From the NCBI RefSeq assembly GCF_001194135.2, contig NC_068981.1, positions 138,098,979-138,154,754 on the forward strand: a DNA stretch of 55,776 nucleotides, written 5' to 3'. Origin of the DNA: Octopus bimaculoides (lineage: Eukaryota). Position numbers and translations under genes: made by a program. Below, in pieces: positions 1-55,776 of this stretch (position 1 is the stretch's first letter; each line of letters begins with the position of its first letter). The notes under the pieces are model-generated. The model saw nothing but the letters and a program-made list of their open reading frames with translations, was not told the origin of the DNA and did no database searches.

Positions 1-266
1 AACTAGATATAGGACGTCCAACCGAAAGGGAGCACATGTAGAGTTCTACATATTATATTCAGTGTATCCCTTCAAATGTCTTCAATCTGGCGCGCTGAGT
101 CCGGAAATAACTCTGCAGTTAATAAATTTCTACAGCTAATTTACTGGTTTGAGAACATCATTATTTGAAATTTAATAATAAGGGTAGAAATTGATATTAA
201 TCAATTAAAACCAGTGGTCCAGCATATTAAAAAATCCGAAGATTAAAATTATATTACATACACAAA

Positions 267-598
267 TATATGCTAGAAATAGATGCCGAATCATCTAACC
301 ACGAAGAATATGTTCTCAGTAAAATTTCAGCGAGACGATAGACTGTAAAAGGGCAAGACAAATGAAAAAATACTAACTAAAAAAAAAACGATTAACCTAC
401 GTACAAATGTTTTCACCTGTTAATACTTACATAAGTAAATATCTGCAGGATCATCTGCGTAGTCTGTCGATTTATAAAATATAATTTCCAGAACTAGACA
501 CATTTGTGTTGCCCTTTTACAGTCTGTCGTCTCGCTGAAATTTTACTGAGAACATATTCTTCGTGGTTAGATGATTCGGCATCTATTTCTAGCATATA
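267..598. mobile_element. Foldback/MITE-like element with 98-bp terminal inverted repeats
   Basis: 267-364 is the reverse complement of 501-598 with only 2 mismatches; 136-bp AT-rich spacer; TA/TATA at both outer ends. Confidence 0.75.
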
Positions 599-630
599 GG
601 AGTCCACTTTTGCTGGTCATTCCTCTTATT

Positions 631-639
<9 letters not shown>

Positions 640-682
<43 letters not shown>
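640..682. repeat. (TA)n microsatellite
   Basis: Direct reading. Confidence 0.95.
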
Positions 683-693
<11 letters not shown>

Positions 694-1080
694 ATGTTTG
701 AGTGTTTACACGTATAGGGAATTATATCGTCATTACAGAAAAAAAAGTCATATCTCCCGAAAAGTAGTGCACGGTCTTAAAAACCATGGAAAATAGAAAA
801 TAATTAATAATTTCCTAGCGTCACATAAATTTGTTTATATTTATAAAATATTCAGATTTTATGTTCCATGAATTAAACAGGTGCGTTTTTTAAAAATTGA
901 AATATGTCTGAAATTTATGTCTGATTGATGAGTATTATAGAAATATAAACATATTTAAACGGAAAAAAAAAACACGGAAAGAATAGGTTTTTTTCTCTAT
1001 CTTCTGTGATTTTAAACATACGATTTCTTTTCCAACGAGGCATTTTAACAGCGGCAGTGTTCCAATATATACTGACTTCA

Positions 1081-1297
1081 AGGCGGTGAGCTGACAGAAT
1101 CGTTAGCAAACCGGGAAAAATGCTTGGCAGCATTTCTTCCGACTTTACGTTCTGTGTTCAAATGTAGCCAAGGTAGACTTGTCCTTTCATCCTTTCGGAG
1201 TCGACAAAGTAAGTAACAATTGAGAACTGTCGTCGATGTAATCGACTTAAATTCACACCACGAAATTTCCGGCCTTGAACCAAAATTTAAAACCAAT
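1081..1297 (+). mobile_element. tRNA-derived SINE, family B (head ggcggtgagctggcagaatcg; core cctttcatcctttcggggtcgataaa)
   Basis: Same ~215-bp consensus recurs more than 20 times in the window on both strands. Confidence 0.85.
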
Positions 1298-1486
1298 ATA
1301 TACTGAGGTGGCAGAATAATGAGGTGGCAGAATAGTGAGCGCGTCAGACAAGAATGCTCAGAGACATTTCTTGTGGATCTTTATGTTCTAAATTCAAATC
1401 CTGCCGAGATCCTCCACTTCCCAGCCACCCTTGCAAGGGGTACGTTCTGATCTCGGTCACTTACATGCTATGGGACCAGGTAAATG

Positions 1487-1911
1487 AACTTATGAGTCCA
1501 AGGGCTCAAAAATATTTTATATGAATTAGAATAAGTACTAGGCTTACAAAGAATAAGTCCTTGTTCGACTAAAGTTGGTGCTCCAGCATGGCCGCAGTCA
1601 TATGATTGAAACAAGTAAAAGAATGAAAGAAAAGAATAATCGTTTCCTGGTATTGTTATCAGATATGGGTAGAACAATTTACATAAACATGATTTGATAT
1701 CAATATTTGCCAATTCATTAGCATACTGGGCAAATTGCTTAGCCGCATTTCACCATCTTTAGTTTTCTGAGAGCAAATTCCGCCGAGGTCGACTTTGGCT
1801 TTCATCCTTTCAGGATCGATGAAATAAGTACCAGTTGAGCACTGAGGCGGATACAATCGACTTAACTCCTTCCTCGAAATTGCTGGCCTTGTGCCAAAAT
1901 TTGAAATCAAT
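1487..1911 (+). mobile_element. SINE family A 3' half (about 1487-1625) followed by a SINE family B copy (about 1721-1911)
   Basis: Match to repeats elsewhere in the window (gaataagtactaggcttacaaagaataag; aattccgccgaggtcgact). Confidence 0.8.
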
Positions 1912-2039
1912 ATTTGCCCAAATTAAATGTAAACTCGTGAAAGACAAAATTATTATATATTTGAAATAACTTAATAACTTTTTTAGTATACACGTTTTAG
2001 ATGAGAAATTTGAACAAACTATTTAATTCTCACAATACT

Positions 2040-3640
2040 CTTATACAATGTTCATAAACGACTCTTATTCCAGGACCTCATGTCATACGCTTTGTATATC
2101 GAATATACCTCGAAGCTTGTCGGAGAAGATGCTTCTTGGAAGATGGTACGCACTGGACCAACATCTTGGAAGACGCTGCAGTTTCTCATTCCCCAAACAA
2201 GACGAGGAACATCTTTCCTTTTTTTTCTGAATCATTTCACCATTGAATCCTCAGCAACATTGGCACAATCAGCAGCACAGTATGGCAGGAGCCAAACTGT
2301 ATTAATCATAACAATATATATTTTTTTTAAATGTTTACACCTAGAGTTTAACTCTGCCAAAAAGATGCTCCTCATTGAAAATATCTTTCAGAGATCATTG
2401 GCAAAGTACAAATTTCAGTACAAATTTCAGCTCTAACTTTCAAGAAATTCTTCAAGCAGCCATCTTTGACATTCAACAACTGGAACATTATGTCTACAAA
2501 AGGAATTACTCTTGTTTCTTGATGAAATATGTTCATGCAACGATCAAATAATTGGCAATATGTGTCTCGAGTTTTCCTTGACGTTTTTCATAGAATGAAC
2601 AAGCAAAAGCCTGATAAACCAATGTTTGGCGAAAGTGCATTCTATCAAAAAGTTCTCTACTGCTCACTGATGACAGGATTGCTAAATCTGCATTTAAGCT
2701 GTCACACAATTTTGGATCCAATGGAAGCTTATAAAATTTCAGAAATAATGCTAACATCATAAAAGGAAATACAACCTTAATCTCTGATGATTTTAAACAT
2801 ATCCTAAAATACACACCAGCTGGTGAACTGAGATTATGTCTCAAAGAAGCCTATAATTGGAGAAGAGAGGCAAAAAACTTATCTTTTCACTAATATGAAA
2901 GTTGCATGCAATAGAAATGTCTCAGCAGCTCAGCTTGCAAATGGTTTATTTCAAAATTAGGGATAATGGTCGGCAATCAGCTGACACAAAGATGTGGAAA
3001 ATTAGAAAAAAAAGTAACACAACACAAGAAATTGTATTAATAATTTTATCTTAACTTTTTACCACTACTGCTTTCTGCACATGCGATCCTGGCTCCCCCA
3101 AACTTTCCAACAATGACACTGTGCTGGATATTTATGACAACAATATTAAAAGGTTACCGGCCCTATCGAATTGGTATAAAGTATTTGATACAGCTGTTAT
3201 AAGCGATGAAGGCAACCATCCAACAAAGTTAGTGAATTCTCTTCAGTCCACTGTCGTCCTCTCTCACAATCTCAAATGAAAGTAGGAGCATTTATTATAC
3301 TGTTACGTAGTTTCCTTGCGTGAACCTTCTATAAGTCTGAGCAATACAACTTTTATGAGTCACTGTGCCAAGTGAAACGTTCCTTCAACTCATTAAATAT
3401 GCTATATCATTTCAAACATTCTTCAGTTTCCAATAACACAGTCTTTTCCTATGGCCCTCAGCAAGATTCAAGGATAGTTGCTCATAACTGACGTTGAACT
3501 GACAAGTTTATGTTTCTCTCATGTTACATGGCCATGTTTTGGACCGAAAAGACATTTTGCTAGTTTTTTGTCCGCGAAACGAATGTTGTCTACCACAAAG
3601 CACTCGATGACACATTTATTTTATATGTTTTGAATATCAA
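2040..3640 (+). mobile_element. Degenerate Helitron Rep/PIF1-helicase remnant
   Basis: Broken frames give VRTGPTSW (cf. VxGPTSF), ELRLCLKEAYNWRR...TNMKV (cf. DEINACLKSSYLW...TNMRV) and QFPITQSFPMALSKIQG*...LTSLCFSH (cf. QFPxRLAFAMTINKAQGQ...PCFSHGQLY), in the order found in Helitron RepHel proteins. Confidence 0.75.
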
Positions 3641-3785
3641 AATAGAATTTATCACAATAAAATGACTCATAGAACAGAAATAATTTATCACTAAACACAA
3701 TCTGGTAAGTTCCACACATCTTAGAAAGCTGATAAAATTGAACTTTAGAAATGTATATACATTACAATAAAAAAAAATATATGCA

Positions 3786-3936
3786 TAGGCGTGGCTGGTA
3801 AGAAGCTTACTTCCCGACCACATGGTTCCGGGTTCAGTCCCAATGCGTGGTACTTTGGGCAATTTTTTTTTTTTTTTATACTGTAGCCTCGGGCCGACCA
3901 AAGCCTTGGGGGTAGATTTGGTAGACGGAAACTGAA

Positions 3937-3999
<63 letters not shown>

Positions 4000-4217
4000 T
4001 TTGTATGTTCCCTGCCACCGCTTGATAACCGGTGCTAATGTGTTCGCATCCTCCTAACTTAGCGGGTCGGCAAAAGATATCCACAGAATAAGTACCAGGC
4101 TTTAAAAAAGTACTGGGGTCGATTCATTCGACTAAAATTCTTTGAGGCGGTGCCCCCAGCATGGCCTCGGTCTAATGACAGAAACAAGTAAAAGATAAAG
4201 ATAAAAGATAAAAGATA
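3786..4217 (+). mobile_element. tRNA-derived SINE, family A, with internal (TG)n
   Basis: A/B-box-like head (gtggctggtaag...gggttcagtccc), body ccttgggcaa, internal (TG)n at about 3938-3996, gtaaaaga-type tail; about 8 copies in the window. Confidence 0.85.
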
Positions 4218-4729
4218 TAATTGCAAACAAGACTTCATGACAATATGATCTGCATGACCCGCCTCGTTTTATACATATCACTCATACTCGAAGATTCCAT
4301 TCGCTACCACTCAGAAAGATGAGGTACTCCGAAGAAGTTTCAAAATCATTATTTTCCTCCTCTCCTATTAACTACTCAAGTCTCAGCCTGCATTTTTCCC
4401 AGCACTAATGAACCGGAGGACCGCAATAATGTTTTTATATGTCTGAAGAAGCTCTCACTCATAACTGCCACATTAGAATCAAGAGATTTTAATTGATTCA
4501 ATTGGTGACCCTCCTTTATAACAGTACACATCGACAGAACCAAACTTCAGTTAATACAGTTGGATTTTAGAAACTGTAGGGGTAAAAATCAGTGCTTCCT
4601 ACTCTGTATGTATCTTATTTGCTCTCAATTAACAGCCTATCAACGCTCCTTTGGTTTGTGAAGGAATTCCTTCATTTTCACTGTTCCAGGTTGAGATTTA
4701 GTTTTTTCTCACGTTCACCAAAAACATTT

Positions 4730-5672
4730 ATTTATGAGGGTCAGCAATTTTAGCGGAAAAGCGGCTAGAGGATTACAATGATCCCAATATTTGACTCAGT
4801 AGTTGACGCGTCATTTATTTTATTGAATCCGGGGATATGAAAGGCAAATTTGACCTTTCGAGGTTTTGTACTTAGAACGTAAAGAGCTACATAGAACAAA
4901 TACCGCGATTTTATTTTGTTCGATGTTCGACTATTTCTGCCAGTTCACCGCCTTTCATCAACGAGAAACCGGTGCTTCAGTGGTACAGCATTTATTATTT
5001 CCTAAAGACTGAAAGGAAAAGTTAATCTCAATGGAATTTGAACTTATAACATAGAGCCAGAACAACTAACGCAATGCAATATTTTCCGACCCTATTACAA
5101 TTCTGTTTATCTGTTGCCCTAATACCAATCCAACTAATGAAGGTTCTTTTTTAACATTGGCACAAGGTCACACATTTAAAGGAAGTTATAGTTTCTTGCA
5201 TTATAATTCTATTCCTATCCTGAACAAGTACGTAAGGAGGATGGATAATGGTTTGCAACAAAAGCAGATCAAACATGTGGAGGATAGGAGGAAATGATAA
5301 AATTCGTTCCTGTGAATTAGTATAACTTTCTACATGAAGCTTTGAAGGATGAATCGCATATAACTTCCTCTTCATAAAATTTGTAACCTTCGGTCTATAT
5401 TTTTTCTGAAGCCTATATTTTTTCTGACATATAAGCGATCGAGATCACAACATTTTCCTTGAACAAGTCACCTGTCACTTGCAGGGCTCAATGCCAACAG
5501 ATGTTTGGAGAAGGGACAAACCGTATTTGACTGGTACTTTGTTTTATAGACCCCCGAAAGGATGAAAGTCAAAATCAACTTCGGCAGGAAATGAAACTAA
5601 AGTACAAAGAGCTGGAAGAAATGCCGTTAAGCATTTTGTTCGATGTTCTAACGATTCGGCTAGCTCACCGTC
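4730..5672 (-). mobile_element. Cluster of degenerate SINE family B copies (about 4730-4955, 4980-5110, 5520-5672)
   Basis: Reverse-strand matches to the B core (gaaaggcaaa/ggatgaaag, gaatttgaact). Confidence 0.65.
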
Positions 5673-5737
5673 TTATTCTGTTCACATTAAACATCACATC
5701 TTTATCATTTGTGCCAATATTCCAACGCTTCCATATA

Positions 5738-5950
5738 CAAGGGGACGTATATAAAGTATATAAAGTTCCTGGCTTTAAGGGTATCACAAAAGGCCTTGTT
5801 GGAAGCACAACCGTCCGAGTTCTTTTACAGGCTTAGAAGTACTGATAAGTGTGTGAATCTGAGAAGAGGAATATGTTGAATATAATCATAATTAGCTTAT
5901 TCTCATGCGTTTTCTTTTACGCAAAGCCAGGAACTTTCAGCACTGCCTTG
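5738..5950. mobile_element. Tc1/mariner-type MITE
   Basis: TA at 5736-37 and 5951-52; termini caagg...aaagttcctggcttt are inverted complements, the left one interrupted by a short TA-rich insertion. Confidence 0.75.
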
Positions 5951-6405
5951 TATCTCTTGTGTTTACGGATCTACACTGAGAAAGTTGCTCTCCAATAAGC
6001 ATACTTAGACATGTGAAAAATAATTTATTGATATTTCTTTCTTTTATGATAGACCAGAAGCTCCGCAGTCATTCATACAAACAAGGCTCCAAAGGCTTCC
6101 TTTTTCAATCCACAAATGTAATGCAAAGTCACATACCAAGTATTGTCATCAGAATGCAGAGTGCTGGAACAGATGCAGCAAAAGTCTCCTCTAAGTCTCT
6201 TAGAATTTTCGCTGATCCATCGACCTGCACGATGCCAACGGAATGCAAGGTATTTATCGATGCTGACAGAATGCAAAGCAAATTTAGCGTTATAGTATCG
6301 TTATATCAATTAATCGATAATGCATCTAATCAGAATATACGTTTCCATCATCTTTTCAATATATCTTTTTTGTTTCCAGTAAATGTTAATTTAAAAAGCA
6401 CTATA

Positions 6406-6613
6406 GGCGCAGGAGTAGCTGTGTGGTAAGTAGATTCCTTACCAACCACATGGTTCCGGGTTCAGTCCCACTACGTGGCACCTTGGGCAAGTGTCTTCTA
6501 CTATAGCCTCGGCCCGACCAAAGTCTTGTGAGTGGATTTAGTTGAGTGAAAGTGAAAGAAGCTCGTCGTATGTGTGTGTGTGTGTGTGTGTGCGTGTTTG
6601 TGTGTGTGTGTTC

Positions 6614-6654
<41 letters not shown>

Positions 6655-6875
6655 TGTGTATCTGTGTTTGTTACCCCCCCACATCGCTTGAAAACCGATA
6701 GTGGTATGTCTACGTCCCCGTAATTTAACGGTTCGGGAAAAGAGACCAATAGAATAAGTACTAGGCTTACAAAGAATAAGTTATTGGGTCGATTTGTTCG
6801 ACTAAAGGTCGTTTTCGAGCATGGCCGCAGTCAAATGACTGAAACATGTACAAGAGTAAAAGAGAGTAAAGAGTA
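6406..6875 (+). mobile_element. SINE family A, full length
   Basis: ggcgcaggagtagctgtgtggtaag head, gtggcaccttgggcaagtg body, (TG)n, aagagtaa tail. Confidence 0.9.
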
Positions 6876-7254
6876 ACTTACTTTAGAAAAAAAAAATACG
6901 ATTTTCAAATGAAACCAATAAAAATAAAAGGAAAATGAAAATAAAAAATATAAAGGGAAATAACTATATACAAAAATCTTTAAGTTATCTCCCCTGATAT
7001 TCTTCCGAATGTCGTCTACTTGATATTTTTCTGCATAGATAACGTGAATTTCACATGAGAAAATACGGTTCCACACAGAGCCTACGAGAAAACTACTACG
7101 CAGTTGATTCATCTGCTAAAAAGAGTAGCCATTCTACCTCACTGGAATCAGAGGCTGCTGGGAAAAGAAAACGTAAAATCTTATTAGGTAATATACATTC
7201 TGATATTTAATGAGTTTGGATTTTCTCGATCGGCTCCACTAGATCTTTAACAAA

Positions 7255-7263
7255 AACAACAAT

Positions 7264-7299
<36 letters not shown>

Positions 7300-7800
7300 A
7301 ACAACACTTAACATGTATCAGCTTGGCATATTGGGGAGTTATCTCAAATCTGGTCAATGGAAACGATTTTGCTTTTAATGAAAAAAATAAATAAATAAAA
7401 CGGGCATTATGAGCTACACCAATATATCTGACTACAGTATATCTGTTTTCAAAACTAGGAATATATCGTGTCTTTCAGATATTTTTGTTGCGTAGGGAGA
7501 CCAAACACAAAACTGTTTAACTCTCCACACAGCAATGTATCCATCCTCGAATGCATGCATGTATGAATGTATGTTGCATGCATACATTTATATATATGCA
7601 TGTATATTGTATGTGTATGTATGTTTTATACGTATACATGTGTATTGTGTATGTATGTATGTATGTATGTATGTAGGGAGTTAGGTAGGTAGGTAGGTAG
7701 GTAGGTAGGTAGGTAGATAGGTTGGTAGGTAGGTAGGTAGGTAGGTAGATATGTATGTATGTATGTGTGTATGTATGTATGTATGTATGTATGTATGTGC
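7255..7800. repeat. Microsatellites: (CAA)n about 7255-7308 and compound (TATG)n/(TAGG)n about 7630-7800
   Basis: Direct reading. Confidence 0.9.
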
Positions 7801-7869
7801 ATATGTGTAAAGCACATATATGTACTTACATAAGTTCTCTTTCTCTTTTTAATTTAGAATAAGTTTTGA

Positions 7870-10040
7870 CCGGCCATCTACTTGTGAAGGAAAGCATCTT
7901 GTTTTGTTCATCTTCCTTTCAATCTTAAGAAGGTCTTGCACACTTTTACAGTCCCAGACATGGTGATAATTTGTACGCATATCTAATCCGTACGCATACA
8001 TCTTCAAGTCACCTACAAAGAAAAGATTGGTCCTGCATTCAGAATATCTATTTTTATAAACACTGCTTTACGAGCAGGTATAATTAATGAGTTTTACGAT
8101 AGGACAAACTGCAATACTGACAAATTTTCAGGCATCGTATAAAGTCAGATTTAATTGGAACCCTCTCATTCCCTGAGCATTATAGTGGTGTATAAAGTCT
8201 TTGTTAGGTGTTGAATAGCAGATACCAGTAGTTGTGGAACTTTAGTTACTCATGATGCTTTGATAATCTATTTTGTCATATTAATATAATCAAAAGTCGT
8301 CTGGTAGGCTAACAAAGTTACAGCTAATTTCCTGTGGTTCTTTACTTTTTCTTCTAAGGACACTCTACATAACTCCTTCTTTCCTGCAGCTTTATCAGGT
8401 CTTAAAATACTGCCGGTGGCACAATGATTGGGCAGCTAGTCTATATTTTATATGATGTTCTGTTAGGAGGTTATTGAACAGTAACTATTAGCTTCAGTGG
8501 CTGGGCTAAATTTAGAATGAGAAAAGTGATGGCAATTGACCAGTAATGATCAGTTGTGCATTTGAACGTTTCCCTAACTTTAGGGATAAAAAACGAGATA
8601 CTTCAACAAATATCCTGTTATGAGGTCTAAATCTTTTACTGGCATTTTCATTAGTATCGTTTCCATCCATCCGTCCGTCCATCCGTCCGTCTGTCCGTCT
8701 GTCCGTCCTTCTCTAACGTACTATTTCTGTGAGGGTCATAGAAGAAGGCTCCTCAGATATTACTACTTTCAAAGGATCCCATCAACAAATCCGACTGGAT
8801 CTTCCAGACGACGCCCGCAGATTCTATGGATATTATTCAAATGGTGCTCCTCTAAGTTTTCCCAGTAAAATCTATCCTGAACGTCTTTCCCCAGCCATTT
8901 TACCCATATTCCAGTATTACTGGAGCTGTGACCTCTCACTAATGAGGTACAGTGATTCGAAACTAAAGTGCTTTCTTGATATTCGAGTTACACAGCCTAT
9001 TGAGTGACCCTTCTGAGAAATTGCATTTCGCCCGTTTGTACTAGCTATCATACATTTCTTAACAATACATAAGATCTATGACCATAAGCAAGGGTAAGCA
9101 CAAAAATGTAATTGCAGATATGTTTGACTTTTTATCTGTCTCCCTTCTGATAAACAAAGGAAGCAATTCTTACATACAATTCACCTTCCTGCCGTCCGTC
9201 ACACATGAAAACGGCCCAAGTTACTTGAACTTCTCAACCTGTTTCCGCATGGTTCATTACACAGTACGTTGAGCAGGATTTTTCGAGAGGTCTCATGTTT
9301 CATGCTTTGCAACACCGATTTTCCTTCCTCGGTTGCAAACCTATTTAGTGTATGCTGAAGATCATTTTCGACGTGCTAAATTGCTCACATGTCGTCCGCA
9401 AATATCAGCTGACTGGTCTTCCAACCACTGAGATTGACATCACTTCCACCGTAGCTGTGCATGTCAAACTAGTCTATAAATATTATTGAACAATATTATA
9501 TTGTTCATAAAGCAACATGAAATTAATTGCACCGTACTGGAAAGAAGAATCATTTCTAGGATTACGTTATTAATTTCATATTGTTTTGTTCAATATTTTT
9601 ACTGTAGCCTTGATCTAGTTCTTCCGTCCATCTAACTTGCTTGGTAAACATAACATTCCTTCCTAAAATAGACGCCCAGTAGTTTTCAATATGTTCTTAA
9701 GGGGTGTCTTTTACAGAGATTATGTTGTTTACGTTAAAGTTACGACAGGCTGGTTTAGGATCTCTGGCAAACAGTCTATTCAGCATTTCCTACGTGTTAT
9801 ACGTGGATTGTATTTTAATCTTTGAAATTTTATTTCAGCTGATGTTGTTTAGAGTTTAAGGTTTCAAATTTTGTATTCCAAGCAAACAGCTTTTCTAACT
9901 TCCAATGTATTTGTTTCTGGTGTTTTGTTAGTGTATTGTCTTTGTTACATTTCATAAATTCTAGAATCTGCGAAATATTTCTACGCAAAAAATTAATTTT
10001 GTTTTGAATTTATTTTGTCTCAATACATTTTCCGTTTTAT
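7870..10040 (-). mobile_element. Degenerate R4/Dong-clade non-LTR retrotransposon, interrupted by an RTE element
   Basis: Minus-strand remnants LNRLFARDPK (cf. QNRLFxxNxKxFY), KVPQLLVSAIQHLTK (cf. KVPxNIINFI) and RTNLFFVGDLKMYA (cf. HLLYMDDLKLYA) occur in RT-domain order, with many stops. Confidence 0.6.
8664..9430 (-). mobile_element. RTE-clade (Rex3/Expander-like) LINE 3' fragment nested in the R4-like remnant
   Basis: Minus strand reads LIFADDM...NDLQHTLNRFA, KQVEKFK*LG...DGR and RNSNIKKAL...ERSQLQ; a (GATG/GACG)n tail lies at 8664-8707. Confidence 0.7.
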
Positions 10041-10443
10041 TTTTCTCAAGTCCTGGGACTCATAAGGCCAGCTACTCTGTTTCCAAAGCGTATAAGTGAC
10101 TGAGATCACAACATTTCTCATGAAAGGAACGCCAGTCCATTTTGAAGGGTACAAGGCCAATATTTCTGAGGGGAGGGGACAAGTCGATTAAATCGACCCT
10201 AGTACGAGACTGACATTTTAATTTACCGACTCCAAAGGATTGAAAAGCAAAGTTGACTCCGGTAGGATTTGACCTTAGAAGCTAAAACAAAACGTAACAA
10301 AAAAAAAAAAAACGGAATGCCACTTAGTATTTTGTCCAAGTTACTAACTATTCTGCCGGTCTGCACCTTCTCAGACTATTTGTATATACAGTAATTGTTT
10401 GACTTCAGTTCCTTGTAATGAGTTAGCAATGTGGTAGCTGACA

Positions 10444-10602
10444 TATCTGTCTCACTTCTGATAAACAAAGGAAGCAATTCTTACATTCAATTCACCTTCC
10501 TGACGTCCGTCAAACGTGAAAACGGTCCAAGTTACTTGAACTTCTCCACCTGTTTCCGCATTGTTCCTTACACAGTATATTGAGCAGGATTTTTCGAGAG
10601 GT
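10444..10602 (-). repeat. Direct duplicate of 9133-9291 (RTE RT fragment)
   Basis: About 159 bp, near-identical by eye (ttctgataaacaaaggaagcaattcttaca...gagcaggatttttcgagagg). Confidence 0.85.
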
Positions 10603-10816
10603 AGCTGAGATTTTGAGTATCGTAACGGTTTTTATGGTTCTTGGCTAAGTGCCTTTCATGCAATTTCTCTTATTTTATTTTTTGTTTTTTGTTTTTCATT
10701 TGTTAAATTGCGAACGGTATATCTTTCCGGACGGTATATCTCTCAGAACAATATTTTTATTTTATTTTTTTTTTTTTGTAACGAAGAAGTTTTAGGCTAT
10801 TAATAATATTTCAATA

Positions 10817-11030
10817 ATCCTTTCTTCTATAGGCACAAGGCCTGAAATTTGAGGAAGGAGGATAATCGATTACATCAACCCCAGTGTTTTACTGGTGATT
10901 AATTTATCGACTCCGAGAGGATGAAAGGCAAAGTCGACCTCGGCAGAATTTGAACTCACAACATTACAACAGGTGAAGTAGCGCTGAGCATTTCGTCCAG
11001 CGTGCTAACGATTCTGCCAGCTCGCTGCCT
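10817..11030 (-). mobile_element. SINE family B
   Basis: ggatgaaaggcaaagtcgacctcggcagaatttgaactc is the reverse complement of the B core. Confidence 0.9.
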
Positions 11031-11204
11031 TTTCCTTTTTCAATAATGGCTGAAACAAGTGAAAGGTAAAAGGTAGTATTTATCTTCACTAAGAAGGTTA
11101 TACATGAATACTTGAAACAGAATACGCAAACCATACACGGAAGGATACTTCGTTGCAATTCAGAAACCTGAAGTTCATACCAAGCACATTCTACACCAAA
11201 CTTC

Positions 11205-11501
<297 letters not shown>

Positions 11502-11502
<1 letters not shown>

Positions 11503-11679
11503 TGGGCACTGCACACATCCTACGCAAAACACTTTCAATACAGTAAACATAAGAGCATCACAGCAAACCACAGCACATACCCAAGGCACACAGAGCTGCG
11601 CTCGGTAGTGAAGTGAAAGCACGTTATAAAAATAAAACTACTAAATAATAATAACACTAATAATAATAATAATAATAAT
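11502..11679 (+). mobile_element. 5'-truncated R4/Dong-like LINE 3' end embedded in (TAA)n
   Basis: Translates LGTAHILRKTLSIQ*, resembling the C-terminus of R4/Dong-clade ORFs; short 3' UTR, then (TAA)n; (TAA)n also lies upstream. Confidence 0.65.
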
Positions 11680-11893
11680 CCTTTCTATTATACGCACAAG
11701 GCCTGACATTTGGGGGAAGGGATTAAGTCGGTTACATCGATCCAGTGCGTAACTGGTACTTATTTAATTGATCCCGAAAGGATGAAAGGCAAAGTCGAAC
11801 TCGGCGGAATTTGAACCGGGAACGTAAAGACGGACGAAATGCCACCAAGCATTTTGCCCAGTGTGCTAACGATCCTACCAGCTCGCCACCTTC
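11678..11893 (-). mobile_element. SINE family B
   Basis: Reverse-strand match to the B consensus. Confidence 0.9.
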
Positions 11894-12542
11894 AATAATA
11901 ATAATAATGATAACGACAACAAAAATTTGAACACAAATTTAGGATGTGCAAAACCGAAAGCAAAGATGTTAGGAACAACACTAACAACTATGAGAGAATG
12001 TTTTGTAGTTACACCTTAGTATAAGAATTATGTAATTATGAGAGTAATCGGGAATAAAGCTAGGAAAATGCAACAAATAATAAGAACCATATGATGATGG
12101 TTAGACTAGAAGAATATAGATAGAACCTAAAATAATAAAAAAAAACAGTCAAATTAAAACTCAGCAGATTTACCATTGTTGTCTGGAACCACAAAAACAC
12201 AGTGAAGTCAGCAACCGTCTTGACAATAATTTAGCAAAGAAGACTTGAGAGAGAAAAAATAGATATCTCTGAGCCATTGCATATCCGGAGCTATCCAAAA
12301 TGCACTCTTGATATAACTGAAGTAGCATGATGAGTTTCAACCTGTTTGGATCAAAGTATGATTGAACTTGAATTCTTGGAGAAAAAAAACGTTAGTCTAT
12401 ATTTTATGCAGTAGAAATGATTGAGCTATCTCGGACATTAAAATAATTCTTTATACAATCTTACCACCGAGTATGGTGGTCGGTCAAAATGAATTCTAAA
12501 ATTCAAAAAAAAAAAAAATCCAAAAATTGTCTCTCACTCACA

Positions 12543-12604
<62 letters not shown>

Positions 12605-13017
12605 CTCTCTCTCTCTCTCTTACACACATGCACACATACATGCATACATGCATACATACAACAAATTTGCACAAAATCCTAGAAACACATGGTTTCACGC
12701 AAAAAGATCAAAAGAAACTAAGGTGGATTCTCCAAATCTAATTTATTAGTGGTACAATGAAGATTTGGAGGGCATTTCAGAAATTCTCCATGTGAGATTC
12801 GTATGTGAATTGATGCACATACTTGGGTGTATGTGTCGACAGTTCAACCAACACACCAACTTAACCAAATATTCACAAGCACCAAGAACTCTCTTAACTC
12901 AAGAAGTCTTGTTGCTTTTTAGGACCGGCTTGAATTCTCTCAAGAACTTAATTTAAACTCAAAGAAAAATCATACATACATACGTACGTCCATACATACA
13001 TACATACATACATACAT

Positions 13018-13470
13018 GATGGCTGTCCACTCGTGACCGAAGAAGACCATTGCTGACCTTCAGGAACATTGTGCGCTCTAGGACTAACTTATATTTTGCA
13101 TTTGCGGCTCCGTTGGTGGCTAATGAGCTCTGCTCTTCACAAGCATACACGACTACAAACATTGCATATTAAGCTTTCCCCATTCACTATATGAGCCGTG
13201 CGCTTTCGTGCAGCTCGCTTAAGTTCTTTATACTGGATACGTGCTCTCTCAAAAGTGTCGATGCCCTCCTTAACCTGCTTCCTCCATCCGTGGCGATGAC
13301 AGGCATTGTTCTCCCAGTCAGTGTCCAGCATATTACAGGCCTTTAATGAGGACTTGACACAGTCTTTAAAGCGCATCCTTGGTTTCTGTCGGAGTCTCCT
13401 TCCATTCACAAGTTCTCCATAGAGCATCTGCTTAGGAATCCTGCTATCCTTCATTCTAATAAGGTGTCCA
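13018..13470 (-). mobile_element. RTE/BovB-like LINE, 5'-truncated 3' end, flanked by (TACA)n on both sides
   Basis: ORF 13137-13520: GHLIRMKDSRIPKQMLYGEL...KPRMRFKDCVK...W...R..WR...CNVCSRVC, typical of the RTE ORF C-terminus. Confidence 0.85.
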
Positions 13471-14024
13471 ATACATACATACATACATACATACATACAT
13501 ACATACATACATACATACATACATCACTTACAAGAAAAAAATATATATACTATATTGGCTTACACGAAGCATTGAAATATTTCTTGGGGCGAGTCTGATG
13601 AAATTGAAACCGCAGTCGATTAACTTCGCAAACATGCTGTTGCAAAAAGCAATTGTTATTCCTATCCCTGTCGATTTTTAAAAGACACTTAATATCAACT
13701 AAAGGTTAGCATTAACGCAAAAAAAAAAGAGAAAAAAAAACAATAAATATGTACAGAATGCAGAGTTCATTGCAACACTCATTAACATCACTCAACACTC
13801 CTATATCTTTATATGGAACTGATCCGACAAAGTCGGATGTTGAAAACAAACAGCTTAAAAACAATTGAAAGATGTAGTTAGAAAACTAATCATTATAGAC
13901 GTCACTAGACAACAACGCATTATTCACGCTATCACTGGAGATTATACAAAAGTATGTGATATCACGTATTGGATAATCAATGTCTGCCTGTCTACATTAG
14001 CTGCCATTATGAGAGAACATCTAA

Positions 14025-14690
14025 GGTGATGAGCTGGCAGAATTGTTTACACGCTGGACAAAATTCTTAGTGGCATTTCATCGGTCTTTATGATCTGAGT
14101 TCAATTCTGCCGGGGTCGACTTTATCTTTCATACTTTCGGGGTCGATAAAATAAGTACCAGTTGGTCACTGGTGTTGATGTAATCGATTATTCCCACCTC
14201 TGAAATTGCTGGCCTTTTGCCAAGATTTGAATCCATTATGAAAGAATATCTAAGGCGGTGAGGTGGCAGTGCCGTTAGCACGCCGGGCAAAATGCTTTGC
14301 GATATTTCGCCCGTTTTTACATTATTAGTTCAAATTCCGCCGAGGTCGACTTTATCTTTCATTCTTTCGGAATCGATAAAATTACTAGTCTAGTACTGAG
14401 ATCGATGTAATCGACAAGTCCCCTTCCCCCAAATTTCAGACCTTGTGCCTATAGTAGAAACGATTACGTAAGAGCATATCAGGTGGTAAGGTGGCAGAAA
14501 TTGTTAGTACAAATGCCGGACAAAATGCTTTGTGGAATTTCTTCCAGCTACATGTTCTGAATTCAAATTCCGCCTCGGTCGACGTTTCCTTTCCTCCTCT
14601 CGAAGTTGATGAAATCGAGCACACGGGGCCGATCTAATCGACTAACTTCATCCTCCTAAATTTAAGGCTTTATTGACTATTGCAGAAAGA
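14025..14690 (+). mobile_element. Three tandem SINE family B copies (about 14025-14237, 14272-14463, 14480-14690)
   Basis: Three consecutive heads (aaggtgatgagctggcag, aaggcggtgaggtggcag, aggtggtaaggtggcag), each followed by the B core. Confidence 0.85.
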
Positions 14691-14849
14691 ATAATTTAAA
14701 AACCATCAAGGAGATCCCCACGATACACGTACTAATGAACTACATAGACATAAGCAAGGCAAGGCAAGAGGATGATAAAACTACAAGAGAACATCGATAT
14801 CTTGCGCCGCAGAATCGAGCATTCAGATACCGTAAGTATCACTTGTCAG

Positions 14850-15171
14850 ATGTAACGTGTCTGGAACGGCACAACAATGCAAAATGGACTATAATAAATA
14901 AATATTATAAATATCATAAATAATCTAATTATAAATAATCTAATTATTCATAGCCTAAAATAATAATTCGGAATATAAAAATTCCTTCTTCAATGGAGTC
15001 ACTGTTATAGTCAGTTTTCTAACGGTAACTCCATTACTTCTTAGCAATATCTGAAGAAGACATTTTTATATTCAGAAATATTATTTAAGGCTATGAATAT
15101 TTAAATTATTTATAACAGTTATTATAGTATAGTCCACTCTGTATTGTTATGCCATTCCAGACACGTTACAT
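14850..15171. mobile_element. MITE-like element with ~45-bp inverted termini and an internal hairpin
   Basis: atgtaacgtgtctggaacggcacaacaatgcaaaatggactata (14850-14893) is imperfectly inverted at 15128-15171; internal aatggagtcactgtta...taacggtaactccatt stem. Confidence 0.6.
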
Positions 15172-15254
15172 TTCACAAACAATATATAATGTTTCCAGTG
15201 AACTACAATACCCTTTTACCATAAGTATTATCATAAGGGATTAAGTAAGTAATA

Positions 15255-15455
15255 AGTTCTCATATTATGTATAAGTCGGAGTGGCGTTGGCTTGATAGTT
15301 GCTTTCACTATATTTCCGCTGTGTACGCTCCAGCCTTCTTCAAGTGTTTTCTGATTCATCTTAGTGTCTAAAGAAGGTTGGAGCCTACACAAGCGAAACA
15401 TGGTGAAAACACCAATCAAAATGAGGACACGGCTCCGACTAATATATAACGATAA
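15255..15455. repeat. Imperfect inverted repeat of a Penelope-like terminal segment
   Basis: Both arms contain (c/t)t(g/a)aagaagg(c/t)tggag...(c/g)gaaa, related to 44523-44555; about 15-bp spacer. Confidence 0.55.
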
Positions 15456-15904
15456 AAAATTTCTCATCCTAGAAATATTGAATCATAATAAGCTCTCAGT
15501 ACAACTGGATGGATAGGTAAGTTCTACAATGAAGATTCAGTTGTTCAATCAACTGAACTACCTGCTTCTGAGTTAACGAGTGTAAGTGGCTGAGTATTCC
15601 ACAGGCACATGTACTCTTAATGTAATTTTCAAATAGAAGTATATGACAACGTTATACATTTGAACTACAAGTACAATCCATATTCGATACAGTTTCTGCT
15701 TACCCAATCCGATACGAGGCTATAAAAAAATGGTATTTACCCAAGGTGCCTAGGCTTGAACCCAGGGCCTCGTAACTGTACAACAACAACAACGACAACA
15801 ACTTATGAAGAAATCAACCTCACTAAAATACATAGACACGCCGAAGAAAAGATATATTTCTATTATAATATGCATTAGTTGAATATGATTAAAATAATCT
15901 CTGA

Positions 15905-17330
15905 AACTCCAGTAAAGTGTACACGTGCGGGAGGGACAAGTCGATGCTCTCCAATAGCGTCGTGGAACGTTGGACGGAAGGTCTGGTTAAGACGCTGGGG
16001 ATCTGGTTTGGTTCGGATCTCCAGAAAGAGAAGAATTGGAGTGAAGTCACAAGCAAGGTAACTGTCCTAATCCAGATTTGGTCTGGAAGGACGCTATCGC
16101 TGCTAGGGAGGGCGGAGGTGGCGCAGATGTACATAGTAACTGTTATCATCTACCGCCTGACCGTCGTGCCTTGCCCCGATTCGTGACTGAGCAAGCTGGA
16201 GCGTCTCCTCCTCCGCTTTTTGTAGAGAGCGGTACCACTTGTAAGGTGCTCTATCTGCTGTCATAAACCGTTAAAGGGTGGGCTAGGGATGTCGTTATAG
16301 GATGGGCTAGGGTGGTCACCGCTCGCGAAGTTTTTCTTACGGCAACTAACCTCCTTTCGGGACTTAGGCGCTTGGATTAAGTGGAGACCCAGACAGGGTG
16401 ATTGGCAGCTAGAGTGCTGACAGACACTCACGCTACTCTCCCGGGCGGGCAATACCGGCAGCTGGAGTTCCACCGCGGACTTCTATAGCGAGTTGGTAGA
16501 GGTCATGTCAGACGATGCTCTGGGGGAGACTCTGAACTTCGATAGAAATCAGTTAACCAACCTGTTCGAAAGAACTTTCGGGTCGGGGTATCTGGATAAT
16601 TATCAGAAATCCCTAACCTGGTTGGGATATCGATCTGCCTTACCTGTTCGAGAGAGGTTGTCAAGGCACGGTTGTGTCATCCCACCTTCCTGTTTGAGGT
16701 GCGAGCGGAACAGTGAAACTGTCCTGCACGCCTTCGTACAGTGTTACGGAAATTAGGGAATTGACAGCCTATATCGAACAGCTGTTATCAACGACAGAAA
16801 GAGGAGAGCTATCAGTTGAATTTATTATTAAGATTGTACTGGCCTCCTCACTAAACAGGGGAAAGAAGAGCTTGTTTCCTCTGCGTAGTGGCCATACTGA
16901 AAGAGACAGTATGGAGAACACGTGTGAAAGGGATCGCGACAGGTACCTTCATCTCCGGCCGGGGGCTGGTTGGTTACTTTTTACTACCACCTCCAAAGTA
17001 AAATCTGGTTGGAGAGGAGATACTTGTCGCATAGAAGGTTTGATAAAAGATGGACGACAATCGTAAGGAAGTTGTGAATGAATGGAAAAGGTTAAGTGCA
17101 GCCATCCAGCGATAGAAGGGTATACATGAGATAACGGTGGTGGGTTAATTAACCTGGCGATGTAAGTAATAGGAATTTTTAATTCTTTACCGATTTTTTG
17201 TGGAATTTAAAAAATATATTCATTCGATTTCATTATATTTGTTATTTTCTTTTTAATCCTTTCATTGTAATCACACTGTGTATGTCCATTTGTTCATCCT
17301 TGTAAAGTCCCCTCAATTTTGGGCCTTGTG
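15905..17330 (+). mobile_element. Tx1-like (L1 clade) non-LTR retrotransposon 3' half, frameshifted
   Basis: VKTLGIWFG...W....K......W..RTLSLLGRAEV...YRL...GGLGM and CLRCERNSETVLHAFVQC (zf-RVT-type motif), followed by a T-rich 3' UTR. Confidence 0.8.
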
Positions 17331-17350
17331 CGATCGTACAGGGAAATCGT

Positions 17351-17463
17351 ACAGGTGCGACTGTGTGGTAAGTTGTTTGCTTCTCAACCACATAGTTCTG
17401 CGTTCAGTTCCACTGTGTGATATCTTGTGAGCGGATCTAGTAGATGGAAACTGATAAACCCTT

Positions 17464-17515
<52 letters not shown>

Positions 17516-17524
17516 TATATACGG

Positions 17525-17560
<36 letters not shown>

Positions 17561-17758
17561 TGTGTATGTGTGTGTCTGTGTTCGCCCCCACCATCTCTTG
17601 ACAACCGGTTTTGGTGTGTCTATGTTCCCGTAACTTAGAGACCGATAGAATAAGTACCCAGCATTTAAAGAATAAGCACTAGGGTCGATTCGTCCGACTA
17701 AAGTTCTTTAAGTAGGTGCACCAGTATGGCCGCAGTCAAAGACTGAAAGAAGTAAAAG
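17351..17758 (+). mobile_element. SINE family A with internal (TA)n/(TG)n
   Basis: Match to the A consensus. Confidence 0.85.
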
Positions 17759-19259
17759 CTGCAAAGTGGGGAGAGAACTATGAGTTGGATATTGTTAGAT
17801 GATTTTTGTGATCTACAAAAAGTTATATCTAATCAATATACTACTTTGTGTGGTGAGACGACGTTTTTACTAAAATAATATCCAATGCCATCCGCAGGAA
17901 AAAAAAAAAAACTACCCTCGAGACAAATAGAGATAAATGGTTTGGATATTTATGACATAGGTATATTCTAACACGACTGATATCGGTGGAACAATCACAT
18001 CAAATCTTCGACTTTTATGATTACTTCAGACGAAAAGAAAAATGGTATACTTTCGTAGAGGTCACTTATACAGCAGATGTGAACAATGCTTTCAACGTCA
18101 ATGAAATAAAGAATATTTATGATTAACTGATTTAAAATGCATAGCTTCTCCACCAAAATTACATATTTGTTACAAATGTTTAATTAACAGACTAGAACAG
18201 CTTTGATTTTTATTCAAAAAAGTATACCATCTGATTAATACTTTGAAAACTCAATCTATGTTACTCAACGATATATTTCAGTTTAGTTTCTATATTTCAA
18301 TACAAAACATTTTCCTGCTGTTGGTAACTATATTCCAGTGATAGAAGTTTATTTTTAAGTTAAAAGGCGCCCATTTTATACGAAGAATTCAGAGAGCTTA
18401 AAAAAGAAAGAAGTTATTTGCTTAGTTTATCGGTATGTTTATACCAAAATATGTTAGATTACTAGTATGTGTGTATGTATGTATTAGTGTGAGGTGTAAT
18501 TAAGACGTCAAATCGATGCTTAAGTTTTATATATCTCACTTCACAAATTTCAACATATGTTTGGAGACTGAGAGCAATTCTCATAACAACATTTTGCTTT
18601 TTCGATCACATTAACTGTTTCTATCAAATTATAGCTATTTGTAAAACATTAGCAATTTTGACCATATTTTAACCATAGTGGATCACATTAGCGAGATATT
18701 TTGCCAGCAGTTGTCGAGAACCAGTGACAACGTATCAAGGGATTTTGATTTAAAAGCAATGAAATCTAATTTAGAAATGCATCAACTAATCAAATCGAAT
18801 TTAGAATGCATCAACTGGTAATTTGTTTAGACGTTAAAAAAAAACATAATGGCAAATATATCGACAGATTTTTGGTAGGCAAGATCGTAATCCGTTGTTT
18901 CATTCTAAGTTGGCATTTCTTTATGTAAAATGACTCCCTACATCCATATATATTTTCCATTTATCACACAAATATCCACATTATAACGCGTTCTCTGAAT
19001 ACGGTGTCAAAACGGAATATACCGACAGTGATATGCATTGTTAAGCTGTCACTTGTTAAACGTATACTCGAAATTACTTTGTGGTGATATAGATAGAGTA
19101 GAATTCAAAACATTTTCCTTTCGGGAGAAGGTAGAACTCCATTTATTTTAGCTTTTTACATTTCAGGTTTTATATCTGTGTACGATATTCTTGTATTGAG
19201 ATTCTTGGTGGCACCGAACGTAGTTATGCTTCATACTTTTTTTTTTAATCTCTTTACAA

Positions 19260-19725
19260 AGGCGGTGAGCTGGCAGAATCTTTAGTACGCTGGGTGAATT
19301 GCTTAGCGGCATTTCGTTCACCTTTACATTCTGAGTTCAAATTCCGCCGAGGTCGACTTTGCCTTTCATTTTTTCAGTGTCGATAAATTAAGTACCAGTG
19401 TACTTAAGTACCAGTCGCTGTAATCAACTAGTCCTCTCCCGCCAAATTTCAGGCCTTGTGCCTTTAGTAGAAAGGATTAATCTCTTTACAAGAATTTCTA
19501 GTCGTTCAACAACTACTCTCTTTTACTTGTTTCAGTCATTTAACTGCGGTCATGCTGGAGCACCGCCTTTAGTCGAACAAATCGACCCTAAGACTTATTC
19601 TTTGTAAGCCTATTACTTATTTTATCGGTGTATTTTGCCGAACCACTAGGTTACGGGGACGTAAACGCACCAGCATCGGTTGTCAAGCGATGGTAGGAGA
19701 CAAACACAGACAGACAGACAGATAG

Positions 19726-19800
<75 letters not shown>

Positions 19801-19950
19801 CGACGGGCTTCTTTCAGTTTCCGTCTACCAAATCCACTCACAAGGGTTTGGTCGGCCCGAGGCTATAATAGAAGACGGTTACCCAAGGTGACACCCAGAA
19901 ACATGTGGTTGAGTAGCAAGCATCTTACCACACAGCCACGCTTGCGCCTA
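19260..19950. mobile_element. SINE B (+, about 19260-19480) tail-to-tail with SINE A (-, about 19514-19950)
   Basis: Match to both consensuses. Confidence 0.85.
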
Positions 19951-21989
19951 TTATTCATATTTCTTTCTGATTTAGGCACAAGACCAACAAATTTGAAGTG
20001 AGTGATCAGTCGATAATACTCTCCTCAAATAATTAACTGGTATTTTATCTATCGGTCCCTGGTTGTATTTGAACACAGAACACAACCATAAGAAATACTT
20101 CAATGCATTCTTTTCGATGCATAAACGATTCTACTAGTTCTCCACCCTAAAAGTGATGTTTTCGTCCACATGAACCAGGTGTATTCTTGATTAGATTAAT
20201 TTTTGTTCATTTTAATGGTTTTGTTTTCCTACTAATGATTTCTTTATTCAGATTCCATTAAATCTTAGACACTTGTATTCGACAAGGAGTACACAGATAT
20301 GTCACCTATGTATTTCAAAGAAACTTACAATTACTACTTGACACACTTCTGTGCAATAAATATAATATTCTACATTTGTATATTGTTAAAAGCCAGTTGT
20401 GATTCATTAAAGTATGATGCATATCACGATCCAATATATTAAAAAACTGACGGAACATTTGTCTAAGAGCTTGGCGGCGATATGGAGCAAATGGAAGCGT
20501 CTTAACCACTTCGCGTTGAACTTAGAGTATAAACCAGAGAATATAAGATTAAACGAAACATACTGTAGGAGCTTATTCAGTTACTGTTTTTTTTCTTCCC
20601 ATTATAGGATTCCACTTGGTTGGATGATCTGAGGCAAACAACACAAAGAATAGGAAAGACTGTGTAAAAAATGCGATACTATTTAATAGAGAGATGATAT
20701 TAATGAAACGTAGCAATAAAATTATTGTTTTTGGTGTTGTTGATGCCCATTGAAGGTATTGCAGGATGTTTGGGCTCCTGATGGGATTTCCAATTTAATC
20801 TTAATATTTTATTTCAGACTAACAAGCAGATTTGTATTTCGATGGATTGCATGATTGTGTTTTACTACTTCAGCTAAGTAAACTGGACCAAGTGTTTGAC
20901 ATAACATGATGCAAACAGTTGAAACTTATTAAATCTGTTTGCAGAGGTTCCCGTTCAATATATTCTATAAGGATTGCTTTATATCAAACCTATTTTAGCT
21001 CTCTTTTTTTTTTTTCAAAGCTATTTTTTCAAGCTATTAACAGTTTAATTTAAGTTCCTGAGCCATACGCTTATCAATACTCGGTCTTGCGCTTTTTGAT
21101 GCCGAGGTAACACTCCAAAATTCTCTACAATTAACTGATAGAAAACCAGAGATGAATTGAAATATTAAAAAAAAAGTTCTTGGAGTATTGATAATCGATC
21201 TCATAAGGAATTAATCTTTCGGAAATGCTCTCTATAAAATACCAGATTTTACAATCTGGTATGAATTAAAATCCAAATCTGACTTTCATAAGTATGCCAG
21301 GATTAACTTTTAAGAAAATTAATTTCGAAGTCAATTTATTATTGGTCACAGACGGAGCAATAAACTATCATATAACTGAACTGAACGAATTTGAAAGGAT
21401 TTGAAAACCTAATACTTTGCAAGTATTAGGTTTTAGTTAGTGTTTTTATTTACTTCATTTAACTCTTTTTCCTTACTCAGCTTCGTACCCATCTCCTTTT
21501 TGGCACATATCTCAATTTCAATAACAACTTTGCATTATGCATATATAGATGCCTATACAGGCATAGCTGTATGGTTATGACGTAAGCATCGGAACCACTT
21601 GGTTATGTGTTTGATGCTATCTTTCAGCACCGTCGACAGTAGTTTTCTATGCTTATCTTGTAAATGAAAATTGGTAGATAAGATTGTGTGAGACCCGGTC
21701 GATTTGACAAAGGAATGGATGGATTTTATATGGGATTGCACATATTCAGAATCGGTGGTTTCGAGGGCCAGTCCAAGTGGTCTACTTCACATATGCGCCC
21801 CTTGTACCAATTTTGAATAGAATTCGACATTATCATCCTGAAAGATTGAACTACCATAAAACAAATGCTTGTACATGATCAGCCAAAATGTTCAGATAAA
21901 CCTTTGCTCTTGAAGTTACGTCTAGAAAAATGGTGAATGATGATCCATCAGAGAAAATGACTTAGTTCCATTGGGTCACTGACCACTTC

Positions 21990-22350
21990 TGATAGTCTAC
22001 AGATCCTCGTTTTCGCTTATCACTGTCGATGCATAGCAGAAGACATTTAGTAATTGCAGCCCTCCCATGCTATTCAGTGTTATGGGGCTCACAACAAGTG
22101 GTTTTGCTTGATACAGGGCTGGCAATGGCCACGGATTAGCTCTGTTATTACTTATGCTGCCATAGTTCGGCGATTTATTGATATATTTCATTATTCTGCG
22201 GTCGCTCTATATCAGCTTAGCCTGCTGTCCCAAACTATACTTACCAGAGATGGTTTTAGCTAGGTTTTAGAACGCCAAAAAGAACCTAGAGACTACAATT
22301 CAGCAGTTTTAATGACGGAAGATCCAGCCATCAGCGCTCCAGCCATTTGT
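21990..22350 (-). mobile_element. Old RTE/BovB-type RT remnant
   Basis: ORF 21997-22191 ALYQAKPLVVSPITLNSMGGLQLLNVFCYASTVISENEDL resembles RTE VLYQPAP...ITIDG..L.NVDKFCYLGSTIS...LD. Confidence 0.5.
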
Positions 22351-22666
22351 CTTCTTTGGAAACAAGTTAGGTCACGTACTTTAACTTATTTATCTACAGA
22401 TATCCGAAAAGAAAAAAAAAGTATAGAAGGTTCTATCATAAAGTAACAAGCTATACATAATCCATATGAACACATATAAAACATATAAACAGAATAAAAA
22501 AGGTTTGAATTTGTCATTGCCAATAGAAAAAATACTTTAAACGATAATTGATGTTTCCATTATTATATCTGGCTCACAAATAAATAAATAAATAAATAAA
22601 TAAATATATATATTTTATTTATGGGTTTCAGCCAAGTGGCTGCGGTCATGCTGGTGCACCACCGTG

Positions 22667-22710
<44 letters not shown>

Positions 22711-22711
<1 letters not shown>

Positions 22712-22936
22712 ATGACGATGGTTGTCCACTCATAACCGACGAAGACCATCACTGACCATTGCCGATGCAAAACGCCAGCAGCGTCTGTGCATAAGGTTAT
22801 TATAAGGTTATTATAAGGTTATTATACCAGTAGTGGGCTTCATCCGGATTCGCGTCAATAGCTTCCATAGTCGCCGCGTTGCCCTACTACTCGGCCAGCG
22901 CGTGAAAAATATATAAACACCAAAGGAGAGATAAGT
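22711..22936 (-). mobile_element. Element sharing an RTE-type 3' terminus, cut by an assembly gap
   Basis: 22717-22757 is 35/41 identical to the RTE 3' end at 13018-13058; the upstream sequence differs. Confidence 0.55.
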
Positions 22937-24078
22937 NNNNNNNNNNNNNNNNNNNNNNNNNNNNNNNNNNNNNNNNNNNNNNNNNNNNNNNNNNNNNNNN
23001 NNNNNNNNNNNNNNNNNNNNNNNNNNNNNNNNNNNNNNNNNNNNNNNNNNNNNNNNNNNNNNNNNNNNNNNNNNNNNNNNNNNNNNNNNNNNNNNNNNNN
23101 NNNNNNNNNNNNNNNNNNNNNNNNNNNNNNNNNNNNNNNNNNNNNNNNNNNNNNNNNNNNNNNNNNNNNNNNNNNNNNNNNNNNNNNNNNNNNNNNNNNN
23201 NNNNNNNNNNNNNNNNNNNNNNNNNNNNNNNNNNNNNNNNNNNNNNNNNNNNNNNNNNNNNNNNNNNNNNNNNNNNNNNNNNNNNNNNNNNNNNNNNNNN
23301 NNNNNNNNNNNNNNNNNNNNNNNNNNNNNNNNNNNNNNNNNNNNNNNNNNNNNNNNNNNNNNNNNNNNNNNNNNNNNNNNNNNNNNNNACTTACACACAC
23401 ACACACACACACAAATGTACATATATATTCATGATGATGATGATGGCGATGACGACGACGACGACGACGATGATGATGATGATGATGATGATGATGAGAC
23501 TTAGGGATCCACTTAGGTAAAAAGAGAGACTTAAACACATGAAGTTTTCATCATATACATCTTTGAAAAATGTTAGGAAAGCAACATTTTCAGTCTCTAT
23601 AGCAACATAGAAACTTACTGGATCAACTTTGTAAAGTCGTTGGTGAAACGATTTCCTAGTCGGGAAAAATAAATTTGTAAAAAAGGAACGGAACGACAGA
23701 AAAACTGGATCCTGAAAAATGTGTTCAACTAAATGGTATTTCTTTTCTGTACAAATAACGAAAGGGAAAAAAGAAACCTACCTGATTTGAGGCGGGAGAC
23801 TAATTATATAAAACTAACTTATATAATTTATTCCACTGCTACAGCATTTGAATGTCAATTGAGTCTATTGTAAACATTTATCTGAGACAAGCGAATTCCC
23901 TGTCAAATGTAAAATATTTTGCTTTATTTTTTTTACAATTTATACGATAAAGTTTCAAAATCTTTCATTGTACATTTACGACAAGGTCAGTGACATTATG
24001 CGAATATCAACAGATGGCGGCTATGCATCAGATTTCTTAAAACAGGACGGAAAACTAGTTATTCTGTGATAAAACTAA

Positions 24079-24600
24079 AGGCGGCGAGCCGGCAGAATCG
24101 TTAGAGTGTATTTCCTCTGGCTCTTTACGTTCTACGTTCAAACAAACCGAAATTAACTTTGTCATTCTTCCCTCGGGGTCGATAATATAAAGTACTAGAT
24201 CAGTACTAGAGTTGATGTTATCAAATAACCTACTTATTTACGTCCTTCTCTCCCCGAGGAGCATAGGCCATTAATGATGTCTCTCCAGCTGGATCTCTGT
24301 TTTAGTAACTAGCCTCCAGCTATTTTTAGGTTGTATTTCACTGCACTGCGTCATATGTTTCCATAAAGAGGGCTTTCCTTTCCCAGTTTTTGGTTGATTT
24401 TGAATTGTTAACGATGCTTCTGTAACTTTGCTTTTTTCTTAGTGTGGATGCAGGACCAAGGCAAACCCATTTTTACCCCTGGGTCCAACATAGGAGACCC
24501 TAATAGGAACTTGCGCTCCACTGGCATAGATCTCAGGATCATTGAGGAAAACACACCGCAATATGGGTTGAGTCTGAATCTTGTGTTGGCATCAAATAAC
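24079..24600. mobile_element. SINE B (+, about 24079-24230) followed by an RTE-like remnant (-, about 24240-24600)
   Basis: B head present; ccccgaggagcataggcca and gaccctaatagga...catagatctcaggatcattgagg resemble RTE 3' and 5' ends as I recall them. Confidence 0.45.
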
Positions 24601-25584
24601 CATTCCCTTCAAAATTTCTGACCATGTGCCGAAATTACAGACAATTCTATGATAAGGCTACAGAGCTCATAGACATAGCTCTGTGGTTTTACACTTCAAT
24701 TTGTACCTCAGTTGTCTTGCTGCTATTTCACTCCAACGTGCATAAAGCGAATATCGTCTCCAGCATTCACAGATTAATAAAATCTTTTTGAGCAAAATTT
24801 AGTGATACTGAAGGTGTATGGCATCCCCTCAGAGAGAACAACGCTGTTGTTTAATCGGCTGATTGGTGATATATCACTACCTGATATCTGGATGTCTTTA
24901 GCGGAGTCCATCAGGATTTGTTTTCAGTCTGCAAAAAATTTACCCTTACTTTCTTCTGATGCACTGTAAATTGTCGCAATCACGGTCGTTCACTCTCTCA
25001 CGTAAACTACACAAATCCTGCAAAATATGTTGTTACATGCCTGCTTTTGCAGAGTCTGTCAGTTTATTAACACATAAAGCAAGACGGGCCGTCACGCACA
25101 AGACGAAAGGCCACGATCGTGGCCCAGATAGATGCATCTAATTTATGGGCATTTGTTGGGGTCTAATGTCATTCAAACGCTTCGAAACCCCTCAGAATGC
25201 TAGCGGAATAATAATTCAACCAATGACTTTTCAGATGATGTAAAACTTGCCATCATTATATACTAAGAAGATATGTTAACTACTTTTTGTCTTTTATGTG
25301 TGCATAGTAGTCTCATTTTCATGAAAAGTGCTCAACAATCCATGCTATGTAAGTGCAAATACCAGCGCTTTATGGGTTAATTAAAAGCAATAACATGCTA
25401 CATATATATGGTGTTAATAATATAAAACTTAAAATATGAGAAACATTATTATGAAGATCTTTAAAACTTCCAATTAAGAATTATATTATATTCAAATAGG
25501 AAGCTTAAACGGTTTGATAATTTATTTTGATAGCGTTAAGTATGTTGAATATATTTTCTTTTATCTTGTTTTATTAATCTGTCA

Positions 25585-25920
25585 TTGGGCTGCGGTCATG
25601 CTGTGGCACTGCCTTGAATGGTTTTAGTTGAACAAATCCACTTCAATACATACTTTTCTTTTTAAGGCTGTTTCTTATTTTATCATCTTCTTTCGCCGAA
25701 CTGCTATGTTACGGGGGCGTAAAGAAATCAACGCCGGTTGTCAAGTGGTTGTGGGGACAAACTGACACAAATATACACACACACGACAAGCTTCCCCACA
25801 GTTTCCGTCTACGAAATTCACTCCCAAGGCATTGGTCAACGCGGAGCTAGTACAAGGCAACATTTGTCCAAGTGTTACTCAATGGAACTGAACAAAGCAA
25901 ACTTCTTAACCACACGACCA
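25585..25920 (-). mobile_element. SINE family A, degenerate
   Basis: Reverse-strand match (ctgcggtcatgctg, gtttccgtctac). Confidence 0.75.
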
Positions 25921-26862
25921 TTCAAATTTAAATATTGTTAGTATTAGCATTGATGTGAACGGGATGTCTAAGCGTTATAGGTGGAATTATGAAGGAATGA
26001 AGCATGCCCAAGATTAAGGGGAATATATGATTAATTTATGAATGACTAGTTTAGAGGAAATATAGGAGTGACATAACTATCAACATACTTATAAAAATTG
26101 CGTCTGTAAATTGCCTTTTATTTGTACAATATTCTCACAAATTTCACAATAGTTCATATAGAATAGAATCCTTTCAAGTAGGTATACTGCGATAAGCAAA
26201 TGAATATTTGAGCGGTTTGTATATTTGGTACGAGGTATTAATATTCGATGGGATTTGAGGTTAAAAATTAATCGAATGTGTTGGAATTGATATATCTTCG
26301 AAAGGGGTGTTATCTGTTTGGATACAACTGTGGGAATGAAGTATTAATATGGTTTGTATATTTTATGTGGATTTGTATATTTCTACTGTACATAAAATAC
26401 AAGGGCTTCTATTTTATCTCATAATATTAGCTATCATACGAGCATAATACACATGATTTATTTAAAATGGAGAAGCGGAATAATTCCACAAATGATGACA
26501 GTATAGGAAAGTAAGAACACAAGCTATTGAAAAGAAATTATCTAACGACATTTGACTAAGATTTTTTTAGCTTTCTTTTCTTTTCTTTTATGTATTTGTT
26601 GTTTCTGTCTTGCATACTTGTTTGTTCCTTGCCTACTTTATACATTCTCTTTTTCTGGTTCCATTCTTTCTTTAGTTACTTGTTTTTAATAAAAAAAATC
26701 TTGTTGATAATGTAACGGCTCCTCCATTTTGTTTTTGACGCATAAACCTTATAGTTAGGGAAATATTGAAATAATAACAATATATATAGCATATAGACTA
26801 TATTATAGAACTATAATATATATTACAATAATGCTATAATATATATATGCTTTTTTTTTTTA

Positions 26863-26993
26863 TTAAAGCTGCAAAAACTTCACAAAACAAAATGTTACTC
26901 AGAGTTTCACGTTTCCGTTTGTAGGACAGATGCACTCAAGGCTGAAATAAAACTTCGAGTAACAGTTTGTTTGTGATGTTTTTACAGCTTTAA
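26863..26993. repeat. ~45-bp imperfect inverted repeat
   Basis: ttaaagctgcaaaaacttcacaaaacaaaatgttactcagagttt versus the reverse complement of aaacttcgagtaacagtttgtttgtgatgtttttacagctttaa. Confidence 0.7.
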
Positions 26994-27992
26994 GAAAAAT
27001 AAAAATACAGCATTATTTTGCATTTATATTCTTANNNNNNNNNNNNNNNNNNNNNNNNNNNNNNNNNNNNNNNNNNNNNNNNNNNNNNNNNNNNNNNNNN
27101 NNNNNNNNNNNNNNNNNNNNNNNNNNNNNNNNNNNNNNNNNNNNNNNNNNNNNNNNNNNNNNNNNNNNNNNNNNNNNNNNNNNNNNNNNNNNNNNNNNNN
27201 NNNNNNNNNNNNNNNNNNNNNNNNNNNNNNNNNNNNNNNNNNNNNNNNNNNNNNNNNNNNNNNNNNNNNNNNNNNNNNNNNNNNNNNNNNNNNNNNNNNN
27301 NNNNNNNNNNNNNNNNNNNNNNNNNNNNNNNNNNNNNNNNNNNNNNNNNNNNNNNNNNNNNNNNNNNNNNNNNNNNNNNNNNNNNNNNNNNNNNNNNNNN
27401 NNNNNNNNNNNNNNNNNNNNNNNNNNNNNNNNNNNNNNNNNNNNNNNNNNNNNNNNNNNNNNNNNNNNNNNNNNNNNNNNNNNNNNNNNNNNNNNNNNNN
27501 NNNNNNNNNNNNNNNNNNNNNNNNNNNNNNNNNNNNNNNNNNNNNNNNNNNNNNNNNNNNNNNNNNNNNNNNNNNNNNNNNNNNNNNNNNNNNNNNNNNN
27601 NNNNNNNNNNNNNNNNNNNNNNNNNNNNNNNNNNNNNNNNNNNNNNNNNNNNNNNNNNNNNNNNNNNNNNNNNNNNNNNNNNNNNNNNNNNNNNNNNNNN
27701 NNNNNNNNNNNNNNNNNNNNNNNNNNNNNNNNNNNNNNNNNNNNNNNNNNNNNNNNNNNNNNNNNNNNNNNNNNNNNNNNNNNNNNNNNNNNNNNNNNNN
27801 NNNNNNNNNNNNNNNNNNNNNNNNNNNNNNNNNNNNNNNNNNNNNNNNNNNNNNNNNNNNNNNNNNNNNNNNNNNNNNNNNNNNNNNNNNNNNNNNNNNN
27901 NNNNNNNNNNNNNNNNNNNNNNNNNNNNNNNNNNNNNNNNNNNNNNNNNNNNNNNNNNNNNNNNNNNNNNNNNNNNNNNNNNNNNNNNNNNN

Positions 27993-28028
<36 letters not shown>

Positions 28029-28424
28029 TAGAAGTCATGCCGTTATGTAGATCTAGTCCTTTACAGATTACAAACTCAAGTCTCCTTGTTTTTTTCAAAC
28101 GTTTAGATATATATCCAGATCTGCAGACAACCTATAGTCACTTGACTCTGCAACTCTTACTTCACCCTTCCCAGTCAGAGTACTCAGAGGTCTCTCCTAT
28201 TTTCTTGTGAACCAAGAAACTCTATACTATTTGGTATCTTATTATTTAAACAACCTATGAATTTTAATTTGTTTCACATGGTTTTTAAAATCCCTTTTAT
28301 TTAACTGTTGATTATACAATATAGTTTTATCTCCCTTACTGTAGATCCGTGCCCTTTTACTGTTTCTGATTTTCATTACGATTATATGTTTGGATGTTTG
28401 TATGGATGTATGTATATATACTCT

Positions 28425-28582
28425 TTTCTACTCTAGGCACAAGGCCAGTCGATTAGTTCGACTCCAATACGCAACATCCCCGAAAGGATGAAAAGCGAAG
28501 TCAACCTCGGCGGAATTTGAACTTAGAACGTAAAGACAGACGAAATACCGCTAAGCATTTCGCCCGACCTGCTCGCCGCCTT
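28425..28582 (-). mobile_element. SINE family B
   Basis: Reverse-strand match to the B consensus. Confidence 0.85.
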
Positions 28583-29541
28583 GAGTATGTGCATATACGG
28601 AGAGAAAAAAGAGGGGGAAACAGAGTAGGACAGAAAAAGAAAAGAGAGATTGATGGATTCTATTGGTGATCTAAGATTCCAGTGATGTAGAAACACACAT
28701 GTTGAAGTTATTGCTTGTAAAAAAAGATTAATCACGAAATTGAAAGCATACCAAAGTCCTTCTCAAGCTCGATCAGAAATCATGAAACGATTTATTGCGA
28801 GGTGAACTTCTTAATCTCTTACCATACTCATTTTTCCTTTTCAATTTCCATGCAAAAAATGTTTTTTATTATTTATTTTGAATCTGTATTTAAGGAAGAA
28901 TAAGTACACAAATTATTTTGGATCAGTTATGGTTTATTATGAAGTTACTGATAGAAATGATAGATACTGATAGTTAATGATAGAAAACGGGAATGATATC
29001 AAGAACGAACTATTTCGGGTTAGAAACATGTGGCAGGTACCTCAGAATACAGTGAACGCATATTTTCGTTCAAATATATATCTACTAGATATCTCTGAAC
29101 GAAAATATACTGGATAATATGTTATGAGGTTAAAGACACGGTGATGACATTGGACTAGAGTTAAATGTATAAATTTCTTCAACATATATCGATGAACTTA
29201 GAGCTGGTTCAAATACATCAGCTCAAAATACACAATGAAGGATCCAAACTGAAGACCAGAATTGCAAGACCAGTACAATGCACACTCAGTTACTTCACCG
29301 TTTACTAAAACAGTGTAGATCAATATAAACATAACATATCTTTCTTTAGTTAGACGTGCATGCTTTAATAAAATAGAAATATAATATTAAATAACACAGG
29401 GCGGTTTTCTTTTTCATTATGACGTTTTGTCTGAATAAAATTTAAAATTCTGATTAGTAACATTTTCTAGTCTAACTGTCTTTGAATATAAATTACAATT
29501 TTTGAATGCATGTGTGACATATCAACTAGTAATATAAGTTT

Positions 29542-29831
29542 CTGATTGGCCAACATTTCTAGAAAACCACTATATTTGAACAACTAAAATGATTTCAGAA
29601 TTTCTAGTGGAATACTTTAATTAATTGGAGGTTTATCCCGTAAGTTTCATTAAATGTACGATAATAGCAATGTTTATAATATTCTTCTACCTCCACGCCT
29701 TTTCTATGCATCGTCCTAGTACTTCATCCTGCAAACGAATCGAATCTGCGGAACTATAAATATATATGCAAATCTATGTGAACCATATGACTGCACATCG
29801 TGTGTATGCATTTGATATTTCCTTATATAAG
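29542..29831 (+). promoter_or_regulatory. Putative Pol II promoter of the secreted repeat-protein gene
   Basis: CTGATTGGCC (reverse CCAAT/NF-Y consensus) at 29542-29551; TATAAATA at 29755-29762; TATATAAG at 29824-29831, about 50 bp before the ATG; the region lacks recognisable SINEs. Confidence 0.45.
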
Positions 29832-29877
29832 CCCAAACAGTTCGACAAAACAAGATTTTTGTTATAAACACTGAAAT

Positions 29878-29935
29878 ATGAACTGCCAGTACATTATCGT
29901 CTGTTTTATAATAATTTGCTCATCAGTTATTGCAG
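29878..29935 (+). CDS. Exon 1 (signal peptide MNCQYIIVCFIIICSSVIA) of a secreted Ser/Thr/Tyr-repeat protein
   Basis: ATG with A at -3, 19-aa hydrophobic leader ending V-I-A, strong donor CAG|GTAAGA in phase 1, matching the phase-1 acceptor at 37604/37605. Confidence 0.7.
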
Positions 29936-30319
29936 GTAAGATTTCAAATATATCCCCAACCTTTTTAACCATTTTCTCAAAGAACGTTTCCGAGGGAGTT
30001 CACTTGGCAATTGTATTATGTATGTTGTTAACACATCGCTTCGTCGGTATAAGTATCCAAAAATTCTTTCCTTGTTCCACTGCGTTTCAAGCATAGCATG
30101 GTATCTTTGTTCGACAACACTGATTTAGTGGAAACGTACACAAGCCCCAACATATATATATATCCTCAAAAGTTGACAGACCGCCTGCTATAATTTTCGC
30201 CCTTGGCTATCAAATTTTTTGCTTAATAAATATATCTACCCGCCACACCTAGTTCTATATCAGATAATGTTTGCATTTCCTAAAACTCTTTTACATACTT
30301 CATAAGGTTAAAAAGAGTA

Positions 30320-30648
30320 AAGAACCTCTTTGGTCATGAATGACCATTGGATTGCACCTACAAAGTTCTCCTCCAAGGCACAAGTCCGGGCAAGATTGTT
30401 TATGGAAGACCAGCAGCTGGCCATGCATACCAGCCTCCCCTTTCCACACCACAGATGTTATCCAAGGAAAAGGCAAGGGTTGATACAGCTTGGCACCTGT
30501 GACGACGCAACTCATTTCTCCAGCTGAGTGAACTGGAGTAACGTGAAATAATGTGAGTAACGTGAAACACACAGCCTGATCCAGGAATTGAACTCACTAC
30601 TTCATGATTGTGATCCCGACGCTGTAACCACTGAACTATGTGCCTTCA
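30320..30648 (-). mobile_element. tRNA-derived SINE, family C (gagtggactggagcaacgtgaaatg body)
   Basis: Minus-strand head with A box tagttcagtggtta and B box gagttcaattcc; body recurs at about 32100, 34455-34630, 35095-35342 and 46470-46592. Confidence 0.75.
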
Positions 30649-30982
30649 CACATACTTTATAAATCTTACATTATACACACACGCACTCACATACATGCAT
30701 ACGTATGTACATATATGCACGCATACATACATACATACATACATACATAATTGAATGAATGAAAGAATGAATGAATGAATGATTGCCTCATCTTGTCAGA
30801 CGATAGTCATCTCACATTCAGCCTAATTGTACTTATCTGAAGAACACTGTCGAGGTAAACACTAAAATCTGCTAGAGCAAGATTTGACCAATACAGCAGA
30901 GGAACAAAACTAAATTCTATACATTTAAATAATTCAAACATGGGAATCACTTGTTACTTAATTCATACTTGTATTTAAAGTA

Positions 30983-31813
30983 CGAGGGGAAGAAAAAAAT
31001 TATCCTCACTTTCGCCATAACATATCTTTATTATTGTTATACTGCCTTCTGCGCATGCGTGCTTATATTTGGTACTATCGTGGTAACGTGATCGAAGCTT
31101 GAGCCTGATCGTACTATTTTTTTTTCTGGCTTTACAGTGTAAGTATGGCCGCTCCATTAATAATGTGCACCAAAAAAGAACAAAGAGCAGTGATCCGAGG
31201 GTTTTAGCACAATACGGGGACGCCCGTTAACCTCCACTACTGAGGAGAAGATTCAGCAAGCTCGAGAGAGGGTAATGGTGAAACGGAGAGTTATCATCGA
31301 TGAGAAAGCTCGTTCTCTGCTGATTAGTCATGGTTCTGCCTATCAAATCATCCACAATGAATTCGGCTTTCATAAAGTCTGTGCAAGATGGGTGCCAAGA
31401 GAGCTTTCTGCAGAGCACAAGCGCAAACGTCTTGTCGTCTGCCAACGTTTCCTCGATAGCTACAACAATGAGAGTGAGGAATTTTTGAGCAGAATGGTCA
31501 CAGGAGATGGAACGTAGGTCCATCATTATGAAGCGGAATTCAAAAGACAGAGTATGGAGTGGAAACATTCTGGCTCACCAGCGAAGAAGAAATTCAAGAC
31601 TCAGTCTTCTGTTGGAATACAGTCTTCTTTTTGGGGTTGCACGACCAACCGAAAGCCTTCTTCTTGGAGGGAATACGCAATCTTGTGAACCGCTGGACCA
31701 AGTGCATCGAAAAGGAAGGAGATTATATAGAAAAATGATGTATTTGTTTATTCCCTGCTTTTGTGTAAATACATTGAAAAACAAGAGTGTGTATAATCTT
31801 TTACTCTCCCTCG
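30983..31813 (+). mobile_element. Internally deleted mariner element
   Basis: TA at 30981-82 and 31814-15; ~28-bp imperfect TIRs (cgaggggaagaaaaaaattatcctcact / cgagggagagtaaaagattatacacact); transposase pieces KVCARWVPREL...MVTGD and GIRNLVNRWTKCIEKEGDYIEK*; most of the catalytic core is deleted. Confidence 0.9.
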
Positions 31814-31940
31814 TATATAGCTTTCAATGCCAAGTAACTTTTATTTTTTCTTTCCTACGAAATGTTCTGCCTAAAACGTTCGACTTCTGTTCTCCGCCGC
31901 AGCATGCAATTATATTCCGCTGCTTAAATGTTAATATTTT

Positions 31941-32975
31941 AAGGTGGTGACCTGGCAGAATCGTTAGCAGGCCGGGTAAAATAGTTAGCAATATTTCCTG
32001 TGTCTTCATGTTCTATGTTCTATGTTCAAATTCTGCCGAGGTCGACTTTGCCTTTCATCCTTCAGGGATCTATAAGATAAGTACTAGCTTGACACTGGGG
32101 TCTGTCGCAGGATTCCCCATCTTCGCCAGCTGAGTGGAGTGGAGCAACGTGAAATGAAATCGTTGTTATTATGCAAAAGTGTCGTAAGTCCAAAACGTTG
32201 CTTTTGCATAAAACGAAAAAGTAGTTTCACTTTTCCATAGTAAAACCGTTGTGCTACGCTTTGACAATTTTTGATATTTTGGCATCTGAAGCAGCTGCAT
32301 ATACGATAGTTTGACCAAATGAACTGACTATTACAAAAAAATAAATATTGAGGACGACGCATTTTGCCAAATTTGGACATACGACAGTTTAACATAATAG
32401 AAACGAAGTGTTTTGCTCAAGAACACAACGCGCCTAACACCTCTCCAGAAATTCCTGGCCTTGTCCAAATTTGAAACCAATATAAATATTTGAAGAGCGC
32501 TGTGTAAAATTGTTAGCGGCATTTCGTATACTTTTATGCTCTGAGTTCAAATTCCGCCAAGTTCGACTTTACCTTTTAATTTTTTCGGGGTCTTTACCTT
32601 TACCTTTTAATTTTCTCGGGGTTTTTAAAATTTTTTCAGAGTCAAATTCTGTATAAACACCAGTTGAGCACTGGGGTTGATGTTATCGACTTACCTCTTC
32701 TCTCGAAATTGCTGGCCTTGTGTCAAAATTTGGAACAAATATTAATATTTGAAGATAAGGCGGCAAACTGGCAGACTCGGTAGCCCATCGGACAAAATGC
32801 TTAGCGGCATTTCTTACAGATTTATGCTCCGAGTTCAAATTCCACCGAACTCGACTTTGCCTTTCAACCTTTCGGGGTTGATAAAATAAGTATCTCTTTA
32901 GCACTGGGCCGGTGTAATCGACGAAGCCCCTCCTATTCAAAACTGCTGGCCTTGTGCTAAAATTTTAAACAATAT
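31941..32975 (+). mobile_element. Cluster of SINE B copies and SINE C fragments
   Basis: B heads or cores at about 31941, 32500 and 32757; C fragment at about 32100-32160. Confidence 0.75.
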
Positions 32976-33082
32976 CACTATTTGAAGATGTAGAAAATAA
33001 CTCGCTTTGTTGGATTCTAAACTTTTTACTCGATAAAGAATTTTTTTCAGTTGTACTATCACGTGGCAGGCTTCGTGTAGAG

Positions 33083-33279
33083 TAGCTTTCCTAAACCGGG
33101 GTTCCCCGGAACCCTAGAATTCCATAAAAGATTCCTAGGGATTCCACGAGAAAGAGTGAGATAAGCTAATGCTAATTTCACGATCGTAATATTAATATAC
33201 ATGCACAACATATTGGATATTGTAATCCAAACAATACCCTATCTAACCTGTTATGTTATCAAAAAAAAAAAATAACAAC

Positions 33280-33310
<31 letters not shown>

Positions 33311-34075
33311 NNNNNNNNNNNNNNNNNNNNNNNNNNNNNNNNNNNNNNNNNNNNNNNNNNNNNNNNNNNNNNNNNNNNNNNNNNNNNNNNNNNNNNNNNN
33401 NNNNNNNNNNNNNNNNNNNNNNNNNNNNNNNNNNNNNNNNNNNNNNNNNNNNNNNNNNNNNNNNNNNNNNNNNNNNNNNNNNNNNNNNNNNNNNNNNNNN
33501 NNNNNNNNNNNNNNNNNNNNNNNNNNNNNNNNNNNNNNNNNNNNNNNNNNNNNNNNNNNNNNNNNNNNNNNNNNNNNNNNNNNNNNNNNNNNNNNNNNNN
33601 NNNNNNNNNNNNNNNNNNNNNNNNNNNNNNNNNNNNNNNNNNNNNNNNNNNNNNNNNNNNNNNNNNNNNNNNNNNNNNNNNNNNNNNNNNNNNNNNNNNN
33701 NNNNNNNNNNNNNNNNNNNNNNNNNNNNNNNNNNNNNATATATATATATATATATAATCAATCCAAACATGAACAAGCAAGAAAAAACAACAACAACGCG
33801 AGGATGGGGAATAAGTACAGTGTTACTGGACGCCCAGGAAAGGAAGGAAAGAAAAGAAAGAGGATCTCACGTTTCGAGCGGAGCTCTTCATCAGAAATAT
33901 ATAAAAAGTCCAAGGAAGGGAAGGCGGAGAAAAAAAATCGCCAACGATACACACGCGGTCACGATATTTAACACGTGAACTACGATGGAGAAATATGTTT
34001 TTTTGTGCAGGGGTTCCTTGAGGATCGTAATTTATTTTAAGGGTTACGCAAGAGTAAAATGGTTGAGAAACACTG
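33083..34075. mobile_element. Non-autonomous hAT (Charlie-like) element spanning a gap
   Basis: Identical 8-bp TSD GTGTAGAG at 33075-33082 and 34076-34083; right TIR reads cagtgtttctcaacc (reverse complement), left TIR tagctttcctaaacc (10/15 match). Confidence 0.75.
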
Positions 34076-34454
34076 GTGTAGAGACTTCTCAACCGTAAAC
34101 TCTTGGGTTCGCTTTTTACTGTGAAGCCTCTTGTGCTGTCGTTTCTATAAACACGGTTTGGCTATACGTGATGAGTAGGTACTTCAGGCGAATGAATAAC
34201 TAAATCCACATTGTCGAACGTCGAAGATCCACTACCGCTACCACATTATGTTTCTATAAGGATTGGAGTGGCAGAAACGGAAAGTAATGGATTAGATAAC
34301 TTGCTGTATTTATTTACGTTCTTTTTACGATATGAGTTCAAAATCCCGCAGAGGCCTGATTTAAAACATCGCATTTAAAAAGAAGGCAAAGAAACAAACT
34401 AGCTACAGAAATTTTCGTATCTACTGTTGTGAATTCACCCACCAGCCTTGTGAG

Positions 34455-35972
34455 AGTCATATAGACTCATAAGGGCCAGTTTCCAATACGTATATAATAT
34501 ACCCCACCTGGACGGGACGCAAGTCCGTCACAGGGTTACTCATTTTTGCCAGCTGAGTGGACCGGAGCAATGTGAAATGAAATCTTTTGCTCAAGAACAC
34601 GACGCATCGCCTGGTTCAGGAATCGAAAGAAAGAATTATTGTGATTAATATATCGAAGGGGACGAGCTGGCAGAATCGTTAGCGCGTAGGTTAAAATGTT
34701 TAGCGGCATTTCTTCCGGCTCTTTACGTCTAGAGTTCAAATTCCGCCGAGGTCGACTNNNNNNNNNNNNNNNNNNNNNNNNNNNNNNNNNNNNNNNNNNN
34801 NNNNNNNNNNNNNNNNNNNNNNNNNNNNNNNNNNNNNNNNNNNNNNNNNNNNNNNNNNNNNNNNNNNNNNNNNNNNNNNNNNNNNNNNNNNNNNNNNNNN
34901 NNNNNNNNNNNNNNNNNNNNNNNNNNNNNNNNNNNNNNNNNNNNNNNNNNNNNNNNNNNNNNNNNNNNNNNNNNNNNNNNNNAGTACCAGTGAAGCATTC
35001 GGTCCAATATAAACAAACTTTGCTCCCGCTCCCCTCAAAATTGTAGACCCTGTGACAAAATTAGAAAGAATTTAAAAACATATAATAAAAGTTCTCTCCC
35101 GAGTCATATAGATTCACGGGGCCGGTTTCCATGGCGTATATAAATTCCCCGCCTGGACGGGACGACGCTCCGTAGTAGGATTACTCTTTTATACTATCTT
35201 ACACCATCTGAGTGGACTGGAGCAACGTGAAATGAAGTGTTTTGCTCAAGAATACAACGCGTCTCTCGGTCCAGGAATCGAAACCACAATCTTATAATCA
35301 TGAGTCTTACACTCCTACCCACTAAGCCAAACGCCTCAACACTGTGATCGTATAAGCCACTGAAACAATTCTCAGCTTTTTCTTTCGCTATAGTTTGCAA
35401 GTAAATCCTTGTTAAATTGTAATATCTGATTGTTAATATCTTTAAATATCTGATTGTTATCAGTCGCCCAAGGTACCACGCTGTAGGACTGAACCCGAAA
35501 GCAAAAATGGTTAAGAAACAAACTACTTACCACACAGCCACGCCTACGACTATACTGACGTTATTTACGAATATAAATGAATAAGAAAAATAACTATGCT
35601 ATAGGCGCAGGAGTGGCTCTGTGGTAAGTAGGTTGCTTACCAACCACAAGGTTCTGGTTTCAGTCCCACTGCGTGGCATCTTGGGCAAGTGACTTCTACT
35701 ATAGCTTCGGGCCGACCAAAGCCTTGTGAGTGGATTTGGTAGATGGAAACTGAAAGAAGCTTGTATATATATGAATATGTATATATATATATGTATGTAT
35801 GTGTGTGTGTGTGTGTGTATTTGTCTCCCTAGCATTGCTTGACAACCGATGTTGGTATGTTTATATCCCCGTAACTTAGCGATAGAATAAGTCCCGGGGT
35901 CGTTCTGCTCGACTAAATGTGGTGCTCCAGCATGGCCAATAGTCAAATGACTGAAACAAGTAAAAGAGTAAA
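34455..35972. mobile_element. SINE cluster: C (-, 34455-34630), B (+, 34658-35070, gapped), C (-, 35095-35342), A head (-, 35461-35548), A (+, 35604-35972)
   Basis: Matches to the window consensuses. Confidence 0.8.
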
Positions 35973-37604
35973 CTGTAGGATTTCTGTAGCATTTCTTCTC
36001 CGATGTATTCCTTTGTTAATTAATACGGCTTGTTAATAAAGGCTACGTACCATTTTGAACGTCTATGCATTGTCTTTAATGGCAGAAACATTCATTTGCT
36101 AGCAATTGTAAATGATTTTTTTTCTCATATTCCTGTTTGCTGTAGTATATTCGAATATGGAAGTTCCTTTATTATTGTTTTCTTTTTCTATTTGGCACGG
36201 CACATTGTATTTACTGAGAGAATTCGCCTTTATATCAAAGAAACTTAAAACGTATCTTCTCTCAAGGAACAATTCCACTAGCAACTTTTGAACAACGAAA
36301 GGCTATAATGCGATTTTAAGGAAGTTAATACTAAAATCAAGAAACTTTCCGAATCTGATTTGGAAAACGTGTTGCCAAAACAACTTGCACTCCGTATGAT
36401 CACTCGTCTCAAATGTCAGTCACTTGCAAAAGTCGATCTTTGATTGGTTTAAGTCAACCGACTTGATTTACAACGCTCTGACTACCTTGCTCAGTAAATT
36501 TATACTCAATATAAAGGGTGAATTCCTAGTACTACGGATCTATTTAACGGATACTTGTCCAATTCTGCATCATAATGACAATACAAGTTCTGTTTCAATT
36601 TCGGACCGTCTCTAAGAGACACCATAGATTGGATCCATAGCAGCGGTCCAATTCACTTCTAAGTAGAAGATGAATCAATGCAAAACGGATCCTACAACAC
36701 AGATGTTATAGCACCTGAACAAATTCGCCGTAAATCAGCAGGGTGAGACCTGCATCAGAGACCTTTGGAGAATGTTATGTGAGAATATTTTCATGGAAGA
36801 AAGAATGTTACGTAAATTGTCCTTTGTTTTGTCTACTATTTTGCAAGTTGTATTTTCTTCTTTTCTTTATCATTTTTCGTTTTCCCATTACTATATATGC
36901 CAGAAATCTGCATAAAGGAAGACAGTTGCCTCGGTGAAAGGGTTGTTAAATGCTTCAGCGTTCTCATTTAGAAAAGATTATCGTAGAGAAAGAAAGCTGC
37001 TTAAGTCTACGATTGCAACAGGAATTCAAAAAACTTTGAAGGAAAATCGATTGAAAATATCTACCTATTATACCCTGAAAGTAGTTTATTGAATTATTAG
37101 TAGTAGTTTTGGTTGTAGCCTGAAACTAATTTCTCCAACACTACTTTGTTTGTGATTGTAGCCTGAAACTAATTTCTCCAACACAACTTTGCTTGTGATG
37201 TCATCTTCACACAGCTTCGACTGGTAACACAATGTTATGCTAATTAATGTATTCTAATGTTCAAGTTAACTGTAAATGTACGTAAGCTCACATATATAAA
37301 AGATTGTGCAATTCACATAAGGAATTAATACGTTATGAGCATGAACATTTTCAATAATAGTACTTACTGTACACAGAAAGTGCACTATGAGAAAATTTCT
37401 TAGAGATATTTATGAGGTTTAAGCAATTTTATTATTATTTCATAAACACTCATGAATGGAAAACCAGTTACTTTAAAAAACAGCATATAATTTGGAATGA
37501 AAATTATATTGTAAAATCTTATGTGTCATAGGGATTCTTTTGAAAATATTGTAACTGCATGAAAAAAAAATTAATAATATTTCAAACTTTTCAATTATTC
37601 ATAG

Positions 37605-40051
37605 CACCAGTTCAGAAAAAGAACCACAACAGAGATAATTTTGGGAAATCCATACAACATAGACATCATGGATCGAGTGACGATCATCATTACAAAAAGG
37701 AAAAACCAGCAGCATCACCAACAGAATCAGTAACAAACAACACAAAAATAAGTAATACAAGGAAAACATCAACAGAATCTACCTTAGAGAAATTACCAGG
37801 AACATCAAGACACCTGAAACCAGGATCTGTCAGATCTACAAACACATTACCAGAGCTTACAACACGGGTACCGTCATCAACAATATCAAGACGATCGTCA
37901 ACGTATGGAACATCAGCATACGGTTCATCAACAGGAATATTAGTACCAGTAGATACGACGGTGTACGACACACCAACTATACCAACACAGAAGCCAACGT
38001 ATGGCATATCAGAAGAGATATCAACACACAACATATCTATATACGATCCGGCAACGTATAACTCATCTACAGACAACTCGTCAACATATGACCCAGCGAC
38101 ATATACATCACCAACAGACTCAGCAATATATGACATCTCACCGTATGACATATCAGCATACGACACGCAAACACACAACACTTCAAAGTACAATATTTCA
38201 TCGATATACAACGCAGCAGCAATAAACACATCATACGACATAGACTCATCGACTTACGGCACACCTGAATATGAAATATCAAGATATGAAACTTCAACGT
38301 ATGATATATCAACTTACGAATCATCAATATACGACATCACCCCGTACAAAACGTCGACTGACTCTTTACTGTATGACATACTGACACATACAACGACGTA
38401 CGAAGCACCAACATATGACATTGCAACATACGAAACATCAATATACAACCTATCAACGTACAACATAACGTACAACGTATCAACATACAATACATCAACA
38501 ACATATGATGAGTCAACATATGACCACNNNNNNNNNNNNNNNNNNNNNNNNNNNNNNNNNNNNNNNNNNNNNNNNNNNNNNNNNNNNNNNNNNNNNNNNN
38601 NNNNNNNNNNNNNNNNNNNNNNNNNNNNNNNNNNNNNNNNNNNNNNNNNNNNNNNNNNNNNNNNNNNNNNNNNNNNNNNNNNNNNNNNNNNNNNNNNNNN
38701 NNNNNNNNNNNNNNNNNNNNNNNNNNNNNNNNNNNNNNNNNNNNNNNNNNNNNNNNNNNNNNNNNNNNNNNNNNNNNNNNNNNNNNNNNNNNNNNNNNNN
38801 NNNNNNNNNNNNNNNNNNNNNNNNNNNNNNNNNNNNNNNNNNNNNNNNNNNNNNNNNNNNNNNNNNNNNNNNNNNNNNNNNNNNNNNNNAACGAAAGATC
38901 TATTTTATTACGTAGTGTCAGAATATGGCACCTCAACAGAGACATCAACATACGATCCATTGATAGAATCGTCAACATACAACACCTCAACAACATACAA
39001 CATAACAACAAACACGTCAACATACGATTACTCAACATACGCAACATCAACTTACGGCACATCAGCATACGATACACTCCCTTACGATACATCAACACAC
39101 CATGTAGCAACCTATGGCACACCAGCGTACAACATATTCGCCGACGATGTATCACCGTATTACACATCAGCAGAGACATCAACATACGAAACGTTGCCAC
39201 AATCATCTACATACAACTCGTCAACGTACAACACATCAACAGGATACGACATAACAAACACATCTGCCTATGATGCAACAACATATGGTTTCTCAACAAC
39301 ATACGGTATATCAAATTACGACGAACAATCTTACAAATCGACATCGTACGATATATTTGAATACGATAGTTTGGACTACGATGCATCAATATATGATACA
39401 TCAACAGAGACTTCAACATATGACACGTTAACAGAAATTTCAACATACAATACGTCAAGATACAATATATCAACGACATACAACATAGCAACAAACTCAT
39501 CAATATATGACACATCAACATACGGTACATCTACATATTCAACATATAACGCATCAACTTACTACCCACCAATGTATGATTCATCGAAATACGATGCTTC
39601 AACTTACGACACGCCAACTTACGACTTGTTCGGGTACGACGAATCAACATACGGCACATCTCTATATGATACATCAACATACGACATATTAAGTAAAACA
39701 ACAACAAACGACACATCAAAGTATAATACATCAACGGCCATATATGACACATCGCAATACAATGCCTCAACATACGATACACCGAATTATATATCAACAG
39801 GAACAACGACAAAACCAGCATGGTCTACAACAGCACAAATAGGATCGACTACACAATATTACCCAAAACATCATAGACATCATAAGCAGCCCCAGAAGCA
39901 TCACAAAACTATTTGGCCAAATGGTATTGACTATGTAGATGTTAAAGCTTTCATTGTCGGACACGGTCCCACTAATAAGAACAACATAAAGAAGTCGAAG
40001 TCTAATCTATTTAAAAAACGATTGAAAACGCCTCTAAGTTCTACACATTAA
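37605..40051 (+). CDS. Main exon of a secreted, Cys-free, Thr/Ser/Tyr/Asp pentapeptide-repeat (mucin-like) protein; 362-N gap inside
   Basis: Stop-free frame on both sides of the gap (38528-38889); acceptor ttttcaattattcatag|CA at 37604/37605 in phase 1; TAA at 40049-40051, ATTAAA at 40053-40058. The ORF-track Met at 37559 lies in the polypyrimidine tract and is probably intronic. Confidence 0.8.
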
Positions 40052-41310
40052 AATTAAACAAACACTCAATGAATAAGTGCGTGCTTTGTCTACATACTGA
40101 TTTAACGTTGGTTTAACTAGTGGTTTTATTTATAGGTATCATGATTTTCATAGTAATAGTTCACTTGTTAAACTACAGTTTCAACTTCCGAGAAAGCTAA
40201 AAACAAAATTAACAAACTATAACATTACAGAAGAAATCCCCAAGACAAAACTTTTTTTAAAATGGACAAATGGTTCGACGTCCCGTTCAATAGGCGAGTC
40301 TTGCATTCTCAGTTTTTAAGTCACAGACACGAGTGTAAGAGACACGATACTGGATTTCCGGTGTCTAAACTCAGAGTTTGATCTGATGCTCTGCCAGTCT
40401 ACTGTTTGATGCAGAATATGGACGAATACACCAACCCCTATACTTCACTGATACTTTGTACCAGTATTGATTTCTAGCATTAACCGTAGATTTTTGGCAA
40501 GGAGTTTAGTCAATTAAACTGATTCCAGTACGAGACTATTATCTTATTCCATCGCTGCTGAAAGGGCGGCAGGCTCAGATGTCCTCGCAGGGGTTTGAAC
40601 TTAGAACCTAGAGAGATGTAACTAAATATCGCAATGTATTTCGTCTGCCACTCATCCGATTCTACCAATTCACCAACACTGCCCATCCAAACAGCAACAA
40701 CAATAATTATATTAACATTGATAATCATAATCTTGAATTATATTGAATATATTAAATGAAGAATAAATATTTTGGTCGGTTTATGGTTTAACTTTGTCTA
40801 CACAGCAATAAATGATAAAGAAGTCGAATTGTTTTGTTATATATTTCACCTTACCTGTTATTGTTTATTCCAAATTCAATCTTGATTCTGCAAACCTATG
40901 ATCAAAATCTTTCCGTCCGTGACCAGCTAACTCAACAACCCCTTAGAACACAATTTGTAAAGGATCACCAACTATCAATGTAGAATTATTTACAGGACAC
41001 AGAGAAACCAATATATAGTTTGCAGTTTTGGCGCTGCTATACACGTAGAACAGCAATAAAATATGAGAAATTGTAACGTTCTAGCATTCCTGGGTGTTAT
41101 TTGGATCTTCATATTTTCCCTCTTGTTTCAATAAAATAAGATCCAGCAGCTCATTGAAAGTAGTTCAGTAATTTATATCCCTGGGAGCATTGGACTTGTG
41201 TTTAGCAAAAGAAAACCAATAATATATCTATTTATACTCAATACGTTCTGGCAGACTCGCATGTTAATATGTGATCGCTGGTGTTTTTCGTTATCGGAAA
41301 ACATCTGTCA

Positions 41311-41565
41311 CCTTTAAACGATGTGTTCATAAATGTTATTCATTGATGTGAAGGACTTTGAAATACATTGGGTTTCGACTTTTTTATTTGTCCAGCCAGT
41401 CAAAGAGACCCCAAACCAAAGAATCTAAGAGTAAATTATTTTCTGATTCATACTGATGTCTACCAAACTTATAATTCATCAGGTGCACGCAGAACGGTGA
41501 GAATCCAAAAATTAGCGTATCTATTCCTTCTCAACACGTTCTAGAAGATTCTCGAACGGAAATAT
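41311..41565. repeat. Local duplication, copy 1 (paralogous to 43781-44066)
   Basis: About 250 bp near-identical to 43781-44066 apart from a ~40-bp indel and small differences. Confidence 0.85.
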
Positions 41566-43455
41566 CTGATCGTTGGTGTTCTTCGTCTTCGAAGAGAGCA
41601 TCTCCTACATTTAGATACTGTATATTCATAACGCACGCGATTCATTGATGTAAGAGGACTTTGTAAAACTGCAGTTTTTCGACCTCGTTGTATGTCTCCT
41701 TAATCAAAGTCATTCTGATGAATGTACTAACAATGATTACACATATTATTGGTTGAATTCTCGCTGTTCTTCGTGCATATCATTAATTATTCAAGGAAAA
41801 ATCAATATTCTATTAACAATAATTTTCTATAGCTTCTCTCTTATAACATTCACTATTGTATATATTTTACGAAACTTTTGTCAACAGCTAACAAGTCAAT
41901 GAGAGAAATCGCTACAGAGTCTCTTGACCTGCTAGAAATAACAGACTCGACCCTTTCTGATAGCTCCTTGTTCTCTTAGAAAAGATGGATACATTTGAAA
42001 AGATACTCTTCAATTGGGATACCGATTAATAGAGTCGTTAGAGAGCCAGATAGATTGCGTTGCGGTAATCGTTAAGGATCTCTGCCCTTTTAGTTCAAAT
42101 CACGCCTTAGTCAGCTTCTTGTTCCATTCTTTCGGAATTGATAAACCAAGTACCAGTTATGTAATGGAGTCAGCTATTTTCTTTCTCTCATGCTTTCTAT
42201 TTTTCACTTTCTGGAAGAAATAGGCTGTGACTAGACCTGGAGAAGATTAGGTTCCACCAAATCTAAAAGTGTCTAGGACGTGCCGCATATTACGATAGCG
42301 CCTCCGCGACTCTAAGAGAGATGGAGGTGCTAAGGTAAGGTATCGTATTTGAGACACTATGTTTGAATAAAAAAGAAAAACAGGATGTTTACTGGTGTAA
42401 CTAGAACTGGAATTCAACCACAAAAATATTAACCAAAAGTCACTGTTTACAAATTATGTTTGAGAATATTTGGTAATGTCTGAAAATGCTATACAGAAAT
42501 AATGTCAGTTATGTTAAGATTAAAATTGTCTCTTCCTACGTATAACGCATTATCTATTTTTATACGGATTATATCAATTCCATTCTTTGTACCAAATAAA
42601 CTGAAATTCTTATCACTAAGCAGTGAACACTTATAAGTCACACGGCTTGGGCAATTCCAATAACAACCAAGAGTGGGAAGCGCAGTTGAGGAAGAGGTAA
42701 GCAACTGCAAAATCCGAGGCAACGGTGCTGTTTTAATCGCCTATTAAATAATTATTTTACTTAAGCTATTCCTGTTCTGAGCAATGGAATGTATGCCATA
42801 TCTTCCACGTATTCACTAAAAATATAAATTGCGGTATGAGCCTCGTTGTAGAAGATTTTGAAATTTGTAAATTAATCTAACAAGAAATTACTGATGAAAA
42901 TAATTAACACATCGTTTTTATTATTACTGATGTTGTATGATGTCAAGGGTCAATGTATTTAATTCTCGTTGGCTTAGTTCAAGAAACTGTATATAGATAT
43001 ATACAATGTTGCGAGGAGTATGAAAACAGAATAATGGGCAAAGTGATTCGTTAGGTTATTAAGCTCATCCGTCTCACAGAACTGCACCAGGATAATATTA
43101 CTAACACTCACGATTTTTAACAAACTCATGCTGATGTTTAACACGCTTACATGCACACACATGCAAACACATTCTCTCATACACACGTATACACAATAGT
43201 GAAATTACACACGCGCGCAAATACACACACACACACAGTTGTATATGCTAAAAATGAATCAACAATAATTCAGTTTTTATTCAGCAGTTATCTTAAAGAA
43301 ATATTTACCCTAATCTGTATATTAAACTTTCGGGATCGATAAAATAGATATTAGTTGAACATTGGGATCGATGTAAGCGACTTGCCCACTCCCACGAAAT
43401 TGCGGGCCTTGTGCCAAATTTTGAAACCAATAACATAGCCGAATGAATTTGACAT

Positions 43456-43676
43456 TACAGTTCCAAATTTAAGAGATGAGGAATTATGAGCATTATTTAC
43501 AATTTTTACATTCAACAGATATTTCTCCTCATGTTGTTAAGACAACGTTTCGGCTGATACACCCTCCAGCCTTCTTCATGTGTCTTGGAGAAATTTCGAA
43601 GCTGGGTTCTCATTCCTAACATATTTTTCGATATTATTATTATTATCATCATTGTTGTTCAGGTCACTTGATGGAA
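43456..43676 (-). mobile_element. Inverted partial copy of the Penelope-like terminal repeat
   Basis: Reverse complement of about 44435-44609, plus a short extension. Confidence 0.8.
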
Positions 43677-43780
43677 ATGTTGGCCTTGTGTGTAGAAACT
43701 ACTTACTTCAGTATGGACACCGATATATATCGACGAGAGGAGGGTTCGGCTATAGGTTCGCCATTATCATCGGAAAACAT

Positions 43781-44066
43781 CTTTAAACGATGTGTTCATA
43801 AATGTTATTCATTGATGTGAAGGACTTTGAAATACATTGGGTTTCGACTTTGTTATTTGTCCAGCCAGTCAAAGAGACCCCAAACAAAAGAATCTAAGAA
43901 GGGTACAGATTGTCTTGTTTATAAAAAAACAAATCAGAGAGTAAATTATTTTCTGATTCATACTGATGTCTACCAAACTTCATGAGATGCACGCAGATCG
44001 ATGAGAATCCAAACATTAGCGTATCTATTCCTTCTCAAAACGTTCTAGAAGATTCTCGAACAGAAT
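43781..44066. repeat. Local duplication, copy 2 (paralogous to 41311-41565)
   Basis: See copy 1. Confidence 0.85.
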
Positions 44067-44609
44067 ACTTTGAGAATTTTGCTTTAGGAACAACACCACT
44101 AAAACCAACACTATGGCTACGATATGTTGATGACACCTTTATACTCTGGCCTCACCAGGAAGATACCCAAGTGCTGTTAGATCATGTGAACTCAATGAAG
44201 CCATCCATGCAGTTCACAATGGAAAAAGGAAAATACGAAAACTACAAGAAGCACATGTGATAGGACACAACAACCTCCTAAGCAGACTGAGTGCAGATAT
44301 GAGCAGCATATGGGAACCGGTATTAAGGAAGGATAAAAAAATATTAGATTTATAAGCCCTAAGATTCACTCCATAATTGTTCACCGGCATATGGTGTAGA
44401 GGTATAGAGCGCGGGCTACTGATTCCGAGTTCGATTCCAAGCAGTGACTAGAACAACAATGATAATAACATCGAAAAATACCTTAGGACTGAGAACCCGG
44501 GTTCAAAATTTCCCCAAGACACCTGAAGAAGGCTGGAGGGTATATCAGCCGAAACGTTGTATTAACAACAAACAAGATGAGGACAAATATCCGTTGAATG
44601 TAAATAATG
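44062..44609 (+). mobile_element. Penelope-like element, 5'-truncated and internally deleted
   Basis: EYFENFALGTTPLKPTLWLRYVDDTFILWPH...NSMKPSMQFTMEK (PLE RT, YVDD) joins IRKLQEAHVIG...LSR...IWEPVL* (GIY-YIG C-terminal-like), then the terminal repeat. Confidence 0.85.
44518..44563 (+). ncRNA. Minimal type I hammerhead ribozyme motif
   Basis: GACAC-CTGAAGA-A-GGCTG(GAGGGTATAT)CAGCC-GAAAC-GTT-GTATT: conserved core, perfect 5-bp stem II, palindromic AACGTT stem III, stem I with one mismatch. Confidence 0.6.
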
Positions 44610-44770
44610 CGAATTTGATATTTTCGACCTACTCCGTCTTATATAAAGTTTGATCTTTGTGCCGTTGTTAGAAAGAAAAACACGATATGGGAGGAAATAT
44701 TTAACGGTTGTTAGAATTTTTAAGTTTTCATGATAAATATGATTTTACAGTAAAATCGAAATGATTGAAG

Positions 44771-44833
<63 letters not shown>

Positions 44834-45473
44834 NNNNNNNNNNNNNNNNNNNNNNNNNNNNNNNNNNNNNNNNNNNNNNNNNNNNNNNNNNNNNNNNNNN
44901 NNNNNNNNNNNNNNNNNNNNNNNNNNNNNNNNNNNNNNNNNNNNNNNNNNNNNNNNNNNNNNNNNNNNNNNNNNNNNNNNNNNNNNNNNNNNNNNNNNNN
45001 NNNNNNNNNNNNNNNNNNNNNNNNNNNNNNNNNNNNNNNNNNNNNNNNNNNNNNNNNNNNNNNNNNNNNNNNNNNNNNNNNNNNNNNNNNNNNNNNNNNN
45101 NNNNNNNNNNNNNNNNNNNNNNNNNNNNNNNNNNNNNNNNNNNNNNNNNNNNNNNATATATATATATATATATATATTCTCAATCGCAGAATAATGCTAA
45201 TAATATAGCCTGAACAAGATAAACTACCCCTATTTTGCAGAGAAAAGTGTAAGTGGCTAGCTGTAGACTCGAACTCACATCCCCGTGATTACGCGTCACG
45301 ATGTTTTGACCGATTAAGCTAAACTACTCACTACAAATTACGCTGCAAATTTAAGATATATAAATCTCGCTTTATGAGACGCTCTCCTATGTTAAATTCA
45401 AATTACGACAAACGTAAATAAACAAACGAAGTTTGCTTTTAGAAGCGTTGAGATATATATATATATACATACA

Positions 45474-45530
<57 letters not shown>

Positions 45531-46238
45531 GTGTGTGTATACATATACATGTGCACGCGAGCATGTGTGTGAATATAATATAGATTCAGATTGAGTGTGA
45601 GTAACTGTGTATCCTACTGATAAGTGTACTCTTAACGTACACCTCAAGTAGTATCAACATGATAGCATGTGAAAAGACTGGACCTTTGATTTGTACAAGG
45701 CTGTGCCCCGACATCGCCACAGTCTAATGACCGAAACAAGTAAAAGATAAAAATTGACGTGGCGGGCTTCCGCACATGTTTTGTCAACTCAATTTTACTA
45801 ACAACGCTTGAGTTTTCTGAAACGCGTAGTAAAATATATCTCTTTAATATGCAATATATATATATATATAGTGTACCATTCCGTGATAGTGAGATTAGGA
45901 AAAAAAAAAAGTACTCCAACTGCTGAGAGATAAATACATATATTAACGTTTATATCATTAAATATATTACACAGTACTACCAAAATTCGATTATTTAGAG
46001 ATTTCAGGCAAAGAAAATTCCAATCTAGTCTCTTATATAGAAAATCAATCTTTTAGTACTAGAATCGAATTATGCAAATATTAATATTTTCTAAAGATTT
46101 TCATGTGATTCTTAATCGTTAAAAATTACCATTAATTCAAAGTATTTCTGTATGCATTTACAATGATCTATCCATATCTTCCTTAGAAATCCGCTTTACA
46201 TTTTTCTTTTACAGACAGACAGACAGAGAGAGAGAGAC

Positions 46239-46290
<52 letters not shown>

Positions 46291-46607
46291 TTCAGAGAAT
46301 TAACAAGGAAAATATACATACATACATACGTAATATAAGTAATATTCAGCTGTAGATTTAATGAAGGTTTCGACAATGTGCAATAAAGAAATTGGTAATC
46401 AGTAAAATTTCAGCATTCTTGAATAACATATATATATTCTATTTGTACCAAGTGATATGAAGTAAAAGGCGTGAACTGGGGCAACGTGAAATAAAGTGTC
46501 TTGCTTAAGGATACAACACATAGCCGTGAATTGAACTCACGACCTTACGATCGTGAGCCGAATATCCTAACCACTATGCCACACGCCTTCAATCCTTCGG
46601 AAGATAT

Positions 46608-46820
46608 ATCCTTTCTATTATAGGCACAAGGCCTGAAATTTGGGGGAGGAGGAAGTCGATTACATCGACCCCAGTACTCGACTAGTACTTAACTTATCGA
46701 CCCCGAAAGGATGAAAGGTAAAGTCGATCTCGGTGGAATTTGAACTCAGAACGTAACACTAGGAGAAATACCACTAAGCATTTAGCCCGACGTGCTCACA
46801 TGTCTACCAGCTCACCGCCT
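46608..46820 (-). mobile_element. SINE family B
   Basis: Reverse-strand match to the B consensus. Confidence 0.9.
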
Positions 46821-47359
46821 TACTTCGGAAGATATATCGGATAAACGTCGTACTGCTGACGGCTATTAAGCAAGAAACACTTTCTCACGACTGTCTTCGT
46901 GTTTCCAGGCAATAAGCCTCTCTATTCCTTAATGGCATATCAACTATAGAGAAGCTTTGAATCCTGAGCTTACCTCCTGTTCTTAAGTGGAACTGGTCTT
47001 AACTGCCCTTGGATTATTATGACTCTACTCTAGAACTGAGGTAATTTTGAGAAATCGAGTATTTCTCTTTATGGCATTTGATATGCCTGTATCTGTCTAT
47101 ATAAATGAAATGTACTCTTGTATTTTTCACCATTTTCAGCTTAAAGTCTTCTGGAATAAATATAAGTTCGATAAAATAAGCATCTCTGATATACTAAATC
47201 TTATTCGGTCTTGGGTGATTGTCTTTGTCATCAACAAAGAATCAACGTGTATATAAAAACCCTTCAAAGTAGTCATTTGGGCATATTTTATAGGAAAAAT
47301 AGGAATTGTAACATTTAGGTTACAACGACAGTAAAATGAATTTTGAATAGTATACTTAC

Positions 47360-47526
47360 TGTGTTCCAAACAGCGCTTGTACGTTCTTTTTTGAATCGTT
47401 CCATTTCACGATGATCTAGTGACATACTGACACACTTCCATAATAATAGTAGTAGAACCCCAACAGCAAGTATACCGCCGATTATACCACCGATTAGCAT
47501 TCTTTTATCACGTTTTTTCGTGCATT
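47360..47526 (-). CDS. Integrin beta subunit exon: TM helix and membrane-proximal cytoplasmic tail
   Basis: ttttctttacgttttcag|AA TGC...TGG AAC ACA|GTAAGT; translation (K)CTKKRDKRMLIGGIIGGILAVGVLLLLLWKCVSMSLDHREMERFKKERTSAVWNT (cf. beta1 [31 protein letters not shown]); phase-0 intron after WxT. Confidence 0.9.
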
Positions 47527-48689
47527 CTGAAAACGTAAAGAAAAGTATATTTCCGAGCTACTTAGAGAAGAAATGACTAACATATGGGCAAGGAGTAAGT
47601 GTAAGGGTTTTCATTTGTTGTTTTCATCGGGTGCCTTATTAAAATAGCAGGGGGAATACCGTTTTGTGAAAGAGAACTAAATACTAAAAGTTATTTAATC
47701 TAACATTTTGTTGTTTCTCTTATGATACAGTAGTCTTTAATTATAATTACTATTTATTTTGAAATAAATTTCGCTGCTATTTTGAGCAATTAAGTGCTTA
47801 ATGGAAGTTCTTTTGTCGCCACATTGATTTAGATGTTATATATTTCGTAAGTATTAAAACATTTTTTTGTGCATCTACTGCTACGTAATCCACTAAGTCA
47901 TATTTTTTTAAGACTATGACAGTCTCAGAGGAAATCAGCTGCTATTTCTGATAGATTGAGTGAACGCATAGAACCTTGCCTGACTTAATTTGTGACATGT
48001 GCTACAAAGACGACAGCTTCCGATCAAAAATCCATTGAAGCGATATGAAAACTACTTTAAAATAGCTTTTGATCGGAGGATGTATTGTGGCTTTTGCCTG
48101 AAAAATCCAGAAAATTTTCAAAATTTAATGAAATATTTGAATACCCTAATGCACAATGATCCTTTATTGAAATGAAATTTTAATGACTGTTCCTCTCTTA
48201 AATGATTTCAGATAAAAACCAATTGGGATAATGTGCAATTAAATTTGGAGCTTTAAAGTAATGAGTTGAGAGAATGATATAAAAAAAATATTTTCACGCT
48301 CCCTGAAAGGCGTTTTATAATTGTATGATTATTATAAAAATTGTAAACTTATCAATTTCACCATTTATTTACAGTGATGAAAATTACTTTGTCAATAATT
48401 AATGTTATTTTAATATATTTTAAAATTTTATCTTTATTTTCTTCGATTAACAGATTCATCCAAAATCAATGCATTCGCTGAGGCATTTTTAAAGAGGATC
48501 ATTAAAAAGTAGCATCCTTTGTGTTACGTAATGATGTATATTGATTATTCGATAATAACTTAACTGCTCTTGGTGCAAATGATAAAATAATCTTAAAATA
48601 TATATAAGAGAAATAGTAAAAACAACATAAAGATTGTTCTTTATATTAGTATACAAATCAACAGGCAAAATATCTTGTTATATATACCA

Positions 48690-50530
48690 ATTTCAAATTT
48701 TGGCTCAAGGACAGAAATTTCGGAGCAATGAGTAAGTTGTTTACATCGACCACAATGTTCAACTTCTACTTCTTTTATCGAAAAATGAAAGGCAAAGTCA
48801 ACCCCAACGGAATTTGGACTCGGAACGTAAAGACAAATTAAATACCGCTAAGCATTTTGCCCGACATGCTAAACATTCTGTCATTTCGCCACCTTTATCT
48901 TGTTATATATGTATGTATGTNNNNNNNNNNNNNNNNNNNNNNNNNNNNNNNNNNNNNNNNNNNNNNNNNNNNNNNNNNNNNNNNNNNNNNNNNNNNNNNN
49001 NNNNNNNNNNNNNNNNNNNNTTTACCCTTTTAATTTGTAATAATTATATATATATATATATATATATAAGAGAGAGAGAGACAAAGTTGGCTGTGGCGGG
49101 ATTTGAACTCAGGACGCAAAAAGCTGTAACATAATGCAAAGCAATTTATTCTTTCTTCTCCCCATCGAGATCTCCAACTACCCTGGCAATCTACTTCCCT
49201 AATTGTAATATATAATATACGGTATCATACTATCTCCTAATGGAGATACGACTGTTATTTATACAAATAAAATATTTGATATCTTCTCTTGATAACATAG
49301 CCAATGTTATAAGAGAGAACATAAAGTAATGATTTATAACAATATCAATATCAAATAGACAAACATTCCACCGTATAATATTACGTTGAACGGATAAATA
49401 ATTTTCTTTTAATTTATGATTCCATATTCATTCTAAGTGAGTTACTGCTGTTTACACGAGGTCATCACTTATCAAACTGACATGACCATGTCGTCTGATT
49501 TTCAGAGATTGCATACAGGGCTATCGAATCTATCGTGACAATTTCCTTTCTTTATGATAATAGTATGTGTTCAGAAGAGAATTCAACTGTTATTTCTTGC
49601 AGGTCGACAGCGCACACAGAAGCTCTCTTTCTCTCTCCGCAGACTCCGAGTGAATATATACATTAGGGCTAATAAAATCGTTCAGTTAACATTTTTAAAG
49701 CACTATGTTCAGATAAATGAGAAGAAACCTGAAAGTGCAACATTATATTAATAATATTGGTTACAAATTTTGGCACAAGGGCAGTAATTTCGGTGAGTGG
49801 GGGTTAAGTCGATCACATCGTCTCCATTGCTCAACTGGTACTTATTTTACCGATCCTAAAAAGGATGGAAAGCAAGGGCGACCTCGGCGAAATTTGAACT
49901 CGGGACGTAAAGACGGATGAAATGTTGCTAAGCATTTTGCCCGGCATAATAACGATTCTGCTAGCTTGCCTTCTTTATATTCTTTTCTACTCTAGGCAGA
50001 AGGCCCAAAATTTTGGGGGAAGGGGAGGGGGCAGTCGATTAGATCGACCCAGTGTGTAACTGGTACTTAATTTATCGACCCCGAAAGGATGAAAGGCAAA
50101 GTCGACCTCGGCGGAATTAGAAACTCAGAACGTAAAGAGAGACGAAATACCGCTAAGCATTTCGCCCGGCGCGCTAACGTTTCTTATTTCTTTATTGCCC
50201 ACAAGGGGCTAAACATAGAGGGGACAAACAGGACAGACAAAGGGACCCCTAAGATGGTGATGTTAAACCAAGAGACAGATTAAGTCTATCAGCCAAGTAG
50301 GCCTTGGCAACATTTGAACTCAGAACTCAAAGAGCCGGAACAAGCACTACAAGGCATCTGATATATAGTGTTTACATTTCCACCAATCTACTGCCCTGGA
50401 TTTGTAGTTTTTGATCGACCCCGGAAGAATCAGAGGCTAAGTTAACTTCAGCTGGATTTGAACGCAGAGACAGAGTTAGAACAAATATTGTGATACATTT
50501 AATCCGACACTTTAACAACTCCACCATTCA
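48690..50530 (-). mobile_element. Intronic SINE B copies (about 48690-48895, 49760-49975, 49982-50180, 50285-50530)
   Basis: Reverse-strand matches to the B consensus. Confidence 0.8.
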
Positions 50531-50561
50531 TCCAGACCGAATAGTCATTTTTTTCTTTTAT

Positions 50562-50749
50562 TTTTTACATGCTTCAGTCATTAGACTATAACCATGCTGA
50601 GGCACCGCCTTGAAGAATCTTAACTGAATGAATCGCCCCCACTACTTATCTTCGTTTTCTAAAACCTGGTACTTTTGCTATTGATCTCATTTTGCCGAAC
50701 CACGAATTATAACGGCGTAAACACACTAATACCGGTTGTCAAGCGGTGG

Positions 50750-50839
<90 letters not shown>

Positions 50840-51027
50840 ACATATATATATATGTGTGTGTGTAGACATACAAGACAGGCTTCTTTAAGTTTCCGTATAC
50901 CAAATCCACTCACGAGGCTTTGGTTGGCCTGAGGTTATAGTAGAATACACTCTCCTAAGGTGCCACGCAGAAGGACTGAACACGGAATTATCTGGTTAGG
51001 AAGCAATCTTCTTACCTCACAGCCACC
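50562..51027 (-). mobile_element. SINE family A with long (CA)n
   Basis: Reverse-strand match to the A consensus. Confidence 0.85.
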
Positions 51028-51234
51028 CGAACCCCATGTAGAAGATCTGTCATTGGTTGCTACATGAAGTGTCAAATGTCAACATAGCTTGCCTAAGTTC
51101 GAGTACTCTGAAGAGTATAGTTTGCTGAGCCATGAGTTCCATGATGCTAAATAGCCGATATACAATCCCCGAAGACGAAATCTACTATGGTTACTATTCG
51201 ACCATAAGAGTTATAAGGTTTACCAAATACGTAC

Positions 51235-51336
51235 TGTCCTTTTTACGAATTTTCAGAAACTCCTTTCCGTTTTCGTTCACACATTTGTATTCTATGACAC
51301 ACAGCTTATTCATGAGCTTGCATAGTTCACCAGTCA
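51235..51336 (-). CDS. Integrin beta exon: second half of the beta-tail domain
   Basis: gatttttttccaaacacag|TG...GAC A|GTACGT; phase 1/1; (V)TGELCKLMNKLCVIEYKCVNENGKEFLKIRKKD(K). Confidence 0.85.
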
Positions 51337-52177
51337 CTGTGTTTGGAAAAAAATCGAATAGAGACAAAATTATATAGTTACATATTGTTTAGTGCAGAAA
51401 CAATTTGTTGTCCGCTATACTTAGGGGAGCAAATGAAAAACTAAGCCCGTGAAATTGCACCGGTAACAAGAAAGAAAAAAAATAATCTTAATAAAAATTA
51501 TTGACTTGGAATACAAAGGAAGAACGTTTTAAAAATATGACAAAATACCCAATTCCAGATAATATGAATTTAAATAATTTTACGGTTGTTGCTGTTACTG
51601 TTCAGCTTTAGTTCAGGCCTAATCCGGATCTATTATCAAAGAGATAATCAAGCCATAATCACTCCGTTTTCGTTGCAGTATTGTGTACCATTGATGACAA
51701 TAATATATAACTGTTTTTTTTTTCATTTGGTAGGGGCTCACCTTGAGGGTCTTTTAACTAATATTCCTAGCAGGTCAAATAAACACACAGAAGCCTTCTC
51801 GTTCTTGCTGAGCTCCCATGTCCCTTGGCGTAGTTAAAAGAATAATGAAACATTTCACCAAACAATACGTACCCAGGACAATATTATCCTCTAATACTAC
51901 GATGTTTGGCCGTTTATCTTCGTTCGATAGTCATGAAATGTTTGCAATTATGTAAGTGCCCACCCTAAGGTATTTTAAGTAACCTAAAATTTCCACTGAA
52001 ATGTACTTCATAAATCCTTTAATTTGATATAAGTTAAAAACTGTTTGTATCATTGTAATATTCATATTGCTTGCCTTGTACACGTCAGTAATTACGTTAA
52101 AACTATACAGTTTGACTGTCAAACATACAACCCCAGAATGAAATCCTTAGATTGAATATGATAAGCAGAAGGTAATA

Positions 52178-52330
52178 TTGGTTTCAAATTTTGGCACGAG
52201 GCCAGCAATTTCGAGGGAGTGATTAAGTCGATTACATCGACTCCAATGTTCAACTGGTACTTATTTTATCAGACAAACTACTGCTAAACATTTTGCCCGG
52301 TGTGCTCGCGATTCTGCGAGCTCGCCGCTT
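52178..52330 (-). mobile_element. SINE family B, internally deleted
   Basis: Reverse-strand match to both ends of the B consensus. Confidence 0.75.
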
Positions 52331-52479
52331 TATATGGAGATAATATTCGAAACCGATAACATCAAGCTAATTCGAAATTGCGACAGTTCAATCATTAGAC
52401 GTATGATTTTGAAATCATTTTACAATATGCTTTGCTTTATATTTTTCCGATGGCAGAATTAATTAATTGTAAGAAATAC

Positions 52480-52603
52480 CTTTGTCTAAAGAGTCAACTT
52501 CTTCGAATTGCATATCTTTGCACTCGGTGTAACACATTGATACATTTTTGGATTTTGCACACAACATACAATCCAAATTGACTGGACACTTATTCAAACA
52601 TAT
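52480..52603 (-). CDS. Integrin beta exon: first half of the beta-tail domain
   Basis: aaattctttacag|ATA TGT...AAA G|GTATTT; phase 0/1; ICLNKCPVNLDCMLCAKSKNVSMCYTECKDMQFEEVDSLDK (cf. beta1 TCLGVCAEHKECVQC...CTQEC...KVESRDK). Confidence 0.85.
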
Positions 52604-52639
52604 CTGTAAAGAATTTGATTAAAAGATTAATAAGAATTA

Positions 52640-52870
52640 ATTCAGAAATCCCGTGATACGAAAAAAGAAACTTATTTTAGGCGACATATTAAGATCCATC
52701 AAAACATTTCAATCTATATTTCGGAAAGGTTAAACTATTTCATTGAATTGTTGAGTACATCTGGAAACTAGTAGGATGTGAAACTGATGGAATCTATCCC
52801 TATCCAACCAACAATTATGAAACCATTCTAGAGCAGCAACCTCATACAACAGCACATTCATTAGTTATGC
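52640..52870 (+). mobile_element. Probable Penelope-like GIY-YIG remnant
   Basis: Fragments EYIWKL and RAATSYNST resemble the PLE motif SKYIWKLK...RAxSYN. Confidence 0.4.
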
Positions 52871-54196
52871 TGTAATTCCTTACGACACAGTCCTTCATAT
52901 TTTTATTCATGTTACAGCACTAATCAACGTTAGGTAAAAAAAAAAATCACTATACTTTAGCGTATATGTCTCCAATTATTACGTCTCACATGTCGTTACT
53001 AAATAGACTTGCTGCTATTAAACCATTACAATATGATGGACATAATATTATACAATCAGCGTTTTGCAATCATTTCAATGACACTTCATGTGACACAGCA
53101 TCAGTGACTCAAGTTTTCATTCCAAGTCGGTTATTCTTCTTAAAATACATTATATGTTGCAGCCTCCCCATTTTGCTTATCTTCAAATGAATTTGCTGTA
53201 CATATTGATGTTGCTGACCCACAACTCATTTCTGAGTAGATTTATGCAAAAGTTGTGATTATCTCATTTATGTTTCAGGACTATATCATTCTAAATATCC
53301 ATTTCTCTTTTCCATTTTATGATAACAGGATGTGACTGAAGCGTGATTTCGATGTTAATAGAAGCGAATTAAATGACCGCATGAGGGTTTCCTCTCTTTT
53401 GGCCTGAACGCTTTGTAGATGATTGTTTTATATCTTCGTTTGGTTATGGTAGATGTAGAAGACTTATCTGCTGAGTGTAACATCGCGACATTACATCTAA
53501 AGTGAAGAGGGCTTGCGCCGAGTTACATTAAATATAGAATGTTGAAAATATTACAGTGGTTTTCTGAAGAGATTATATATAAAACAGAACAATCATAAAC
53601 TCGTAAGTATAATCAGGTAGAATGCACCATATTTTCGCTAATAGTTTTAGGTACATATATTGTTGCAGGTAGACATTAACACTGTCTCGGCGCTCACACA
53701 CTTTCACCCAGCAGAATATCGAGGATGGGAGAATTGGAGAGAGAAAGTGCTCCAGCAGCCCTAAGCTGGTATTCAGTTTCAACAGAGTAAGTGCAGCAAC
53801 GATAAATGAAGCGCCTTGCTGAAGGAAACATAGTACACCAAAAATCGAACATAAGACCTTATGTTATTGATACAAACACCCTGAAAACTACGCTACACCA
53901 TTTTGCAGTTATATAGGGTCAGAATATTATTACAAAAAGTATATAACTGAATGTTCAGGTATGCATTCGCTACAAATATTAGTTTAATTTGGTGTGGCTA
54001 GAACTCAGAACACTGGATTTCCAAACAGACGATATTTTAAAAAATCTATAGAAACAACCCAATCTTCAACACAATAACCACACTAACATTACGTGAAGCT
54101 GATTTTACATAATAAGAATAAAATTTTTAAAAAAACACCCCAGATATATACAAAGAGAGAAAGTGTAGTTTTTCTCTTTACCAATCATTGTTTTAG

Positions 54197-54505
54197 TGGC
54201 GGTACATGGCCGAGTGCTTAGAGCAGCAGACTCGCGGTCGAGGGATCGCGGGTTCGAATCTCAGACAGTGCGATGTGTGTGTTTATGAATGAAACACCTA
54301 AGCATCACGCGGCTCCGGCAGAAGGTAATGGCGAACTTCTGCTGACTCTTTCGCCACAACATTCATTCACTCTTCCCTCCTGCGTCTAGCAGCTCACCTG
54401 CGACGGACTGGCGTCTCATCCAGGTGGGGAACCTATATTGCAATGAAACCGCGAAACCGGCCTTTATGAGTCAGGCTTGGCTCAAGAAGGAACAAAAAGC
54501 AACAA
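54197..54505 (+). mobile_element. tRNA-derived SINE, family D
   Basis: A box tggccgagtgcttag and B box gggttcgaatc, followed by a ~230-bp non-tRNA body and an aacaa-type tail. Confidence 0.8.
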
Positions 54506-55568
54506 TCATGGCTTTATTCTTATTTAAACGCAGTGCAGGACTGATCAAATAGAACTATGATAAAAAAATAAGTTCTAGGCTTGATTATCTTTTATTATCG
54601 GCTCCAGACTATATTATCTGATATGTCATATCATTCTTAAAATAAAAGTGAGATATTATTTTGAGTGTGATTTGACCACAATATTCAGCAGGCGGAGTTA
54701 CAAGGTAGAGGATACTCCGACCTGTTTATAAATACCAAATGAATTTCCCTCAAATCTTATCCTACCAGTTGAAAACATCGAAGGAAACAACATATTGAAT
54801 AGTATGGCCTTAGAAAGACTATTTTCGATTGGATGGCCACGACTGCAATGCCTTTGTTCATTTGTTTGTTCAGTGAGTTGATTTCTTGATGCGTTTTATT
54901 TCCCGCCTTACTTACTATGTTTTTTGACTATTATTGCATTAAAAGGATCTATTTTTTACATATAAACTTTTACTGCAGTTAAATGAGGGCGTAGGAGATT
55001 AATAAACGCTGTTGCTAAGACTGAGTCTCAGGAGAAATTTAAATACCAAATCTTCTATGACGAGATAATGACACTAATAATAAAACAAAGATAGCCTATT
55101 AAAAAACATAACCCTCATAATAATGTCGCAGATGAAGAGTAATTGTCATTAATGATATTAATGAATACTAATTGACACTAATGATACTAATGTGGAATAA
55201 TTAGCTTTAATGGATAGAATTGTTCACTAAATGTATTAAAAACACACAAGGGAATCAAAATCAAATTTAAAGAAAACTGAAGATAACATATCTGCCATTA
55301 TATTTTTAATACGAGTGCAGCGAACATTTGGTTAGCCTGAAAGACTACTCTTAAACTTAAAATGCTTGTAGTTTAGGAGCGAATGATCTTAATTCAAAAA
55401 AGAAGAATGTGATTTGAATGAGATTTAGTTGCAATTATGGCACATGTAACTGGATAGTGTCAATGAATGGTAGAGAATAAATTTAGATGATTTAATACAA
55501 TTTGAACATGGAAATGTTAAACTCAAAAATTTTACTGACGCAAGAGTAAAAATATACAAGTGACTTAC

Positions 55569-55661
55569 TGAAGGATTTTCACATGTCAGACCCGTGTAAC
55601 CAGAGGTAGAATCACAGGTACACACACCGCATGAACAGTTTCCGCGATTATTACATATTGC
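55569..55661 (-). CDS. Integrin beta exon: last I-EGF repeat
   Basis: catttttcattgacag|GCA ATA TGT...CCT TCA|GTAAGT; phase 0/0; AICNNRGNCSCGVCTCDSTSGYTGLTCENPS (cf. ICNGRGxCxCGxCxC...GxxCE). Upstream exons lie beyond the window. Confidence 0.9.
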
Positions 55662-55776
55662 CTGTCAATGAAAAATGACAAAGATTTGTAAAATGGTAGA
55701 TATATATAAACTTACAGAGTACACTAGTCCACAGGGAATTTCAATCCCAGAACCTAAATCAGTGAGAGACCTGGGT

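What the first reader, a model, noticed from the sequence alone, without database searches (positions are those of the whole stretch)
29878..40051. Hidden spliced gene for a secreted triblock protein: His/Lys-rich ends around an acidic Tyr-pentapeptide core
Seen: a 19-aa signal-peptide exon (phase-1 donor at 29935/6) joins the phase-1 acceptor at 37604/5. The product reads MNCQYIIVCFIIICSSVIA|APVQKKNHNRDNFGKSIQHRHHGSSDDHHYKKEK..., then several hundred residues of Y-[D/N/E/G]-x-S-T repeats (e.g. YDTSTYGTSTY, YDISTYESSIY), then ...YYPKHHRHHKQPQKHHKTIW...KKSKSNLFKKRLKTPLSSTH*. It is about 834 aa if the gap size is right. The sequenced mature part has no Cys, no TM segment and no globular domain I recognise. 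Established: gel-forming mucins rely on Cys-rich vWD/CTCK domains and are not Tyr-periodic; reflectins, suckerins and beak His-rich proteins use different motifs. Inference: a lineage-specific extracellular material protein (egg capsule or stalk, spermatophore, adhesive mucus, cuticle). Basic ends with an acidic core could self-coacervate. Regular Tyr could act as aromatic stickers or as DOPA/dityrosine/sulfation sites, with His available for metal or quinone cross-links.
Basis: partly seen in the sequence, partly recalled or inferred. Interest (0 to 1): 0.85.

Follow-up and report, generated by a model that had tools for sequence, protein, structure and literature searches.

The report
Secreted tyrosine-periodic mucin-like orphan gene
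This is very probably a real two-exon gene for a secreted, cysteine-free, apparently unfolded repeat protein with an acidic Tyr/Ser/Thr core and basic His/Lys ends; it looks like a new sequence family within the familiar class of fast-evolving, mucin-like secreted material proteins of molluscs, and its function is untested.

Summary
Exon 1 (29878-29935) encodes MNCQYIIVCFIIICSSVIA and ends in a strong phase-1 donor. It is the only convincing signal-peptide exon among 159 candidates in the 27.6 kb upstream. The acceptor at 37604/5 is the first AG after a 72-nt AG-free zone and fits the phase. Exon 2 is open on both sides of the gap (307 and 386 codons), and other frames and strands carry 7-43 stops. 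Selection for the protein is clear. All 87 Tyr codons end in C/T, although 82% of four-fold sites end in A/G. dN/dS between three internal ~78-aa super-repeats is 0.21-0.55. Continuity across the gap cannot be tested; the "834 aa" length depends on the nominal gap size. Neither the splice nor expression could be verified without RNA data. No homologue, Pfam domain, solved structure or predicted fold was found. However, the databases seem to lack this genome (probably an octopus), so "lineage-specific" is untested. By composition this is an orphan, Pro-poor mucin-like protein (core S+T 36-40%, 23 core N-x-S/T sequons). Its unusual features are periodic Tyr-Asp and a matching HRHH-x5-HH motif at each end. 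Material, adhesive or coacervate roles remain inference. Interest is moderate.

The parts
29824..29831 (+). TATA-like box TATATAAG, 47 nt before the ATG; implies a 5'UTR of roughly 20 nt (inferred)
   Evidence: Read directly. No ATG lies between it and 29878. An in-frame TAA sits 12 nt upstream of the ATG.
29878..29935 (+). Exon 1 coding part: MNCQYIIVCFIIICSSVIA plus the first base of the Ala codon. It is a signal peptide with V at -3 and A at -1, followed by a phase-1 donor GCAG|GTAAGA.
   Evidence: In one search it is the only one of 159 ATG-to-phase-1-GT candidates in 10000-37604 with hydrophobicity >=2 and donor score >=2, and it ranks first on both measures. A at -3 gives a good start context.
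29936..37604 (+). Intron of 7,669 nt (nominal), filled with transposon debris. It contains two assembly gaps (33311-33737 and 34758-34982).
   Evidence: Mariner remnant at 31275-31738 (Mos1 transposase E=7e-4). SINE copies. Gap flanks are microsatellite or SINE. AG-free zone 37531-37603 before the acceptor.
37559..37561 (+). Alternative in-ORF ATG (MKKKLIIFQTFQLFIA...), the start codon of the rival single-exon model
   Evidence: There is an in-frame TGA at 37541. The 19-residue hydropathy is 0.68, against 2.08 for exon 1. T at -3, F at -3 of the putative cleavage site and P at +1 make it the weaker model.
37605..37891 (+). Exon 2, basic N-terminal block (96 aa, pI 10.4, 7 His, 10 Lys, 7 Arg). 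It contains HRHHGSSDDHH and ends in an RR dibasic pair.
37892..38527 (+). Exon 2, acidic repeat core before the gap (212 aa; T 19.8%, S 16%, Y 14.6%, D 8.5%; pI 4.05)
38528..38889 (.). Assembly gap inside the repeat core (362 N; nominally 121 codons when the next base is included)
   Evidence: The two sides are in frame only at the nominal size. Continuity is not testable.
38890..39787 (+). Exon 2, acidic repeat core after the gap (299 aa; T 23.4%, Y 17.1%, S 16.4%, D 9%). It includes three ~78-aa super-repeats at 38909-39142, 39143-39376 and 39377-39625.
   Evidence: offset 234 nt, 63.5% nt identity over 392 nt; dN/dS 0.21-0.55, dS 0.7-1.07
39788..40051 (+). Exon 2, basic C-terminal block (87 aa, pI 10.4, 8 His, 13 Lys). 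It contains HRHHKQPQKHH, a short hydrophobic patch IWPNGIDYVDVKAFIVGHG, a KKR site, and the stop TAA at 40049-40051.
   Evidence: The only pLDDT values above 50 fall in this patch.
40047..40058 (+). Two ATTAAA hexamers overlapping or following the stop, with a GT-rich stretch at 40078-40092. This is a possible poly(A) signal giving a very short 3'UTR (inferred).
   Evidence: Read directly. The nearest AATAAA is about 710 nt downstream (~40763).

Best explanation
This is a functional two-exon gene, probably in an octopus genome. A TATA-box promoter drives a tiny exon that encodes only the signal peptide. After a transposon-filled 7.7-kb phase-1 intron, one large exon encodes the whole mature protein.

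The product is secreted, Cys-free and apparently intrinsically disordered. It is best described as an orphan, Pro-poor mucin-like (S/T-rich tandem-repeat) glycoprotein with a Tyr every fifth residue.

Inferred mechanism:
- The 630-residue-scale acidic core (Y-[D/N/G/E]-x-S-T, built from ~78-aa super-repeats) acts as an extended, hydrated, glycosylated polyanionic spacer. About 18 Y-N-x-S units would carry N-glycans, and the Ser/Thr could carry O-glycans.
- The two basic ends, each carrying an HRHH-x5-HH cluster and many Lys, act as sticky handles. They could bind the acidic cores of neighbouring molecules, other polyanions, or metal ions.
- The molecules would then associate end-to-core into a gel, coat or cement in response to pH or ions.
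- The periodic Tyr provides weak aromatic contacts and possible sites for sulfation or oxidative cross-linking to the Lys/His ends.

Shown: the gene structure at the DNA level, coding constraint, composition, periodicity and block charge pattern. Inferred: the splice, secretion, glycosylation, disorder, assembly mode and tissue.
For: Coding and selection:
- The frame is open for 307 + 386 codons, while other frames carry 7-43 stops.
- All 87 Tyr codons are TAC/TAT, although 82% of four-fold sites are purines (P ~ 2e-65).
- In a neutral-decay simulation the frame never stayed open (0 of 2000 runs).
- The repeats are only 61-67% identical in DNA, yet all offsets are multiples of 3.
- dN/dS is 0.21-0.55 at dS 0.7-1.07.

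Gene model:
- Exon 1 is uniquely good among 159 candidates.
- The acceptor is the first AG after a 72-nt AG-free zone and is phase-compatible; an in-frame TGA lies at 37541.
- TATA box, short UTRs and ATTAAA at the stop.
- The spliced cleavage site VIA|AP obeys the -3/-1 rule.

Class:
- Core S+T is 36-40%. Half of the post-gap 100-aa windows reach >=40% S+T.
- 23 of 28 core Asn lie in sequons, against 10.3 +/- 2.5 in shuffles.
- No Cys and no Pfam domain.
- No PDB relative.
- AF2 gives pLDDT 37.5 with no secondary structure.

Block polyampholyte: pI 10.4 / 4.05 / 10.4. Both ends share HRHH-x5-HH.

Precedents in the literature:
- Orphan mucins arise repeatedly by gain of exonic T/S repeats (PMC9417175).
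- Drosophila has domain-less mucins and Pro-poor mucin-related proteins (PMC2515642).
- Molluscan secretomes are rich in lineage-restricted repetitive low-complexity proteins (PMC5400390).
- His-rich termini flank the core of mussel preCols, and His drives pH-dependent coacervation of squid beak proteins (PMC9999432).
- Octopus eggs are coated and cemented by oviducal-gland mucoproteins (PMC8976471).
Against: - There is no RNA, proteomic or orthologue evidence of any kind, so neither the splice nor expression is demonstrated.
- The gap may hide a frameshift, a stop, an intron, or a join between two paralogues.
- Pro is low in the core (3-5%), and acidic residues adjoin many Ser/Thr. From general knowledge, both reduce GalNAc-transferase efficiency, so dense O-glycosylation is uncertain.
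- The AF2 result comes from a single sequence and would be poor for any orphan, so it is weak evidence for disorder.
- Heavy glycosylation would interfere with Tyr-Tyr contacts and with Tyr modification, so the proposed roles partly compete with each other.
- Tissue and function are unconstrained by the data.
Confidence: 0.55

Rival explanations
1. Same protein, different material logic. It is a poorly glycosylated, quinone-tanned or dityrosine-cross-linked structural precursor (egg chorion or stalk, sucker or gut cuticle, beak-associated matrix). The 15-17% Tyr in the core would be converted to DOPA or oxidised and cross-linked to the Lys/His of the termini, as in trematode eggshell vitelline proteins and squid beak.
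For: Core Tyr is 14.6-17.1% and the mature protein has no Cys. This matches the description of trematode vitelline proteins (Cys-free, 12-15% Tyr, DOPA-Lys/His cross-links; PMC11727788). His and Lys are concentrated in both ends. His-catechol cross-linking hardens squid beak (PMC11727788, PMC9999432).
Against: Known DOPA proteins are basic, with Lys or Gly next to Tyr. Here Tyr sits in an acidic, S/T-rich context (Y followed by D/E 41 times; YK only 3 times). The 36-40% S+T and 23 core sequons point to glycosylation. There is no match to the trematode eggshell family or any other family.
Confidence: 0.2
2. Single-exon gene. Translation starts at the in-ORF ATG 37559 (MKKKLIIFQTFQLFIAPVQKK...), and the exon at 29878 belongs to nothing or to another transcript.
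For: The ORF does contain an ATG 46 nt upstream of the proposed acceptor, followed by KKK and a 12-residue partly hydrophobic stretch. No RNA evidence links the two exons, which lie 7.7 kb apart.
Against: Hydropathy is 0.68, against 2.08 for exon 1. There are two Gln in the h-region, F at -3, P at +1, and T at -3 of the ATG. The stretch reads as a typical 3' splice region (A/T-rich, AG-free for 72 nt, then the first AG). Exon 1 is the single outstanding signal-peptide exon in 27.6 kb, has a TATA box, and its phase matches.
Confidence: 0.12
3. An acidic matrix protein for a mineralised or chitinous hard part (statolith, stylet, radula). The regularly spaced Asp/Tyr would bind Ca2+ or chitin.
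For: The core is acidic (pI 4.05, net -53). It is secreted, repetitive and an orphan, like many molluscan shell-matrix proteins (PMC5400390).
Against: D+E is only about 12-13% of the core, far below classical Asp-rich matrix proteins (general knowledge). There is no chitin-binding or other domain. Nothing ties the gene to such tissues.
Confidence: 0.05
4. Not a functional gene: a decaying minisatellite that happens to be open, or a pseudogene or assembly chimera joined across the gap.
For: The DNA is low-complexity and A/C-rich. The search returned spurious-looking look-alike ORFs such as YDVSTYDVST.... There is a gap in the middle of the ORF. No homologues or expression data exist.
Against: Tyr codons never carry a purine at the third position (P ~ 2e-65). 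dN/dS is 0.21-0.55 between repeats with dS near 1. The non-repetitive 96-aa and 87-aa ends are open in the same frame. The ORF starts exactly at a splice acceptor and ends at ATTAAA.
Confidence: 0.05
5. The pentapeptide array folds into a regular beta-solenoid like bacterial pentapeptide-repeat proteins, with Tyr (position i) and Ser (i-2) packing inside.
For: The period is 5, with a small residue two positions before an aromatic one. This superficially matches the steric pattern of A(D/N)LXX repeats (general knowledge).
Against: There is no Pfam Pentapeptide hit even at E<=1 and no A[DN][LF]xx units. Only 54% of Tyr intervals are exactly 5. AF2 shows no strands and pLDDT 37.5.
Confidence: 0.03

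Closest known systems
Orphan / non-gel-forming mucins and 'mucin-related' proteins (e.g. mammalian MUC7/Muc10; Drosophila Muc/Mur proteins including Sgs glue proteins)
   Same: Signal peptide followed by a long, poorly conserved tandem repeat rich in Ser/Thr that fills most of the protein. The repeat array is encoded in one large exon. There are no conserved domains and no homologues. The array evolved by repeat expansion (PMC9417175, PMC2515642). The core has 36-40% S+T and many sequons.
   Different: Pro is low (3-5%). Tyr occurs every fifth residue (15-17%), mostly followed by Asp/Asn. The flanks are basic and His/Lys-rich. Glycosylation is untested.
Molluscan lineage-restricted secreted RLCD (repetitive low-complexity domain) proteins, e.g. 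shematrins, KRMPs
   Same: Secreted, made of repeats only, without detectable homologues, and rapidly evolving by expansion and contraction (PMC5400390).
   Different: Those were described from bivalve and gastropod mantle, and are mostly Gly/Tyr- or Lys-rich and basic. This one is acidic and S/T/Y-rich, comes from a probable cephalopod, and has no known tissue.
Squid beak His-rich proteins (DgHBPs)
   Same: A cephalopod secreted protein with tandem pentapeptides containing one Tyr each, and His available for pH-dependent association and cross-linking (PMC9999432).
   Different: The HBP units are GHGXY and GAGFA: Gly/Ala/His-rich, uncharged apart from His, and hydrophobic. Here the counts of those motifs are 0. 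The repeats are acidic and hydrophilic, and His is confined to the two ends.
Mussel byssal preCols (block architecture only)
   Same: A central extended core flanked at both termini by His-rich domains that mediate metal-dependent end-to-end cross-linking (PMC9999432). Here HRHH-x5-HH occurs at both ends.
   Different: The preCol core is collagen with silk- or elastin-like flanks. There is no sequence relationship. Here the ends are also Lys-rich and the core is acidic.
Trematode eggshell vitelline proteins (vpB; TES domain IPR012615)
   Same: Secreted, Cys-free, 12-15% Tyr, with Lys/His as cross-link partners (PMC11727788).
   Different: Those are ~29-kDa proteins with a conserved TES domain. 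No such match was found here. The present protein is much larger, S/T-rich, acidic in the core and strictly periodic.

Membership tests
Mucins / mucin-related proteins (functional class) | N-terminal signal peptide (secreted or membrane-bound) | tested here: met
   Heuristic only. The exon-1 peptide has 10-residue hydropathy 3.37 and 19-residue hydropathy 2.08, with V at -3 and A at -1. SignalP was not available.
Mucins / mucin-related proteins (functional class) | Tandem repeats rich in Ser/Thr occupying at least one third of the protein (PMC2515642) | tested here: met
   The core is 511 of 694 sequenced mature residues. S+T is 35.8% in core A and 39.8% in core B. There are more than 80 units.
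Mucins / mucin-related proteins (functional class) | Pro content of the repeat domain about 5% or more (a true 'PTS' domain) | tested here: inconclusive
   Pro is 5.2% in core A and 3.0% in core B. Only 23 of 287 post-gap windows reach S+T>=40% together with P>=5%. This corresponds to the 'mucin-related' (Pro-poor) category of PMC2515642.
Mucins / mucin-related proteins (functional class) | Dense O-glycosylation of the repeat domain | not testable with these tools
   Needs native protein (PAS or lectin staining, glycoproteomics) or at least NetOGlyc-type prediction.
Gel-forming mucins | Cys-rich vWD, C8/TIL and C-terminal cystine-knot domains | tested here: not met
   No Cys in the 694 sequenced mature residues and no Pfam hit.
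Pentapeptide-repeat proteins (Pfam PF00805) | A(D/N)(L/F)XX units forming a right-handed quadrilateral beta-helix | tested here: not met
   No Pfam hit at E<=1. No matching units. AF2 shows no strands.
Squid beak His-rich proteins | C-terminal tandem GHGXY / GAGFA pentapeptides | tested here: not met
   0 occurrences. Motif definition from PMC9999432.
Suckerins | Alternating Ala/His-rich and Gly/Tyr-rich (GGY/GGL) modules | tested here: not met
   0 GG[YLF] motifs, and Gly is about 3%. The module definition is from general knowledge.
Reflectins | Repeated [M/F]D(x5)MD(x5)MD reflectin motifs; Met-rich | tested here: not met
   0 motifs, and a single Met in the sequenced mature protein. The motif is from general knowledge.
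Trematode eggshell vitelline proteins | Trematode eggshell synthesis (TES) domain | tested here: not met
   No Pfam family matched any part of the protein.
Molluscan secreted RLCD proteins (descriptive class, PMC5400390) | Signal peptide plus a repetitive low-complexity domain, with no similarity to known proteins | tested here: met
   The assignment of the genome to a mollusc rests on my recollection of octopus SINE sequences.

The most novel reading that the evidence does not exclude
The protein is the main polymer of a so-far uncharacterised octopus extracellular material, such as the egg-string cement or a skin or sucker adhesive. It would work as a self-complementary triblock polyampholyte. 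A (sulfo-/glyco-)Tyr-periodic polyanionic core and two HRHH-x5-HH/Lys-rich cationic ends would drive pH-, Ca2+- or metal-triggered self-coacervation, followed by Tyr-His/Lys curing. That would be a new design principle among biological material proteins.
Probability: 0.12. Interest if true: 0.7.

Novelty: new variant of a known kind. Interest (0 to 1): 0.4.

Why it matters
If the gene is expressed, it adds a new sequence family to the small catalogue of cephalopod extracellular material proteins (reflectins, suckerins, beak proteins). Its block design (basic His/Lys handles, acidic Tyr-periodic glyco-core) is simple enough to test recombinantly for pH- or metal-triggered assembly. It would also be a clean example of how orphan mucin-like genes are built: a signal-peptide exon, a phase-1 intron, and one exon expanded from pentapeptides into ~78-aa super-repeats under purifying selection. 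On present evidence it is a well-supported gene prediction with an unknown role, not a discovery of function.

Tried and rejected
Homology:
- phmmer/word search of the pre-gap protein against 5.8 billion proteins gave nothing.
- Full HMMER scan of the post-gap 386 aa against 1.84 billion representatives gave 13 hits at E 5e-7 to 5e-4. All fall inside the repeat region, and the 12 whose sequences I read are low-complexity look-alikes (YDTSE, YDVST, FDTST, YNAAG arrays). None touches the C-terminal tail.
- Pfam on the whole protein and on each end separately gave nothing.
- PDB sequence search gave nothing meaningful.
- A search for paralogues in the window by tblastn found only the gene itself.

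Structure:
- AF2 single-sequence prediction gave pLDDT 37.5 and no secondary structure. No fold search was run because the model is meaningless. The beta-solenoid idea was rejected.

Organism:
- A LINE-tail ORF found only two unnamed ENA proteins at 46-50% identity.
- An exact-sequence look-up of a window ORF found nothing.
- Rfam and tRNA scans were empty.
- The only lead is that two SINE sequences I remember from octopus genomes hit 5 and 13 times. This is memory-based, and the second pattern was chosen after I had read a copy in the window.

Literature:
- Five peptide strings from the protein occur in no indexed paper.
- Keyword searches found no octopus protein of this kind.

Other:
- The in-frame agreement across the gap was considered and rejected as evidence, because the gap size is nominal.
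- Fam20C-type S-x-E phosphorylation sites are too few to matter (4 sites).
- Tyr sulfation remains only a possibility. 64 of 82 core Tyr have an acidic residue within +/-5, but it is at +1 in 41 cases and at -1 in only 5, whereas -1 is the stronger determinant (general knowledge).

Full report
**1. What the sequence shows**

- ATG 29878 opens 19 codons, MNCQYIIVCFIIICSSVIA. G29935 is the first base of a split codon, and the next bases are GTAAGA.
- At 37604/5 the sequence ...ttcaattattcatAG|CACCAGTT supplies CA. The junction therefore reads ...VIA-A-PVQKKNHNRDNFGK....
- The frame stays open to the gap (37607-38527, 307 codons) and from 38891 to the TAA at 40049-40051 (386 codons).
- A TATATAAG box lies at 29824-29831. 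There is no intervening ATG, and an in-frame TAA sits 12 nt before the start.
- Two ATTAAA hexamers overlap and follow the stop, followed by a GT-rich stretch.

**2. The assembly gaps**

The pre-gap coding part ends on a codon boundary. One base plus 362 N equals 121 codons, so the two sides agree in frame only at the nominal gap length. That is a 1-in-3 coincidence and I give it no weight.

What does not depend on the gap length is the repeat register. Every alignment between pre- and post-gap repeats places them in the same codon register. Strand, unit, amino-acid logo and codon usage are also the same.

The upstream part has a start but no end, and the downstream part has an end but no start. 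One exon interrupted by a repeat-induced assembly gap is the economical reading. A hidden stop, a frameshift, a small intron or a join of two paralogues cannot be excluded. The figure of '834 aa' is only nominal.

The two other gaps lie in the intron. One sits between (GT)n and (AT)n. The other sits inside a tRNA-like SINE copy. Neither flank looks coding.

**3. Is it coding, or just an open minisatellite?**

The DNA is A/C-rich with a 15-nt period, so this needed testing.
- The coding frame has 0 stops. The other + frames have 10-20 and the minus frames 7-43.
- Shuffles of the post-gap part give a longest open frame of 77 codons on average (maximum 183), against 386 observed.
- At four-fold degenerate sites 82% of third positions are purines (A 67%). 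All 87 Tyr codons nevertheless end in C or T, where a purine would make a stop (P about 2e-65).
- A neutral-decay simulation of the consensus unit never kept the frame open (0 of 2000 runs).
- The post-gap core contains three ~78-aa super-repeats (offset 234 nt, 61-67% nucleotide identity, all offsets multiples of 3). Between them pS exceeds pN, with dN/dS of 0.21, 0.46 and 0.55 at dS 0.7-1.07.

The array is therefore old and has been kept as protein.

**4. The splice**

In the 27.6 kb upstream of the acceptor there are 159 ATG-initiated open stretches that end in a phase-1 GT. It ranks first on both measures.

The acceptor is the first AG after an AG-free zone from 37531 to 37603, with an in-frame TGA at 37541. 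It is phase-1 compatible and creates a textbook cleavage site (V at -3, A at -1, then AP). A second AG 6 nt downstream (37610/11) is also phase-compatible, so NAGNAG alternatives are possible.

The rival start, ATG 37559 (MKKKLIIFQTFQLFIA), is much weaker:
- Its hydropathy is 0.68, against 2.08 for exon 1.
- Its Kozak context is poor.
- It has F at -3 and P at +1 of the putative cleavage site.
- It lies in sequence that reads as a polypyrimidine/A-T tract.

I rate the two-exon model at about 0.8 against 0.12 for the single-exon model. Only RNA data can settle it.

The intron is long because it is full of repeats. It holds a mariner remnant (Mos1 transposase E=7e-4) and several SINE copies.

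**5. The protein**

| Block | Length | pI | Net charge | Other features |
|---|---|---|---|---|
| N-terminal | 96 aa | 10.4 | +9 | 7 His |
| Core (sequenced) | 511 aa | 4.05 | -53 | T 20-23%, S 16%, Y 15-17%, D 8.5-9%, K+R about 2% |
| C-terminal | 87 aa | 10.4 | +13 | 8 His |

- In the core, 43 of 80 Tyr-Tyr intervals are exactly five residues (P = 2.5e-26). Most of the rest are 9-10 residues, that is, two units with one Tyr lost.
- Around each Tyr the pattern is S(-2) T(-1) Y D/N/G/E(+1) T/I(+2).
- Twenty-three of the 28 core Asn lie in N-x-S/T sequons, against 10.3 +/- 2.5 in shuffles. This follows from the unit: Asn at position 2 is always followed two residues later by Ser. D/N exchange therefore switches a unit between acidic and potentially N-glycosylated.
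- There is no Cys and no TM-like segment.
- The two ends share an HRHH-x5-HH arrangement: HRHHGSSDDHH and HRHHKQPQKHH (weak, E=0.027 for the pair).
- The block boundaries carry dibasic sites: RR before the core and KKR near the C-terminus.

**6. Relatives and fold**

No relative was found.
- The pre-gap protein returned nothing.
- The post-gap protein returned 13 hits, all confined to the repeat region; the 12 I read are low-complexity look-alikes, and none covers the C-terminal tail.
- Pfam and PDB gave nothing.
- Single-sequence AF2 gave pLDDT 37.5 with no secondary structure. This agrees with disorder, but it is weak evidence for an orphan.

The negative homology result must be read with care. 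The same collections did not contain this window's own ORFs. They held only two distant matches to a LINE fragment that should be abundant in this genome. The source species and its relatives therefore seem to be missing, and 'lineage-specific' remains untested.

Two SINE sequences that I remember from octopus genomes hit the window 5 and 13 times, against 0 expected. The cephalopod guess is therefore reasonable, but it rests on memory.

**7. What it most likely is**

By composition and architecture the best-fitting known kind is the orphan mucin-like or 'mucin-related' protein:
- a signal peptide;
- one large exon of poorly conserved S/T-rich tandem repeats filling most of the protein;
- no other domain.

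Mucins are a functional class, not a homology class, and orphan members arise repeatedly by gain of exonic T/S repeats (PMC9417175). Drosophila has several domain-less mucins and a Pro-poor 'mucin-related' group (PMC2515642). In molluscs, lineage-restricted secreted proteins made only of repetitive low-complexity domains are common (PMC5400390).

Those criteria are indeed not met, since there is no Cys.

Three features are unusual within the class: Tyr at every fifth residue, the acidic character of the core, and the symmetric basic His/Lys ends.

**8. How it probably works (inference)**

- The core would be an extended, hydrated polyanion carrying N-glycans, and probably O-glycans.
- The cationic ends would bind the acidic cores of neighbours or other polyanions. 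Through HRHH-x5-HH they could also bind metal ions. This gives end-to-core association that responds to pH and ions on secretion into sea water.
- There are precedents for each element. His-rich termini flank the core in mussel preCols, and His drives pH-dependent coacervation of squid beak proteins built from Tyr-containing pentapeptides (PMC9999432).
- The periodic Tyr may add aromatic contacts or be modified. Oxidative cross-linking to Lys/His occurs in trematode eggshell proteins, which are also Cys-free with 12-15% Tyr (PMC11727788). I keep that as the main functional rival.
- Sulfation is possible but not favoured by the position of the acidic residue, which is at +1 rather than -1.
- A candidate setting is the mucoprotein coat and cement that the octopus oviducal gland puts on eggs (PMC8976471). 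Nothing here ties the gene to any tissue.

**9. Verdict**

- Secretion and the triblock design are supported.
- The splice is very likely but unproven.
- The function is open.
- Lineage specificity is untested.

This is a new sequence variant within a known kind (orphan secreted mucin-like/RLCD proteins), not a new kind of system. Interest is moderate. It is a good candidate for a quick RNA-seq check and, if expressed in a secretory gland, for biomaterials work.

Noticed in passing
window 31275-31738 (+), inside the intron: Remnant of a mariner-type DNA transposon. ORF fragments match Mos1 transposase (E=7e-4) and end in the typical ...KCIEKEGDYIEK tail. The frame is broken into several pieces.
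   Followed up: partly
window 1769, 10933, 11794, 14326, 14559, 19333, 28500, 32022, 32543, 32831, 34732, 46723, 49877 (25-mers); also 3904, 19821, 25805, 35722, 50893: Two families of short interspersed repeats (a tRNA-like head ...GAGTTCAAATTCCGCCGAGGTCGAC, and ...CCTTGTGAGTGGATTTGGTAGACGG) occur 13 and 5 times in 56 kb. They are often followed by (CA)n/(TA)n microsatellites at which the assembly gaps sit. I recall both as abundant octopus SINEs, which would place the window in an octopod genome (memory, not tested).
   Followed up: partly
window 15900-17100 (+), 13137-13520 (-), 43982-44260 (+): Degraded non-LTR retrotransposon pieces. There is a GC-rich (50%) stretch with LINE-like C-terminal ORF fragments, a LINE-tail ORF with two 46-50% identical ENA proteins, and an RT fragment with YVDD. 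None gave a Pfam hit at E<=0.01.
   Followed up: partly
window 37610/37611: A second AG 6 nt downstream of the proposed acceptor (CACCAG|TT) is also phase-1 compatible. A NAGNAG-type alternative would remove Ala-Pro and give ...VIA-VQKK.
   Followed up: no
window 37661-37693 and 39872-39904 (+): Both basic ends carry the same His arrangement, HRHH-x5-HH (HRHHGSSDDHH and HRHHKQPQKHH, E=0.027). This may be a paired metal-binding motif. Dibasic sites (RR at the N-block/core boundary, KKR near the C-terminus) could allow proteolytic trimming of the ends.
   Followed up: partly
protein P0004, not in the window: One database protein (644 aa) starts with about 170 residues of a similar pentapeptide array (M-T-Y-[D/N]-T) fused to a large globular domain. 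I did not test whether this is a real Tyr-periodic N-terminal extension or a mis-called ORF through a minisatellite.
   Followed up: no
window 11153-11622: Long (ATT/ATC)n-type trinucleotide repeat that yields poly-Ile, poly-Tyr and poly-Leu ORFs on both strands around a 10-N gap. It is simple sequence, not coding.
   Followed up: no
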